Assembly (NCBI GenBank): GCA_030637655.1
Contig: DAOWGI010000063.1
Coordinates: forward strand, 1 to 41,634
DNA length: 41,634 nt
Direction of reading: 5' to 3'
Source: a candidate division FCPU426 bacterium
GTDB lineage: Bacteria > Oederibacteriota > JAAXVQ01 > JAUVAV01
The notes below the pieces were generated by a model, which searched no databases, was not told the DNA's origin, and worked only from the letters and a program-made list of their open reading frames with translations. Of the stretch, positions 1 to 41,634 are shown piece after piece. Every line of letters starts with the position of its first letter. Position 1 is the first letter of the stretch. The position numbers and the translations under genes are program-made.

Positions 1-10
1 CTTTGCTAAA

Positions 11-3000
11 GTGTTTGGGGCATTGAAGGGATATGGTGCCAAGATAAAAGAATTCAGCAGCGGGCTAATAGCCAAATTGACCAGAGGATCATTAAAGAAA
101 ATAGACGAAGTATCCAACGTATTGCCAAAGAATGGAATGTACGCGAGGGTGATGGAGAGTGATTTTGTTGCTAACTTTATTAGCGGTAATGGGAGATTAG
201 GTGGTGGCAAAGAAGTATTTGTTACAGCAGCCGATGATATTGTAGATATTAAGATGCCGAGAGGCTTAGGTGATAAATTAACACTACGAAAATCAAAATA
301 TTTACCCTTTAATAAAGACACATCAGATACAGTGATTGTATTTAAAAAGAATTCTGATAATATTAGTAGTCCGATACAAACATCCCCTAAAAGATGGTTT
401 GGATTTAAAGGGAAAGGCACAACCAAAGGTGGTGCCAGAGAATGGGTAGCTCAGAACGATAACTTGAGTGGCTTACAAAAGCAAGGATTTGAGATTCAGG
501 AAATATATACCTTAGATAAGCAAGGGAGGAAAATACAATGGGATATTGCTGTAAAGGAAAACGGGAAATATACGGTGACCGGTTTCACGGTCTCTGGGCA
601 GAGTGGCAAGAACGCCGGATTAGAAAAAACATTGACAAGATTGCAGTCGGAGATTGGGAACGAGCATATAAATGTAGGAAATGTGGACAGTATTGGTGGG
701 AAAAATATGAAGCAGATGGACACGGGGAACACCCGGTTCTTAGAAAAGTCACCAAAGAAGAACTTATCACCAAATTTCCCACCCTCCGCGACAAAATCTA
801 GCGCCAGCACCCTGAGCCGATCCCTGAGCTTGTCGAAGGGGTCGAAGGGTAAATCCCTTGTCAAAGCCGCCGGCGTAGCCCTGGTCACCGGAGCCTTAGT
901 CGGCGGCACAACCAAAGCAGTGGCCAAATCCGTAGGCACGAATACAGGTATTCGCCCTGAAACAACTCACCCCGCCGAAACCACCAACCAAATCGAATCC
1001 ACCCGCGCCGGTCCCGAACCCGCAGGGGCGAACCTTGTGTTCGCCCGTCAATCCGCCCAACCCGTAGGGGCAACCCTTGCGGTTGCCCAACAATCCGATA
1101 AAACCGTAGGGAACGGTCGCGACCGTTCCCTACAACATGCGGTTCAATCCGCATCATCTGCGATCCAACAATCCACCAAATCCGTCACCACTGAACTCAC
1201 CTCCAAATATCACATCTGGGGCCACATCGCCAAAGTCGCCCCAGAAGTCCGGCAGATGGCCCAGGAATTGGGCATTGAAAAAGAAATGGCCGGTCTGCTA
1301 GAAGGCGCATCACTCGGTGACTTCATGAAAGATGGCATCGTCAATGCCTGGTCCATCATCGGCCAGATCGCCATGAACTTTGTGCCAATCGCTGATCAAG
1401 GCAGTGACATAAGAGACATCGGCGCAGCCATCAAGAACTTGATCAATAATCAAGGCAAAAAACTAGGCGATTGGGGCAACCTCGGATTAAACGGAATAAG
1501 ATTTGTCCCCCTGATCGGCCTCATAACCTTTGGCCCGAAAATATATAAACACGCCGATGAATTCAAAAGCGCCATCAAATCCCTGATAACCAATAACAAA
1601 GCTTTTGCCAAAGTGTTTAAGGCTTTAGAAGGCCAATGGAAAGGTATAAAAGAATTTGCAGCCAATCTAAAATCTAATCCTGTTAAGTTTGCTGATAAAG
1701 TCAAGTTTATGGTTAAGTCACGTTTACGCAAATTCGGTATTCTCAAAATCATAAAGCCTGAGAATGGGTTGTATGCGAGGGTGGTGGATGAAGGTAAGTT
1801 GTTGGAAATATTAGATGGTAAGAAATTATCCTTTGATACTAATGTAAAAACATTTATTGCACCACTGGATGATATAGCAGATGTGCGTACAGGTAAAGAA
1901 ATGGGTAAAAGATGTACATTGTTAAAAATGAATGGTGATCTTAGAAAAGATGGTAATGTAGTAATTGTCTTTAAAATGTCGAAAGAAAATGCTAATAAAG
2001 TAATGGACAAACCAGTAACAACCCATCACAAAGGATTCAAGAATTATGGTCAGGAAGGCGGCAATCTGACTAAAGGCGGCTCCCGTGAATGGGATATGAA
2101 AAATTGCACTTTAGATGAATTAAAAACTCAAGGTGGAGAAATAAAAGAAATTTATAAACTGACGGATAAGGGAGGCAAAGAAATCTTATGGAAACCAACT
2201 GCTGCAACCTCAAAAAAGATGTCCTTGGAAGGTACGGAGGCGATAAAAAGTCAAATAAACAAGAAGATAGAGATTTTGAAATCCTCAGAAAACAAGTTGA
2301 ATTCATCGGGACTAGCAAAACAAGAGATGAAAGTCTTGCCCGATGCAAAGATTGCGGGGAGCTCTGGATCCATACCTATGAAGGCGAAGGACATGAAGAA
2401 CATGCAGTCTACACCAAAATTACCCCCTCCGAAGCCCTCACTCGCTTCCCGGACCTCAAAGACAAAATCTAGCGCCAGCACTCTGAGCCGATCCCTGAGC
2501 ATGTCGAAGGGGTCGAAGGGTAAATCCCTTGTCAAAGCCGCAGGCGTAGCCCTGGCCACCAGCGCCCTGATCGGCGGCACCACCAAAGCAGTCGCCAAAA
2601 TCGTAGGGGCGAATCCACGTATTCGCCCGGAAACAATTCAGCCCGCCGAATCCACCAAACAAATCGAATCCACCCGCGCCGGCCCTGAACCCGTAGGGGC
2701 AACCCTTGCGGTTGCCCAACAATCCGCCCAAATCGTAGGGGCGAATCCACGTATTCGCCCAATGGTTGAATCTGTGAAATCTGTGATCCCATCTGCGAAA
2801 TCCGCAATCAAAGCCGCCCGCGCAGTCGACAAAATCTTCAATCCTGACAATGGCAAATACCAGGGACCGCCGGACAACCTGGAAAACCTCAACCCCGGCG
2901 ACACCTACAAAACCCCCAATGGAGTAGAAATCGAGATCAAAGAAAAATATAAAACTCCAGACGGCGAGGAGCGGATAAAAGGCCGCGTACTACCGAAGGC

Positions 3001-5038
3001 AGAAAAGCAGCAGCCGCAAAATACCGTAGGAGCGCAATGCATTGTGCCTAATAACGCCGGCCCGGAATTGAAAACCGTAGGGGCAACCCGCTTGTCTTGG
3101 CGAAGCTTGGCGAAGACGGGTGCGGTTGCCCAACAATCCGACAACCCCGTAGGGGCACAGCATGCTGTGCCCAATATCGTTGATAAAATCGCAACCTTGA
3201 GCATCATCAAAGAAAGAGTCATTAAATCAGATACTGTTATTAACACCGGAGAAAAACTAAGCGCAGCTCGGGGCAATAAAAAAGCCCAAGCCAATGTGCT
3301 GCTTAAAGATGCACAAAAAGAAGAACGCAAAATCAACAATCTTGGCAGCATTATCCAGGAATTACGGAGTAGTTACCAAAAAGCCGAGACCACCCTGGCC
3401 AAGACCAGCCCGGCATTATATACCGCCATGGTCAAGGTTGCGGAACTACTCGATCAAAAAGCAGTGGCAGGCATGTTTGTCAAAGGCACCACGCCGGAAC
3501 TATTAAAAGCCGTAGCCAACGGTTTGGTTAAAGAAATCGCAAGCATCAAAGCAGGTGTAGAAAAAGGCGAAGGCTGGGCAACAGGCAGGCTGGGAGAAAT
3601 GAAAGCCAGACTGAGCCAGTTAAAGCAGGAAGTGGATAATTACATCAAAGCTAATATCTGGGAAGGCATCGGTCCGGTCGGGAAACTGGCATTAGCCGTA
3701 ACCTGGGGCAGTGAGAAACTGCATGAAAAAGCTGGACAGACAGAAGGCTGGGCAGGAATCGGATTGAAGTTGATTGCTCAGTTCAATCCCGGTAACATGA
3801 TCATGGGAAGCTGGGGGTCATTAACCGGCGGAGAGAAAATTACGATGGGAAGAAAGATAGCCTCGGGTGCAAGTGTTGTGGTAGGAACAGCAGCCATGGG
3901 CTTTACATATCTCAATCCTGCCATATTAGGAATCCAGACCGGATTGATCTTGTCCCAGGAAGCAGCTTATGCTGGGTGCATCAAATCAGGCATGAGTGTA
4001 GAAAAAGCAGAGACCATAAAAGCAGGAATAGGCAGTATAGGATTCCTGATGGTCATGGCCAGTTGGAAGAGCAATCCGGTCAAAGCAGCCAAGCAAGCAG
4101 GCGGCTTGCTCGTAGGAATCAAAGCAGTAGGCAAAGACATGCTGACCAAAAGCTATGCAGCCCGACTGGGTGCGTTCTTTATGATAGAAAAAGCAGCAAA
4201 AGGAACAGCGTGGCTGATAAATGAAAGTTTGGGTGGCGACAAGTACACAAATAATGTTATAAAAGGAACCATAATCGGAATAGGATTCAAATTTGGCGCC
4301 AAACCGGCACAGCAATTCGTGCGGAAGATGATCAGAGAAATCGAGGTGAAATCAATTGCTCTTCAAATCGAGAAAGCAGAAGGATATAGAAGCCCTACTG
4401 GAATGGGCGCCGCCAAACCCGGCATGGACAAAAGAGCAGTTGACCGAGCATTACTCGAAGAAATTACGGGAGTTAAAGGAACAGTTGTTGGGGGCGTTAA
4501 AGGAGCAAAAGTCGTTAAGGCAAAAAGGCACACTGTTAGAGCAGAAGCAGCGAGAAACAGAGCAGAAGCAGCGAGAAACAGAGCAGAAGCAGCGAGAAAC
4601 AGAGCAGAAGCAGCGAGAAACAGAGCAGAAGTTAGAGAATTTAGAGCAGGAGAACGACAAGCTGCTGGACAATTACAACAATCTGCTCAAACAGTACGAC
4701 GTACTGGAAGCCAAGGTGAGAGCCTCGATCAGCGGATAGCCGGATATAGCGCCCAGAACGAAATACTAAGCTTTACAGACAAAACCTTGGGCTATATAGG
4801 TAATCTGGCCAAAGGCTTCAAACCTGAATATCAGAAACACCAACCCGAATCAATCAGACCAAAAATAAATAACACTATCATCACCGGGGCAGCACGTCCC
4901 GGCCTCATCAGCACAACCATGAGTACTATGCGCAATTTCACCACCCCCTGGCGCACCGGTCTAGCCGGGGCAACAGGAGTGGGGCTGGTGATGGGGATAG
5001 GAGACAGGATCAATCAAGACTTGCACGAACGACAATAA
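11..5038 (+). CDS. Giant modular polymorphic-toxin-like protein, probably 5'-partial: two Ntox10-like domains (~122-538, ~1757-2188), pre-toxin TG-like segment (~1361-1520), REP-derived linkers, Gly/Ala-rich hydrophobic C-terminal region
   Basis: 1675-codon open frame with no stop back to nt 2. FAKVFGALKG at the window edge matches internal FAKVFKALEG (offset 1602 nt), so the gene likely starts upstream. Two copies of P-x-NG-x-YARV...F(V/I)xxxDDI...VIVFK...GF...TKGG(A/S)REW. Confidence 0.75.
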   Translation: MFGALKGYGAKIKEFSSGLIAKLTRGSLKKIDEVSNVLPKNGMYARVMESDFVANFISGNGRLGGGKEVFVTAADDIVDIKMPRGLGDKLTLRKSKYLPFNKDTSDTVIVFKKNSDNISSPIQTSPKRWFGFKGKGTTKGGAREWVAQNDNLSGLQKQGFEIQEIYTLDKQGRKIQWDIAVKENGKYTVTGFTVSGQSGKNAGLEKTLTRLQSEIGNEHINVGNVDSIGGKNMKQMDTGNTRFLEKSPKKNLSPNFPPSATKSSASTLSRSLSLSKGSKGKSLVKAAGVALVTGALVGGTTKAVAKSVGTNTGIRPETTHPAETTNQIESTRAGPEPAGANLVFARQSAQPVGATLAVAQQSDKTVGNGRDRSLQHAVQSASSAIQQSTKSVTTELTSKYHIWGHIAKVAPEVRQMAQELGIEKEMAGLLEGASLGDFMKDGIVNAWSIIGQIAMNFVPIADQGSDIRDIGAAIKNLINNQGKKLGDWGNLGLNGIRFVPLIGLITFGPKIYKHADEFKSAIKSLITNNKAFAKVFKALEGQWKGIKEFAANLKSNPVKFADKVKFMVKSRLRKFGILKIIKPENGLYARVVDEGKLLEILDGKKLSFDTNVKTFIAPLDDIADVRTGKEMGKRCTLLKMNGDLRKDGNVVIVFKMSKENANKVMDKPVTTHHKGFKNYGQEGGNLTKGGSREWDMKNCTLDELKTQGGEIKEIYKLTDKGGKEILWKPTAATSKKMSLEGTEAIKSQINKKIEILKSSENKLNSSGLAKQEMKVLPDAKIAGSSGSIPMKAKDMKNMQSTPKLPPPKPSLASRTSKTKSSASTLSRSLSMSKGSKGKSLVKAAGVALATSALIGGTTKAVAKIVGANPRIRPETIQPAESTKQIESTRAGPEPVGATLAVAQQSAQIVGANPRIRPMVESVKSVIPSAKSAIKAARAVDKIFNPDNGKYQGPPDNLENLNPGDTYKTPNGVEIEIKEKYKTPDGEERIKGRVLPKAEKQQPQNTVGAQCIVPNNAGPELKTVGATRLSWRSLAKTGAVAQQSDNPVGAQHAVPNIVDKIATLSIIKERVIKSDTVINTGEKLSAARGNKKAQANVLLKDAQKEERKINNLGSIIQELRSSYQKAETTLAKTSPALYTAMVKVAELLDQKAVAGMFVKGTTPELLKAVANGLVKEIASIKAGVEKGEGWATGRLGEMKARLSQLKQEVDNYIKANIWEGIGPVGKLALAVTWGSEKLHEKAGQTEGWAGIGLKLIAQFNPGNMIMGSWGSLTGGEKITMGRKIASGASVVVGTAAMGFTYLNPAILGIQTGLILSQEAAYAGCIKSGMSVEKAETIKAGIGSIGFLMVMASWKSNPVKAAKQAGGLLVGIKAVGKDMLTKSYAARLGAFFMIEKAAKGTAWLINESLGGDKYTNNVIKGTIIGIGFKFGAKPAQQFVRKMIREIEVKSIALQIEKAEGYRSPTGMGAAKPGMDKRAVDRALLEEITGVKGTVVGGVKGAKVVKAKRHTVRAEAARNRAEAARNRAEAARNRAEAARNRAEVREFRAGERQAAGQLQQSAQTVRRTGSQGESLDQRIAGYSAQNEILSFTDKTLGYIGNLAKGFKPEYQKHQPESIRPKINNTIITGAARPGLISTTMSTMRNFTTPWRTGLAGATGVGLVMGIGDRINQDLHERQ
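538..801 (+). CDS. Nested Imm27-like immunity protein 1 (alternative frame inside the giant ORF)
   Basis: SD AAGGGAGG at 522-529, 8 nt before the ATG. Homologous to 2188..2472 (CC, CxxCGxxW, YExxGHxEHxVxxKxTxxE, FPxLxDKI). Starts exactly where the toxin-like domain ends. Confidence 0.75.
   Translation: MGYCCKGKREIYGDRFHGLWAEWQERRIRKNIDKIAVGDWERAYKCRKCGQYWWEKYEADGHGEHPVLRKVTKEELITKFPTLRDKI
790..1020 (+). repeat. Linker copy A, near-identical to 2461..2691 (offset 1671 nt)
   Basis: GACAAAATCTAGCGCCAGCAC...AAATCGAATCCACCCGCGCCGG shared at DNA level; peptide TKSSASTLSRSLS(L/M)SKGSKGKSLVKAAGVAL...QIESTRAGPEP. Confidence 0.9.
932..1133 (+). repeat. Cluster of four GTAG-type REP-like palindromes in frame within the giant ORF
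   Basis: Elements start at 932, 1022 (GCAG variant), 1064 and 1106. 1106..1133 GTAGGGAACGGTCGCGACCGTTCCCTAC is a perfect 28-nt palindrome. Confidence 0.85.
2188..2472 (+). CDS. Nested Imm27-like immunity protein 2 (alternative frame inside the giant ORF)
   Basis: SD AAGGGAGG at 2168-2175. Same motif set, same relative frame and same position behind the toxin-like domain as 538..801. Confidence 0.75.
   Translation: METNCCNLKKDVLGRYGGDKKSNKQEDRDFEILRKQVEFIGTSKTRDESLARCKDCGELWIHTYEGEGHEEHAVYTKITPSEALTRFPDLKDKI
2461..2691 (+). repeat. Linker copy B, near-identical to 790..1020
   Basis: Direct DNA similarity read by eye. Confidence 0.9.
2603..3172 (+). repeat. Six GTAG-type REP-like palindromes in frame within the giant ORF
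   Basis: GTAGG starts at 2603, 2693, 2735, 3026, 3077 and 3149, each followed by a hairpin (e.g. GGGCGAAT-CCACGT-ATTCGCCC, GGGCAACC-CTTGC-GGTTGCCC, GGGCACAGCATGCTGTGCCC). Confidence 0.85.
4356..4739 (+). CDS. Possible nested coiled-coil protein in the +1 frame of the giant ORF
   Basis: SD-like GAGGTG at 4343-4348, 7 nt before a TTG. Product is E/Q/K/L-rich with heptad character that extends beyond the tandem repeat. Confidence 0.45.
   Translation: MLFKSRKQKDIEALLEWAPPNPAWTKEQLTEHYSKKLRELKEQLLGALKEQKSLRQKGTLLEQKQRETEQKQRETEQKQRETEQKQRETEQKLENLEQENDKLLDNYNNLLKQYDVLEAKVRASISG
4538..4631 (+). repeat. 21-nt tandem repeat, about 4.5 copies (AGAGCAGAAGCAGCGAGAAAC)
   Basis: Perfect copies at 4538, 4559, 4580, 4601 and a partial copy at 4622. 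Reads RAEAARN in the main frame and EQKQRET in the +1 frame. Confidence 0.95.
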
Positions 5039-5062
5039 ATAAATGTAAAAACACAGTGCTTC

Positions 5063-5091
5063 CCGGGACGTTGTTCAATAATACGGTTAGC
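5063..5091 (+). repeat. Transposase-associated short repeat (CCGGGACGTTGTTCAATAATACGGTTAGC)
   Basis: Related copies at 7512-7587 (direct) and 8638-8658 (inverted). Confidence 0.75.
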
Positions 5092-5175
5092 CCCGAAAAA
5101 ACGGGATGGGGATGAGTGAAAGTTTATATAACAGAATGAATAATAATGAATAAAGCAACCATGAGGGAGAATGTA

Positions 5176-7494
5176 ATGAAGTCAAAGAAGAATTATTTAA
5201 TAACATTAGTTGCCATGCTGCTGTTTATGAACATGCCGCTAATCGGAAAATCCGCAGATTCGCAAAATGTTAATCTGATAGGAGAGTTGGTAGGAGGATT
5301 ATCTTGCGATGTGGCTGTTCAAGGCAATTATGCATATGTGACAACGAAAAAAAAACTGAGTATATTGGATATTACCAATCCGGTTACTCCTATTCTGATA
5401 GCTGATTTTAAAACGCTATATTCAATCAATGGCAATAGTGTAGAAGTCAACGGCAATTATGCCTATGTTGTGATTGAAGGTCACGGACGCCTGCAAGTGA
5501 TAAATATTAGCAATCATTCAAATCCGACCGCAGAAGGGTATTATGACACACCCGGGAGTGCTGAAGAGGTGGCCGTAAGCGATAATTATGCCTATGTAGC
5601 GGATGGTTCCAGTGGTCTGCGGGTAATAGATATCAGCATACCATCCGCACCTACAGAAGCAGGGTATTATGTCACACCAGGATGGGCCAAAGGCATATCC
5701 GTCAGCGGGAGTTACGCTTATGTGGCGGATTATGGTAGCGGACTGCGAGTGATAGATATCAGCAATCCTGCAGCACCAACAGAAGCCGGGTATTATAACA
5801 CATCCGGGTTTGCTGAAGAGGTGGCCGTAAGCGGTAATTATGCCTATGTAGCGGATGGTTCCAGTGGTCTGCGAGTGATAGATATCAGCACGGCCGCCTC
5901 ACCCACAGAGGTCGGATATTACGACACTCCGGGATATGCCCATGCCGTGGCTATGAGCGGTAATTATGCCTATGTGGCGGATTATAGTAGCGGACTGCGA
6001 GTCATTGATATCAGCAATCCTGCAGCACCAACAGAAGCCGGTTATTATGACACATCCGGGAGTGCCCGAGGTGTGGCCGTAAGCGGTAATTACACCTATA
6101 TGGCGGATTATGACAGAGGCTTGCGAGTGATTGATATCAGCAATCCTGTAGTACCCGCAGAATCTGGATATTTTAATCCACCAAAAGATTGTCATGGCGT
6201 TGCAGTATCCGGCAATTATGCCTATGCGGCAGATGGTTGGAATGGCTTGCAAGTGATAAATATCAGCAATCCTACAGCACCAACAGAAGTAGGATATTAT
6301 ATTACACCATATTACGCTTGGGATGTTGCAATAAGCGGCAACTATGCATATGTGGCGGATGGTGAAGAAGGTTTACGAGTGATTGATATCAGCACGCCTG
6401 CCTCACCGACGGAGGCAGGGTATTATGACACGCCCGGGTATGCTTATAGCGTGGCCATAAGCGACAACTATGCTTATATGGCGGATAATGATAAAGGCCT
6501 GCGGGTGATTAATATCAGCACGCCTACCTCACCAACAGAAGCCGGGTATTATGATACGCCCTATGCCAGAGGCGTGGCTGTAAGCGGTAATTATGCCTAT
6601 GTGGCGGATGGTTACAGTGGTTTAAGAGTGATTAATATCAGCACGGCCGCTTCACCAACAGAAGCGGGGTATTATGACACGCCCTGTGGAGACGTGGCCG
6701 TAAGCGGCAATTATGCGTATGTGGCGGGTGGTCCCAGCGGCCTGCGTGTGATTGATATCAGCAATCCTGCCACACCAACCGAGGTCGGGTATTATGACAC
6801 GCCCGGGTATGCTTATAGCGTGGCCATAAGCGGCAACTATGCTTATATGGCGGATCATGATAAAGGCCTGCGGGTGATTAATATCAGCACGCCTACCTCA
6901 CCGACAGAGGCAGGGTATTATTATGACACGCCCGGGTATGGGTATGCTTCTTATAGCGTGACCGTAAGCGGGAATTATGCTTATGTGGGCAACGAGGAAG
7001 GAGGTTTTGAAATATATAAATTCACACCGTCTACTCCTACCCCAACCTCAACCCAGACTCCAACTATAATAGTGACCTCAACTATCTCGCCTACACTAAC
7101 CATTACCCCAATCTCAACCCAGACTCCAACTATAACAGTGACCTCAACTATCTCGCCTATACTAACCATTACCGCAACCTCAACACCGACCCCAACCGTG
7201 ACACCTACTCCACAGAGCATCAACACCTTTGGCCGAGAAATCATCGCCTACCCCAACCCGGCTCGTGACAAAGTTACTTTTGCTTTGCAGGAAACCGGAG
7301 TGGATGAAGTTATAATTGAAATCTATAATTTTTCCGGAGAAAAGATAGCACAAATTCAGGAAAATCAACCGGGCCAGGTGCTTACCTGGGAAACAATGGG
7401 TATTGCTCCGGGGATTTATTTATATAAAACAGTAATAAAGGTAAATGGGCAGGAAAAACGGCTGGGTATAAAGAAAATCGCGATTGTTCGCTGA
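5176..7494 (+). CDS. Secreted LVIVD-repeat (beta-propeller) protein with Thr/Pro/Ser linker and T9SS-type-like C-terminal Ig domain
   Basis: Signal peptide; 14 repeats of VAVSGNYAYVADxxxGLRVIDISNP; TPTPT linker; C-terminal AYPNPA...IEIYNFSGE...PGIYLYK...KKIAIVR. Alternative starts at 5146 and 5161. Confidence 0.9.
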   Translation: MKSKKNYLITLVAMLLFMNMPLIGKSADSQNVNLIGELVGGLSCDVAVQGNYAYVTTKKKLSILDITNPVTPILIADFKTLYSINGNSVEVNGNYAYVVIEGHGRLQVINISNHSNPTAEGYYDTPGSAEEVAVSDNYAYVADGSSGLRVIDISIPSAPTEAGYYVTPGWAKGISVSGSYAYVADYGSGLRVIDISNPAAPTEAGYYNTSGFAEEVAVSGNYAYVADGSSGLRVIDISTAASPTEVGYYDTPGYAHAVAMSGNYAYVADYSSGLRVIDISNPAAPTEAGYYDTSGSARGVAVSGNYTYMADYDRGLRVIDISNPVVPAESGYFNPPKDCHGVAVSGNYAYAADGWNGLQVINISNPTAPTEVGYYITPYYAWDVAISGNYAYVADGEEGLRVIDISTPASPTEAGYYDTPGYAYSVAISDNYAYMADNDKGLRVINISTPTSPTEAGYYDTPYARGVAVSGNYAYVADGYSGLRVINISTAASPTEAGYYDTPCGDVAVSGNYAYVAGGPSGLRVIDISNPATPTEVGYYDTPGYAYSVAISGNYAYMADHDKGLRVINISTPTSPTEAGYYYDTPGYGYASYSVTVSGNYAYVGNEEGGFEIYKFTPSTPTPTSTQTPTIIVTSTISPTLTITPISTQTPTITVTSTISPILTITATSTPTPTVTPTPQSINTFGREIIAYPNPARDKVTFALQETGVDEVIIEIYNFSGEKIAQIQENQPGQVLTWETMGIAPGIYLYKTVIKVNGQEKRLGIKKIAIVR

Positions 7495-7511
7495 CCGCTG
7501 AGGTAGAGTTT

Positions 7512-7587
7512 CCGGGACTTTGTTCAATAACAAGATTTCGGATTCCGGGACGTTGATTCCGGGACGTTGATCGGTAATACGGTTAGC
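7512..7587 (+). repeat. Three CCGGGAC(G/T)TTG repeats upstream of the transposase
   Basis: CCGGGACTTTGTTCAATAA, CCGGGACGTTGA and CCGGGACGTTGATCGGTAATACGGTTAGC. Confidence 0.75.
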
Positions 7588-7649
7588 AAAAATTAATAAT
7601 ATTTTTGAAAAAAGTGCAAGGAATTATAAAAATATCTGTCTAATAATGT

Positions 7650-8669
7650 ATGCCAAGACAGAGAAGAATTAACATACCTGGAAGTATTTGTCATGTTATT
7701 ACACGCGGTATTAATGGAACAGCTATATTTAAAAATCGAAAAGATCGAGTGGAGTTTCTAACTCGATTGGAATCAGGACTCGAGAAAACCAAAAGCTGCT
7801 GCTATGCCTGGGCCTTGATGAATAATCACATCCACCTATTAATTCGCACTGGTGAATTATCCTTGAGCGAGTTGATGCGTAAACTTTTAACCGGATATGC
7901 AATATATTTTAACCGCAAGCATAAACGGAGCGGGTATTTATTTCAAAATCGATATAAATCAATATTGTGCCAGGAAGATACTTATTTTTTAGAACTAATT
8001 CGCTATATTCATCTAAATCCAGTTCGCGCCGGATTTATTAAAGAACTTGCTCAATTGAATCAATATCCCTGGACAGGGCACTCAGTTATAGTTGCTAAAG
8101 AAGTCAGAGAGTGGCAAGCAGTAAATGAGGTTTTATTAAGATTTGCTGATAAAAAAGAGAAAGCAGTAAGCAAATATCTTGATTATATCCTGGATGGGTG
8201 GGCAACGCAGCGCAGGGATGATTTAATTGGTGGTGGATCGAAAAGAAGTGCCGGAATATGGACAAATATTGTAGAGATGAAAAAAAACCAAGAAATTTGG
8301 CAGGGTGACGAAAGGATATTGGGTGATGGAGATTTTGTAAATGAGGTGCTTAAATCGGTTGAAGAAAAAATGAGTAAAAAAGAGAAGTTAAAGCAAATGG
8401 GCTGGGATATTCCACGTTTGGTCCGGGAAGTTTGTCAAATAATGTCAATAAAGCCTGAAGAATTATCAAAGCGTGGCCGCAATGATTCGGTTTCAAAAGC
8501 CAGAAGTTTGATTGCTTATTTGGGATATAGAGAATTGGATGTATCGGGTACGAAGTTGGCAAGTTTTCTGAAAATATCCCAATCAGCAGTTTCAGAGTCA
8601 ATTCAGCGGGGAGAAGTTCTGGCTGCTAAATTAGGGATAACCGTATTACCGAACAACGGCTCTCTATAA
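7650..8669 (+). mobile_element. IS200-like Y1 (HUH) transposase, RAYT-type, with C-terminal HTH extension
   Basis: MPRxxR...HVITRG, YAWALMNNHIHLL (HUH), YFNRKHKRSGYLFQNRYKS, RYIHLNPVRAG, YPWTGH; C-terminal ARSLIAYL...LASFLKISQSAVS helix-turn-helix. Confidence 0.9.
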
Positions 8670-8680
8670 AAATAGAGAGC

Positions 8681-8770
8681 GGGGGTTCGGGGGCGGAGCC
8701 CCTGAATCGGATAGGAGGGGCCAGCAAAACGCATCGGCGTTTGCGTCAGGGGGACCTGCGGTCCCCCTGA
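8681..8770. repeat. GC-rich hairpins downstream of the transposase
   Basis: GGGGTTCGGGGGCGGAGCCCCTGA, and the 11-bp stem TCAGGGGGACC-TGC-GGTCCCCCTGA at 8746-8770. Confidence 0.6.
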
Positions 8771-9035
8771 AAGCTCCGCGTCCCGTAATAAAGGAAGGCC
8801 GGAGGCGAATGGATGAGGCGCTGGCCGGGGATGCCATGCCCGTCGGGTCAGGCAATAAACCTCTCCCCAGTCTCCGGTTGTTTATTCATTAACGTCCGTA
8901 TTTTTATTGCTAATATTACTTTGGTGATTAATTCTCATTTCAGTAAAAACCATAATTTGGTTATCTGTATGTGTTATAATTGATCTCTCCTGATTTAATT
9001 TTTCCAAAAAAATATTTATAACATGAGGAAAAAGA

Positions 9036-10376
9036 GTGTTGCAGAAAAAGAATAAAGGAAAAAGTAATCCGATTAAAAAAAATCCGCGTGTATGTTTAAT
9101 CAGCTTGGGCTGTCCTAAAAACCAAGTGGATTCAGAACACGCGTTAGGCGCTTTCCAAGACCAGGGTTTTGTGTTGGAAGCAGAACCGGAAAAAGCGGAT
9201 GTGTTAATTATTAACACCTGTGCTTTTATCCGGAGCGCTGAGGAAGAAACCATACAAGCGGTATTGGAAGCGGCGCAAGTAAAGAAAACCGGACGCGCTC
9301 GTTTTTTACTGGTGGTGGGTTGCTGGGTTTCCAAATATAGTGAGAATAAACTCCGTCACTTGGTTCCGGAAATCGATGCCGTGGCGCCGCCTGGTGAAAT
9401 ATCACAATGGGTTCAACACGTCCAAACTTTTTTTCAAACCACGCCCGGTTCAGCGCGGCGTGTGTCCACCCGACCTCTGCTCTCAAATCCCGGAACAGCC
9501 TATTTGAAAATTGCCGAAGGGTGTTCGCGTCGTTGCGCGTTCTGCATCATCCCCCGTTTGCGCGGTAATTTACAGTCGCGACCCATGGAAGCCCTGGTGT
9601 CCGAAGCCCGCCGGTTGGTACGCGACGGTGTACTTGAGATTATACTGATAGCTCAGGATACCACGAGCTATGGCTGTGATATTTATGGCAAAAAGATGTT
9701 GCCGGATCTGTTGCGTCAGTTGGTTCGGATTCCCAAGCTTCGCTGGCTGCGTGTAATGTACACCAATCCCGATGGAATTGACCAAGCTTTGATTGGTTTG
9801 CTGGCAAGTGAAAAAAAACTCTGTTCGTATGTGGATATGCCGCTCCAGCATGTGCATCCGAAAATTTTACGCGCCATGCGCCGGCCGGGAAATGCCCGGA
9901 CATATTTACAATTAATTTATCGACTTCGTACGCTGGTTCCTGGTATTGTATTAAGGACTACGTTGCTGTGCGGATTTCCAGGGGAAACCGAAAAAGAGCA
10001 CTTGGCATTGCGTCAATTTATTCAGACAGCGCAATTTGACCGCTTGGGTGTTTTTGCTTTTTCTCCGGAAGCAGGAACACGCGCGGTTGAGTTGCCGCAT
10101 CAGGTGCATCCGAAAACACGCGAGCGACGGCGCCGGGAATTGATGGAACAACAACTGAAAATCAGCCGGGAGCGATTGGCTCGCCGGGTGGGCGGGATTG
10201 TTGAATGCCTGGTAGAAGAACCCTCGGGCGGCAAGCATTGTGTTGGACGGACGGTCTATGATGCGCCGGAAGTGGATGGCGGGATTGTATTGACCGGAAA
10301 AGCGCCTGTCGGAAGCATTGTTCGTGCGCGTATTACCGGATCTACGGACCATGACCTTGAAGGAGTAGTGCTGTGA
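9036..10376 (+). CDS. rimO: Ribosomal protein S12 methylthiotransferase
   Basis: SLGCPKNQVDSE, INTCAFI, AYLKIAEGCSRRCAFCIIP radical-SAM motif, DAPEVDG TRAM domain. Confidence 0.95.
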   Translation: MLQKKNKGKSNPIKKNPRVCLISLGCPKNQVDSEHALGAFQDQGFVLEAEPEKADVLIINTCAFIRSAEEETIQAVLEAAQVKKTGRARFLLVVGCWVSKYSENKLRHLVPEIDAVAPPGEISQWVQHVQTFFQTTPGSARRVSTRPLLSNPGTAYLKIAEGCSRRCAFCIIPRLRGNLQSRPMEALVSEARRLVRDGVLEIILIAQDTTSYGCDIYGKKMLPDLLRQLVRIPKLRWLRVMYTNPDGIDQALIGLLASEKKLCSYVDMPLQHVHPKILRAMRRPGNARTYLQLIYRLRTLVPGIVLRTTLLCGFPGETEKEHLALRQFIQTAQFDRLGVFAFSPEAGTRAVELPHQVHPKTRERRRRELMEQQLKISRERLARRVGGIVECLVEEPSGGKHCVGRTVYDAPEVDGGIVLTGKAPVGSIVRARITGSTDHDLEGVVL

Positions 10377-11017
10377 ATACTTGGCAACGTTTTATGCGAA
10401 TGAATCTACCTAACAAGTTGACCATGGGGAGAATTGCTTCAGTACCTCTCTTCGTGGCCTGTTTGCTCTCTGGGAATCTCTGGGGACAATACTTGGCATT
10501 GCTGGTTTTTGTTGCCGCTGCCATATCAGACTATTGGGATGGCAAAATTGCCCGGGAACGGAATTTGGTCACTAATTTCGGACGTATTATGGATCCTTTG
10601 GCAGATAAGCTTTTGATGGCCTCGGCATTTATCTCATTTGTCCAAATGGGTTTTGCCCCGGCCTGGATGGTTATACTGATTATCGGCCGGGAATTTGCGA
10701 TTACCGGTTTGCGTATTTTGGCAGCAGTGCAAGGCAGAGTAATTGCAGCCTCTACTTCCGGAAAACACAAAACCATCTCCCAAATTGTGGCGGTGATTCT
10801 CATTTTGGTCGTCAACAGTGTGGTTGCCTCCTTACAAGCCTGGGTTCCGCCTTGGCAGGAGACACTTCGCGGTTTGGGCGCAGGGGGGAAGGCGATGATT
10901 CATTTTGCTGATTACGCGCCGTATTGGGCTATGTTTATCGTGGCTGGGCTCTCCCTATATTCGGGAGTTGAATATTTGATAAAGAATAGAGAGTTGCTCC
11001 AGGATCCCCATTCATGA
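10373..11017 (+). CDS. pgsA: CDP-diacylglycerol--glycerol-3-phosphate 3-phosphatidyltransferase
   Basis: MNLPNKLT, DYWDGKIAR...FGRIMDPLADK, GREFAITGLR, GKHKT. Confidence 0.95.
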   Translation: MNTWQRFMRMNLPNKLTMGRIASVPLFVACLLSGNLWGQYLALLVFVAAAISDYWDGKIARERNLVTNFGRIMDPLADKLLMASAFISFVQMGFAPAWMVILIIGREFAITGLRILAAVQGRVIAASTSGKHKTISQIVAVILILVVNSVVASLQAWVPPWQETLRGLGAGGKAMIHFADYAPYWAMFIVAGLSLYSGVEYLIKNRELLQDPHS

Positions 11018-11463
11018 AATATTTCCATCTTGTCATAGCAACCGTTTTCGGGGCAGGATATTTTCCCATTGCCTCCGGAACTTTTGGCACGTTAGTGGCT
11101 GTGTTACCTTATTATATGTTGCGCGGAAATGTTTGGGCATATACGCTTGCGACCCTGCTCTGCTTGGTTTTAGGTGTATGGACAGCCACGGCTGTTGAGT
11201 CTATTTTGCATGAAAAAGACTCCGGCAAAATAGTGATTGATGAGGTTGCCGGATATCTTGTAACTATGGCATTTTTGCCCCATCACTGGTTTTATCCCAT
11301 GGCCGGATTTGTTTTGTTTCGTTTGCTCGACGTCTGGAAACCGTTTGGGATTCGCAAGTCGCAGCAGTTGACCGGCGGTTGGGGTGTGATGATTGATGAT
11401 GTGCTGGCCGGCGTGGCGGCTAATTGTATACTTCGCGGACTAAGCTTGTTTTTGACACTTTAA
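11014..11463 (+). CDS. pgpA: Phosphatidylglycerophosphatase A
   Basis: ASGTFGT, DSGKIVIDEVAG, FRLLDVWKP, GVMIDDVLAG. Confidence 0.95.
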   Translation: MKYFHLVIATVFGAGYFPIASGTFGTLVAVLPYYMLRGNVWAYTLATLLCLVLGVWTATAVESILHEKDSGKIVIDEVAGYLVTMAFLPHHWFYPMAGFVLFRLLDVWKPFGIRKSQQLTGGWGVMIDDVLAGVAANCILRGLSLFLTL

Positions 11464-11487
11464 TTTCTGTGGTTGGAGGCAAAACGC

Positions 11488-12978
11488 ATGCAGTACACAA
11501 AAATGATTTTTACCTTGGGTCCGGCAACCGATCGGCCCGGTGTGCTGGCAAGATTAATTCAGAGCGGGATGGATTGCGCGCGCTTAAATTTTTCACATGG
11601 AACGCACGCCGAGCAGGCACGCCGATTTTGGCAAGTTAAAAACGAGGCCAAACGCTTGGGCCAACCCATTGCGATTCTAATGGACTTAACCGGTCCAAAA
11701 CTCCGGGTAGGACAATTTAATAAGGGCGAAATCCGTTTGGCGCAACAGACAAAAGTCAGGATTACCCCCCGGAATGTCAAAGGACACGAAGGTCTTATAC
11801 CCATTACCTATAAAAATTTAGCTGCTGAGATTAAAGTAGGGGACCAAATTTTATTGGATGATGGTCTCATTCGTCTGCAGGTGATTAAAAAAATAAAACC
11901 GGACATTATATGTCGGGTGGAAATCGGCGGTTTGCTGCGTGATCGCAAGGGCATGAATTTGCCCGGGATTGCCGTTAAAGCGCCGGCTTTAACCGGCAAA
12001 GACCGCAAGGATTTAAAATTTGGGCTCAGCTTGGGTGTGGATTATGTGGCTTTATCCTTTGTTCGTCAAGCCAAGGAAATGAAAACTTTACGTCAATTGA
12101 TCCAAAAAGCCGGTTCAACTGCCGGGTGTATCGCTAAAATTGAAAAACCGCAAGCTATTCCGCATTTGGAAGAGATCGTGCGAGCCTCGGATGGCATCAT
12201 GATCGCGCGCGGAGACCTGGGTGTGGAAATGGCACCGGAGCAGGTTCCGGTTTTACAAAAGCGTATTATCACAGTGGCCAACCATTATGGTCGTTTGGTG
12301 ATTACAGCTACGCAAATGCTGCAATCCATGATGGATGCGCCGACACCAACCCGCGCGGAAGCCACGGATGTGGCCAATGCGATTTTTGATGGTACTGATG
12401 CGATTATGCTGTCAGGAGAAACAGCGGCCGGTTTGTATCCCTTGCAATCCGCTGAGATGATGTCCCGGATCACAAGCAGCGCGGAAAAAGCGCCGGAGTA
12501 CAATCGGCTTTCCCTCCAATCCCGGCTGGATAATTCCGCCGGAAGGCGTCCCTATACATCACTACGGGCAACCGCAAGGGTTGCCCCTACGGGTTCAAGA
12601 CCGGCGTTCTCTTTTCCGGTCAAGGCCGAGGATAAAGTAGTCGCAGCCGCGGTAGAACTCGCTGAGCAATTGAAGGCAAAAGCTTTGGTGGTTTTTACCC
12701 AGACCGGGAATACTGCTCGACGGGTTTCCCGGCAGCGACCACAGGTTCCGGTGATTGTTTTGGCCCGTGCTGCTGATGTACAGAGAAAGCTACAATTAAA
12801 TTGGGGTATTCAGGCCTTTTTGATCAAAAGTCACCCAGCCCTGGAGGCTGTGGTGGAAAAAGCGCAGAAGATATTATTAAAGCAAAAATGCGTTCAGCGC
12901 GGTGATACCATTGTTATTCTTGCGAGTTCTCCTAAGGGAACCAAAACGAATTTTATTAAAGTGCATGGTATTGGTTAA
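11488..12978 (+). CDS. pyk: Pyruvate kinase, with ~28-aa in-frame repeat insertion
   Basis: TLGPAT, ARLNFSHG, DLTGPKLR, IAKIE, MIARGDLGVE, ATQML, PTRAEATDVANA, MLSGETA. GGAGG SD precedes ATG 11488. Confidence 0.97.
   Translation: MQYTKMIFTLGPATDRPGVLARLIQSGMDCARLNFSHGTHAEQARRFWQVKNEAKRLGQPIAILMDLTGPKLRVGQFNKGEIRLAQQTKVRITPRNVKGHEGLIPITYKNLAAEIKVGDQILLDDGLIRLQVIKKIKPDIICRVEIGGLLRDRKGMNLPGIAVKAPALTGKDRKDLKFGLSLGVDYVALSFVRQAKEMKTLRQLIQKAGSTAGCIAKIEKPQAIPHLEEIVRASDGIMIARGDLGVEMAPEQVPVLQKRIITVANHYGRLVITATQMLQSMMDAPTPTRAEATDVANAIFDGTDAIMLSGETAAGLYPLQSAEMMSRITSSAEKAPEYNRLSLQSRLDNSAGRRPYTSLRATARVAPTGSRPAFSFPVKAEDKVVAAAVELAEQLKAKALVVFTQTGNTARRVSRQRPQVPVIVLARAADVQRKLQLNWGIQAFLIKSHPALEAVVEKAQKILLKQKCVQRGDTIVILASSPKGTKTNFIKVHGIG
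12538..12621 (-). repeat. Composite repeat insertion inside pyk: reverse copy of the 39-nt repeat interrupted by a GTAG REP
   Basis: 12566..12590 is the exact reverse complement of GTAGGGGCAACCCTTGCGGTTGCCC (1064, 2693). Flanks GCCGGAAGGCGTCCCTATA and TCTTTTCCGGTC are reverse complements of parts of the 13020/26904 repeat. Confidence 0.85.
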
Positions 12979-13019
12979 CAGTAGGGTAGAAAATAATCCC
13001 CTTCGCCGGAGTCCACGGG

Positions 13020-13080
13020 CAGCCCCGACCGGAAAAGATATATAGGGACGCCTTACGGCAGCCCCGACCGGAAAAGATAT
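13020..13080 (+). repeat. 39-nt dispersed repeat, ~1.5 tandem copies
   Basis: CAGCCCCGACCGGAAAAGATATATAGGGACGCCTTACGG, identical to 26904..26981; partial copy at 13211-13233. Confidence 0.92.
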
Positions 13081-13162
13081 GGAACTATGGGACTTCCGCC
13101 GGTTGCCCGTGGGCTTTATAAGATGTCTGGCCGGAATAAAGTGGATATTAAAACCCTGTGGT

Positions 13163-13191
13163 TTGACTTCTTCGTAGATATATTGTAAAAT
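13163..13191 (+). promoter_or_regulatory. Putative sigma70 promoter
   Basis: TTGACT-N17-TAAAAT upstream of 13252. Confidence 0.55.
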
Positions 13192-13251
13192 TTAACGATA
13201 GGTCAAAAGTCCCAACCGGAAAAGATATATAGGAATAGGGTGGTGGGAAAT

Positions 13252-15024
13252 ATGAGAAAATGGTACCTGGTAGCAGTATGTTTAATGCTAGGATTTCCAA
13301 CAACCATTCAAGCTGGTGAATCAGTACTCAGCACAGCAGGGAAGGTCTTGCAAATCAGTCCTGGACCGCGTTGGGTAGCCATGGGTGAAGCGAGTGTCGC
13401 GGCCTGTGATGATATTTACTCGCTCTTTTGGAATCCTGCTGGATTATTCAATATTCGTGCTCCGCAAATTTCCTACATGCATAATCTCTGGTTGCAGGAT
13501 ATACAGGACATGTACATTACGTATGCTCAGCGCATGTTTAAAGGCGGCTTTGCGGGCAGTATTAATTATTTTAACTTCGGCGAATTTGAGAAGATTGATG
13601 TAGATGCTGCAGGATACCCTTTGCCAACCTCAGAGACATTTACTCCCTATACTATGGTCATCACATTAGGTTATGGAACTAGCTTGCTGGATGATTTGGA
13701 TGTCGGTGGTTCCATAAAAATCGTGAATGAGAGTGTGGATACCTTCAGTGCCATGACCCTGGCACTGGATTTGGGTGCGCAGTACAGTAATTTCTTGAAA
13801 GGCTTGGATCTTGGCCTCTCCATTCAGAATTTAGGTGTGCCCTTGGAAGGGTATGGTTTGCCCTTGACCATCAAACTCGGTGCGGCATATAAAATTTTAA
13901 ATAAACGGAAGAACCGTTTTCTAACCGTGGTAGACGTACATTTACCGATTCCGTTTGATCAACCCATTTATACCAACCTAGGGTTGGAGTATTTCTTTTT
14001 CGGCGTTGTGGCAGCACGGGTGGGCTATAAAATTTCTGAAATTAACACTTTAGGGTCTATCTCGGGCATAACTGCCGGGTTGGGTGTGGCAGTTATGAAT
14101 TTCAACCTGGATTATGCGCTGGCTCCTTTTGGTGATTTGGGAATGTCACATCGTATCTCAGTGACGTACGGTTTTGACACAGGGAAGCGCAGCCAAAAAG
14201 CACGCCGTGCCAAGAAACGCCGCACCATCAAACGCGCTGGGATTTCTGAAGTTGCCGGCTCAGGCAAAGTGATGCTGTTGCCAGGTAAAACCGGAACCAC
14301 CAGTCAAGTGATGCTGCCCAAAATGAAGAAAATGGAAATGCGCAAATCGATTTATGTGGAAGTGGATGCGAAAATAAATAATAAGATTGAATCGCAGATA
14401 GACAAAGCGACTTTTAAGCTAAAAATAGAGGCTGGTAAAACTATTGAAAAATGGACACTACTTATTGCGGATGCCAAGGGTAAAGTAGTCAAGAAATATA
14501 CCGGGAAAGGGAAACCCCCGGTGATTGAATGGAACGGCAAAGACAAGCAGGGGCGTAAGTTAAAAGAGACTGTTTTTTGCAAATACGCCTATAAAATTGG
14601 GTTCAAAAATGGAAAATCCCAAACCTTGCAGGGATTGATTGTAAAAAAACCCCTGCGTGATGATCAGCAGACGTCTAAAAAAGAGATGATGCCGCGTGTT
14701 TATTTCCGAGAAGGATCGGCAGATCTCTCGGACAAAGCCATTCGGGCTTTGAAGTCAGTTGCTAAGAAGAGTAAAGGAAAACCATATGTTAAGATTGTGA
14801 TTGAGGGCTACACGGATGGTGTCAATGAAAAATCGGCGGGATTCTTACTTTCGCAACGCCGGGCGGAAACGGTTTCACGGCATTTAACAGCGACCTACAA
14901 GCTGCCCCTAATGAAAATTTCAACGCATGCCAGAGGCAGTAAAAATCCAATTGCAAGCAATCAGTCTGAAAAAAGCCGTCGTCGCAATCGTCGGGTAGAA
15001 ATTACTATTATCTACCGGCAATAA
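13252..15024 (+). CDS. PorV/PorQ-like (UPF0164) outer-membrane barrel fused to an Ig-like segment and an OmpA peptidoglycan-binding domain
   Basis: Signal peptide; GPRWVAMGEA...SLFWNPAGL; LDYALAPFGDLGMSHRISVTY; IEWNGKDKQG; C-terminal IEGYTD...LSQRRAETV...NRRVEI. Confidence 0.85.
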   Translation: MRKWYLVAVCLMLGFPTTIQAGESVLSTAGKVLQISPGPRWVAMGEASVAACDDIYSLFWNPAGLFNIRAPQISYMHNLWLQDIQDMYITYAQRMFKGGFAGSINYFNFGEFEKIDVDAAGYPLPTSETFTPYTMVITLGYGTSLLDDLDVGGSIKIVNESVDTFSAMTLALDLGAQYSNFLKGLDLGLSIQNLGVPLEGYGLPLTIKLGAAYKILNKRKNRFLTVVDVHLPIPFDQPIYTNLGLEYFFFGVVAARVGYKISEINTLGSISGITAGLGVAVMNFNLDYALAPFGDLGMSHRISVTYGFDTGKRSQKARRAKKRRTIKRAGISEVAGSGKVMLLPGKTGTTSQVMLPKMKKMEMRKSIYVEVDAKINNKIESQIDKATFKLKIEAGKTIEKWTLLIADAKGKVVKKYTGKGKPPVIEWNGKDKQGRKLKETVFCKYAYKIGFKNGKSQTLQGLIVKKPLRDDQQTSKKEMMPRVYFREGSADLSDKAIRALKSVAKKSKGKPYVKIVIEGYTDGVNEKSAGFLLSQRRAETVSRHLTATYKLPLMKISTHARGSKNPIASNQSEKSRRRNRRVEITIIYRQ

Positions 15025-15238
15025 CAACAGGCGTTGCAGTACAGGGATTTTACCGAGATGATGGTTTGCCAAAAGCTCTTGCTGTTGGAGGTACAACTAA
15101 CGGCAAGAGTTTTTTTGATCCATTCCGGGGATTGGCAGCGTGCTATAATTTTCGTGCTTGCAACCTGTTTTTTCGACCGGCCAGGCGTTTTATTAGTATC
15201 TTAATTCTCAAATTCGTGTTTTTATGGCAAGAAAATTA

Positions 15239-15374
15239 TTCACCGCAGAGACACAGAGCACGCAGAGAAAGATGGGATAAAAACCGTAGAGACGCGATTA
15301 ATCGCGTCTCTACAGAACAATCTATGTGTCCTCTGCGGTGAATATACCTTTTGGTTCCACCTTGTCCGGGTTAG
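15239..15374. repeat. Composite intergenic repeat: outer inverted repeat enclosing a perfect GTAG REP palindrome
   Basis: TTCACCGCAGAGACACAGA ... TATGTGTCCTCTGCGGTGAA surrounds GTAGAGACGCGATTAATCGCGTCTCTAC (15286..15313); followed by TTTTGGTTCCACCTTGTCCGGGTTAGG. Confidence 0.8.
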
Positions 15375-15384
15375 GAGTTAAACA

Positions 15385-16956
15385 GTGTTAAAAATCGTTA
15401 CCGCCAAAACCATGCAAATCATTGACGCCCAGGCCAGTGAGCAATTTGGTATTCCGGGACATAAATTAATGGAACAAGCCGGAAAACGGTTGGCCGGCCA
15501 GGTACTGCGTTTTGTAGGCAGCGATTCACGCACTTTGGTATCTGTGTTGGCTGGAGGCGGTAAAAACGGCGGTGATGGCCTGGTTTGCGCACGTTATTTG
15601 GCACGCGCCGGGGTAAAAGTGATAGTCTGGCTTTTGGCCGAAAAGTTGGTTCCGGAAACCTTGGAAAATCTGCAGCGTTTGGCCTCGGAAAATGTGCCGG
15701 TTAAACAGTATTCCAATCCTCTGCCTGAGGAATTTTCGAGAGTCTTGGAACGTTCTGATGGTATTGTGGATGCACTGTTGGGTATTGGCATAACCGGGGC
15801 TCCGCGTGAACCTATGGCAACTGCAATACACGCGTGTAATCGTACCAAGAGTATTGTACTCGCCGCGGATATTCCATCGGGATTAAATGCGGATACCGGG
15901 GAGGCGGCAGAACCCACAATCAAGGCGCATTGCACAATTACTTTTGGTTTGCCCAAGATCGGACTGTTGCCCTCAGCAGCAGCAGCCTACACAGGACAAG
16001 TGATCGTAGAGACCATCGGCTTTCCGGATGTTTTGTTGCGCAATACGCAGGAAGAAATTCAGTATTGTGATAAAAATACGGCGGCTGAACATTTGCCGCA
16101 AAAAGCAGTGAATGTTCACAAACGCTCAGCCGGCAAAGTGCTGGTGATTGGGGGGGCAGCCCAATATCACGGAGCAGTACTCCTGGCTGCCATGGGTGCG
16201 AAATTGGCAGGTGCCGGTTATGTGACTATCGCTTATCCCAAAGCGTTGGATACGATTATCCGTTCCCAAACTTTGGAAGAACTCTGTTTGCCCTTGCCGT
16301 GCAGCTCGTCCGGAGTCTTGGGGCTTTCAGCGTTACCCACACTGCTTATAAATGCGGCGGAAGCGGATGCGGTTGTGCTTGGTCCGGGAATGGGCAGGTC
16401 CAAAATAACATTGGAAGTAGTGAAAACTTTTTTAAGGAAAGTCAAGGGTCCGCGTGTGATAGTGATTGATGCGGATGCCTTGCAGGCATTGCCGGCTATG
16501 CGCCTGAGGACGAGGTCCGCTGCGACACCGGCTTTGATTATTACACCGCATGAAGGGGAAGCAGGAATGCTCCTGAAGCAAAGCTGTGAGCAGGTCCGGG
16601 AGAACCGCTGGCAGGCTGCCAAACGCATCTGCGATATCACCCAAGCCGTGGTCTTGCTTAAAGGACAACACACTGTGGTTCAGTCGCCGCAGTCACCCAC
16701 CACTATAATTGGGACCGGGACCCAAGCCTTAGCCACTGCGGGGACTGGAGATGTTTTAGCCGGAGTAATTGCAGCCTTAGCCGCACAAAGGTTGGATGCG
16801 TTTACAGCAACCTGGGTTGGCGCCGCGGTGCAGGGGATGGCCGGAGCTTTGGGCAGCCTGGATCCCTTGGGACAGGGAGTCACTGCCGGCCAGGTAGCGC
16901 GTAATTTGCCGCAGGCAATTTGCTGTTTGCGAAAAACACCGAAAAATATAAATTAG
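15385..16956 (+). CDS. nnr: Bifunctional NAD(P)H-hydrate epimerase/dehydratase (NnrE-NnrD fusion)
   Basis: LMEQAG, GGGKNGGDG, VDALLGIG, DIPSG, LGPGMG, IDADAL, ITPHEGEA, LATAGTGDVLAG. AGGAG SD before GTG. Confidence 0.95.
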   Translation: MLKIVTAKTMQIIDAQASEQFGIPGHKLMEQAGKRLAGQVLRFVGSDSRTLVSVLAGGGKNGGDGLVCARYLARAGVKVIVWLLAEKLVPETLENLQRLASENVPVKQYSNPLPEEFSRVLERSDGIVDALLGIGITGAPREPMATAIHACNRTKSIVLAADIPSGLNADTGEAAEPTIKAHCTITFGLPKIGLLPSAAAAYTGQVIVETIGFPDVLLRNTQEEIQYCDKNTAAEHLPQKAVNVHKRSAGKVLVIGGAAQYHGAVLLAAMGAKLAGAGYVTIAYPKALDTIIRSQTLEELCLPLPCSSSGVLGLSALPTLLINAAEADAVVLGPGMGRSKITLEVVKTFLRKVKGPRVIVIDADALQALPAMRLRTRSAATPALIITPHEGEAGMLLKQSCEQVRENRWQAAKRICDITQAVVLLKGQHTVVQSPQSPTTIIGTGTQALATAGTGDVLAGVIAALAAQRLDAFTATWVGAAVQGMAGALGSLDPLGQGVTAGQVARNLPQAICCLRKTPKNIN

Positions 16957-16999
16957 AAAAGTATTGGCAAGAGCAATGTCAAAAGTCGCAGGAGGAATT

Positions 17000-17461
17000 A
17001 TGAAACACATCAAAGCCAGAGAAATCATGACCAAGGAAGTACTGTCCGTGAAACCGGATACCACTGTTAAAGAAGTTGCTCAGTTTTTTTTAAATAACAA
17101 GATATCCGGCGCTCCGGTATTGGATGAGCAAGAAAACCTGATCGGTATTGTCACGGAAGGGGATGTAATATTTCGTGATGCCAATATTCATTTACCGACA
17201 ATGATTACCCTGTTTGATTCGATTATTTATTTGGAAAGTCCGAATAAATACGCGCACGAATTACAAAAAATTGTGGGCGGTAAAGTAGAAGATATTATGA
17301 CTAAAGAGGTAGTGGCCATTCAGCCGGAAACCGAATTGCAGGAAATGGCCACGATCATGCATGAAAAAAAACGCCATCTTTTGCCTGTGCTGGAGAATGG
17401 AAAAGTGGTTGGTGTTGTTGGTAAAGCAGATATGGTACGAGCGATCGCACAGGAGGAGTAA
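17000..17461 (+). CDS. CBS domain pair protein
   Basis: AREIMT, ISGAPV, LIGIVTEGD, VEDIMT, VVGVV; AGGAGG SD before ATG 17000. Confidence 0.9.
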   Translation: MKHIKAREIMTKEVLSVKPDTTVKEVAQFFLNNKISGAPVLDEQENLIGIVTEGDVIFRDANIHLPTMITLFDSIIYLESPNKYAHELQKIVGGKVEDIMTKEVVAIQPETELQEMATIMHEKKRHLLPVLENGKVVGVVGKADMVRAIAQEE

Positions 17462-18657
17462 TGGCTGCGCGGTTGGAAGTCTCGATACTTCCTGAAGTAA
17501 GAAAACTATTTCCGTACATGCGCCAATGGCGCCGTTACATCCATCAGAATCCGGAATTGGGTTTTCAGGAAAAAAAGACCAGTGGCTTGGCGGCTAAAGT
17601 ACTCCGGCAGGCAGGGTGGCAGGTATTCACTGGTATAGCCCGGACCGGGGTAGTTGGCGTATTGCGCGGTTCGCGGCCGGGACCGACCTTTGCTATTCGC
17701 GCAGACATGGATGCTTTGCCGATTATGGAAAAAAACCGGTGTGTATATGCCTCGCAGGTGCCGCAGGTGATGCATGCCTGTGGGCATGATGGCAATACTG
17801 CCATGGCATTGGGCGCGGCAGTGCTGTTGGCACGCTATCGCACAGAGTGGCGCGGCAACGTGAAAATCATCTTTCAGCCCTGCGAAGAAGTGCCGCCCGG
17901 CGGCGCCCAAGCCATGATTCGAGCCGGGGTTTTGAAATCGCCGGAAGTTGCGGCCATAATAGCGGCGCATGTAGACACTAGTCTGCCGGTAGGTAGTATT
18001 GGCATCAAGTCAGGTTTGATCATGGCTGCTGCTGACGCGTTTACCCTTATCATTCGAGGCAAAGGCGGGCATGGCGCCATGCCGCATAAGAGTGTGGATG
18101 CGATCAGTATTGCCGGCCAGGTCATTACCAATGTACAGCACGTGATCGCCAGAGAACTGGATCCCTTGGAACCTGCGGTTATTAGCTTTGGCACCATTGC
18201 CGGCGGGGCTGCCTACAATGTTATTGCCGATCAGGTGAAACTACAAGGTACAATACGGACCTTGAGTGATCAGCAACGAAAAAAAATACCGCGCCAAATC
18301 GAGCGGCTGGCACATGGGATTGCCTATGCGCATCGGGCCAAAGCTGCCTTTACTTTGGAGCTTGGTCATCCGGCTTTGAGCAATGATGAGCAGATAACAG
18401 ATCAGGTTCGACACGCCGGAAACCAGGTGCTGGGAAAAACTCGGGTCAAAATATTGGCGCGTCCGGTAATGTCCGGAGAAGATTTTACGTATTTTGCCAG
18501 AGCTGTACCTGCCTGCTTTTTTAGGGTTGGTGTAGGTACCAAAGATCCCCGATACAGTTATCCCTGGCATCATCCGCGTTTTGATTTTGCTGAACAGGGA
18601 CTTGTTTCCGGAGCAGCTGTTTTAGTACAAACCGCGAGGGAGTATTTGCGCGCATGA
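17461..18657 (+). CDS. M20D family amidohydrolase
   Basis: RRYIHQNPELGFQE, RADMDALP, MHACGHD, FQPCEE, GKGGHGAMPH, EDF, HHPRF. Confidence 0.93.
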   Translation: MAARLEVSILPEVRKLFPYMRQWRRYIHQNPELGFQEKKTSGLAAKVLRQAGWQVFTGIARTGVVGVLRGSRPGPTFAIRADMDALPIMEKNRCVYASQVPQVMHACGHDGNTAMALGAAVLLARYRTEWRGNVKIIFQPCEEVPPGGAQAMIRAGVLKSPEVAAIIAAHVDTSLPVGSIGIKSGLIMAAADAFTLIIRGKGGHGAMPHKSVDAISIAGQVITNVQHVIARELDPLEPAVISFGTIAGGAAYNVIADQVKLQGTIRTLSDQQRKKIPRQIERLAHGIAYAHRAKAAFTLELGHPALSNDEQITDQVRHAGNQVLGKTRVKILARPVMSGEDFTYFARAVPACFFRVGVGTKDPRYSYPWHHPRFDFAEQGLVSGAAVLVQTAREYLRA

Positions 18658-19016
18658 AAAAATTATTTGTATGGTTATGCTTTTTCGGGGTAAGCCTGGG
18701 CTGCGGTTGTGCCGGCACTCAGGCGCGGCCCGATGCTTTGCAGATTACGATTACACCGGAGCAGATATATCCAGGATGCGTGGTATCTGTTCAGGTCATA
18801 GCTCCGGCTGGTACCCGTGAGGTTACGGGTCGTTTGGATCTGCTGGGTTCGCCGGTGATTTCGTTAAAGACCAAAGATTCAGGAAAAACCTGGATTTTTA
18901 TTACGCAAATTCCCCTGGCTGCCGTATGGCAGCCGGGAAAACACAGAGTTCAGGTGCAGGGCATAGCCCGGGATGGCTCGGAATTGCGGGGCGAGACCTG
19001 GATAATTGCGCCTTGA
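18654..19016 (+). CDS. Hypothetical exported (lipo)protein, beta-rich
   Basis: ATGA overlap with the preceding gene; signal peptide with Cys residues. Confidence 0.7.
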   Translation: MKKLFVWLCFFGVSLGCGCAGTQARPDALQITITPEQIYPGCVVSVQVIAPAGTREVTGRLDLLGSPVISLKTKDSGKTWIFITQIPLAAVWQPGKHRVQVQGIARDGSELRGETWIIAP

Positions 19017-19106
19017 TGATTTTTTTTACTTGCCCAAGTGAGGTTGGACATATAAAAAGGAAGCTTAACAACATGTTTTTTCCGGCAAACCGGCTCCAGG
19101 CTGAAC

Positions 19107-20066
19107 ATGGAAATACAGGAGGATAAGACAGTGGTAAAAAAAGCAGCGAAAAAAAGTGTGAAAGCAACCGGGCGTTCAGTTCCGGCCAAAACAAAAAAGA
19201 GTGATCCGGCAACAAAAAAAGTAGCAGCCAAAGCTGCGGAAACAACCAAGATCAGCCCGAGTGTCTCTCAAGAACCAACGCCTGGGCCGGAAAAAAAATC
19301 CGGCGCGAAACAGGTTCCCCAGGTTACCTTACAAGCATCGCGGCGCTTTTGGTTAATGTTTTTGGGCAGCGCCTTAGTGATCTTGGCGTTGGTACAAGGA
19401 TATGGCTACTTTACTGGTTGGGGAAATCCACAAAAAGTAATCCAACGCCAATTCAATACAGCGCAACGGTTAACTCTGGCCAAACGCTACAAAGCAGCGA
19501 TCCGGCAATACAATCGTATTATCAAAACGGCCACGGATGAGGAAGTTAAACGGCAAGCATCTATTGCTTTGGCTGATTTGTACGGCGAACAGAAAGATTG
19601 GCTCAAAGCTATTGCATTGTATAAAAAACTGCAAACCAAAGATACCGGGACCGTGATGGCTGCCTGGACCGGCTTGAAGATTGCCGAAGCGCAGCATGAA
19701 TCCGGAAGTTCGGAGGAAGCTCTGCAAACATATGCGGATATTCGCTCTAAATATCCGAAAAGCGATTGGGATGCGGAAGCCCGTTTGGGTATTGGCAAAG
19801 TCTTGATGGATCAGAAAAAATATCAAAAGGCCATTGCCGTGTACCGAACTTTGGAAAACGAATATCAGGGAGGATTTCTGGCAGCGGAAGCCTTGGTGCG
19901 TATTGGAGAATGCTATAAAAAACTGGGCAATACCGAAGTGGCGCGTAAAACCTTCCGGATGATTCTGGATACATACCCTACAACCATGACCGATGAAGCC
20001 AAAAAGCAGCTTTACGAATTAAATGGCACCAAGAAACCCGAAGGGGTTCGGTTGTGGGGCGAGTAA
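19107..20066 (+). CDS. Membrane-anchored TPR protein with Lys/Ala-rich N-terminus
   Basis: One TM helix followed by TPR-like helices (AEARLGIG, AAEALVRIGECY, ILDTYP). Confidence 0.8.
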   Translation: MEIQEDKTVVKKAAKKSVKATGRSVPAKTKKSDPATKKVAAKAAETTKISPSVSQEPTPGPEKKSGAKQVPQVTLQASRRFWLMFLGSALVILALVQGYGYFTGWGNPQKVIQRQFNTAQRLTLAKRYKAAIRQYNRIIKTATDEEVKRQASIALADLYGEQKDWLKAIALYKKLQTKDTGTVMAAWTGLKIAEAQHESGSSEEALQTYADIRSKYPKSDWDAEARLGIGKVLMDQKKYQKAIAVYRTLENEYQGGFLAAEALVRIGECYKKLGNTEVARKTFRMILDTYPTTMTDEAKKQLYELNGTKKPEGVRLWGE

Positions 20067-21091
20067 GGCAGGCACGAAAAACAACTGCCCGTCGATCCGG
20101 AGATTGGCAAGAATTTCAGCTTATTGACTGGATTCGGCAATGCACACAAAACCAAGCGATTCGCCGGGAAATCCACATTGGGGATGATGCTTCCTCTTAT
20201 CGCGCTTCCGGCACGATGAATGAGTTGGTCACCTGTGATGCTATGATAGAGGATGTGCATTGGTCTTGGGACTGGTGTGATCCGCGATCCCTGGGATATA
20301 AAATAGTTGCCGTCAATCTCTCGGATATTGCCGCTATGGGAGGGATTCCCAAACGGGCCCATTTGGTCTTGGCCCTTCCTTGGCAGCAAAAAAAAGCCGT
20401 AGTACAACCGATGTTACGAAGTCTGATAAAAACCTTGAACCGGCATCAAGTTGTCCTGGCTGGTGGTGATACAGTGTTCTCGTCCGGGCCGATGATGATT
20501 ACCCTAACCTTGCAGGGAGAAGTTGCTCCCCAGGAGATGCTTTTACGCTCCCAAGCAAAGGAGGGTGATTTGTTATTTGTAACAGGTGATCTTGGCGCGG
20601 CGGCAGCGGGATTGGATCTGCTCAAGCAGTATAAAAAAGTCCCGTCTCACTATACTGTTCTGACTAAAAAATTATTAGCGCCTATACCACGAGTTGAGGC
20701 CGGTCGTCTTTTGGCGCACTCCGGAAAAGTGCACGCTATGCTGGATCTTTCGGATGGATTGGCCGGTGATGTTCGGCATTTGGCCAAAGCCAGTCAGGTT
20801 GGAATTCGTTTGTATACTGAGTACATACCAATTGCCTTAGCAACACGAGTGGCAGCGCGACACTTGAAGAAAGATCCGTTATTCTACGCGCTCTGTGGTG
20901 GCGAAGATTATGAATTGCTTTTTACCGCCTCGCCCAAGTATACTTCGGAAATATTCCGGTTAGTACAGGACAAAGCCAAACTTTCCTGCCATATCATCGG
21001 CCAAGTAGTTAACAAGCGCCAAGGTATTTATCAAATTTTGCCAAATGGAAGCAGAGCTCCTTTACCTGCGGGTTGGCAACATCCGGCCTGA
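20054..21091 (+). CDS. thiL: Thiamine-monophosphate kinase
   Basis: EFQLI, IGDDA, VNLSDIAAMGG, GGDT, DLSDGL, GGEDYELLFT. Confidence 0.95.
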   Translation: MGRVRQARKTTARRSGDWQEFQLIDWIRQCTQNQAIRREIHIGDDASSYRASGTMNELVTCDAMIEDVHWSWDWCDPRSLGYKIVAVNLSDIAAMGGIPKRAHLVLALPWQQKKAVVQPMLRSLIKTLNRHQVVLAGGDTVFSSGPMMITLTLQGEVAPQEMLLRSQAKEGDLLFVTGDLGAAAAGLDLLKQYKKVPSHYTVLTKKLLAPIPRVEAGRLLAHSGKVHAMLDLSDGLAGDVRHLAKASQVGIRLYTEYIPIALATRVAARHLKKDPLFYALCGGEDYELLFTASPKYTSEIFRLVQDKAKLSCHIIGQVVNKRQGIYQILPNGSRAPLPAGWQHPA

Positions 21092-21268
21092 CCGGATTAA
21101 AAAAGATACGAATTGCGCAAACTATTGATCCTTCCGACGAGAGGCCTGGCGGGAGCAATTCCCGGAATATCAGGCATTAATCCAATTACTGACCAGGGCT
21201 AAATAACCGATACTTCCATGGTGGCCGTGTCCCCTTAAGTTTAGAGGCCGGGGTCTTGCCACAACAGT

Positions 21269-21286
21269 TTTTACATTTTTATGACA
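21269..21286 (+). promoter_or_regulatory. Putative OmpR-type direct-repeat binding site
   Basis: TTTTACATTTTTATGACA, 16/18 identical to 24183..24200. Confidence 0.45.
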
Positions 21287-21381
21287 CCTGGCACGCTTTT
21301 ATCAGCATATAATAGTATTGAAGCGCTTTTAGATTTGACATTGTTTTTTTAAAAGATTTGCGCTCAAATTGCGAGGCTCTT

Positions 21382-23409
21382 ATGTCGACATATAAATCGT
21401 CTCGGATAATTTTATTTGCGATATTTTTACCGGTCATACTCGCCGGCGGCTATGGCGCCCATCATTACTATGCCTATCTTTGTAAATCAGCCCGTTTGAA
21501 TTTTTCCGAAGCTCAAAAGCAAACGGTCATTAAAATACGGACGCGGGTTAAAGCCCAATGGCAACACAGCCTGGAGCAGCTTATGCGCCATGCTCAACGC
21601 ATGGTTACGGGTTCCCCTGATCAGATCTCTAAATCATTGCAGGTTATCGTGGATTCTCAAAGCGAAATACGCCATGCTTTTTTCGTCGATCGGGAAGTCA
21701 TATATCTTCCGCAGTGGAAGAAATTCAGGATCACCAAATCCTCCGAAGATTTAAGCCTGCCGATTTTTGAAAACGCGGATTTCAAACAGGCGGAACTACT
21801 TGAGTTCCAATACCAGGATTTTACCGAAGCAATCAGAATCTACGAGCGCTTTTGGCTGGAAAACCCCAACAATTTCAGGGCAGCCAATGCTCTGGCACGT
21901 TGTTTAATGAAGGCCGAACAGTTTAAGCGCGCGGAAAAGATCTACCTTCAAATCTTCAAGCAAAATCCCGCTTGGCAGGTCCAGGGCGATATCCCTTTGG
22001 CCATTATGGCCGCTTTTCAGCTTCTGGCGATTTACCACAGCCAGGCTCGCCACCGTGACGTCCAGGCGTTCTCCCTGCAGCTTTATCATCATCTCTTGGA
22101 TGAAAGATGGGAACTGACTAAAACTAAAACCTTTTTTTTTCAGAATAAACTAAAAACCAACCTGGCCCCTTATTTGTCAGAACCGGCTTTTTCACGAAAA
22201 TACGAAAAGCTTATGCAGCGTGAGCGACGTATGGAAAAAAACAAAAATTATGTTCGTTTTATCTCCCGACGGATTATCCCCTTTATTGAGAGTCGTCCTA
22301 TTTTAGGATACCGCGTGTACTTTCTCGCCTCACCCGGCCGGCACCCGACTTTTCTCTTGATTATTCCCCATCGCCACGGCCATATTGTTCTTGATATTGA
22401 ATATAGGAGATTTGTCCGCCGAAACTTATTCAAGCTGGTAGCAACCCTGGGGCAGGACCATGATCTGGGCATGACTCTGCGTTTTGCCGACCGGACGGAA
22501 TGCTTGGTGACCTCGGCGACCGGCAACGTGCAGACCTTTCTGATATCTCCCGAAAATTTTCCAGACCTGGCTTTAGACCTGCTGATTCCAGATTCGGCCG
22601 GACTGGTCGTAGAAAACCGACTTGCCCGGTGGAAACTCTATTTTATTGGCTGGTACGGCCTGTTTGTTTTATTGCTCGTGATCGTTTTTTTTATATTGAT
22701 TAAACAGATCCAATTTGCCGAGCTTAAAGCTGATTTTGTCTCGCATGTATCGCACGAGTTAAAAACTCCCCTTACATCCCTGCGAATGCTCTCCGAAATC
22801 CTCGCCACTCAATCCCGGTTGCCGGCAAAAAAGCGGCAACAATACTACGGTGTTATGAACAAAGAATCCATTCGCCTCTCCCGCTTGATCGAAAACCTGA
22901 TGGATATTTCACGCATCGAGAAAAAAAAGGAACAATATTACTTTCAAAACGAGAATTTGGATACCGTGCTGCACATTGCGCTCGAGTTATTTTCCAACGC
23001 TTTTCCCATTTACCAGCGCCGGCTCAAGATTTCCCTCCAAAGCAACCGCCGGGTGTGGCTGGACAAGGACGCTATTATTCAAATGATGCTCAACCTGCTG
23101 GACAACGCCCGTAAATTTTCCCCTCCGCAAAGCGTGATTGAGGTGCGCAGCCGGAGTCATGACAACCAGGTGATTATTGAAATCATTGATCAGGGCGGGG
23201 GTATGACAGGTTCCCAGATTCGCAAGGTGTTCAACAAATTTTATCAAGTGAAAAAAACCTACGAGGAAAAATTTAAAGGCGTGGGACTGGGATTGGCCAT
23301 TGTTCGTAATATTGTTTCCGCGCACCGGGCCAAGATAACCATTGCCAGCGCATTGGGGCAGGGGACCACAGTGACGGTAAGCATGCCGGCAAGCACGTCC
23401 GGGAAATAA
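21382..23409 (+). CDS. Sensor histidine kinase with TPR-containing extracytoplasmic domain
   Basis: Two TM segments; H-box FVSHVSHELKTPLT; NLLDNARKF; DQGGGM; GVGLGLAIV. Confidence 0.92.
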   Translation: MSTYKSSRIILFAIFLPVILAGGYGAHHYYAYLCKSARLNFSEAQKQTVIKIRTRVKAQWQHSLEQLMRHAQRMVTGSPDQISKSLQVIVDSQSEIRHAFFVDREVIYLPQWKKFRITKSSEDLSLPIFENADFKQAELLEFQYQDFTEAIRIYERFWLENPNNFRAANALARCLMKAEQFKRAEKIYLQIFKQNPAWQVQGDIPLAIMAAFQLLAIYHSQARHRDVQAFSLQLYHHLLDERWELTKTKTFFFQNKLKTNLAPYLSEPAFSRKYEKLMQRERRMEKNKNYVRFISRRIIPFIESRPILGYRVYFLASPGRHPTFLLIIPHRHGHIVLDIEYRRFVRRNLFKLVATLGQDHDLGMTLRFADRTECLVTSATGNVQTFLISPENFPDLALDLLIPDSAGLVVENRLARWKLYFIGWYGLFVLLLVIVFFILIKQIQFAELKADFVSHVSHELKTPLTSLRMLSEILATQSRLPAKKRQQYYGVMNKESIRLSRLIENLMDISRIEKKKEQYYFQNENLDTVLHIALELFSNAFPIYQRRLKISLQSNRRVWLDKDAIIQMMLNLLDNARKFSPPQSVIEVRSRSHDNQVIIEIIDQGGGMTGSQIRKVFNKFYQVKKTYEEKFKGVGLGLAIVRNIVSAHRAKITIASALGQGTTVTVSMPASTSGK

Positions 23410-23472
23410 TTCCGCAACCGGCGGGTTCGGACGGCTGTAGTAGAGTGAATATTGTTTACGAAGGAGGAGCAG

Positions 23473-24159
23473 ATGCCAACCATTTTAATTATTGAAGATG
23501 AATCTTCCATCTTGTTGGGACTGGAGGATGCGATGGTCCAGGACGGGTATGAGGTGCTCACGGCTCGCAACGGCGAGCAGGGATTGAAATTCGCTTTGCA
23601 GGAAAAGGTCGATTTAATTATACTCGATATCATGCTTCCGCGGCTCAATGGGTTTGAGGTGCTCAGGCAAATCCGGCAAAAGGATAAACGGCTACCGGTC
23701 ATTCTTCTCACAGCTAAGGGGCAGGAAAAGGACAAGATTAGCGGTTTCAATCTGGGCGCGGATGATTACGTAACCAAACCCTTCAGCATCAATGAGTTGC
23801 TGGTGCGCATCAAAGCCCTTTTCAAGCGGGCGCAGCCCTCTTCTAATGGTATCGAGACGTATACTTTGAACAATATCTCCTTTGACTTCAAAGCTATGAA
23901 AGCCAAACACAGGGGCAAGGAGGTCTTTTTTTCAGTGCGGGAACTGGAATTGTTGCGCTTCCTCATCGGATACTCAAACGAGGTGGTTTCCCGTGCGCAA
24001 ATCCTGGAAAAAATATGGTGCTATGATGTAGAGAACTCCCCCAGCACGCGGACCATCGACAACTATATAGTCAAACTAAGACAAAAAATCGAACCCAACC
24101 CGGAAAAGCCCCGGCATATCTTGACAGTGCACCGGAAGGGATATCGTTTTGAACCTTAA
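23473..24159 (+). CDS. OmpR/PhoB-family response regulator
   Basis: IIEDE, LDIMLP, GADDYVTKPF, winged helix RTIDNYIVKLRQKIE...GYRF; AAGGAGG SD. Confidence 0.95.
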   Translation: MPTILIIEDESSILLGLEDAMVQDGYEVLTARNGEQGLKFALQEKVDLIILDIMLPRLNGFEVLRQIRQKDKRLPVILLTAKGQEKDKISGFNLGADDYVTKPFSINELLVRIKALFKRAQPSSNGIETYTLNNISFDFKAMKAKHRGKEVFFSVRELELLRFLIGYSNEVVSRAQILEKIWCYDVENSPSTRTIDNYIVKLRQKIEPNPEKPRHILTVHRKGYRFEP

Positions 24160-24182
24160 AAGTTCTGGTCATGGAAATCGAA

Positions 24183-24200
24183 TTTTACAATTTCATGACA
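24183..24200 (+). promoter_or_regulatory. Putative OmpR-type direct-repeat binding site
   Basis: TTTTACAATTTCATGACA with 11-nt spaced half-sites; matches 21269..21286. Confidence 0.45.
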
Positions 24201-24216
24201 TTTTTTTTACGAGGAT

Positions 24217-25122
24217 ATGGAAACCATGAGCGCTATTTATGCTATAAAAAAAGTACCGGCGAATTGGACAAAAAACAATTTCTTTTTAGGAGTGTGTTTC
24301 ATGGCACTTTTGCTTCCCCGTCTCGGCGCCGGCATGGAAGAAAATCGAAACGCGGCGCTCCAGCTTTATCAAGAAGGTCTTTTTCAGGAAACCGGAACAG
24401 GTGATCTTAAAATGGCGATTAAGATTTATACCACCCTTATTGAAAAATACAAGAAATATCAAGATGTAACGGCCGTGGCCTTGTATCATCTCGGCCTGGC
24501 GCACGAAAAACTAGGCGATTATCCGGCAGCTAAAAAACACTTCAAGGCTATCACGCGTAATTATCGACAACAGGTAAACCTTGTTCGGCAAGCTAAAATT
24601 AAATTACGGCAACTGGCTAAAAACCCTCCGAAGAAAAAAAAGTCAAAAAAACAATTGGAGTTACTAATCCCGGATACTTCCCGGCAACAGACTTCGGTCC
24701 GGTCTGTAAAATCTTCACCACCCGCTGCTTCCGCGCTTCAGACCGCTACCTGGGGAATCGGTTTAAATTATTTAGGCGGACACGTCCGCTGCCGCACACC
24801 GGACCATATTCAGATCGAGATCAAAGCTCAATCCCGCGGGGAAGATATTCTCCTTGGAGTTCGCGGCGCTTTTGTTTCTCCTCCGCTTACCCGGACCATG
24901 CCGCTGGTTTGGTATATCGGGATGGAATACGACTACGTGATCAATGAAACGGTTGATTCTAAATATATTACGGGAGGCTATATTGGCGGTGAAATCAGCC
25001 TGACTAAACATTTGGGTTGGGGAGGAGATATCGGCTATTATTACCTCAATGCCCAAACAGACTCCCGGAGAATTATTGTCGTGGAAACGGCCGCGAATAT
25101 TTATTTGACATGGTATTTTTAA
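24217..25122 (+). CDS. Exported TPR protein with C-terminal small beta-barrel
   Basis: Hydrophobic leader; TPR ALYHLGLAHEKLG; alternating beta strands ending in YLTWYF. The start may be 24226. Confidence 0.75.
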   Translation: METMSAIYAIKKVPANWTKNNFFLGVCFMALLLPRLGAGMEENRNAALQLYQEGLFQETGTGDLKMAIKIYTTLIEKYKKYQDVTAVALYHLGLAHEKLGDYPAAKKHFKAITRNYRQQVNLVRQAKIKLRQLAKNPPKKKKSKKQLELLIPDTSRQQTSVRSVKSSPPAASALQTATWGIGLNYLGGHVRCRTPDHIQIEIKAQSRGEDILLGVRGAFVSPPLTRTMPLVWYIGMEYDYVINETVDSKYITGGYIGGEISLTKHLGWGGDIGYYYLNAQTDSRRIIVVETAANIYLTWYF

Positions 25123-25143
25123 TCCTAGAGAGGGGTGGGTTAA

Positions 25144-25866
25144 ATGAGAAATAAATCTATTTTTTCAACCTCGCGTATTATTAATATATTTATATTAATA
25201 ATGATGAGCGTTCTTTCAGTTATGGTTTTTTTTAACACAGCCGCGGCTGCTGATCCTACTGCTACTTTATCGCCTACGGTTACCTGTACAGCCACGTCGT
25301 CCGGCACCACGCCTACGGCCACGTCTACGTTCACGGCCACGCCTAAGGTCACACCTACGGTCACGCCCACGTTCACAATTTCGGGTACCTATACGACCAC
25401 GCCGTCCAGCACCTCATCACCTACCAGCACCCTGACTCCCTACACTCCCTACACGCCCGACATCACCTCGTCACTAACCTGTACTGTGACTCCCTACGGC
25501 ACTACGCCTACTGCCACCGTGATTGTGCCCATCACTTCTCCAACCACCACGACAACAGCGGTCATTATGTTTCCAATTAATGATGTCAAGGCAAGCAATA
25601 ACATCCTGAATCCCATGAAAAGCAGTCAACCGGCATTCATTTCTTTTAATCAGGAAACCACCGGACGAATTAGCGTAAAAATTTACACCACTCGCGGCAA
25701 GTTAGTACGGACCCTGGTTGACAATGAAGAGTACCAGCCCGGCCCGCATACAATGGAATGGTATGGAAAGGTGCAATCCGGAGAGGTGGTTCCTTCCGGA
25801 ATCTACGTTGTGCATATCCAGGCTCCGGGTATTAGCCGTTATGTGAGAATCGCGGTGATCAAATGA
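25144..25866 (+). CDS. Secreted Thr/Pro/Ser-rich protein with FlgD-Ig-like C-terminal domain
   Basis: Signal peptide, long T/P/S tract, NILNP...VKIYTTRGKLVRTL...WYGK...VPSGIYVV...IAVIK. Confidence 0.85.
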   Translation: MRNKSIFSTSRIINIFILIMMSVLSVMVFFNTAAAADPTATLSPTVTCTATSSGTTPTATSTFTATPKVTPTVTPTFTISGTYTTTPSSTSSPTSTLTPYTPYTPDITSSLTCTVTPYGTTPTATVIVPITSPTTTTTAVIMFPINDVKASNNILNPMKSSQPAFISFNQETTGRISVKIYTTRGKLVRTLVDNEEYQPGPHTMEWYGKVQSGEVVPSGIYVVHIQAPGISRYVRIAVIK

Positions 25867-25918
25867 ACAAAAGCGGGTTCTATGGACTTAAATCCATGGA
25901 TTCCAGGAGGGATGTGAC

Positions 25919-26854
25919 ATGTTTATTAAAACTCTGACCCTGTTGCTCACGAGCCTATTGCTGTGCGGGCCACTGTATGCCCAAGTCCTCAGTGGTGGAG
26001 AGACACTCAAGGCGGCTATCGGCGCCCGCCAGGCCGGCATGGGTGAAATGTTTACAGCTTTGTCCGGAGATATCCATTGCCAATATTACAATCCGGCGGG
26101 TTTGGCCGACCTGGCGTCACCGGTCATTACCAGTATGTATACCTCCAATATTTTCGAGAATCAGGAGGCACTGATCGCAGGCGGTTTGCCGGTCTCCTGG
26201 GCCGGTCCCGGTGCCCTGGCTTTTAGTCTGGTCAATGCTCTGGGTGCGAAAATGGAAATCAATCACCTTGACGGCACCAGTGAAAATTTAATTTCCCAGA
26301 ACGATTACCTTGCCACTCTGGGATATGCCCAACAGTTCTTTCCTGGATTTTATGTTGGCGCGAATATCAAAGTGCTGTCTTCCACCTTGGTGGAGCAATA
26401 CACGGCAACCGCGGTGGGAGTGGATCTGGGCATTTTAATGCACGACGCGGTCCTGTCGGGTATGAATATCGGAGCTGCGCTCCAGCATGTGGGTTCGGAA
26501 ATTAAGTATGACAATGAAGGGGATGCCATGCCCACAACTTTACGAATGGGTATTGCCTATCAGCGTGTGTTTCAGCAGGAACACGGCTTGCGGGCGGGCG
26601 TGGATTTGCTTTTTCCCAATGACAGCGACGCCCTCCAGCATATCGGGGTGGAATATGCCTGGCAAAGCACTCTGTTTTTAAGGGCGGGATACAAACTGGG
26701 GTATGATCTTGATACCTTTACCGTTGGGGGAGGTGTGAATTATCAGGGTATCCGGTTTGATTACGCCTTTTCCGGTTTCACGGCCGGCGGAAACGCCCAT
26801 CGCATTGGCCTGGGGTATTCGTTTGGGATTGATTCTTCGGGTGCCTCCGAGTAA
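25919..26854 (+). CDS. PorV/PorQ-like (UPF0164) outer-membrane protein
   Basis: GARQAGMGE, YYNPAGL, LRAGY, FDYAF...HRIGLGYSF; paralogous to the N-terminus of 13252..15024; AGGAGG SD. Confidence 0.85.
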   Translation: MFIKTLTLLLTSLLLCGPLYAQVLSGGETLKAAIGARQAGMGEMFTALSGDIHCQYYNPAGLADLASPVITSMYTSNIFENQEALIAGGLPVSWAGPGALAFSLVNALGAKMEINHLDGTSENLISQNDYLATLGYAQQFFPGFYVGANIKVLSSTLVEQYTATAVGVDLGILMHDAVLSGMNIGAALQHVGSEIKYDNEGDAMPTTLRMGIAYQRVFQQEHGLRAGVDLLFPNDSDALQHIGVEYAWQSTLFLRAGYKLGYDLDTFTVGGGVNYQGIRFDYAFSGFTAGGNAHRIGLGYSFGIDSSGASE

Positions 26855-26903
26855 TAGACGCGAACGGGTCAAGCCGGCCTGGGAAAATTTCTGTCGTGTT
26901 ATT

Positions 26904-26985
26904 CAGCCCCGACCGGAAAAGATATATAGGGACGCCTTACGGCAGCCCCGACCGGAAAAGATATATAGGGACGCCTTACGGCAGC
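26904..26985 (+). repeat. 39-nt dispersed repeat, two perfect tandem copies
   Basis: Units at 26904 and 26943, identical to 13020..13058. Confidence 0.95.
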
Positions 26986-27120
26986 GTTTTTAATCGGACA
27001 TAGAAGACATATCCCCGGACCAACCGCGATTTTTCCCCGTTGCTTTGCTCATTATCTTAAGGCATAATACACGTGCTTGACGACACTTGAAACGTGATTG
27101 AGGAGTTGGATGAATTTTAT

Positions 27121-27564
27121 ATGAAGCAGCAACGCATTATGACAACCAGCAGCGCGCAGGAGACCGAGATCTTGGGAGAAAACCTGGCGCATGATTTTGA
27201 GCCCGGTGACGTGATAGCTTTGTACGGTGATTTGGGAGCCGGTAAAACCTGTTGGGTGCGAGGTGTAGCCAAAGCCTTGGCTGCTCGGGAAGCTGTCACC
27301 AGTCCGACCTTTACGTTGATAAATGAATATCATGGAAAAATACCGGTTTATCATTTTGATCTGTACCGTTTGCAATCCACACGCGAGTTGGAAGACATTG
27401 GTTATGAAGAATATTTCTATGGTGAAGGGATCAGTATTCTGGAGTGGGCTGAAAAAGCCGAATGCCTGCTGCCTAAATACCATTGGAAAATATATTTTGA
27501 TATCAGAGCAGATGAGGAACGCCAAATTATTATTTGTCCTCCCGGTCAAAAGGAACGAGTATGA
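27121..27564 (+). CDS. tsaE: tRNA threonylcarbamoyladenosine biosynthesis ATPase
   Basis: GDLGAGKT, VTSPTFTL, YHFDLYRL, EWAE. Start uncertain (27094, 27121 or 27139). Confidence 0.95.
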   Translation: MKQQRIMTTSSAQETEILGENLAHDFEPGDVIALYGDLGAGKTCWVRGVAKALAAREAVTSPTFTLINEYHGKIPVYHFDLYRLQSTRELEDIGYEEYFYGEGISILEWAEKAECLLPKYHWKIYFDIRADEERQIIICPPGQKERV

Positions 27565-28268
27565 TATTAAGTCTGGACACCTCCACCGCGAGAATATCGT
27601 TAGCGCTCTGGGCAGACGGTAAACTTCTGAATTCCAAAGCGGCGGTAACCGAAAGGCGCCATAATGAAACGATATTACCGTATTTGGAAAGCATGCTTAA
27701 TACAGTGAATGTAAAGATGCGGGATATTCAAGGTTTGGTTGTGGGTCGTGGTCCCGGATCTTTTACGGGTGTGCGTGTGGGTATTGCAACGGCATTAGGA
27801 TTTGCCCAAGCATTGGCGATTCCAGTGGTAGGCATATCCAGTTATCTGACTATTGCGGCGGCCAGCACACATTCGGTGGTCTTGGTTCTCGGGGATGCCA
27901 GGCAGGATATGGTCTACGCGGCCTGTTATGCGAACCAGGCAGCGGAATGGAAACCGGTTTTTTCTGAACAACTGACCACTTTATCCGGATTGAGTGATTT
28001 ACTTCCTGAGGCAGAATCTATTGCGGTGACCGGTCCGGAAGCTAAACAATTGTTTCCGGCAGTGCAGGCCAAGTACCCGGAATTTATTTTGGAGAATGAA
28101 GAAAAACATTTGCCCAGCGCTGAAATTATGGCAAGATTAGCAATGGGGGCGATTGCCAATCCAATGCAGGACAAACTGCAGCAAGGCGGAATGCCTGTGC
28201 AAGACATAACTCCTATTTATTTGCGACGTACTCAGGCAGAAGAAGTCAGAGCACGCCATCAACACTAA
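27561..28268 (+). CDS. tsaB: tRNA threonylcarbamoyladenosine biosynthesis protein
   Basis: ILSLDTS, GPGSFTGVRVG, DARQ, PIYLR; ATGA overlap with tsaE. Confidence 0.95.
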   Translation: MILSLDTSTARISLALWADGKLLNSKAAVTERRHNETILPYLESMLNTVNVKMRDIQGLVVGRGPGSFTGVRVGIATALGFAQALAIPVVGISSYLTIAAASTHSVVLVLGDARQDMVYAACYANQAAEWKPVFSEQLTTLSGLSDLLPEAESIAVTGPEAKQLFPAVQAKYPEFILENEEKHLPSAEIMARLAMGAIANPMQDKLQQGGMPVQDITPIYLRRTQAEEVRARHQH

Positions 28269-28283
28269 CACGGAGGCACGATT

Positions 28284-28796
28284 GTGAAAAGTCTCGACAA
28301 AGAGGCGGTCACTATTACGCCAATGCATATGGGAGATTTGGATGAAGTGCTCTGGGTGGAACAGAGTTCATTTCGCGATCCTTGGACCCGCGCCCTTTTT
28401 GAGGAAGAATTTAAAAATCCGGATCTCAGTCATTTTCTTGTTGCCCGCTGTGACGAACATGTGGTGGGTTATATGGGATTTTGGTTGATACAAGACGAGG
28501 CTCACATTACCAACTTAGCGGTTCATCCGGGATTTCGCCGGCGTAAAATCGGAGAGCGATTAGTGCGCGCGATATTGCATATGGCCTGCAGTTTAGACGC
28601 GCGGCGCGCCACCTTGGAAGTGCGCGCCGGCAACGAACCCGCCAAACGTCTCTATGAAAAGCACGGCTTTCAATTGGTTGCCATTCGACGTAAATATTAT
28701 GTGGACAACAATGAAGACGCCCTGGTTTTGTGGAACCAGGATATCAGCGCGTTTCGGGATTCCCGGAAGAAAAAGGAAAATACTGAAACCCCTTGA
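28284..28796 (+). CDS. rimI: Ribosomal-protein-alanine N-acetyltransferase
   Basis: EAHITNLAVHP, LEVRAGN, LYEKHGF, RRKYY...EDA; follows tsaB. Confidence 0.92.
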   Translation: MKSLDKEAVTITPMHMGDLDEVLWVEQSSFRDPWTRALFEEEFKNPDLSHFLVARCDEHVVGYMGFWLIQDEAHITNLAVHPGFRRRKIGERLVRAILHMACSLDARRATLEVRAGNEPAKRLYEKHGFQLVAIRRKYYVDNNEDALVLWNQDISAFRDSRKKKENTETP

Positions 28797-28821
28797 CAGT
28801 GAAATATCCTGGTGATACATT
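28793..28821 (+). promoter_or_regulatory. Putative sigma70 promoter of the cold-shock gene
   Basis: TTGACA-N17-TACATT with extended -10 TG; overlaps the rimI stop codon. Confidence 0.6.
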
Positions 28822-28878
28822 ACCAGATATTAGGCGATTTGCCTTACGTATACTTGAGTATAGGAGGAAGGCAAAGGC

Positions 28879-29091
28879 ATGACAGCGCAGGGAAAAGTAA
28901 AATGGTTTAACAATGCAAAGGGATTTGGTTTTTTGGAACGCGATGGTGAGCAGGATGTGTTTGTGCACTACTCCGCTATTGTGGGGGATGGGTTCCGGGG
29001 TTTAAATCCCGGAGAGAATGTCACCTTTGAGATTGTTGAAAACTCCAAAGGTCCCCAGGCTGCGAATGTTGTAAAAGCCGAACTCGAGTAA
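28879..29091 (+). CDS. Cold-shock domain protein (CspA family)
   Basis: [39 protein letters not shown]. Confidence 0.97.
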
Positions 29092-29104
29092 TATTTTTGG
29101 TTAG

Positions 29105-29158
29105 TGGGGTATAAAAAAAGCCCTGCACCGTCTGGTGCAGGGCTTTTTTTATACCCCA
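29105..29158. terminator. Bidirectional intrinsic terminator within a 25-bp perfect inverted repeat
   Basis: TGGGGTATAAAAAAAGCCCTGCACC-GTCT-GGTGCAGGGCTTTTTTTATACCCCA. Confidence 0.9.
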
Positions 29159-29208
29159 GGCTGAAGCGCGTACCACGGCAAGGGGTCTAAACCGCAGGAG
29201 AAAAATTT

Positions 29209-30204
29209 ATGTTACTAAAAAAAGTAAGTATTTTTTATTTGTTATTCATTTGTGCATCCGCGTCATCCGCCTGGTCACAATCCTGGTCGCATGCCACAAA
29301 ACGACTGCAATGGTTGGGTGCGCCGATGAATGTGACCGTGTGGGCCGAAGATCAGGTGATTTGCGCAACAGCATTGCAAATCAGTGTTGCTGAATTGAAA
29401 AGGCTGGAGCAAGCATACTCAGCCATTCGTCAAGGCAGTGTGGTAAATCAGCTCAATCAATTTGGCGGCGAACGACCGATTAAAGTCAATGCTGAAACAC
29501 GCCGACTTTTGCAGTGGGCTGAGACGCTTTCTGAAAAAACCAAGGGCGCGTTTGATATTACCACTACGAGTTATAAATGGCAGTATGGGTTTGGGCAATC
29601 GGATTTTCGATTGCCCACGTATTTACATATGCGGCAAATTATGCCCCTGGTGAATTACAAGCTTATTGCAGTGTATCCCAAAGACAAGACCGTGCTGTTT
29701 AGGAAAGACGGTGTGCAGATTGATTTTGATATCCTGCTGGTCAGTCATGCTTTTAATCGTCTGCAATTGCTGTTAAAAAAGAAAAAAATAAAGTCACTAC
29801 GTCTGCAAATAGGGAAAAACACCATGGTTTTAGGTAATCTGCCCGAAAAGCTATCCAGCCTGGAAATCCACACGCCCGGAAAAAAAGCGGAGTTGCTGGC
29901 ACGTTTGCTTTTGCGTCCGGGCAAAGTATTGCAGGCTGATGTATATACCCGTGCTTTTCAAAAAGAAGGCAAACGGATTCATCCCTATCTGGATGCCAAG
30001 GCCGGAAAGCCGGCAAAACATTGTCAACAAGCAACCCTCTATTTGCCACTCCAGGCAAAACTTGATATTCCTGCCGGAGTGCTTATGTTGCTTCCGCCAA
30101 AAGAGAGTCTGCAACTGATAGACAGCATTCCCCAAGCAAAATGTCTGCTGCTGGACTACCAAAGCAGGCTTCATTATTCCGTTGAGTGGAAAAATCCGGA
30201 ATAG
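29209..30204 (+). CDS. Divergent ApbE/Ftp (FAD:protein FMN transferase)-like exported protein
   Basis: LGAPMNVTV, SVVNQLN, LSEKTKGAFDIT, VNYKLI, GVQIDF, RIHPYLD. Several canonical motifs are eroded. Confidence 0.75.
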   Translation: MLLKKVSIFYLLFICASASSAWSQSWSHATKRLQWLGAPMNVTVWAEDQVICATALQISVAELKRLEQAYSAIRQGSVVNQLNQFGGERPIKVNAETRRLLQWAETLSEKTKGAFDITTTSYKWQYGFGQSDFRLPTYLHMRQIMPLVNYKLIAVYPKDKTVLFRKDGVQIDFDILLVSHAFNRLQLLLKKKKIKSLRLQIGKNTMVLGNLPEKLSSLEIHTPGKKAELLARLLLRPGKVLQADVYTRAFQKEGKRIHPYLDAKAGKPAKHCQQATLYLPLQAKLDIPAGVLMLLPPKESLQLIDSIPQAKCLLLDYQSRLHYSVEWKNPE

Positions 30205-30711
30205 AAAATGCCTGTCAAGGCAAAGTAGGAATGTCCTGTTTTAAGAAGCATACTGAGAAGGAACATTTTTTTAAAGTAATAGGATCAACCATAGGCATAA
30301 AAGGCAACCCGTTTTTATTTTTGTTTTTGTTAATAGCTTGAAGATGTTTGTGAGTCACGTCCTTGAATGTGACGTGATGAGCGGCAATTAAAATTATTCC
30401 GGTGCCTCATTTAATAATGTTATTACAATTAACGGTCCTGAGTAAATTGACTTTTGAATCCACCGTATAGGATGGATTTAACAGATACAGCTGCAATTCC
30501 TTTTTCCTTTCCATTTTCATTCACACAAGCACACACAAGTTTTTCGGCCATAATCCTGCGCCACTGAGTATCCTGAGCTGACCATCAGAAAAACACCCGT
30601 GGTACTCAATTTGGCGGTGATCAATACGATTAAAAGGATATAATTATTCAGGGTCTTCACCGTTTTCTGCGCGTGAATTTTCCTTCTTTTACCGAGACTG
30701 ATTGTGCCTGC

Positions 30712-30739
30712 CGTCATTCCGGCGAAAGCCGGAATCCAG
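30712..30739 (+). repeat. GIY-YIG-flanking palindrome (left)
   Basis: CGTCATTCCGGCGAAAGCCGGAATCCAG; inverted partner at 31037..31064. Confidence 0.85.
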
Positions 30740-30765
30740 CCAGTTCATTATAGAGATCATTCCAG

Positions 30766-31026
30766 TCAGGATTGCCTTTTTTCGATCATTTCTAATTTCC
30801 AATTCCTCTTCCACTCTTTGATTGCTTTTTCCCGACCAATCGCGCTTTCCATGATCTCATGAACTTCATACCACACCAGATCATGCACCGCATAACGCTT
30901 GGTAAATCCTTCTACCAAGTCGTTTTTATGCTCCCATACTCGTTTAATCAGACCTGAAGTAACACCTACATATAATGTTCCGTTACGACGACTTGACAGG
31001 ATATAAACGCAAGGGTGTTTAATCAT
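30766..31026 (-). pseudogene. Stand-alone GIY-YIG nuclease (UPF0213-like), frameshifted near the C-terminus
   Basis: VYILSSRRNGTLYVGVT...RVWEHK...AIGREKAIKEWKRNWKLEMIEK. Removing one base from the A6 run restores the usual ending GNPDWNDLYNEL. Confidence 0.8.
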
Positions 31027-31036
31027 CAGACACCTT

Positions 31037-31064
31037 CTGGACCCCGGCTTTCGCCGGGGTGACG
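31037..31064 (-). repeat. GIY-YIG-flanking palindrome (right)
   Basis: Reverse complement reads CGTCACCCCGGCGAAAGCCGGGGTCCAG. Confidence 0.85.
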
Positions 31065-31406
31065 ACTTCTGTGAGGCCTATTGGTTGAGCGTGTTTTTTC
31101 ACACTAAACGCTAAAGAATAATTAGTCATAATCCAAAACCCTACCGCAAGCAAGGTAAACGTGTCAAGTTTTCAAACAGCCGTAGTTTAAGAAAAACGTG
31201 TAGCTGTAGAACTAAAAGAGATTATGATGCCCTTTTTCACGCGCAGAAAACGGTGAAGACCCGTTATTCACAACCCGGAACGTATTGTGTAACAATAAGC
31301 GTTAATTACCGGACATGTTTATTAGGCGAAAGCAACAACAAAATTATGATATTGAATGACGCGGGCCGGATGGCGGGGAAATGGTGGAATAATGATCATT
31401 ACAAAT

Positions 31407-31529
31407 GTAGGGACGATTCCATGTAATCGTCCTCATCAAATGAATTACGGGGTGTGGTAAGAAAAATGATTGCCGTAGGGTCAAGGTATGCCTGGACCCT
31501 AAAGTAGGGAACGGTCGTGACCGTTCCTA
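31407..31529 (+). repeat. Three GTAGGG REP-like hairpins upstream of cas3
   Basis: Starts at 31407, 31475 and 31504; the last closely matches 1106..1133. Confidence 0.75.
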
Positions 31530-31557
31530 AAAGACGGAAAAGAAAAGGAAGAAGGGT

Positions 31558-34107
31558 ATGGAAAAGGAAAATTACTTTTGGGCTAAAACTACTCTTGCTG
31601 GGAACCCGGGTATTCCTGTGTATGAACATATGCTTAATGTCGGATGTGTAGCAAAGCAGCTGGCAGAACTATTACCTCAATTATTAAATAAGTTTAATCT
31701 GGAACCAAGAATAATTGGTTTTTTGGCAGCCCTTCATGATATAGGTAAAATATCGCCGGGATTTCAGCGGAAATGTAAGGCATGGCTTGAAGAAAATGGG
31801 TTAGTTGATATAGATCGGCTATGGCAATGGAAATCAACAATGGAATCCGACCATGGAAAAGTATCACATAAAGTAATACTGGATGAACTAATTAAGAAAA
31901 ATGAAGATGTTGACACAGCTACCTATTTATCCACGGTGTTGGGAGCGCATCATGGAAGAATCAAATATCTTCCTAATCCAAGAGGAATTAATTCGCATTC
32001 TATAAAGTTAATAAAAGAAGGTAACAGCGGAATAGACTGGAACAATGAAAGAGAAAAGACCATAGACAAAGTATATGAATATTTCGGCATTAAAAACATC
32101 GGGCGAGTGATCGACGAAGAATCACCATTTTTGTGGTGGATAGCCGGGTTAACGACTATTGCCGACTGGATAGGATCGGATGAGCGTTATTTTGAATCAA
32201 CCAGTAACAATAGTGAAAAAAACCAAAAGACGATTGCAGATAAGGCCATTCAATTAATTGGATTTGATACGCTGGATATTAATAAAGACCTGTCATTTAG
32301 AACAATATTTGGAAATAAATTTGATTCCAATGATATGCAATCTAAAGCACTTGAAGCAATTAACGAGCCCGGTATTTATATTATTGAAGCGCCTATGGGA
32401 ATGGGTAAAACTGAAGCAGCACTTGGAGCAGCATATCGATTGTTATCTGCCGGGAAAGCGAGCGGTATTTATTTTGCCCTGCCTACACAGATAACCAGTA
32501 ATCGAATTCATCTAAGAGTAAATGAATTTCTTAGGGCCATTACTTCAAATACGGAAAGCAAATTAATCCATGGTAACTCCTGGTTAGTGGATCGATCAAA
32601 AGATATGATACATTTTGCCAAAAATGATAATGAGTCTTGTGAAGATGAGAAAAATGTACGTGATTGGTTTGCTTCTCCTAAAAAAGCATTACTAGCACCT
32701 TTTGGAGTGGGGACGGTTGATCAGGCATTGCTTGGAATTGTTGCGGCCAAACATTTTTTTGTCAGACGCTTTGCGCTTGCCGGAAAAGTAGTGATTATTG
32801 ATGAAGTGCATTCCTATGACCTATATACTGGAACATTAATCGATAAGTTAATCGCAGTATTGGAAAGTCTGGGATGTACAGTTGTTGTTTTGTCAGCCAC
32901 ACTCACAAAAAAACGAAGAAATCAAATGTTGGGTATTTCTTCTGATGAAGAAAGCAGGGATGAAGATGCCTATCCATTAATAACCGGTAAAAAAGCAGGT
33001 CAATTAATTGAACCGGTTAAAGCTGTTGTTTCTGAATCAAAAGAAATTACTGTGGAATTCGAAAATAGCAGTGAAGCGGCAAAAAAAGCTTTAGCACTTT
33101 ATGAAAAAGGTGGGGTAGTACTCTGGATTTGCGATACCGTTAATTCAGCACAGAAACAATACCTGCGATTTAAAGAGAGTGCAAGTTGTGATACTAAAAT
33201 CGGTTTATTACATTCAAGATATCCTTATTGGAGAAGAGAAGAACTGGAAAAAGAATGGATGGAAAGATTAGGAAAAGAAGGCAAAACAAGATGTGGGTGT
33301 ATTCTTGTTTCCACCCAAATTGTTGAGCAAAGTGTCGATCTTGATGCTGATTTACTGATTAGCGAATTAGCACCAACAGATATGCTGCTTCAACGAATTG
33401 GCCGGCTTTGGAGACATCATAGGAAAAACAGGCCGACAGCAGAATCAAAAATTATTATTATTAATGAAGAACAAACGCTGCAAGAATTTAGAAGCATGAC
33501 AGCAAAGGAAATAGTTAATGGTTTAGGCAGCAAAGCATTTGTCTATAATGCCTATATTTTGCTTAGATCGATGGAAGTCTGGAATAAAAACAAGAATATC
33601 GTTATTCCTTCACAAATGCGTGAATTAATTGAATCTACCTATTCCGAATGCGAAGATGAACCGGAAGCATGGCAGGAACTCTTTAATGATAATTATGCAA
33701 AAGTAACTGCCTATCGTCAAAGAGCTTTGATGAGTAGTAATATCTGGCAAGCAGCACTCAGTGATACAGAAGGAATACAGACACGTCTTAATGAAATCCA
33801 AACCATGACACTAATATTATATGAGAATCTAGCTGCCGGGGAATTAGTCTTTTTGGATAATTCAAAACATTACATTAAAAAGAAAAGTTACCAACTTACT
33901 ACCGCACAAGCTGTTCACAAAAATACTATTAAAATACCAAACCATTATTTTGAGAATTCACCAGGAGATAACCTTTTAGATGACTATATTTATGAAGAAT
34001 ACAAAATGGCATTGGTACAAGAAAATGGCGATTTAGATGTCCGGGGATTGAAGGAAGGGGTGACGCTAAATTATTCAGATGAAAAAGGAGTGGAAATAAT
34101 AAAGTAA
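31558..34107 (+). CDS. cas3: CRISPR-associated helicase/nuclease Cas3
   Basis: HD domain (LHDIGK, HHG, ADWIGS), APMGMGKTE, DEVH, SAT, LHSR, STQIVEQSVDLD, QRIGRLWRH. Confidence 0.97.
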   Translation: MEKENYFWAKTTLAGNPGIPVYEHMLNVGCVAKQLAELLPQLLNKFNLEPRIIGFLAALHDIGKISPGFQRKCKAWLEENGLVDIDRLWQWKSTMESDHGKVSHKVILDELIKKNEDVDTATYLSTVLGAHHGRIKYLPNPRGINSHSIKLIKEGNSGIDWNNEREKTIDKVYEYFGIKNIGRVIDEESPFLWWIAGLTTIADWIGSDERYFESTSNNSEKNQKTIADKAIQLIGFDTLDINKDLSFRTIFGNKFDSNDMQSKALEAINEPGIYIIEAPMGMGKTEAALGAAYRLLSAGKASGIYFALPTQITSNRIHLRVNEFLRAITSNTESKLIHGNSWLVDRSKDMIHFAKNDNESCEDEKNVRDWFASPKKALLAPFGVGTVDQALLGIVAAKHFFVRRFALAGKVVIIDEVHSYDLYTGTLIDKLIAVLESLGCTVVVLSATLTKKRRNQMLGISSDEESRDEDAYPLITGKKAGQLIEPVKAVVSESKEITVEFENSSEAAKKALALYEKGGVVLWICDTVNSAQKQYLRFKESASCDTKIGLLHSRYPYWRREELEKEWMERLGKEGKTRCGCILVSTQIVEQSVDLDADLLISELAPTDMLLQRIGRLWRHHRKNRPTAESKIIIINEEQTLQEFRSMTAKEIVNGLGSKAFVYNAYILLRSMEVWNKNKNIVIPSQMRELIESTYSECEDEPEAWQELFNDNYAKVTAYRQRALMSSNIWQAALSDTEGIQTRLNEIQTMTLILYENLAAGELVFLDNSKHYIKKKSYQLTTAQAVHKNTIKIPNHYFENSPGDNLLDDYIYEEYKMALVQENGDLDVRGLKEGVTLNYSDEKGVEIIK

Positions 34108-34124
34108 AAGCGAGAGGTGCAGTT

Positions 34125-35645
34125 ATGAATGTAGCATTTGATCCATGGATACCTGTAGTGGATTTAAAAGGCAAGCCGGAGTTGATAAGCCTTGAAGATG
34201 TTTTTATAAAAGGAAAAAAGTATGCAGATTTGGCAGTTAGGCCACACGAGCGGGTGGCATTGATGCGGTTATTAATTTGTATATCTCATACTGCCTTGGA
34301 CGGCCCCAAAAACTATAAGGAATGGCAGCAAGTACCGAAAAAATTGCCAGAAGCAGCGAGTATGTATTTGGAAAAATGGAAGGGTTCTTTTGAATTATTT
34401 CATAAAACAAAGCCATGGTTGCAAATTGCCGGATTGGAACCAGCTAAAAAAGATGATCCAAAAGCTTTTACAAATATAGCAAAATTAGACTTCGCTTTGT
34501 CAAACGGAAGTGGGACATCTCTTTTTGAACATTATGGGTATGAGAATGATGAATTGAAATATAGTATTTCACAATTAATACTAGGATTGATTACTATAAA
34601 CAATTTTTCAACATGCGGATTGATAGCGCGGCCTTTGTGGAATGATAAAGCAACAGCAAGTTCTGCTAAAGATGCACCTTGTATTGCTTCTTCGATGCTT
34701 CATGTGTTTTTGGCAGGAGAAAATATATTTGAGACTATATGTATAAATGTTTGTGATTACGAAGAATTATCATTGTTTTTAAATCAGAATAAAAAAGATT
34801 CAGATTGGATAGGAAGACCGGTCTGGGAAAATATGCCGAAAAATGATGATATAAGCACTACCAAAACTTTTCTAGGAAGATTAGTCCCTTTATCAAGAGC
34901 TATTTTACTTTTTGAAGATAGTTCGTATATGCTCTACGGAGAAGGATTGAAATTCGAAATATTTCCTGATTATTTTCAGGAATTCAATACTTCTGTTGCT
35001 GTGAGGAAGTCAAAAACAAAAGAGGAACGTTATTTGGTTGGTGCCAGAATAGGGATGAGACCATGGCGACAACTTGATTCAATACTTCAATACAATTTGA
35101 TGAAGTCAAGTCCATCACACGCGCTTAATTTGAAGCATCTTTCTGGAGAAGCTATTGATATTTGGGTAGGCACATTAATCAGAAATCCTGGTAAACAAAA
35201 TATATTGGATACAGTTGAATCGCGATTTCATATATCGAAAAAATTACGAACAGAACAGGGATGTGCGATCTACGCTGATGAGGTTAAAAATGCTTATGAG
35301 GTATCAAGGGTGTTGGGAAAAGCGGCCTATATCTATCGTATAAATCAAGATTCCACAAATGAAACTGGTAAAGGGTCTGGTGCTGTGGGTGTTTACTGGA
35401 CATCTGTTGAAAATAATTTATCACTTCTTATGCAATATATTGAGGAGCTCGGAACAGATGGTAGTGAAGAATATCAAAAAAAATGGCAATCAATGCTTTG
35501 GAATAAAGCACGAGAAGCCTATCAAGTTGCTTGTGGCAAGGAAACACCCAGACAGATGCGTGCTTTTGCAAAAGGGTGGCAGGTTCTAACAGGCAAAAAA
35601 GATGAGAAAATTGAAACCAAGGAGGAAGCGCATGCGGTTTTTTGA
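34125..35645 (+). CDS. cas8e: Type I-E large subunit Cas8e (Cse1/CasA)
   Basis: DPWIPV, ALMRLLI, FELFH...PWLQ, GENIFETICIN, FLGRLVPLSRAI, RPWR; located after cas3. Confidence 0.9.
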   Translation: MNVAFDPWIPVVDLKGKPELISLEDVFIKGKKYADLAVRPHERVALMRLLICISHTALDGPKNYKEWQQVPKKLPEAASMYLEKWKGSFELFHKTKPWLQIAGLEPAKKDDPKAFTNIAKLDFALSNGSGTSLFEHYGYENDELKYSISQLILGLITINNFSTCGLIARPLWNDKATASSAKDAPCIASSMLHVFLAGENIFETICINVCDYEELSLFLNQNKKDSDWIGRPVWENMPKNDDISTTKTFLGRLVPLSRAILLFEDSSYMLYGEGLKFEIFPDYFQEFNTSVAVRKSKTKEERYLVGARIGMRPWRQLDSILQYNLMKSSPSHALNLKHLSGEAIDIWVGTLIRNPGKQNILDTVESRFHISKKLRTEQGCAIYADEVKNAYEVSRVLGKAAYIYRINQDSTNETGKGSGAVGVYWTSVENNLSLLMQYIEELGTDGSEEYQKKWQSMLWNKAREAYQVACGKETPRQMRAFAKGWQVLTGKKDEKIETKEEAHAVF

Positions 35646-36111
35646 ACAGCTGGAGCGAAACAAAGACAACAGAGGGATGATGGCAAATCTGCGATGCATA
35701 TTAATACCAAATAAGAAACAACGGGCTTGGCCAGTATTACATCGTCTTGGAATAGCTATTGATAATGAATCAGCAGCATTTGTAGCAGGGCTTTATGCCA
35801 AACATCCTGAAATAACGAATAAAGGTAATTTTGGCAATACTTGCAAACAAATTGAATTAAGACGGGATGTAAGTAAAGAAAAGGAGAAAATAACGCCTAC
35901 AGAAAGACGCTTTCAGCATTTGTTGTCTGCTAATAAAGAGGAAGTGCAGGATAGGGTACTTAGAATGGTTATGATGGCTGAAAGAGAAAACATACCTGTT
36001 AATTATGAAAAGCTGGTCAAGGATTTAACCTGTTGGAAGGACAAGATAAAAACAGAATGGGCTGCGGCGTATTGGGCGCCATTTGCTGAGAAATTAGGCG
36101 AGGAGGAATAA
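35632..36111 (+). CDS. cas11: Type I-E small subunit Cas11 (Cse2/CasB)
   Basis: RGMMANLR, VAGLYAKH, ERRFQHLL, VNYEKLVKDL, WAAAYW; AAGGAGG SD before ATG 35632. Confidence 0.9.
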   Translation: MRFFEQLERNKDNRGMMANLRCILIPNKKQRAWPVLHRLGIAIDNESAAFVAGLYAKHPEITNKGNFGNTCKQIELRRDVSKEKEKITPTERRFQHLLSANKEEVQDRVLRMVMMAERENIPVNYEKLVKDLTCWKDKIKTEWAAAYWAPFAEKLGEEE

Positions 36112-36113
36112 TT

Positions 36114-36764
36114 ATGCAATGGCTGGCAAGATTGGAAATCGATACAGATAGAGCCATGCAGGAAGGAATGATTGACACCTATAGCTGGCATAAAAAATTG
36201 TGGCAATGTTTTCCGGATGACCCGGAAGCAACCCGTGACTTTTTGTCACGGGTTGATCAACTGGAAGGGAAATTACGGTTTTGGATATCATCTGAAAGAA
36301 AACCTGAAAAGCCAAATTGGTGCTTGCCGGATAGATTTGAAGTTAAAGAAATCAAGTCAGCTTTGCTGGAACACCAGTATTATACTTTTGATGTGAGAGT
36401 CAATCCTGCTAAGCGAGAGTGTATTAAAAGAGAAAATAACAAAACAGTCATCAATGAAAAAGGCAAACGCATAAGAGGCAAACGTAGAGCGATTACTAAA
36501 CAGGGAGAGCTTAAAATTTGGTTTGAACGTAAGGCGGAAGAAGGTGGGTTTCGGTTAATTGCAGATAAACCATTAGAGATAAGTCCGGTCATATCCAATT
36601 ATTTTAAAAAGAAAAATCACGAAGGATTTCATGGCGGCGCACAGTTCCGAGGCAGACTGGAAATAGTTGATCGAGATAAATTTAAAGAGACATATGCTAA
36701 AGGAATTGGAAGCGCCAAGGGATTTGGATTCGGGATGCTATTAATAGCACCTATCAAACAATAA
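36114..36764 (+). CDS. cas6e: Type I-E crRNA endonuclease Cas6e (Cse3/CasE)
   Basis: YSWHKKLWQCF, FDVRVNP, G-loop GIGSAKGFGFGML. Confidence 0.93.
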   Translation: MQWLARLEIDTDRAMQEGMIDTYSWHKKLWQCFPDDPEATRDFLSRVDQLEGKLRFWISSERKPEKPNWCLPDRFEVKEIKSALLEHQYYTFDVRVNPAKRECIKRENNKTVINEKGKRIRGKRRAITKQGELKIWFERKAEEGGFRLIADKPLEISPVISNYFKKKNHEGFHGGAQFRGRLEIVDRDKFKETYAKGIGSAKGFGFGMLLIAPIKQ

Positions 36765-36778
36765 AAGGAGAAATCCAA

Positions 36779-37816
36779 ATGAAACATTTGGAATTACACA
36801 TTATTCAATCCGTACCGGTAGCATGTCTTAATCGTGATGATCTTAATTCACCCAAAACAGCAATATTTGGTGGTATTCAGAGAGCACGAGTGTCGAGCCA
36901 GTCGTGGAAGAGAGCTATAAGAGAAATGGCGAAAGAAATGTCACCAGACCAATTCAAAGGAGAGAGAACAAGATTTCTTTTTGAACCATTAGTTGATGCG
37001 ATGGTAGCAAATGGTGTTGAAGGTATAGACGCCGAAGAAGGTGCTAAAAAAATAATTGATGAATTAGTCAAACTTGATAATAAAAAAGAAGAACAAGTTA
37101 AATCAAAAACCATGTATTTTATGTCGCCGCTTGAATTTGACAGTATGGCAAAGGCCTATGCTGAAACAAAGGATGTGAAGAAAGCTTTGAAAGCCATTGA
37201 TGCTAAGAGTTTAAAAGATGCTGCTGATATTTCAATATTTGGCAGGATGGTTGCCAGTGATCATACACTGACTATTGAAGCTGCTTCCATGTTTTCGCAT
37301 GCGCTATCGACCCATAAAGTTGATAATGAAATCGATTTTTTTACCGCAGTTGATGATTTGCAAGGAGAGGAAGAATCCGGCGCTGGGATGACTGGAACAT
37401 TGGAATTTAATTCTGCGACTTATTATCGCTTTGCAGCACTTAATCTGGATATGTTAGCCGATAAAAAACATCTTGAAAGTATGACAAAAGAGGAAAGACA
37501 AGAGGTTGTACGCACATTTGTTGAGGCTGCCATCAAGGCTGTTCCGAGTGCCCGTAAAAACTCAATGAATGGAAATACCTTACCTGTACATGTGCTTGGT
37601 GTTGTACGTGAAAAAGGTCATCCTGTTCAGTTAATCAATGCTTTTGAAAAACCTGTTAAACCTAATCAGGGGTATGCAGAAAAGTCAGTGGAATTATTAA
37701 AAGAAGAATACGAAAAACTAAACACAACATGGGGGCTAAAGGCTGTATTTGATAAGTCAATTCCTGAAGTAGGCATGAAAGCATTTTTAGATGGTATGGT
37801 GGAACATGTCGCCTGA
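36779..37816 (+). CDS. cas7: Type I-E backbone Cas7 (Cse4/CasC)
   Basis: LNRDDLNSPK, RARVSSQSWKRAIR, IFGRMVA, HALSTH, DFFTAVDD. Confidence 0.96.
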   Translation: MKHLELHIIQSVPVACLNRDDLNSPKTAIFGGIQRARVSSQSWKRAIREMAKEMSPDQFKGERTRFLFEPLVDAMVANGVEGIDAEEGAKKIIDELVKLDNKKEEQVKSKTMYFMSPLEFDSMAKAYAETKDVKKALKAIDAKSLKDAADISIFGRMVASDHTLTIEAASMFSHALSTHKVDNEIDFFTAVDDLQGEEESGAGMTGTLEFNSATYYRFAALNLDMLADKKHLESMTKEERQEVVRTFVEAAIKAVPSARKNSMNGNTLPVHVLGVVREKGHPVQLINAFEKPVKPNQGYAEKSVELLKEEYEKLNTTWGLKAVFDKSIPEVGMKAFLDGMVEHVA

Positions 37817-38492
37817 TAAAGCTTATTTAGCCTTGCGATTGGTTGGGCCTCTACAATCCTGGGGTTTTGATAGTCAGTACAACAGACGGAATACTGCCTT
37901 AATGCCTACCAAAAGCGGTATTGCCGGGATGTGTTGCGCAGCCTTGGGATATTCAAGAGGGAGTGAAAAAGAACGAGTGTTTCTTGAGAAGTTCAGAAAC
38001 TTAAAAATGACAGCAATTGTGATTCCGAGAAAATCAAATATGAAACTTCCGGTAAGACGTATGCAGGATTATCATACGGTGCAGCATACGAGACGGGCAA
38101 GTGGATCTATTAATAAGGATTGTGTTTTAACACATCGTCAGTATTTAAATGATGCTGCATTTGGTATTGTTATTGAAGGGAATATTTCTTTACTTGGGAA
38201 GATTGCTGATGCTTTAAAAAATCCTGTCTGGGGTATATGGCTGGGTCGAAAAACATGTATTCCATCAGAACCGGTTTTGGCAGGGCTGGGAGAAAACAAA
38301 GCAAAAGTGTTGTATTATCTTATTGGAGAAGCTCCGATAGAATCATTTACACGGCAAGAGGATGTGGAACAGTTCAGTGATGGATATGATTCAATCCCGG
38401 ATGTTCCGGTATCCTTCGCCACAGAGCGGAGAGGATTTTCACCAAGAAGAGTCAGGACATTACAGAGAGCGAGTGATAAATCAACAGAGTAG
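37806..38492 (+). CDS. cas5: Type I-E Cas5 (CasD)
   Basis: GPLQSWG, PTKSGIAG, DYHTV, RQYLNDA, LGRKTCIPS. Confidence 0.95.
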   Translation: MSPDKAYLALRLVGPLQSWGFDSQYNRRNTALMPTKSGIAGMCCAALGYSRGSEKERVFLEKFRNLKMTAIVIPRKSNMKLPVRRMQDYHTVQHTRRASGSINKDCVLTHRQYLNDAAFGIVIEGNISLLGKIADALKNPVWGIWLGRKTCIPSEPVLAGLGENKAKVLYYLIGEAPIESFTRQEDVEQFSDGYDSIPDVPVSFATERRGFSPRRVRTLQRASDKSTE

Positions 38493-38504
38493 TTTTAACC
38501 AAAG

Positions 38505-38677
38505 GATGGGTACAACTTGTACCCATCTCTGATAATCCAGTTGTCGACAAATTGTCGACAACTGAACTTGTAATTGCCAGACTAAAAAGCGGCAAAGCTC
38601 TTTGTCCGACAAGTGAATTTCTATGTGGGCACAAATTGCACCCGGGTTGACGATGAGATGTCCGGAAAAACCGGACA
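38505..38677. repeat. Array of four (possibly five) distinct short palindromes
   Basis: 38505-38527, 38538-38564, ~38627-38643 and 38659-38677; degenerate one at 38590-38608. Confidence 0.8.
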
Positions 38678-38796
38678 ATTGGAAAACACTCGTGCCAAGG
38701 AGTATTTAAAAATAAATGAAATATAGTGCAAGAAAATCACTGCGTTTATGTCTAAATGTGCAGGACAATTATTCTGCACAAGGAGGAAAGGTAGTT

Positions 38797-39621
38797 ATGT
38801 CTACAAGTATTGCAATTTTTAAGGGAAAGAAGATCAGAAAAATAATGCATAACAATGAGTGGTGGTTTTCGGTAGTGGATGTGGTGGAGGTTCTAACAGC
38901 TAGCAACAAACCCCGTATTTATTGGAACGCAATGAAAGCCCGAGTAAAAAACGATGACGGATTTCAGTTGTCTACAATTTGTAGACAACTGAAATTAGAG
39001 GCTTCTGACGGAAAAAAATACGAAACTGACTGCGCTAACACCGAAGGAATGTTCCGCATTATCCAGTCCATCCCATCACCCAAGGCTGAGCCATTCAAAC
39101 GCTGGTTAGCCAAGGTTGGTTACGAACGCATTCAAGAGATAGAAGATCCTGAATTAAGCTCAAAAAGAAGCAGGGCATTATACAAAGCCAAAGGGTACTC
39201 TGATGCCTGGATTGAAAAGCGAATGAGAGGAATCGCCATTCGCGAAGAATTAACCGATGAATGGCAGAATCGCGGCGCCCAAGAAGAAAAAGACTATGAG
39301 ATTCTAACCGCGGAAATATCAAAAGCAGCGTTCGGTATTGTTCCTTCTGAATACAAAAAACTTAAAGGATTAAAACGGGAAAATCTGAGAGATCACATGG
39401 ATGATTTTGAATTGATTTTTACCATGCTGGGTGAACGCTCAACAACAGAAATTCACCGTAACGAAGATTCCAAAGGTGTGAAAAAACTTAAATTAGATTC
39501 CAAAGCAGGTGGAAAAATTGCCGGTGATGCCCGTAAGGCGCTGGAAAAAAAGTTAAAACGACCGATTGTTTCCAGTGGAAATTATTTAAAAGAGCCGGAA
39601 TCACGGAAGAAAATTAAATAA
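38797..39621 (+). CDS. Bro-N domain (phage antirepressor-like) protein inserted in the cas operon
   Basis: KIRK...EWWFSVVDVVEVLT...YW...DGKKYETDCAN...RIIQSIPSPKAEPFKRWLA...WIEKRM...LRDHM; AGGAGG upstream of ATG 38797. Confidence 0.88.
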   Translation: MSTSIAIFKGKKIRKIMHNNEWWFSVVDVVEVLTASNKPRIYWNAMKARVKNDDGFQLSTICRQLKLEASDGKKYETDCANTEGMFRIIQSIPSPKAEPFKRWLAKVGYERIQEIEDPELSSKRSRALYKAKGYSDAWIEKRMRGIAIREELTDEWQNRGAQEEKDYEILTAEISKAAFGIVPSEYKKLKGLKRENLRDHMDDFELIFTMLGERSTTEIHRNEDSKGVKKLKLDSKAGGKIAGDARKALEKKLKRPIVSSGNYLKEPESRKKIK

Positions 39622-39692
39622 AGATACTCCAAGACTGACTTTTACTAAGATGTTGTCCAATATGAAGTATATAGAAAAGAGGTGATATTCAA

Positions 39693-40926
<1,234 letters not shown>

Positions 40927-40986
40927 TAGGATCGGTAGAAATTTGCGGTCTTGAAAAGCCTTGGAAATTAAAGGGATATTTTATGT

Positions 40987-41625
40987 ACGTTCCCCGCACG
41001 AGCGGGGATGAACCGGCAGGGCAAGGCAGGGAGCAATAAAAAAACAGACGTTCCCCGCACGAGCGGGGATGAACCGCTGGAAATTATTGGAGCAGAACAC
41101 CGATTGCAACGTTCCCCGCACGAGCGGGGATGAACCGGATTTGGTTAGGGCAACAATTGCGGAAGATTTACGTTCCCCGCACGGGCGGGGATGAACCGCT
41201 GGCTTCGCTGCTATAACTGCTGGAGTAGCAACGTTCCCCGCACGAGCGGGGATGAACCGTAATGGTCGCAGAAGGAGTTTCTAGTGGCTGAACGTTCCCC
41301 GCACGAGCGGGGATGAACCGAAAGAAAGAACAAAAGAAAGAAGAACAAAACCACGTTCCCCGCACGAGCGGGGATGAACCGGTGTTCATGCCCTGCGGAT
41401 ATTTTTTGGGGCAACGTTCCCCGCACGAGCGGGGATGAACCGGTAGAGTACCTGTTTCAGGTGGCACTGTTCTAACGTTCCCCGCACGAGCGGGGATGAA
41501 CCGCAGGAGATGAATCAACACAGACAGCAGGAGATACGTTCCCCGCACGAGCGGGGATGAACCGTTATACATTTAAATGCTGTTCCGAAACAAGTAACGT
41601 TCCCCGCACGAGCGGGGATGAACCG
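40987..41625 (+). CRISPR. Type I-E CRISPR array: 11 repeats of 29 nt and 10 complete 32-nt spacers, continuing past the window edge
   Basis: ACGTTCCCCGCACGAGCGGGGATGAACCG at 40987 and every 61 nt up to 41597; one loop variant (A>G at 41184). Confidence 0.99.
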
Positions 41626-41634
41626 CTTGTAGAC

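Follow-up and report, generated by a model that had tools for sequence, protein, structure and literature searches.

The window analysed here is the whole stretch of 41,634 nt (C82:1-41634) from a metagenome-assembled genome of 120 contigs (G000); it begins at a contig end, and the break falls within a repeat. From that end runs a long open reading frame (ORF) that gives a protein of 1675 aa when read from the GTG at position 11 and that contains two toxin modules (B and C), each overlapped by a small ORF in another frame. The features are as follows:

2..5038, plus strand: main open reading frame in the ORF list, 1678 codons, 5'-open at the contig end
92..607, plus strand: toxin module B, Ntox10-like domain (PF15520, 31.7 bits)
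522..529, plus strand: Shine-Dalgarno-like AAGGGAGG, 8 nt before the ATG at 538; Gly-Arg codons in the main frame
538..801, plus strand: nested gene B, -1 frame, 87 aa, a Cys4 alpha+beta protein, predicted immunity protein of module B
857..913, plus strand: hydrophobic, transmembrane-like segment LVKAAGVALVTGALVGGTT in the main frame, directly past the nested stop (Kyte-Doolittle 1.46)
1017..1140, plus strand: in-phase insertions of GC-rich hairpin repeats (GTAGGG...CCC) in the linker between modules
1202..1726, plus strand: conserved pre-toxin region of module C (SKYHIWG...KPENGLYARV)
1727..2242, plus strand: toxin module C, whose Ntox10-like domain is recognized from its homology with module B and relatives
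2168..2175, plus strand: Shine-Dalgarno-like AAGGGAGG, 12 nt before the ATG at 2188
2188..2472, plus strand: nested gene C, -1 frame, 94 aa
2528..2584, plus strand: second hydrophobic segment LVKAAGVALATSALIGGTT in the main frame (Kyte-Doolittle 1.33)
2801..5038, plus strand: C-terminal 745 codons of the main ORF, with Gly/Ala-rich hydrophobic stretches and a 21-nt tandem repeat
4517-4642: the 21-nt tandem repeat (family D3)

The main ORF is the 3' portion of a giant YD-repeat polymorphic-toxin-like gene whose 5' side is cut by the contig end. On the minus strand of another contig of the same genome (C8), a YD-repeat frame of 8540 codons runs off the contig end and carries a third homologous module, a further unit of the kind that the original prediction had proposed looking for. 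Two 600-aa pieces of this frame were searched with TIGR01643 (YD_repeat_2x), which matches one of them at 27.4 bits (cutoff 15.8); a Pfam search with the whole 8540-aa frame and three 600-aa pieces returned no family and no RHS repeat. Given the order of the repeats, a join between C8 and C82, with about 170 codons missing in between, is plausible. The pre-toxin region of module C is 61% identical to its C8 counterpart over 547 aa, and nested gene C shares 63% identity with that of the C8 module. Neither this pre-toxin region nor the C-terminal 745 aa of the window's main ORF matches a Pfam or NCBIfam family above cutoff.

Logan contigs reach 113-164 nt beyond the window on its upstream side. 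Those of three runs from one study (X1-X3) match 112..826 and 1538..2531 without any difference or gap, report no indel before position 4915 and contain no indel or stop variant across modules B and C; the stop after each toxin domain that, according to the original prediction, would reveal ordinary separate genes is absent from these independent assemblies. In run X1, a depth spike of 553 is seen at 1045-1218, overlapping the hairpin repeats.

Both small ORFs lie wholly inside the main ORF on the same strand; the ORF list assigns frame 1 to them and frame 2 to the main ORF, which puts them in the -1 frame relative to it, as had been predicted along with the Shine-Dalgarno-like sequences that precede them. 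Each nested ATG overlaps a Trp codon (TGG) of the main frame, and stops in the nested frame sit a few codons upstream of it. The motifs said to be shared by the two nested proteins are likewise present in alignment A1, which shows CC, CxxCG, W, GH.EH.V..K.T..E and FP.L.DK. A sigma-70 promoter scan of positions 1-5300 gave 7 sites against 7.2 expected, none of them on the plus strand before either nested ORF, a result that says little for this phylum.

The repeated domain upstream of each nested ORF had been assigned to Ntox10 from its motifs, and profile searches support an Ntox10-like domain. PF15520 (gathering cutoff 26.8 bits) matches module B at 31.7 bits and two further loci, L006 and L007, at 30.8 and 40.0 bits, the matches spanning profile positions 81-183 of 193; when the whole main ORF is searched, module B scores 26.7 bits, just below the cutoff. 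Module C has no direct Pfam match to PF15520 and is recognized by the toxin-domain profile (alignment A5) with an E-value of 7.7e-66. Of the residues considered for an R-S/T-E type catalytic set, R19 and T111 are invariant, and E117 is present in six of seven sequences. The model of toxin B has a pLDDT of 74.3, and its last two predicted beta-strands (E147-154 and E160-167) lie inside the overlap with the nested gene. A wide structure search (VIA) with this model gave a best Z of 5.5, most of the top 30 rows being ART-fold or NADase-fold proteins by their titles, at low scores; Foldseek returned no match at E<=1e-3. On these low-scoring matches, the toxin domain may be an NAD-using enzyme of the ADP-ribosyltransferase fold.

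The arrangement is not confined to this genome. A six-frame hmmsearch found 13 full toxin-domain matches (two in the window, and L018, L006, L007, L016, L017 and L032-L037), which come from seven genomes (G000, G099, G100, G103, G362, G382 and G486) in at least two phyla. Without exception, all 13 toxin modules are followed by at least one ORF of the nested family, encoding a Cys4 protein of about 90 aa in the -1 frame. All 16 nested ORFs found in this way are wholly contained in an open main ORF, which reaches lengths of at least 4588 codons; 15 start with ATG and one with GTG, and every start has a GGAGG/GGGGTG-like motif 5-12 nt upstream and overlaps a main-frame TGG. A hydrophobic segment similar to those of the window follows the overlap in about 10 of the 13 modules. 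Ntox10 has been described as a C-terminal domain of polymorphic toxins with RHS/YD repeats by Zhang 2012 (PMC3482391), but here it is internal in 13/13 modules, the ORF continuing for 400 to more than 2000 codons. The modules are strung along one frame, with at least three in this genome, as the single polypeptide of the original prediction would require. No member of the nested family was found in 60 close relatives or in 98 other genomes of the phylum of G000, as would be expected of a sporadic, mobile cassette. A scan of metagenomes for the family yielded one short contig only (L008), and a word-indexed search of 5.8 billion proteins with A1 gave 44 candidates, none at E<=0.01.

Which of the two readings of the overlap is under selection can be judged from the sequences themselves. 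Between modules B and C, the same DNA gives 38-41% amino-acid identity in the nested frame versus 22-23% in the main frame, in agreement with the little similarity between main-frame copies noticed at the outset, and the third frame contains 8-10 stops in each module. Each reading was also recoded synonymously 5000 times and the other frame checked for openness. The probability of an open main frame, given the nested protein, was 0 for module A, 0.005-0.019 for B and 0.0006-0.0016 for C; that of an open nested frame, given the main protein, was 0.0002, 0.0018 and 0.0002, respectively. In high-GC genomes, the same recoding gave P = 0.445 (L017) and 0.05 (L007), so an open second frame is weak evidence by itself. 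Moreover, stop-free alternative-frame runs of 129 and 142 codons occur elsewhere in the 1678-codon ORF, in its GC-rich parts, and runs as long as these appeared in 4-8% of 300 simulated recodings. The case for a gene accordingly does not lie in openness by itself but in homology, position, start signals and coding signature. Two alternative-frame ORFs of the main ORF, at 3796-4221 and 4350-4736, were treated as chance products of GC-rich or repetitive DNA.

The coding signature is consistent across loci. Eight nested ORFs form 28 pairs, and all 28 show a higher amino-acid identity when read in the nested frame than when read in the main one; differences at nested codon positions 1, 2 and 3 total 1132, 1054 and 1417, position 3 having the most differences in 27 pairs and tying in one. 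The GC1>GC2 phase tracks the nested frame at all eight loci. In the overlap, then, substitutions, amino-acid identity and GC phase all track the nested frame, and the main frame is merely kept open, which is what the original prediction had supposed. Upstream of the overlap, the main frame is under normal purifying selection (differences at codon positions 1, 2 and 3 of 73, 36 and 132 over 324 codons, module A versus C). The nested gene is a real, conserved, overprinted immunity-like gene, and its position represents a new arrangement of a known system.

That system is Ntox10 with its described primary immunity partner Imm27 (PMC3482391). The original prediction had called the nested proteins Imm27-like, and this holds as a statement of remote homology: hhalign of the nested family against six true Imm27 proteins gives a probability of 92.9% (E 3.7e-7, 45 columns). 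As a Pfam assignment it fails, and the Imm27 motifs are replaced. PF15590 (gathering cutoff 27.3 bits) has no match in G000 at E<=0.1 and matches only 2 of 23 nested-family members, weakly (best E 0.0056); across 401 genomes it identifies six true Imm27 genes, none of them at a nested locus. The motifs tabulated for Imm27, ‘D, GGxP’ (Zhang 2012; PMC3482391), are missing from the nested family: where the alignment of true Imm27 proteins (A6) has RDPxDGRxW and HGGGPP, the nested family has C..CGQ[YL]W and GH.E. An Imm27 cluster with a feature score of 0.89 was taken as a lead only. The nested family thus appears to be a divergent, remote relative of Imm27.

A HMMER search of 1.84 billion representative proteins returned 29 matches to the family at E<=1e-3, including proteins in which the domain occurs twice or five times in tandem, and there is also a stand-alone gene with two domains; a ‘polyimmunity protein’ pattern is described by Zhang 2012 (PMC3482391). 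One database protein, P0022, joins a toxin and a nested-family domain in a single frame; a fused form therefore exists, and independent initiation is not the sole route to the domain.

The model of nested protein B (pLDDT 84.1, pTM 0.71) matched no known fold, with a best E-value of 0.22 in Foldseek and a best Z of 5.1 in the VIA wide search (a DcpS domain). The predicted complex of toxin B with nested protein B scores 0.80 (0.83, 0.79 and 0.80 in the single runs), against at best 0.01 in three controls; it passes the mark applied, which 58 of 80 solved complexes attain as against 2 of 110 mismatched pairs, although this calibration holds only roughly for a score obtained from our own alignments. 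At least 78% of contacts are shared between the runs, the partner pLDDT is at least 85, and the invariant toxin residues P94 and T111 and the near-invariant E117 belong to the predicted interface.

We consider it probable (roughly 0.72) that the nested ORFs are genes for small cytoplasmic Cys4 relatives of Imm27 that are translated separately and block the toxin domain encoded upstream, the predicted immunity role drawing on position, remote homology and the complex score. Under an unlikely alternative, the nested protein would be real and toxin-binding yet act as a dedicated chaperone, adaptor or activator that folds, holds or exports the internal toxin domain. The predicted complex, which shows contact rather than inhibition, would suit such a role, as would the internal, non-C-terminal place of the toxin domain, unusual for polymorphic toxins, and the lack of a matching known fold. 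The homology to Imm27, remote as it is, points instead to the described immunity partner of this very toxin; the tandem multi-domain forms and the stand-alone two-domain gene fit the polyimmunity pattern; and the interface covers the conserved P94, T111 and E117.

With the nested genes read as immunity genes, each nested protein would be translated from its own Shine-Dalgarno sequence and ATG within the toxin mRNA, and would bind and block the Ntox10-like domain encoded directly upstream. The main frame, having no stop after the toxin domain, would cross the immunity gene one base out of register, and the read-through product would pass from the last toxin beta-hairpin into a Ser/Thr/Lys/Pro-rich spacer, usually a hydrophobic segment and then more modules, namely Ntox10-like units in this genome and lipase-like domains in other genomes. 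By such read-through, toxin–immunity cassettes could sit within a giant multi-toxin protein.

Less probable again is the view that these are separate orphan toxin–immunity cassettes, in which the main-frame read-through is unused, merely tolerated or the product of a recent fusion, with the downstream modules silent or internally started. Arrays of orphan cassettes are carried by Rhs/CDI loci, and the main-frame reading of the overlap is indeed poorly conserved. Against this view, the main frame stays open through 16 of 16 nested ORFs in seven genomes despite divergence to about 30% identity; it is also open for some 300 further linker codons between modules, and all 24 hairpin-repeat sites share one phase. 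In addition, the parts downstream are under purifying selection or hold recognizable domains: a Tle3 match of 28.6 bits in L032 and, for the three G100 proteins, hydrolase-like ends with GxSQG.

A programmed -1 ribosomal frameshift out of the toxin frame, producing a toxin–inhibitor fusion that ends at the nested stop, is very unlikely. P0022 would be a natural one-frame equivalent of such a fusion, and Shine-Dalgarno-like sequences can stimulate frameshifting, as in dnaX. A start codon is nonetheless kept at the same place in all 16 ORFs, together with the conserved N-terminal M-x-x-C-C motif; nested-frame stops lie just upstream of the ATG; no X XXY YYZ slippery heptamer is found by eye between the Shine-Dalgarno sequence and the ATG of the nested loci; and stand-alone and multi-domain versions of the domain exist. 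An artefact of assembly frameshifts, or an accidental open frame conserved through main-frame or RNA constraints, might be suspected from a 120-contig metagenome-assembled genome, a window that starts at a contig break in a repeat and the chance long alternative-frame runs of GC-rich parts, but is largely refuted by the contigs of three further runs, which match without indels, by the same arrangement in six other genomes from other assemblies and by the coding signature, confident fold and HMMER matches to called proteins of the nested frame.

How the immunity genes came to be nested is suggested by comparison with canonical Ntox10–Imm27 loci (Zhang 2012, PMC3482391; here L038-L040). The two share the toxin family, the link to YD/RHS-type repeats and a small partner at the end of the toxin, in the -1 register, which in the nested form is remotely homologous to Imm27. 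In L038-L040, Ntox10 (81-100 bits) ends in AAA-TGA overlapping the ATG of Imm27 (ATGA), so that Imm27 is in the -1 frame, the same register as the nested genes. The canonical toxin is C-terminal, stops at this ATGA and ends at profile position 193, whereas in the nested modules the junction reads ATGG, and the toxin frame passes through the TGG codon and across the whole partner gene into further domains. The partners differ too, in that the nested one has CC and CxxC where Imm27 has D..D, and has no GGxP. From these sequences, the arrangement probably arose at a canonical Ntox10–Imm27 ATGA junction, where the present form would have resulted once the stop codon TGA became TGG (Trp); the step from ATGA to ATGG would explain both the -1 frame and the overlapping Trp. 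By eye, the nested type of toxin is about 10-12 residues longer before the Trp than canonical toxins, so this path fits the logic of the frames and not the exact position.

It is possible, although we would put it at somewhat less than even odds, that the overprinting is an adaptive design, in which the change from stop to Trp lets cassettes chain into giant multi-warhead toxins and keeps each antidote inseparable from its toxin by recombination, the hairpin having possibly been born de novo by overprinting. One mRNA would then serve both, the antidote being made beside the toxin domain as this emerges. Over the first 18 or so codons of the overlap, both readings would be structured, as the last beta-hairpin of the toxin and the CC metal-site motif of the antidote.

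Several known systems resemble the arrangement in part. In Bacillus subtilis, the giant multi-module ORF srfAB contains on the same strand, but out of frame, a small functional gene that has a start of its own, comS, just as the nested genes lie within their host ORFs; comS, however, is a regulator with a function unrelated to that of its host gene, whereas the nested gene is predicted to target the host-ORF domain encoded directly before it, in an arrangement that recurs module by module and is conserved across phyla. The phage lambda spanin genes Rz and Rz1 similarly combine a complete nested gene with a functionally linked one whose product it is proposed to contact, but there the host is a small gene, with Rz1 in its +1 frame, and the two products cooperate in lysis, while the pair proposed here is antagonistic (toxin and antidote) and its host ORF has thousands of codons. 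The orphan toxin–immunity cassettes downstream of rhs and cdiA also stand several in a row, each after a conserved pre-toxin segment that could serve recombination; those are separate ORFs, often without a start, in contrast to the one continuous frame with overprinted, not intergenic, immunity genes described here. Few fully nested same-strand genes of bacteria have a function that is shown or strongly supported. No report of fully nested same-strand toxin–immunity genes was found in the literature searched, supplements aside, which included PMC3482391 and the giant-gene preprint 10.1101/2023.11.21.568195.

The proposed origin is simple, a step from ATGA to ATGG, and the 16 independent-looking copies are material for testing selection on dual-coding DNA; if the proposed reading of the first overlap codons is true, one stretch of DNA encodes parts of two folded, interacting proteins. 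Gene callers that bar large same-strand overlaps will miss immunity genes within giant toxin genes, and surveys of ‘orphan toxins without immunity’ and ratios of toxins to immunity genes may therefore be biased. More nested genes may lie hidden in the giant proteins of uncultured phyla.

The window is contig C82 of its source genome (120 contigs, 3.28 Mb, estimated completeness 91.6%) and starts at the contig end. Two complete ORFs lie within its long main frame:

2–5038, forward strand: main frame, 1678 codons, stop-free back to the window start
538–801, forward strand: nested ORF B, 87 aa, complete, one base behind the main frame
2188–2472, forward strand: nested ORF C, 94 aa, complete, one base behind the main frame

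AAGGGAGG stands upstream of both nested ORFs (522–529 and 2168–2175), and in both the TG of the ATG together with the next G forms a main-frame Trp codon. The two products have in common the motifs CC, CxxCG, W, GH.EH.V..K.T..E, and FP.L.DK; ORF list and alignment agree with the original observation of two −1-frame ORFs in a giant ORF, each with a Shine–Dalgarno sequence and common motifs. The third frame contains 8–10 stops per module. When each reading was recoded synonymously and the other frame scored for staying open, the main frame stayed open with a probability of at most 0.019 for the nested protein held constant, and the nested frame with one of at most 0.0018 for the main protein held constant. 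Alternative-frame stop-free stretches of 129 and 142 codons also occur in GC-rich parts of the whole ORF, and these lengths are attained in 4–8% of simulated recodings; because such long runs arise there, an open frame by itself is insufficient evidence. A 127-aa ORF with a TTG start (4356–4739, forward strand; coiled-coil-like, EQKQRET repeats) covers, in the +1 frame, a tandem array of five 21-nt units (4517–4642; three exact over 42 nt), which the main frame reads as RAEAARN repeats; it is probably a chance frame, a stop-free run of such length occurring in 4% of recodings.

A tblastn search of the genome with the window products located a third module (A) at the start of contig C8 (minus strand), with its own nested ORF. 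The C8 frame is open for 8540 codons as far as the contig end and has a YDxxGR-like motif that recurs periodically; of two 600-aa pieces of it, one matched NCBIfam YD_repeat_2x (27.4 bits; cutoff 15.8), and a Pfam search of the frame found no family. The end of C8 repeats a stretch lying ahead of a pre-toxin region, and C82 starts within such a region; the two are probably neighboring contigs with ~170 codons missing between them.

GC-rich hairpin repeats, GTAGGG(G/A)...CCCTAC, lie at 923–1140, 2594–2760, and 3072–3196 of the window and also genome-wide, with 616 occurrences of GTAGGGGC vs. ~100 expected and 303 perfect hairpins (stem ≥7). The giant ORF has 24 GTAGGG sites, 17 of them on C8 and 7 in the window, and all fall in one codon phase, read Val-Gly, so that the hairpin elements are in frame with the coding sequence. 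In this they resemble palindromic elements that other bacteria carry in frame. The depth of sequencing run X1 peaks at 553 over 1045–1218. The next gene (5146–7494, forward strand) codes for a 782-aa product that has a signal-like N-terminus, ~14 repeats of ...SGNYAYVAD..GLRVIDIS..., a stretch rich in Thr and Pro, and a beta-rich tail at the C-terminus.

Modules A and C differ 26, 20, and 42 times at positions 1, 2, and 3 of the nested codons, and identity is 63% in the nested reading vs. 43% when this DNA is read in the main frame. Among eight nested ORFs from three genomes (28 pairs), the nested reading is the better conserved in every pair, position 3 is the most variable in 27 (with one tie), and summed differences are 1132, 1054, and 1417. 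The coding-type GC1>GC2 phase tracks the nested frame in all eight loci, and the main-frame reading of the overlap has its lowest GC at position 1. The upstream pre-toxin and toxin regions have an ordinary main-frame pattern (73/36/132 over 324 codons). Because the nested signature lies within the overlap and the ordinary pattern upstream of it, selection on protein sequence switches frame at the overlap, the main frame being only kept open; action of selection on the nested frame had been proposed from the window alone.

When one genome per species was scanned, the nested family turned up in two other metagenome-assembled genomes, of an uncultured bacterium (L006) and of a bacterium labelled Elusimicrobia (L007), and those genomes together with 401 of the L007 phylum yielded further loci in G100, G103, G362, G382, and G486; the other 98 genomes searched from the source phylum gave none. 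A six-frame hmmsearch with two profiles returned 13 full toxin-domain matches, each followed by one to three nested-family copies in the −1 frame. All 16 nested ORFs lie inside a continuing main ORF (962–1082 codons in G100, up to at least 4588 at locus L032); their starts (15 ATG, 1 GTG) all overlap a main-frame TGG, and a GGAGG/GGGGTG-like motif stands 5–12 nt upstream of each. A hydrophobic main-frame segment follows the overlap in about 10 of the 13 modules. L032 matches the Tle3 phospholipase effector family (28.6 bits, cutoff 27), and three G100 proteins have GxSQG hydrolase-like C-terminal regions followed by small-lipoprotein genes with lipobox-like ...AGC/IGC and a common DNDP.Y motif. 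The lipoprotein genes are as follows:

L007, 7519–8166: lipoprotein gene
L017, ~3061–3582 and 3586–4062: lipoprotein genes
L016, 4386–5066, reverse strand: lipoprotein gene

The G100 lipoproteins may be immunity proteins of the lipase-like domain.

The identification of the toxin domain as Ntox10 holds above the Pfam threshold for module B (31.7 bits), L006 (30.8), and L007 (40.0). Its structural model (pLDDT 74.3) has no significant structural match; in a wide VIA search most of the top 30 entries are, judged by their titles, ADP-ribosyltransferase or NADase-fold proteins (Z at most 5.5), several being Rhs or T6SS toxins in structures that include the immunity protein. These weak matches suggest that an NAD-using ART-fold activity is likely.

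HMMER over 1.84 billion representatives retrieved 29 nested-family proteins (E≤1e-3), mostly of 77–100 aa, three having 2, 2, and 5 tandem domains. No Pfam family scores above cutoff, and structure searches with the nested B model (pLDDT 84.1, pTM 0.71, alpha+beta) found no known fold match. According to Zhang et al. (2012; PMC3482391), Imm27, with motifs ‘D, GGxP’, is the primary immunity partner of Ntox10. Alignment by hhalign with six true Imm27 genes gathered from the L007 phylum gives 92.9% probability (E 3.7e-7, 45 columns), pairing WE.LYRC..CGQYW with WE.LYRDP.DGRYW, and an ESM Atlas Imm27 cluster at 0.89 is a lead only. Because hhalign matches while the Pfam Imm27 model leaves the family undetected, it is best regarded as a divergent sister of Imm27 with a Cys4 set, outside Imm27 by Pfam's criteria; the predicted likeness survives as remote homology but not as a Pfam match.

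Two of the 29 proteins, that of L008 and P0022, have the domain in other contexts. At L008 (134–949 and 645–1175 of a 1175-nt metagenome contig), a 271-aa protein has a membrane-like N-terminus and a nested-family C-terminus, across which the +1 frame is open to the contig end; no toxin domain lies upstream on this contig. Protein P0022 (607 aa) combines, in a single frame, an Ntox10-like domain, a nested-family domain that lacks the CC motif, a hydrophobic stretch, and a hydrolase-like end with AHSQG. Compared with the nested arrangement, this implies two frame changes that compensate each other; P0022 is possibly a cis-inhibited or decayed variant. At L035, a stand-alone gene (reverse-strand index 10591–11166), outside any long frame and ~1.5 kb beyond the main ORF end, has two nested-family domains; with the 2- and 5-domain proteins P0001, P0010, and P0004, its domain content fits the ‘polyimmunity protein’ pattern.

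Three of the six true Imm27 loci have a strong Ntox10 domain at the end of the upstream ORF (81–100 bits; at L040 to the last profile position). At this canonical junction AAA-TGA overlaps the ATG, which puts the immunity gene in the −1 frame; at nested loci TGG stands in the place of the TGA. A stop-to-Trp change (TGA to TGG) would yield both the frame relation seen at the nested loci and their conserved Trp. The two junctions may differ in position, since nested-type toxins have roughly 10–12 more residues before the Trp. At L042 (1375–1877, reverse strand), the expected ATG of a true Imm27 gene is ATT and the toxin frame, with no junction stop, reads almost to the Imm27 end; this may be an intermediate between the two arrangements or a decaying locus.

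One complex was predicted, of toxin B (alignment A5) with nested B (alignment A4). It scored 0.80 (runs 0.83, 0.79, and 0.80) vs. 0.01 for the best of three controls, a mark that 58 of 80 solved complexes attained, as did 2 of 110 mismatched pairs; these counts are only rough for this complex, which was predicted from our own alignments. At least 78% of contacts are common to the runs (partner pLDDT at least 85), and the interface takes in toxin residues 94, 111, and 117, invariant or nearly so. The prediction supports, short of showing, binding of toxin B by nested B.

The best reading, to which we assign a probability of roughly 0.7, is that the spacer behind every internal toxin domain in a multi-toxin protein carries an overprinted immunity gene, translated on its own; both frames would then be translated, and the nested product would neutralize its toxin. 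The sequence comparisons establish the ORFs, their conservation, the frame-specific signature, the start signals, and the remote homology, and from these the translation of both frames, the neutralization, the enzymatic activity, and the evolutionary path are inferred. That the nested protein is instead a non-immunity partner, e.g. a chaperone, is improbable: the predicted complex would fit such a partner too, but the remote homology is to an immunity family. Orphan cassettes across which the read-through is unused are less probable still, the main frame staying open through all 16 nested ORFs. Programmed −1 frameshifting seems very doubtful, every nested ORF having its own start codon. Artefact or chance is scarcely credible: Logan contigs from three further runs (one cold-seep study) cover both modules with no differences and no gaps, which makes assembly frameshifts unlikely; a real stop after each toxin domain, the initial concern, does not appear in these contigs.

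The nearest analogues of the nested arrangement are comS in srfAB and lambda Rz/Rz1. A literature search on nested or overprinted immunity genes, supplementary material aside, found nothing relevant, and the available text of Zhang et al. (2012) and of a giant-gene preprint (10.1101/2023.11.21.568195) makes no mention of the arrangement. The system is of a known kind, polymorphic toxin plus immunity, in a new gene arrangement.
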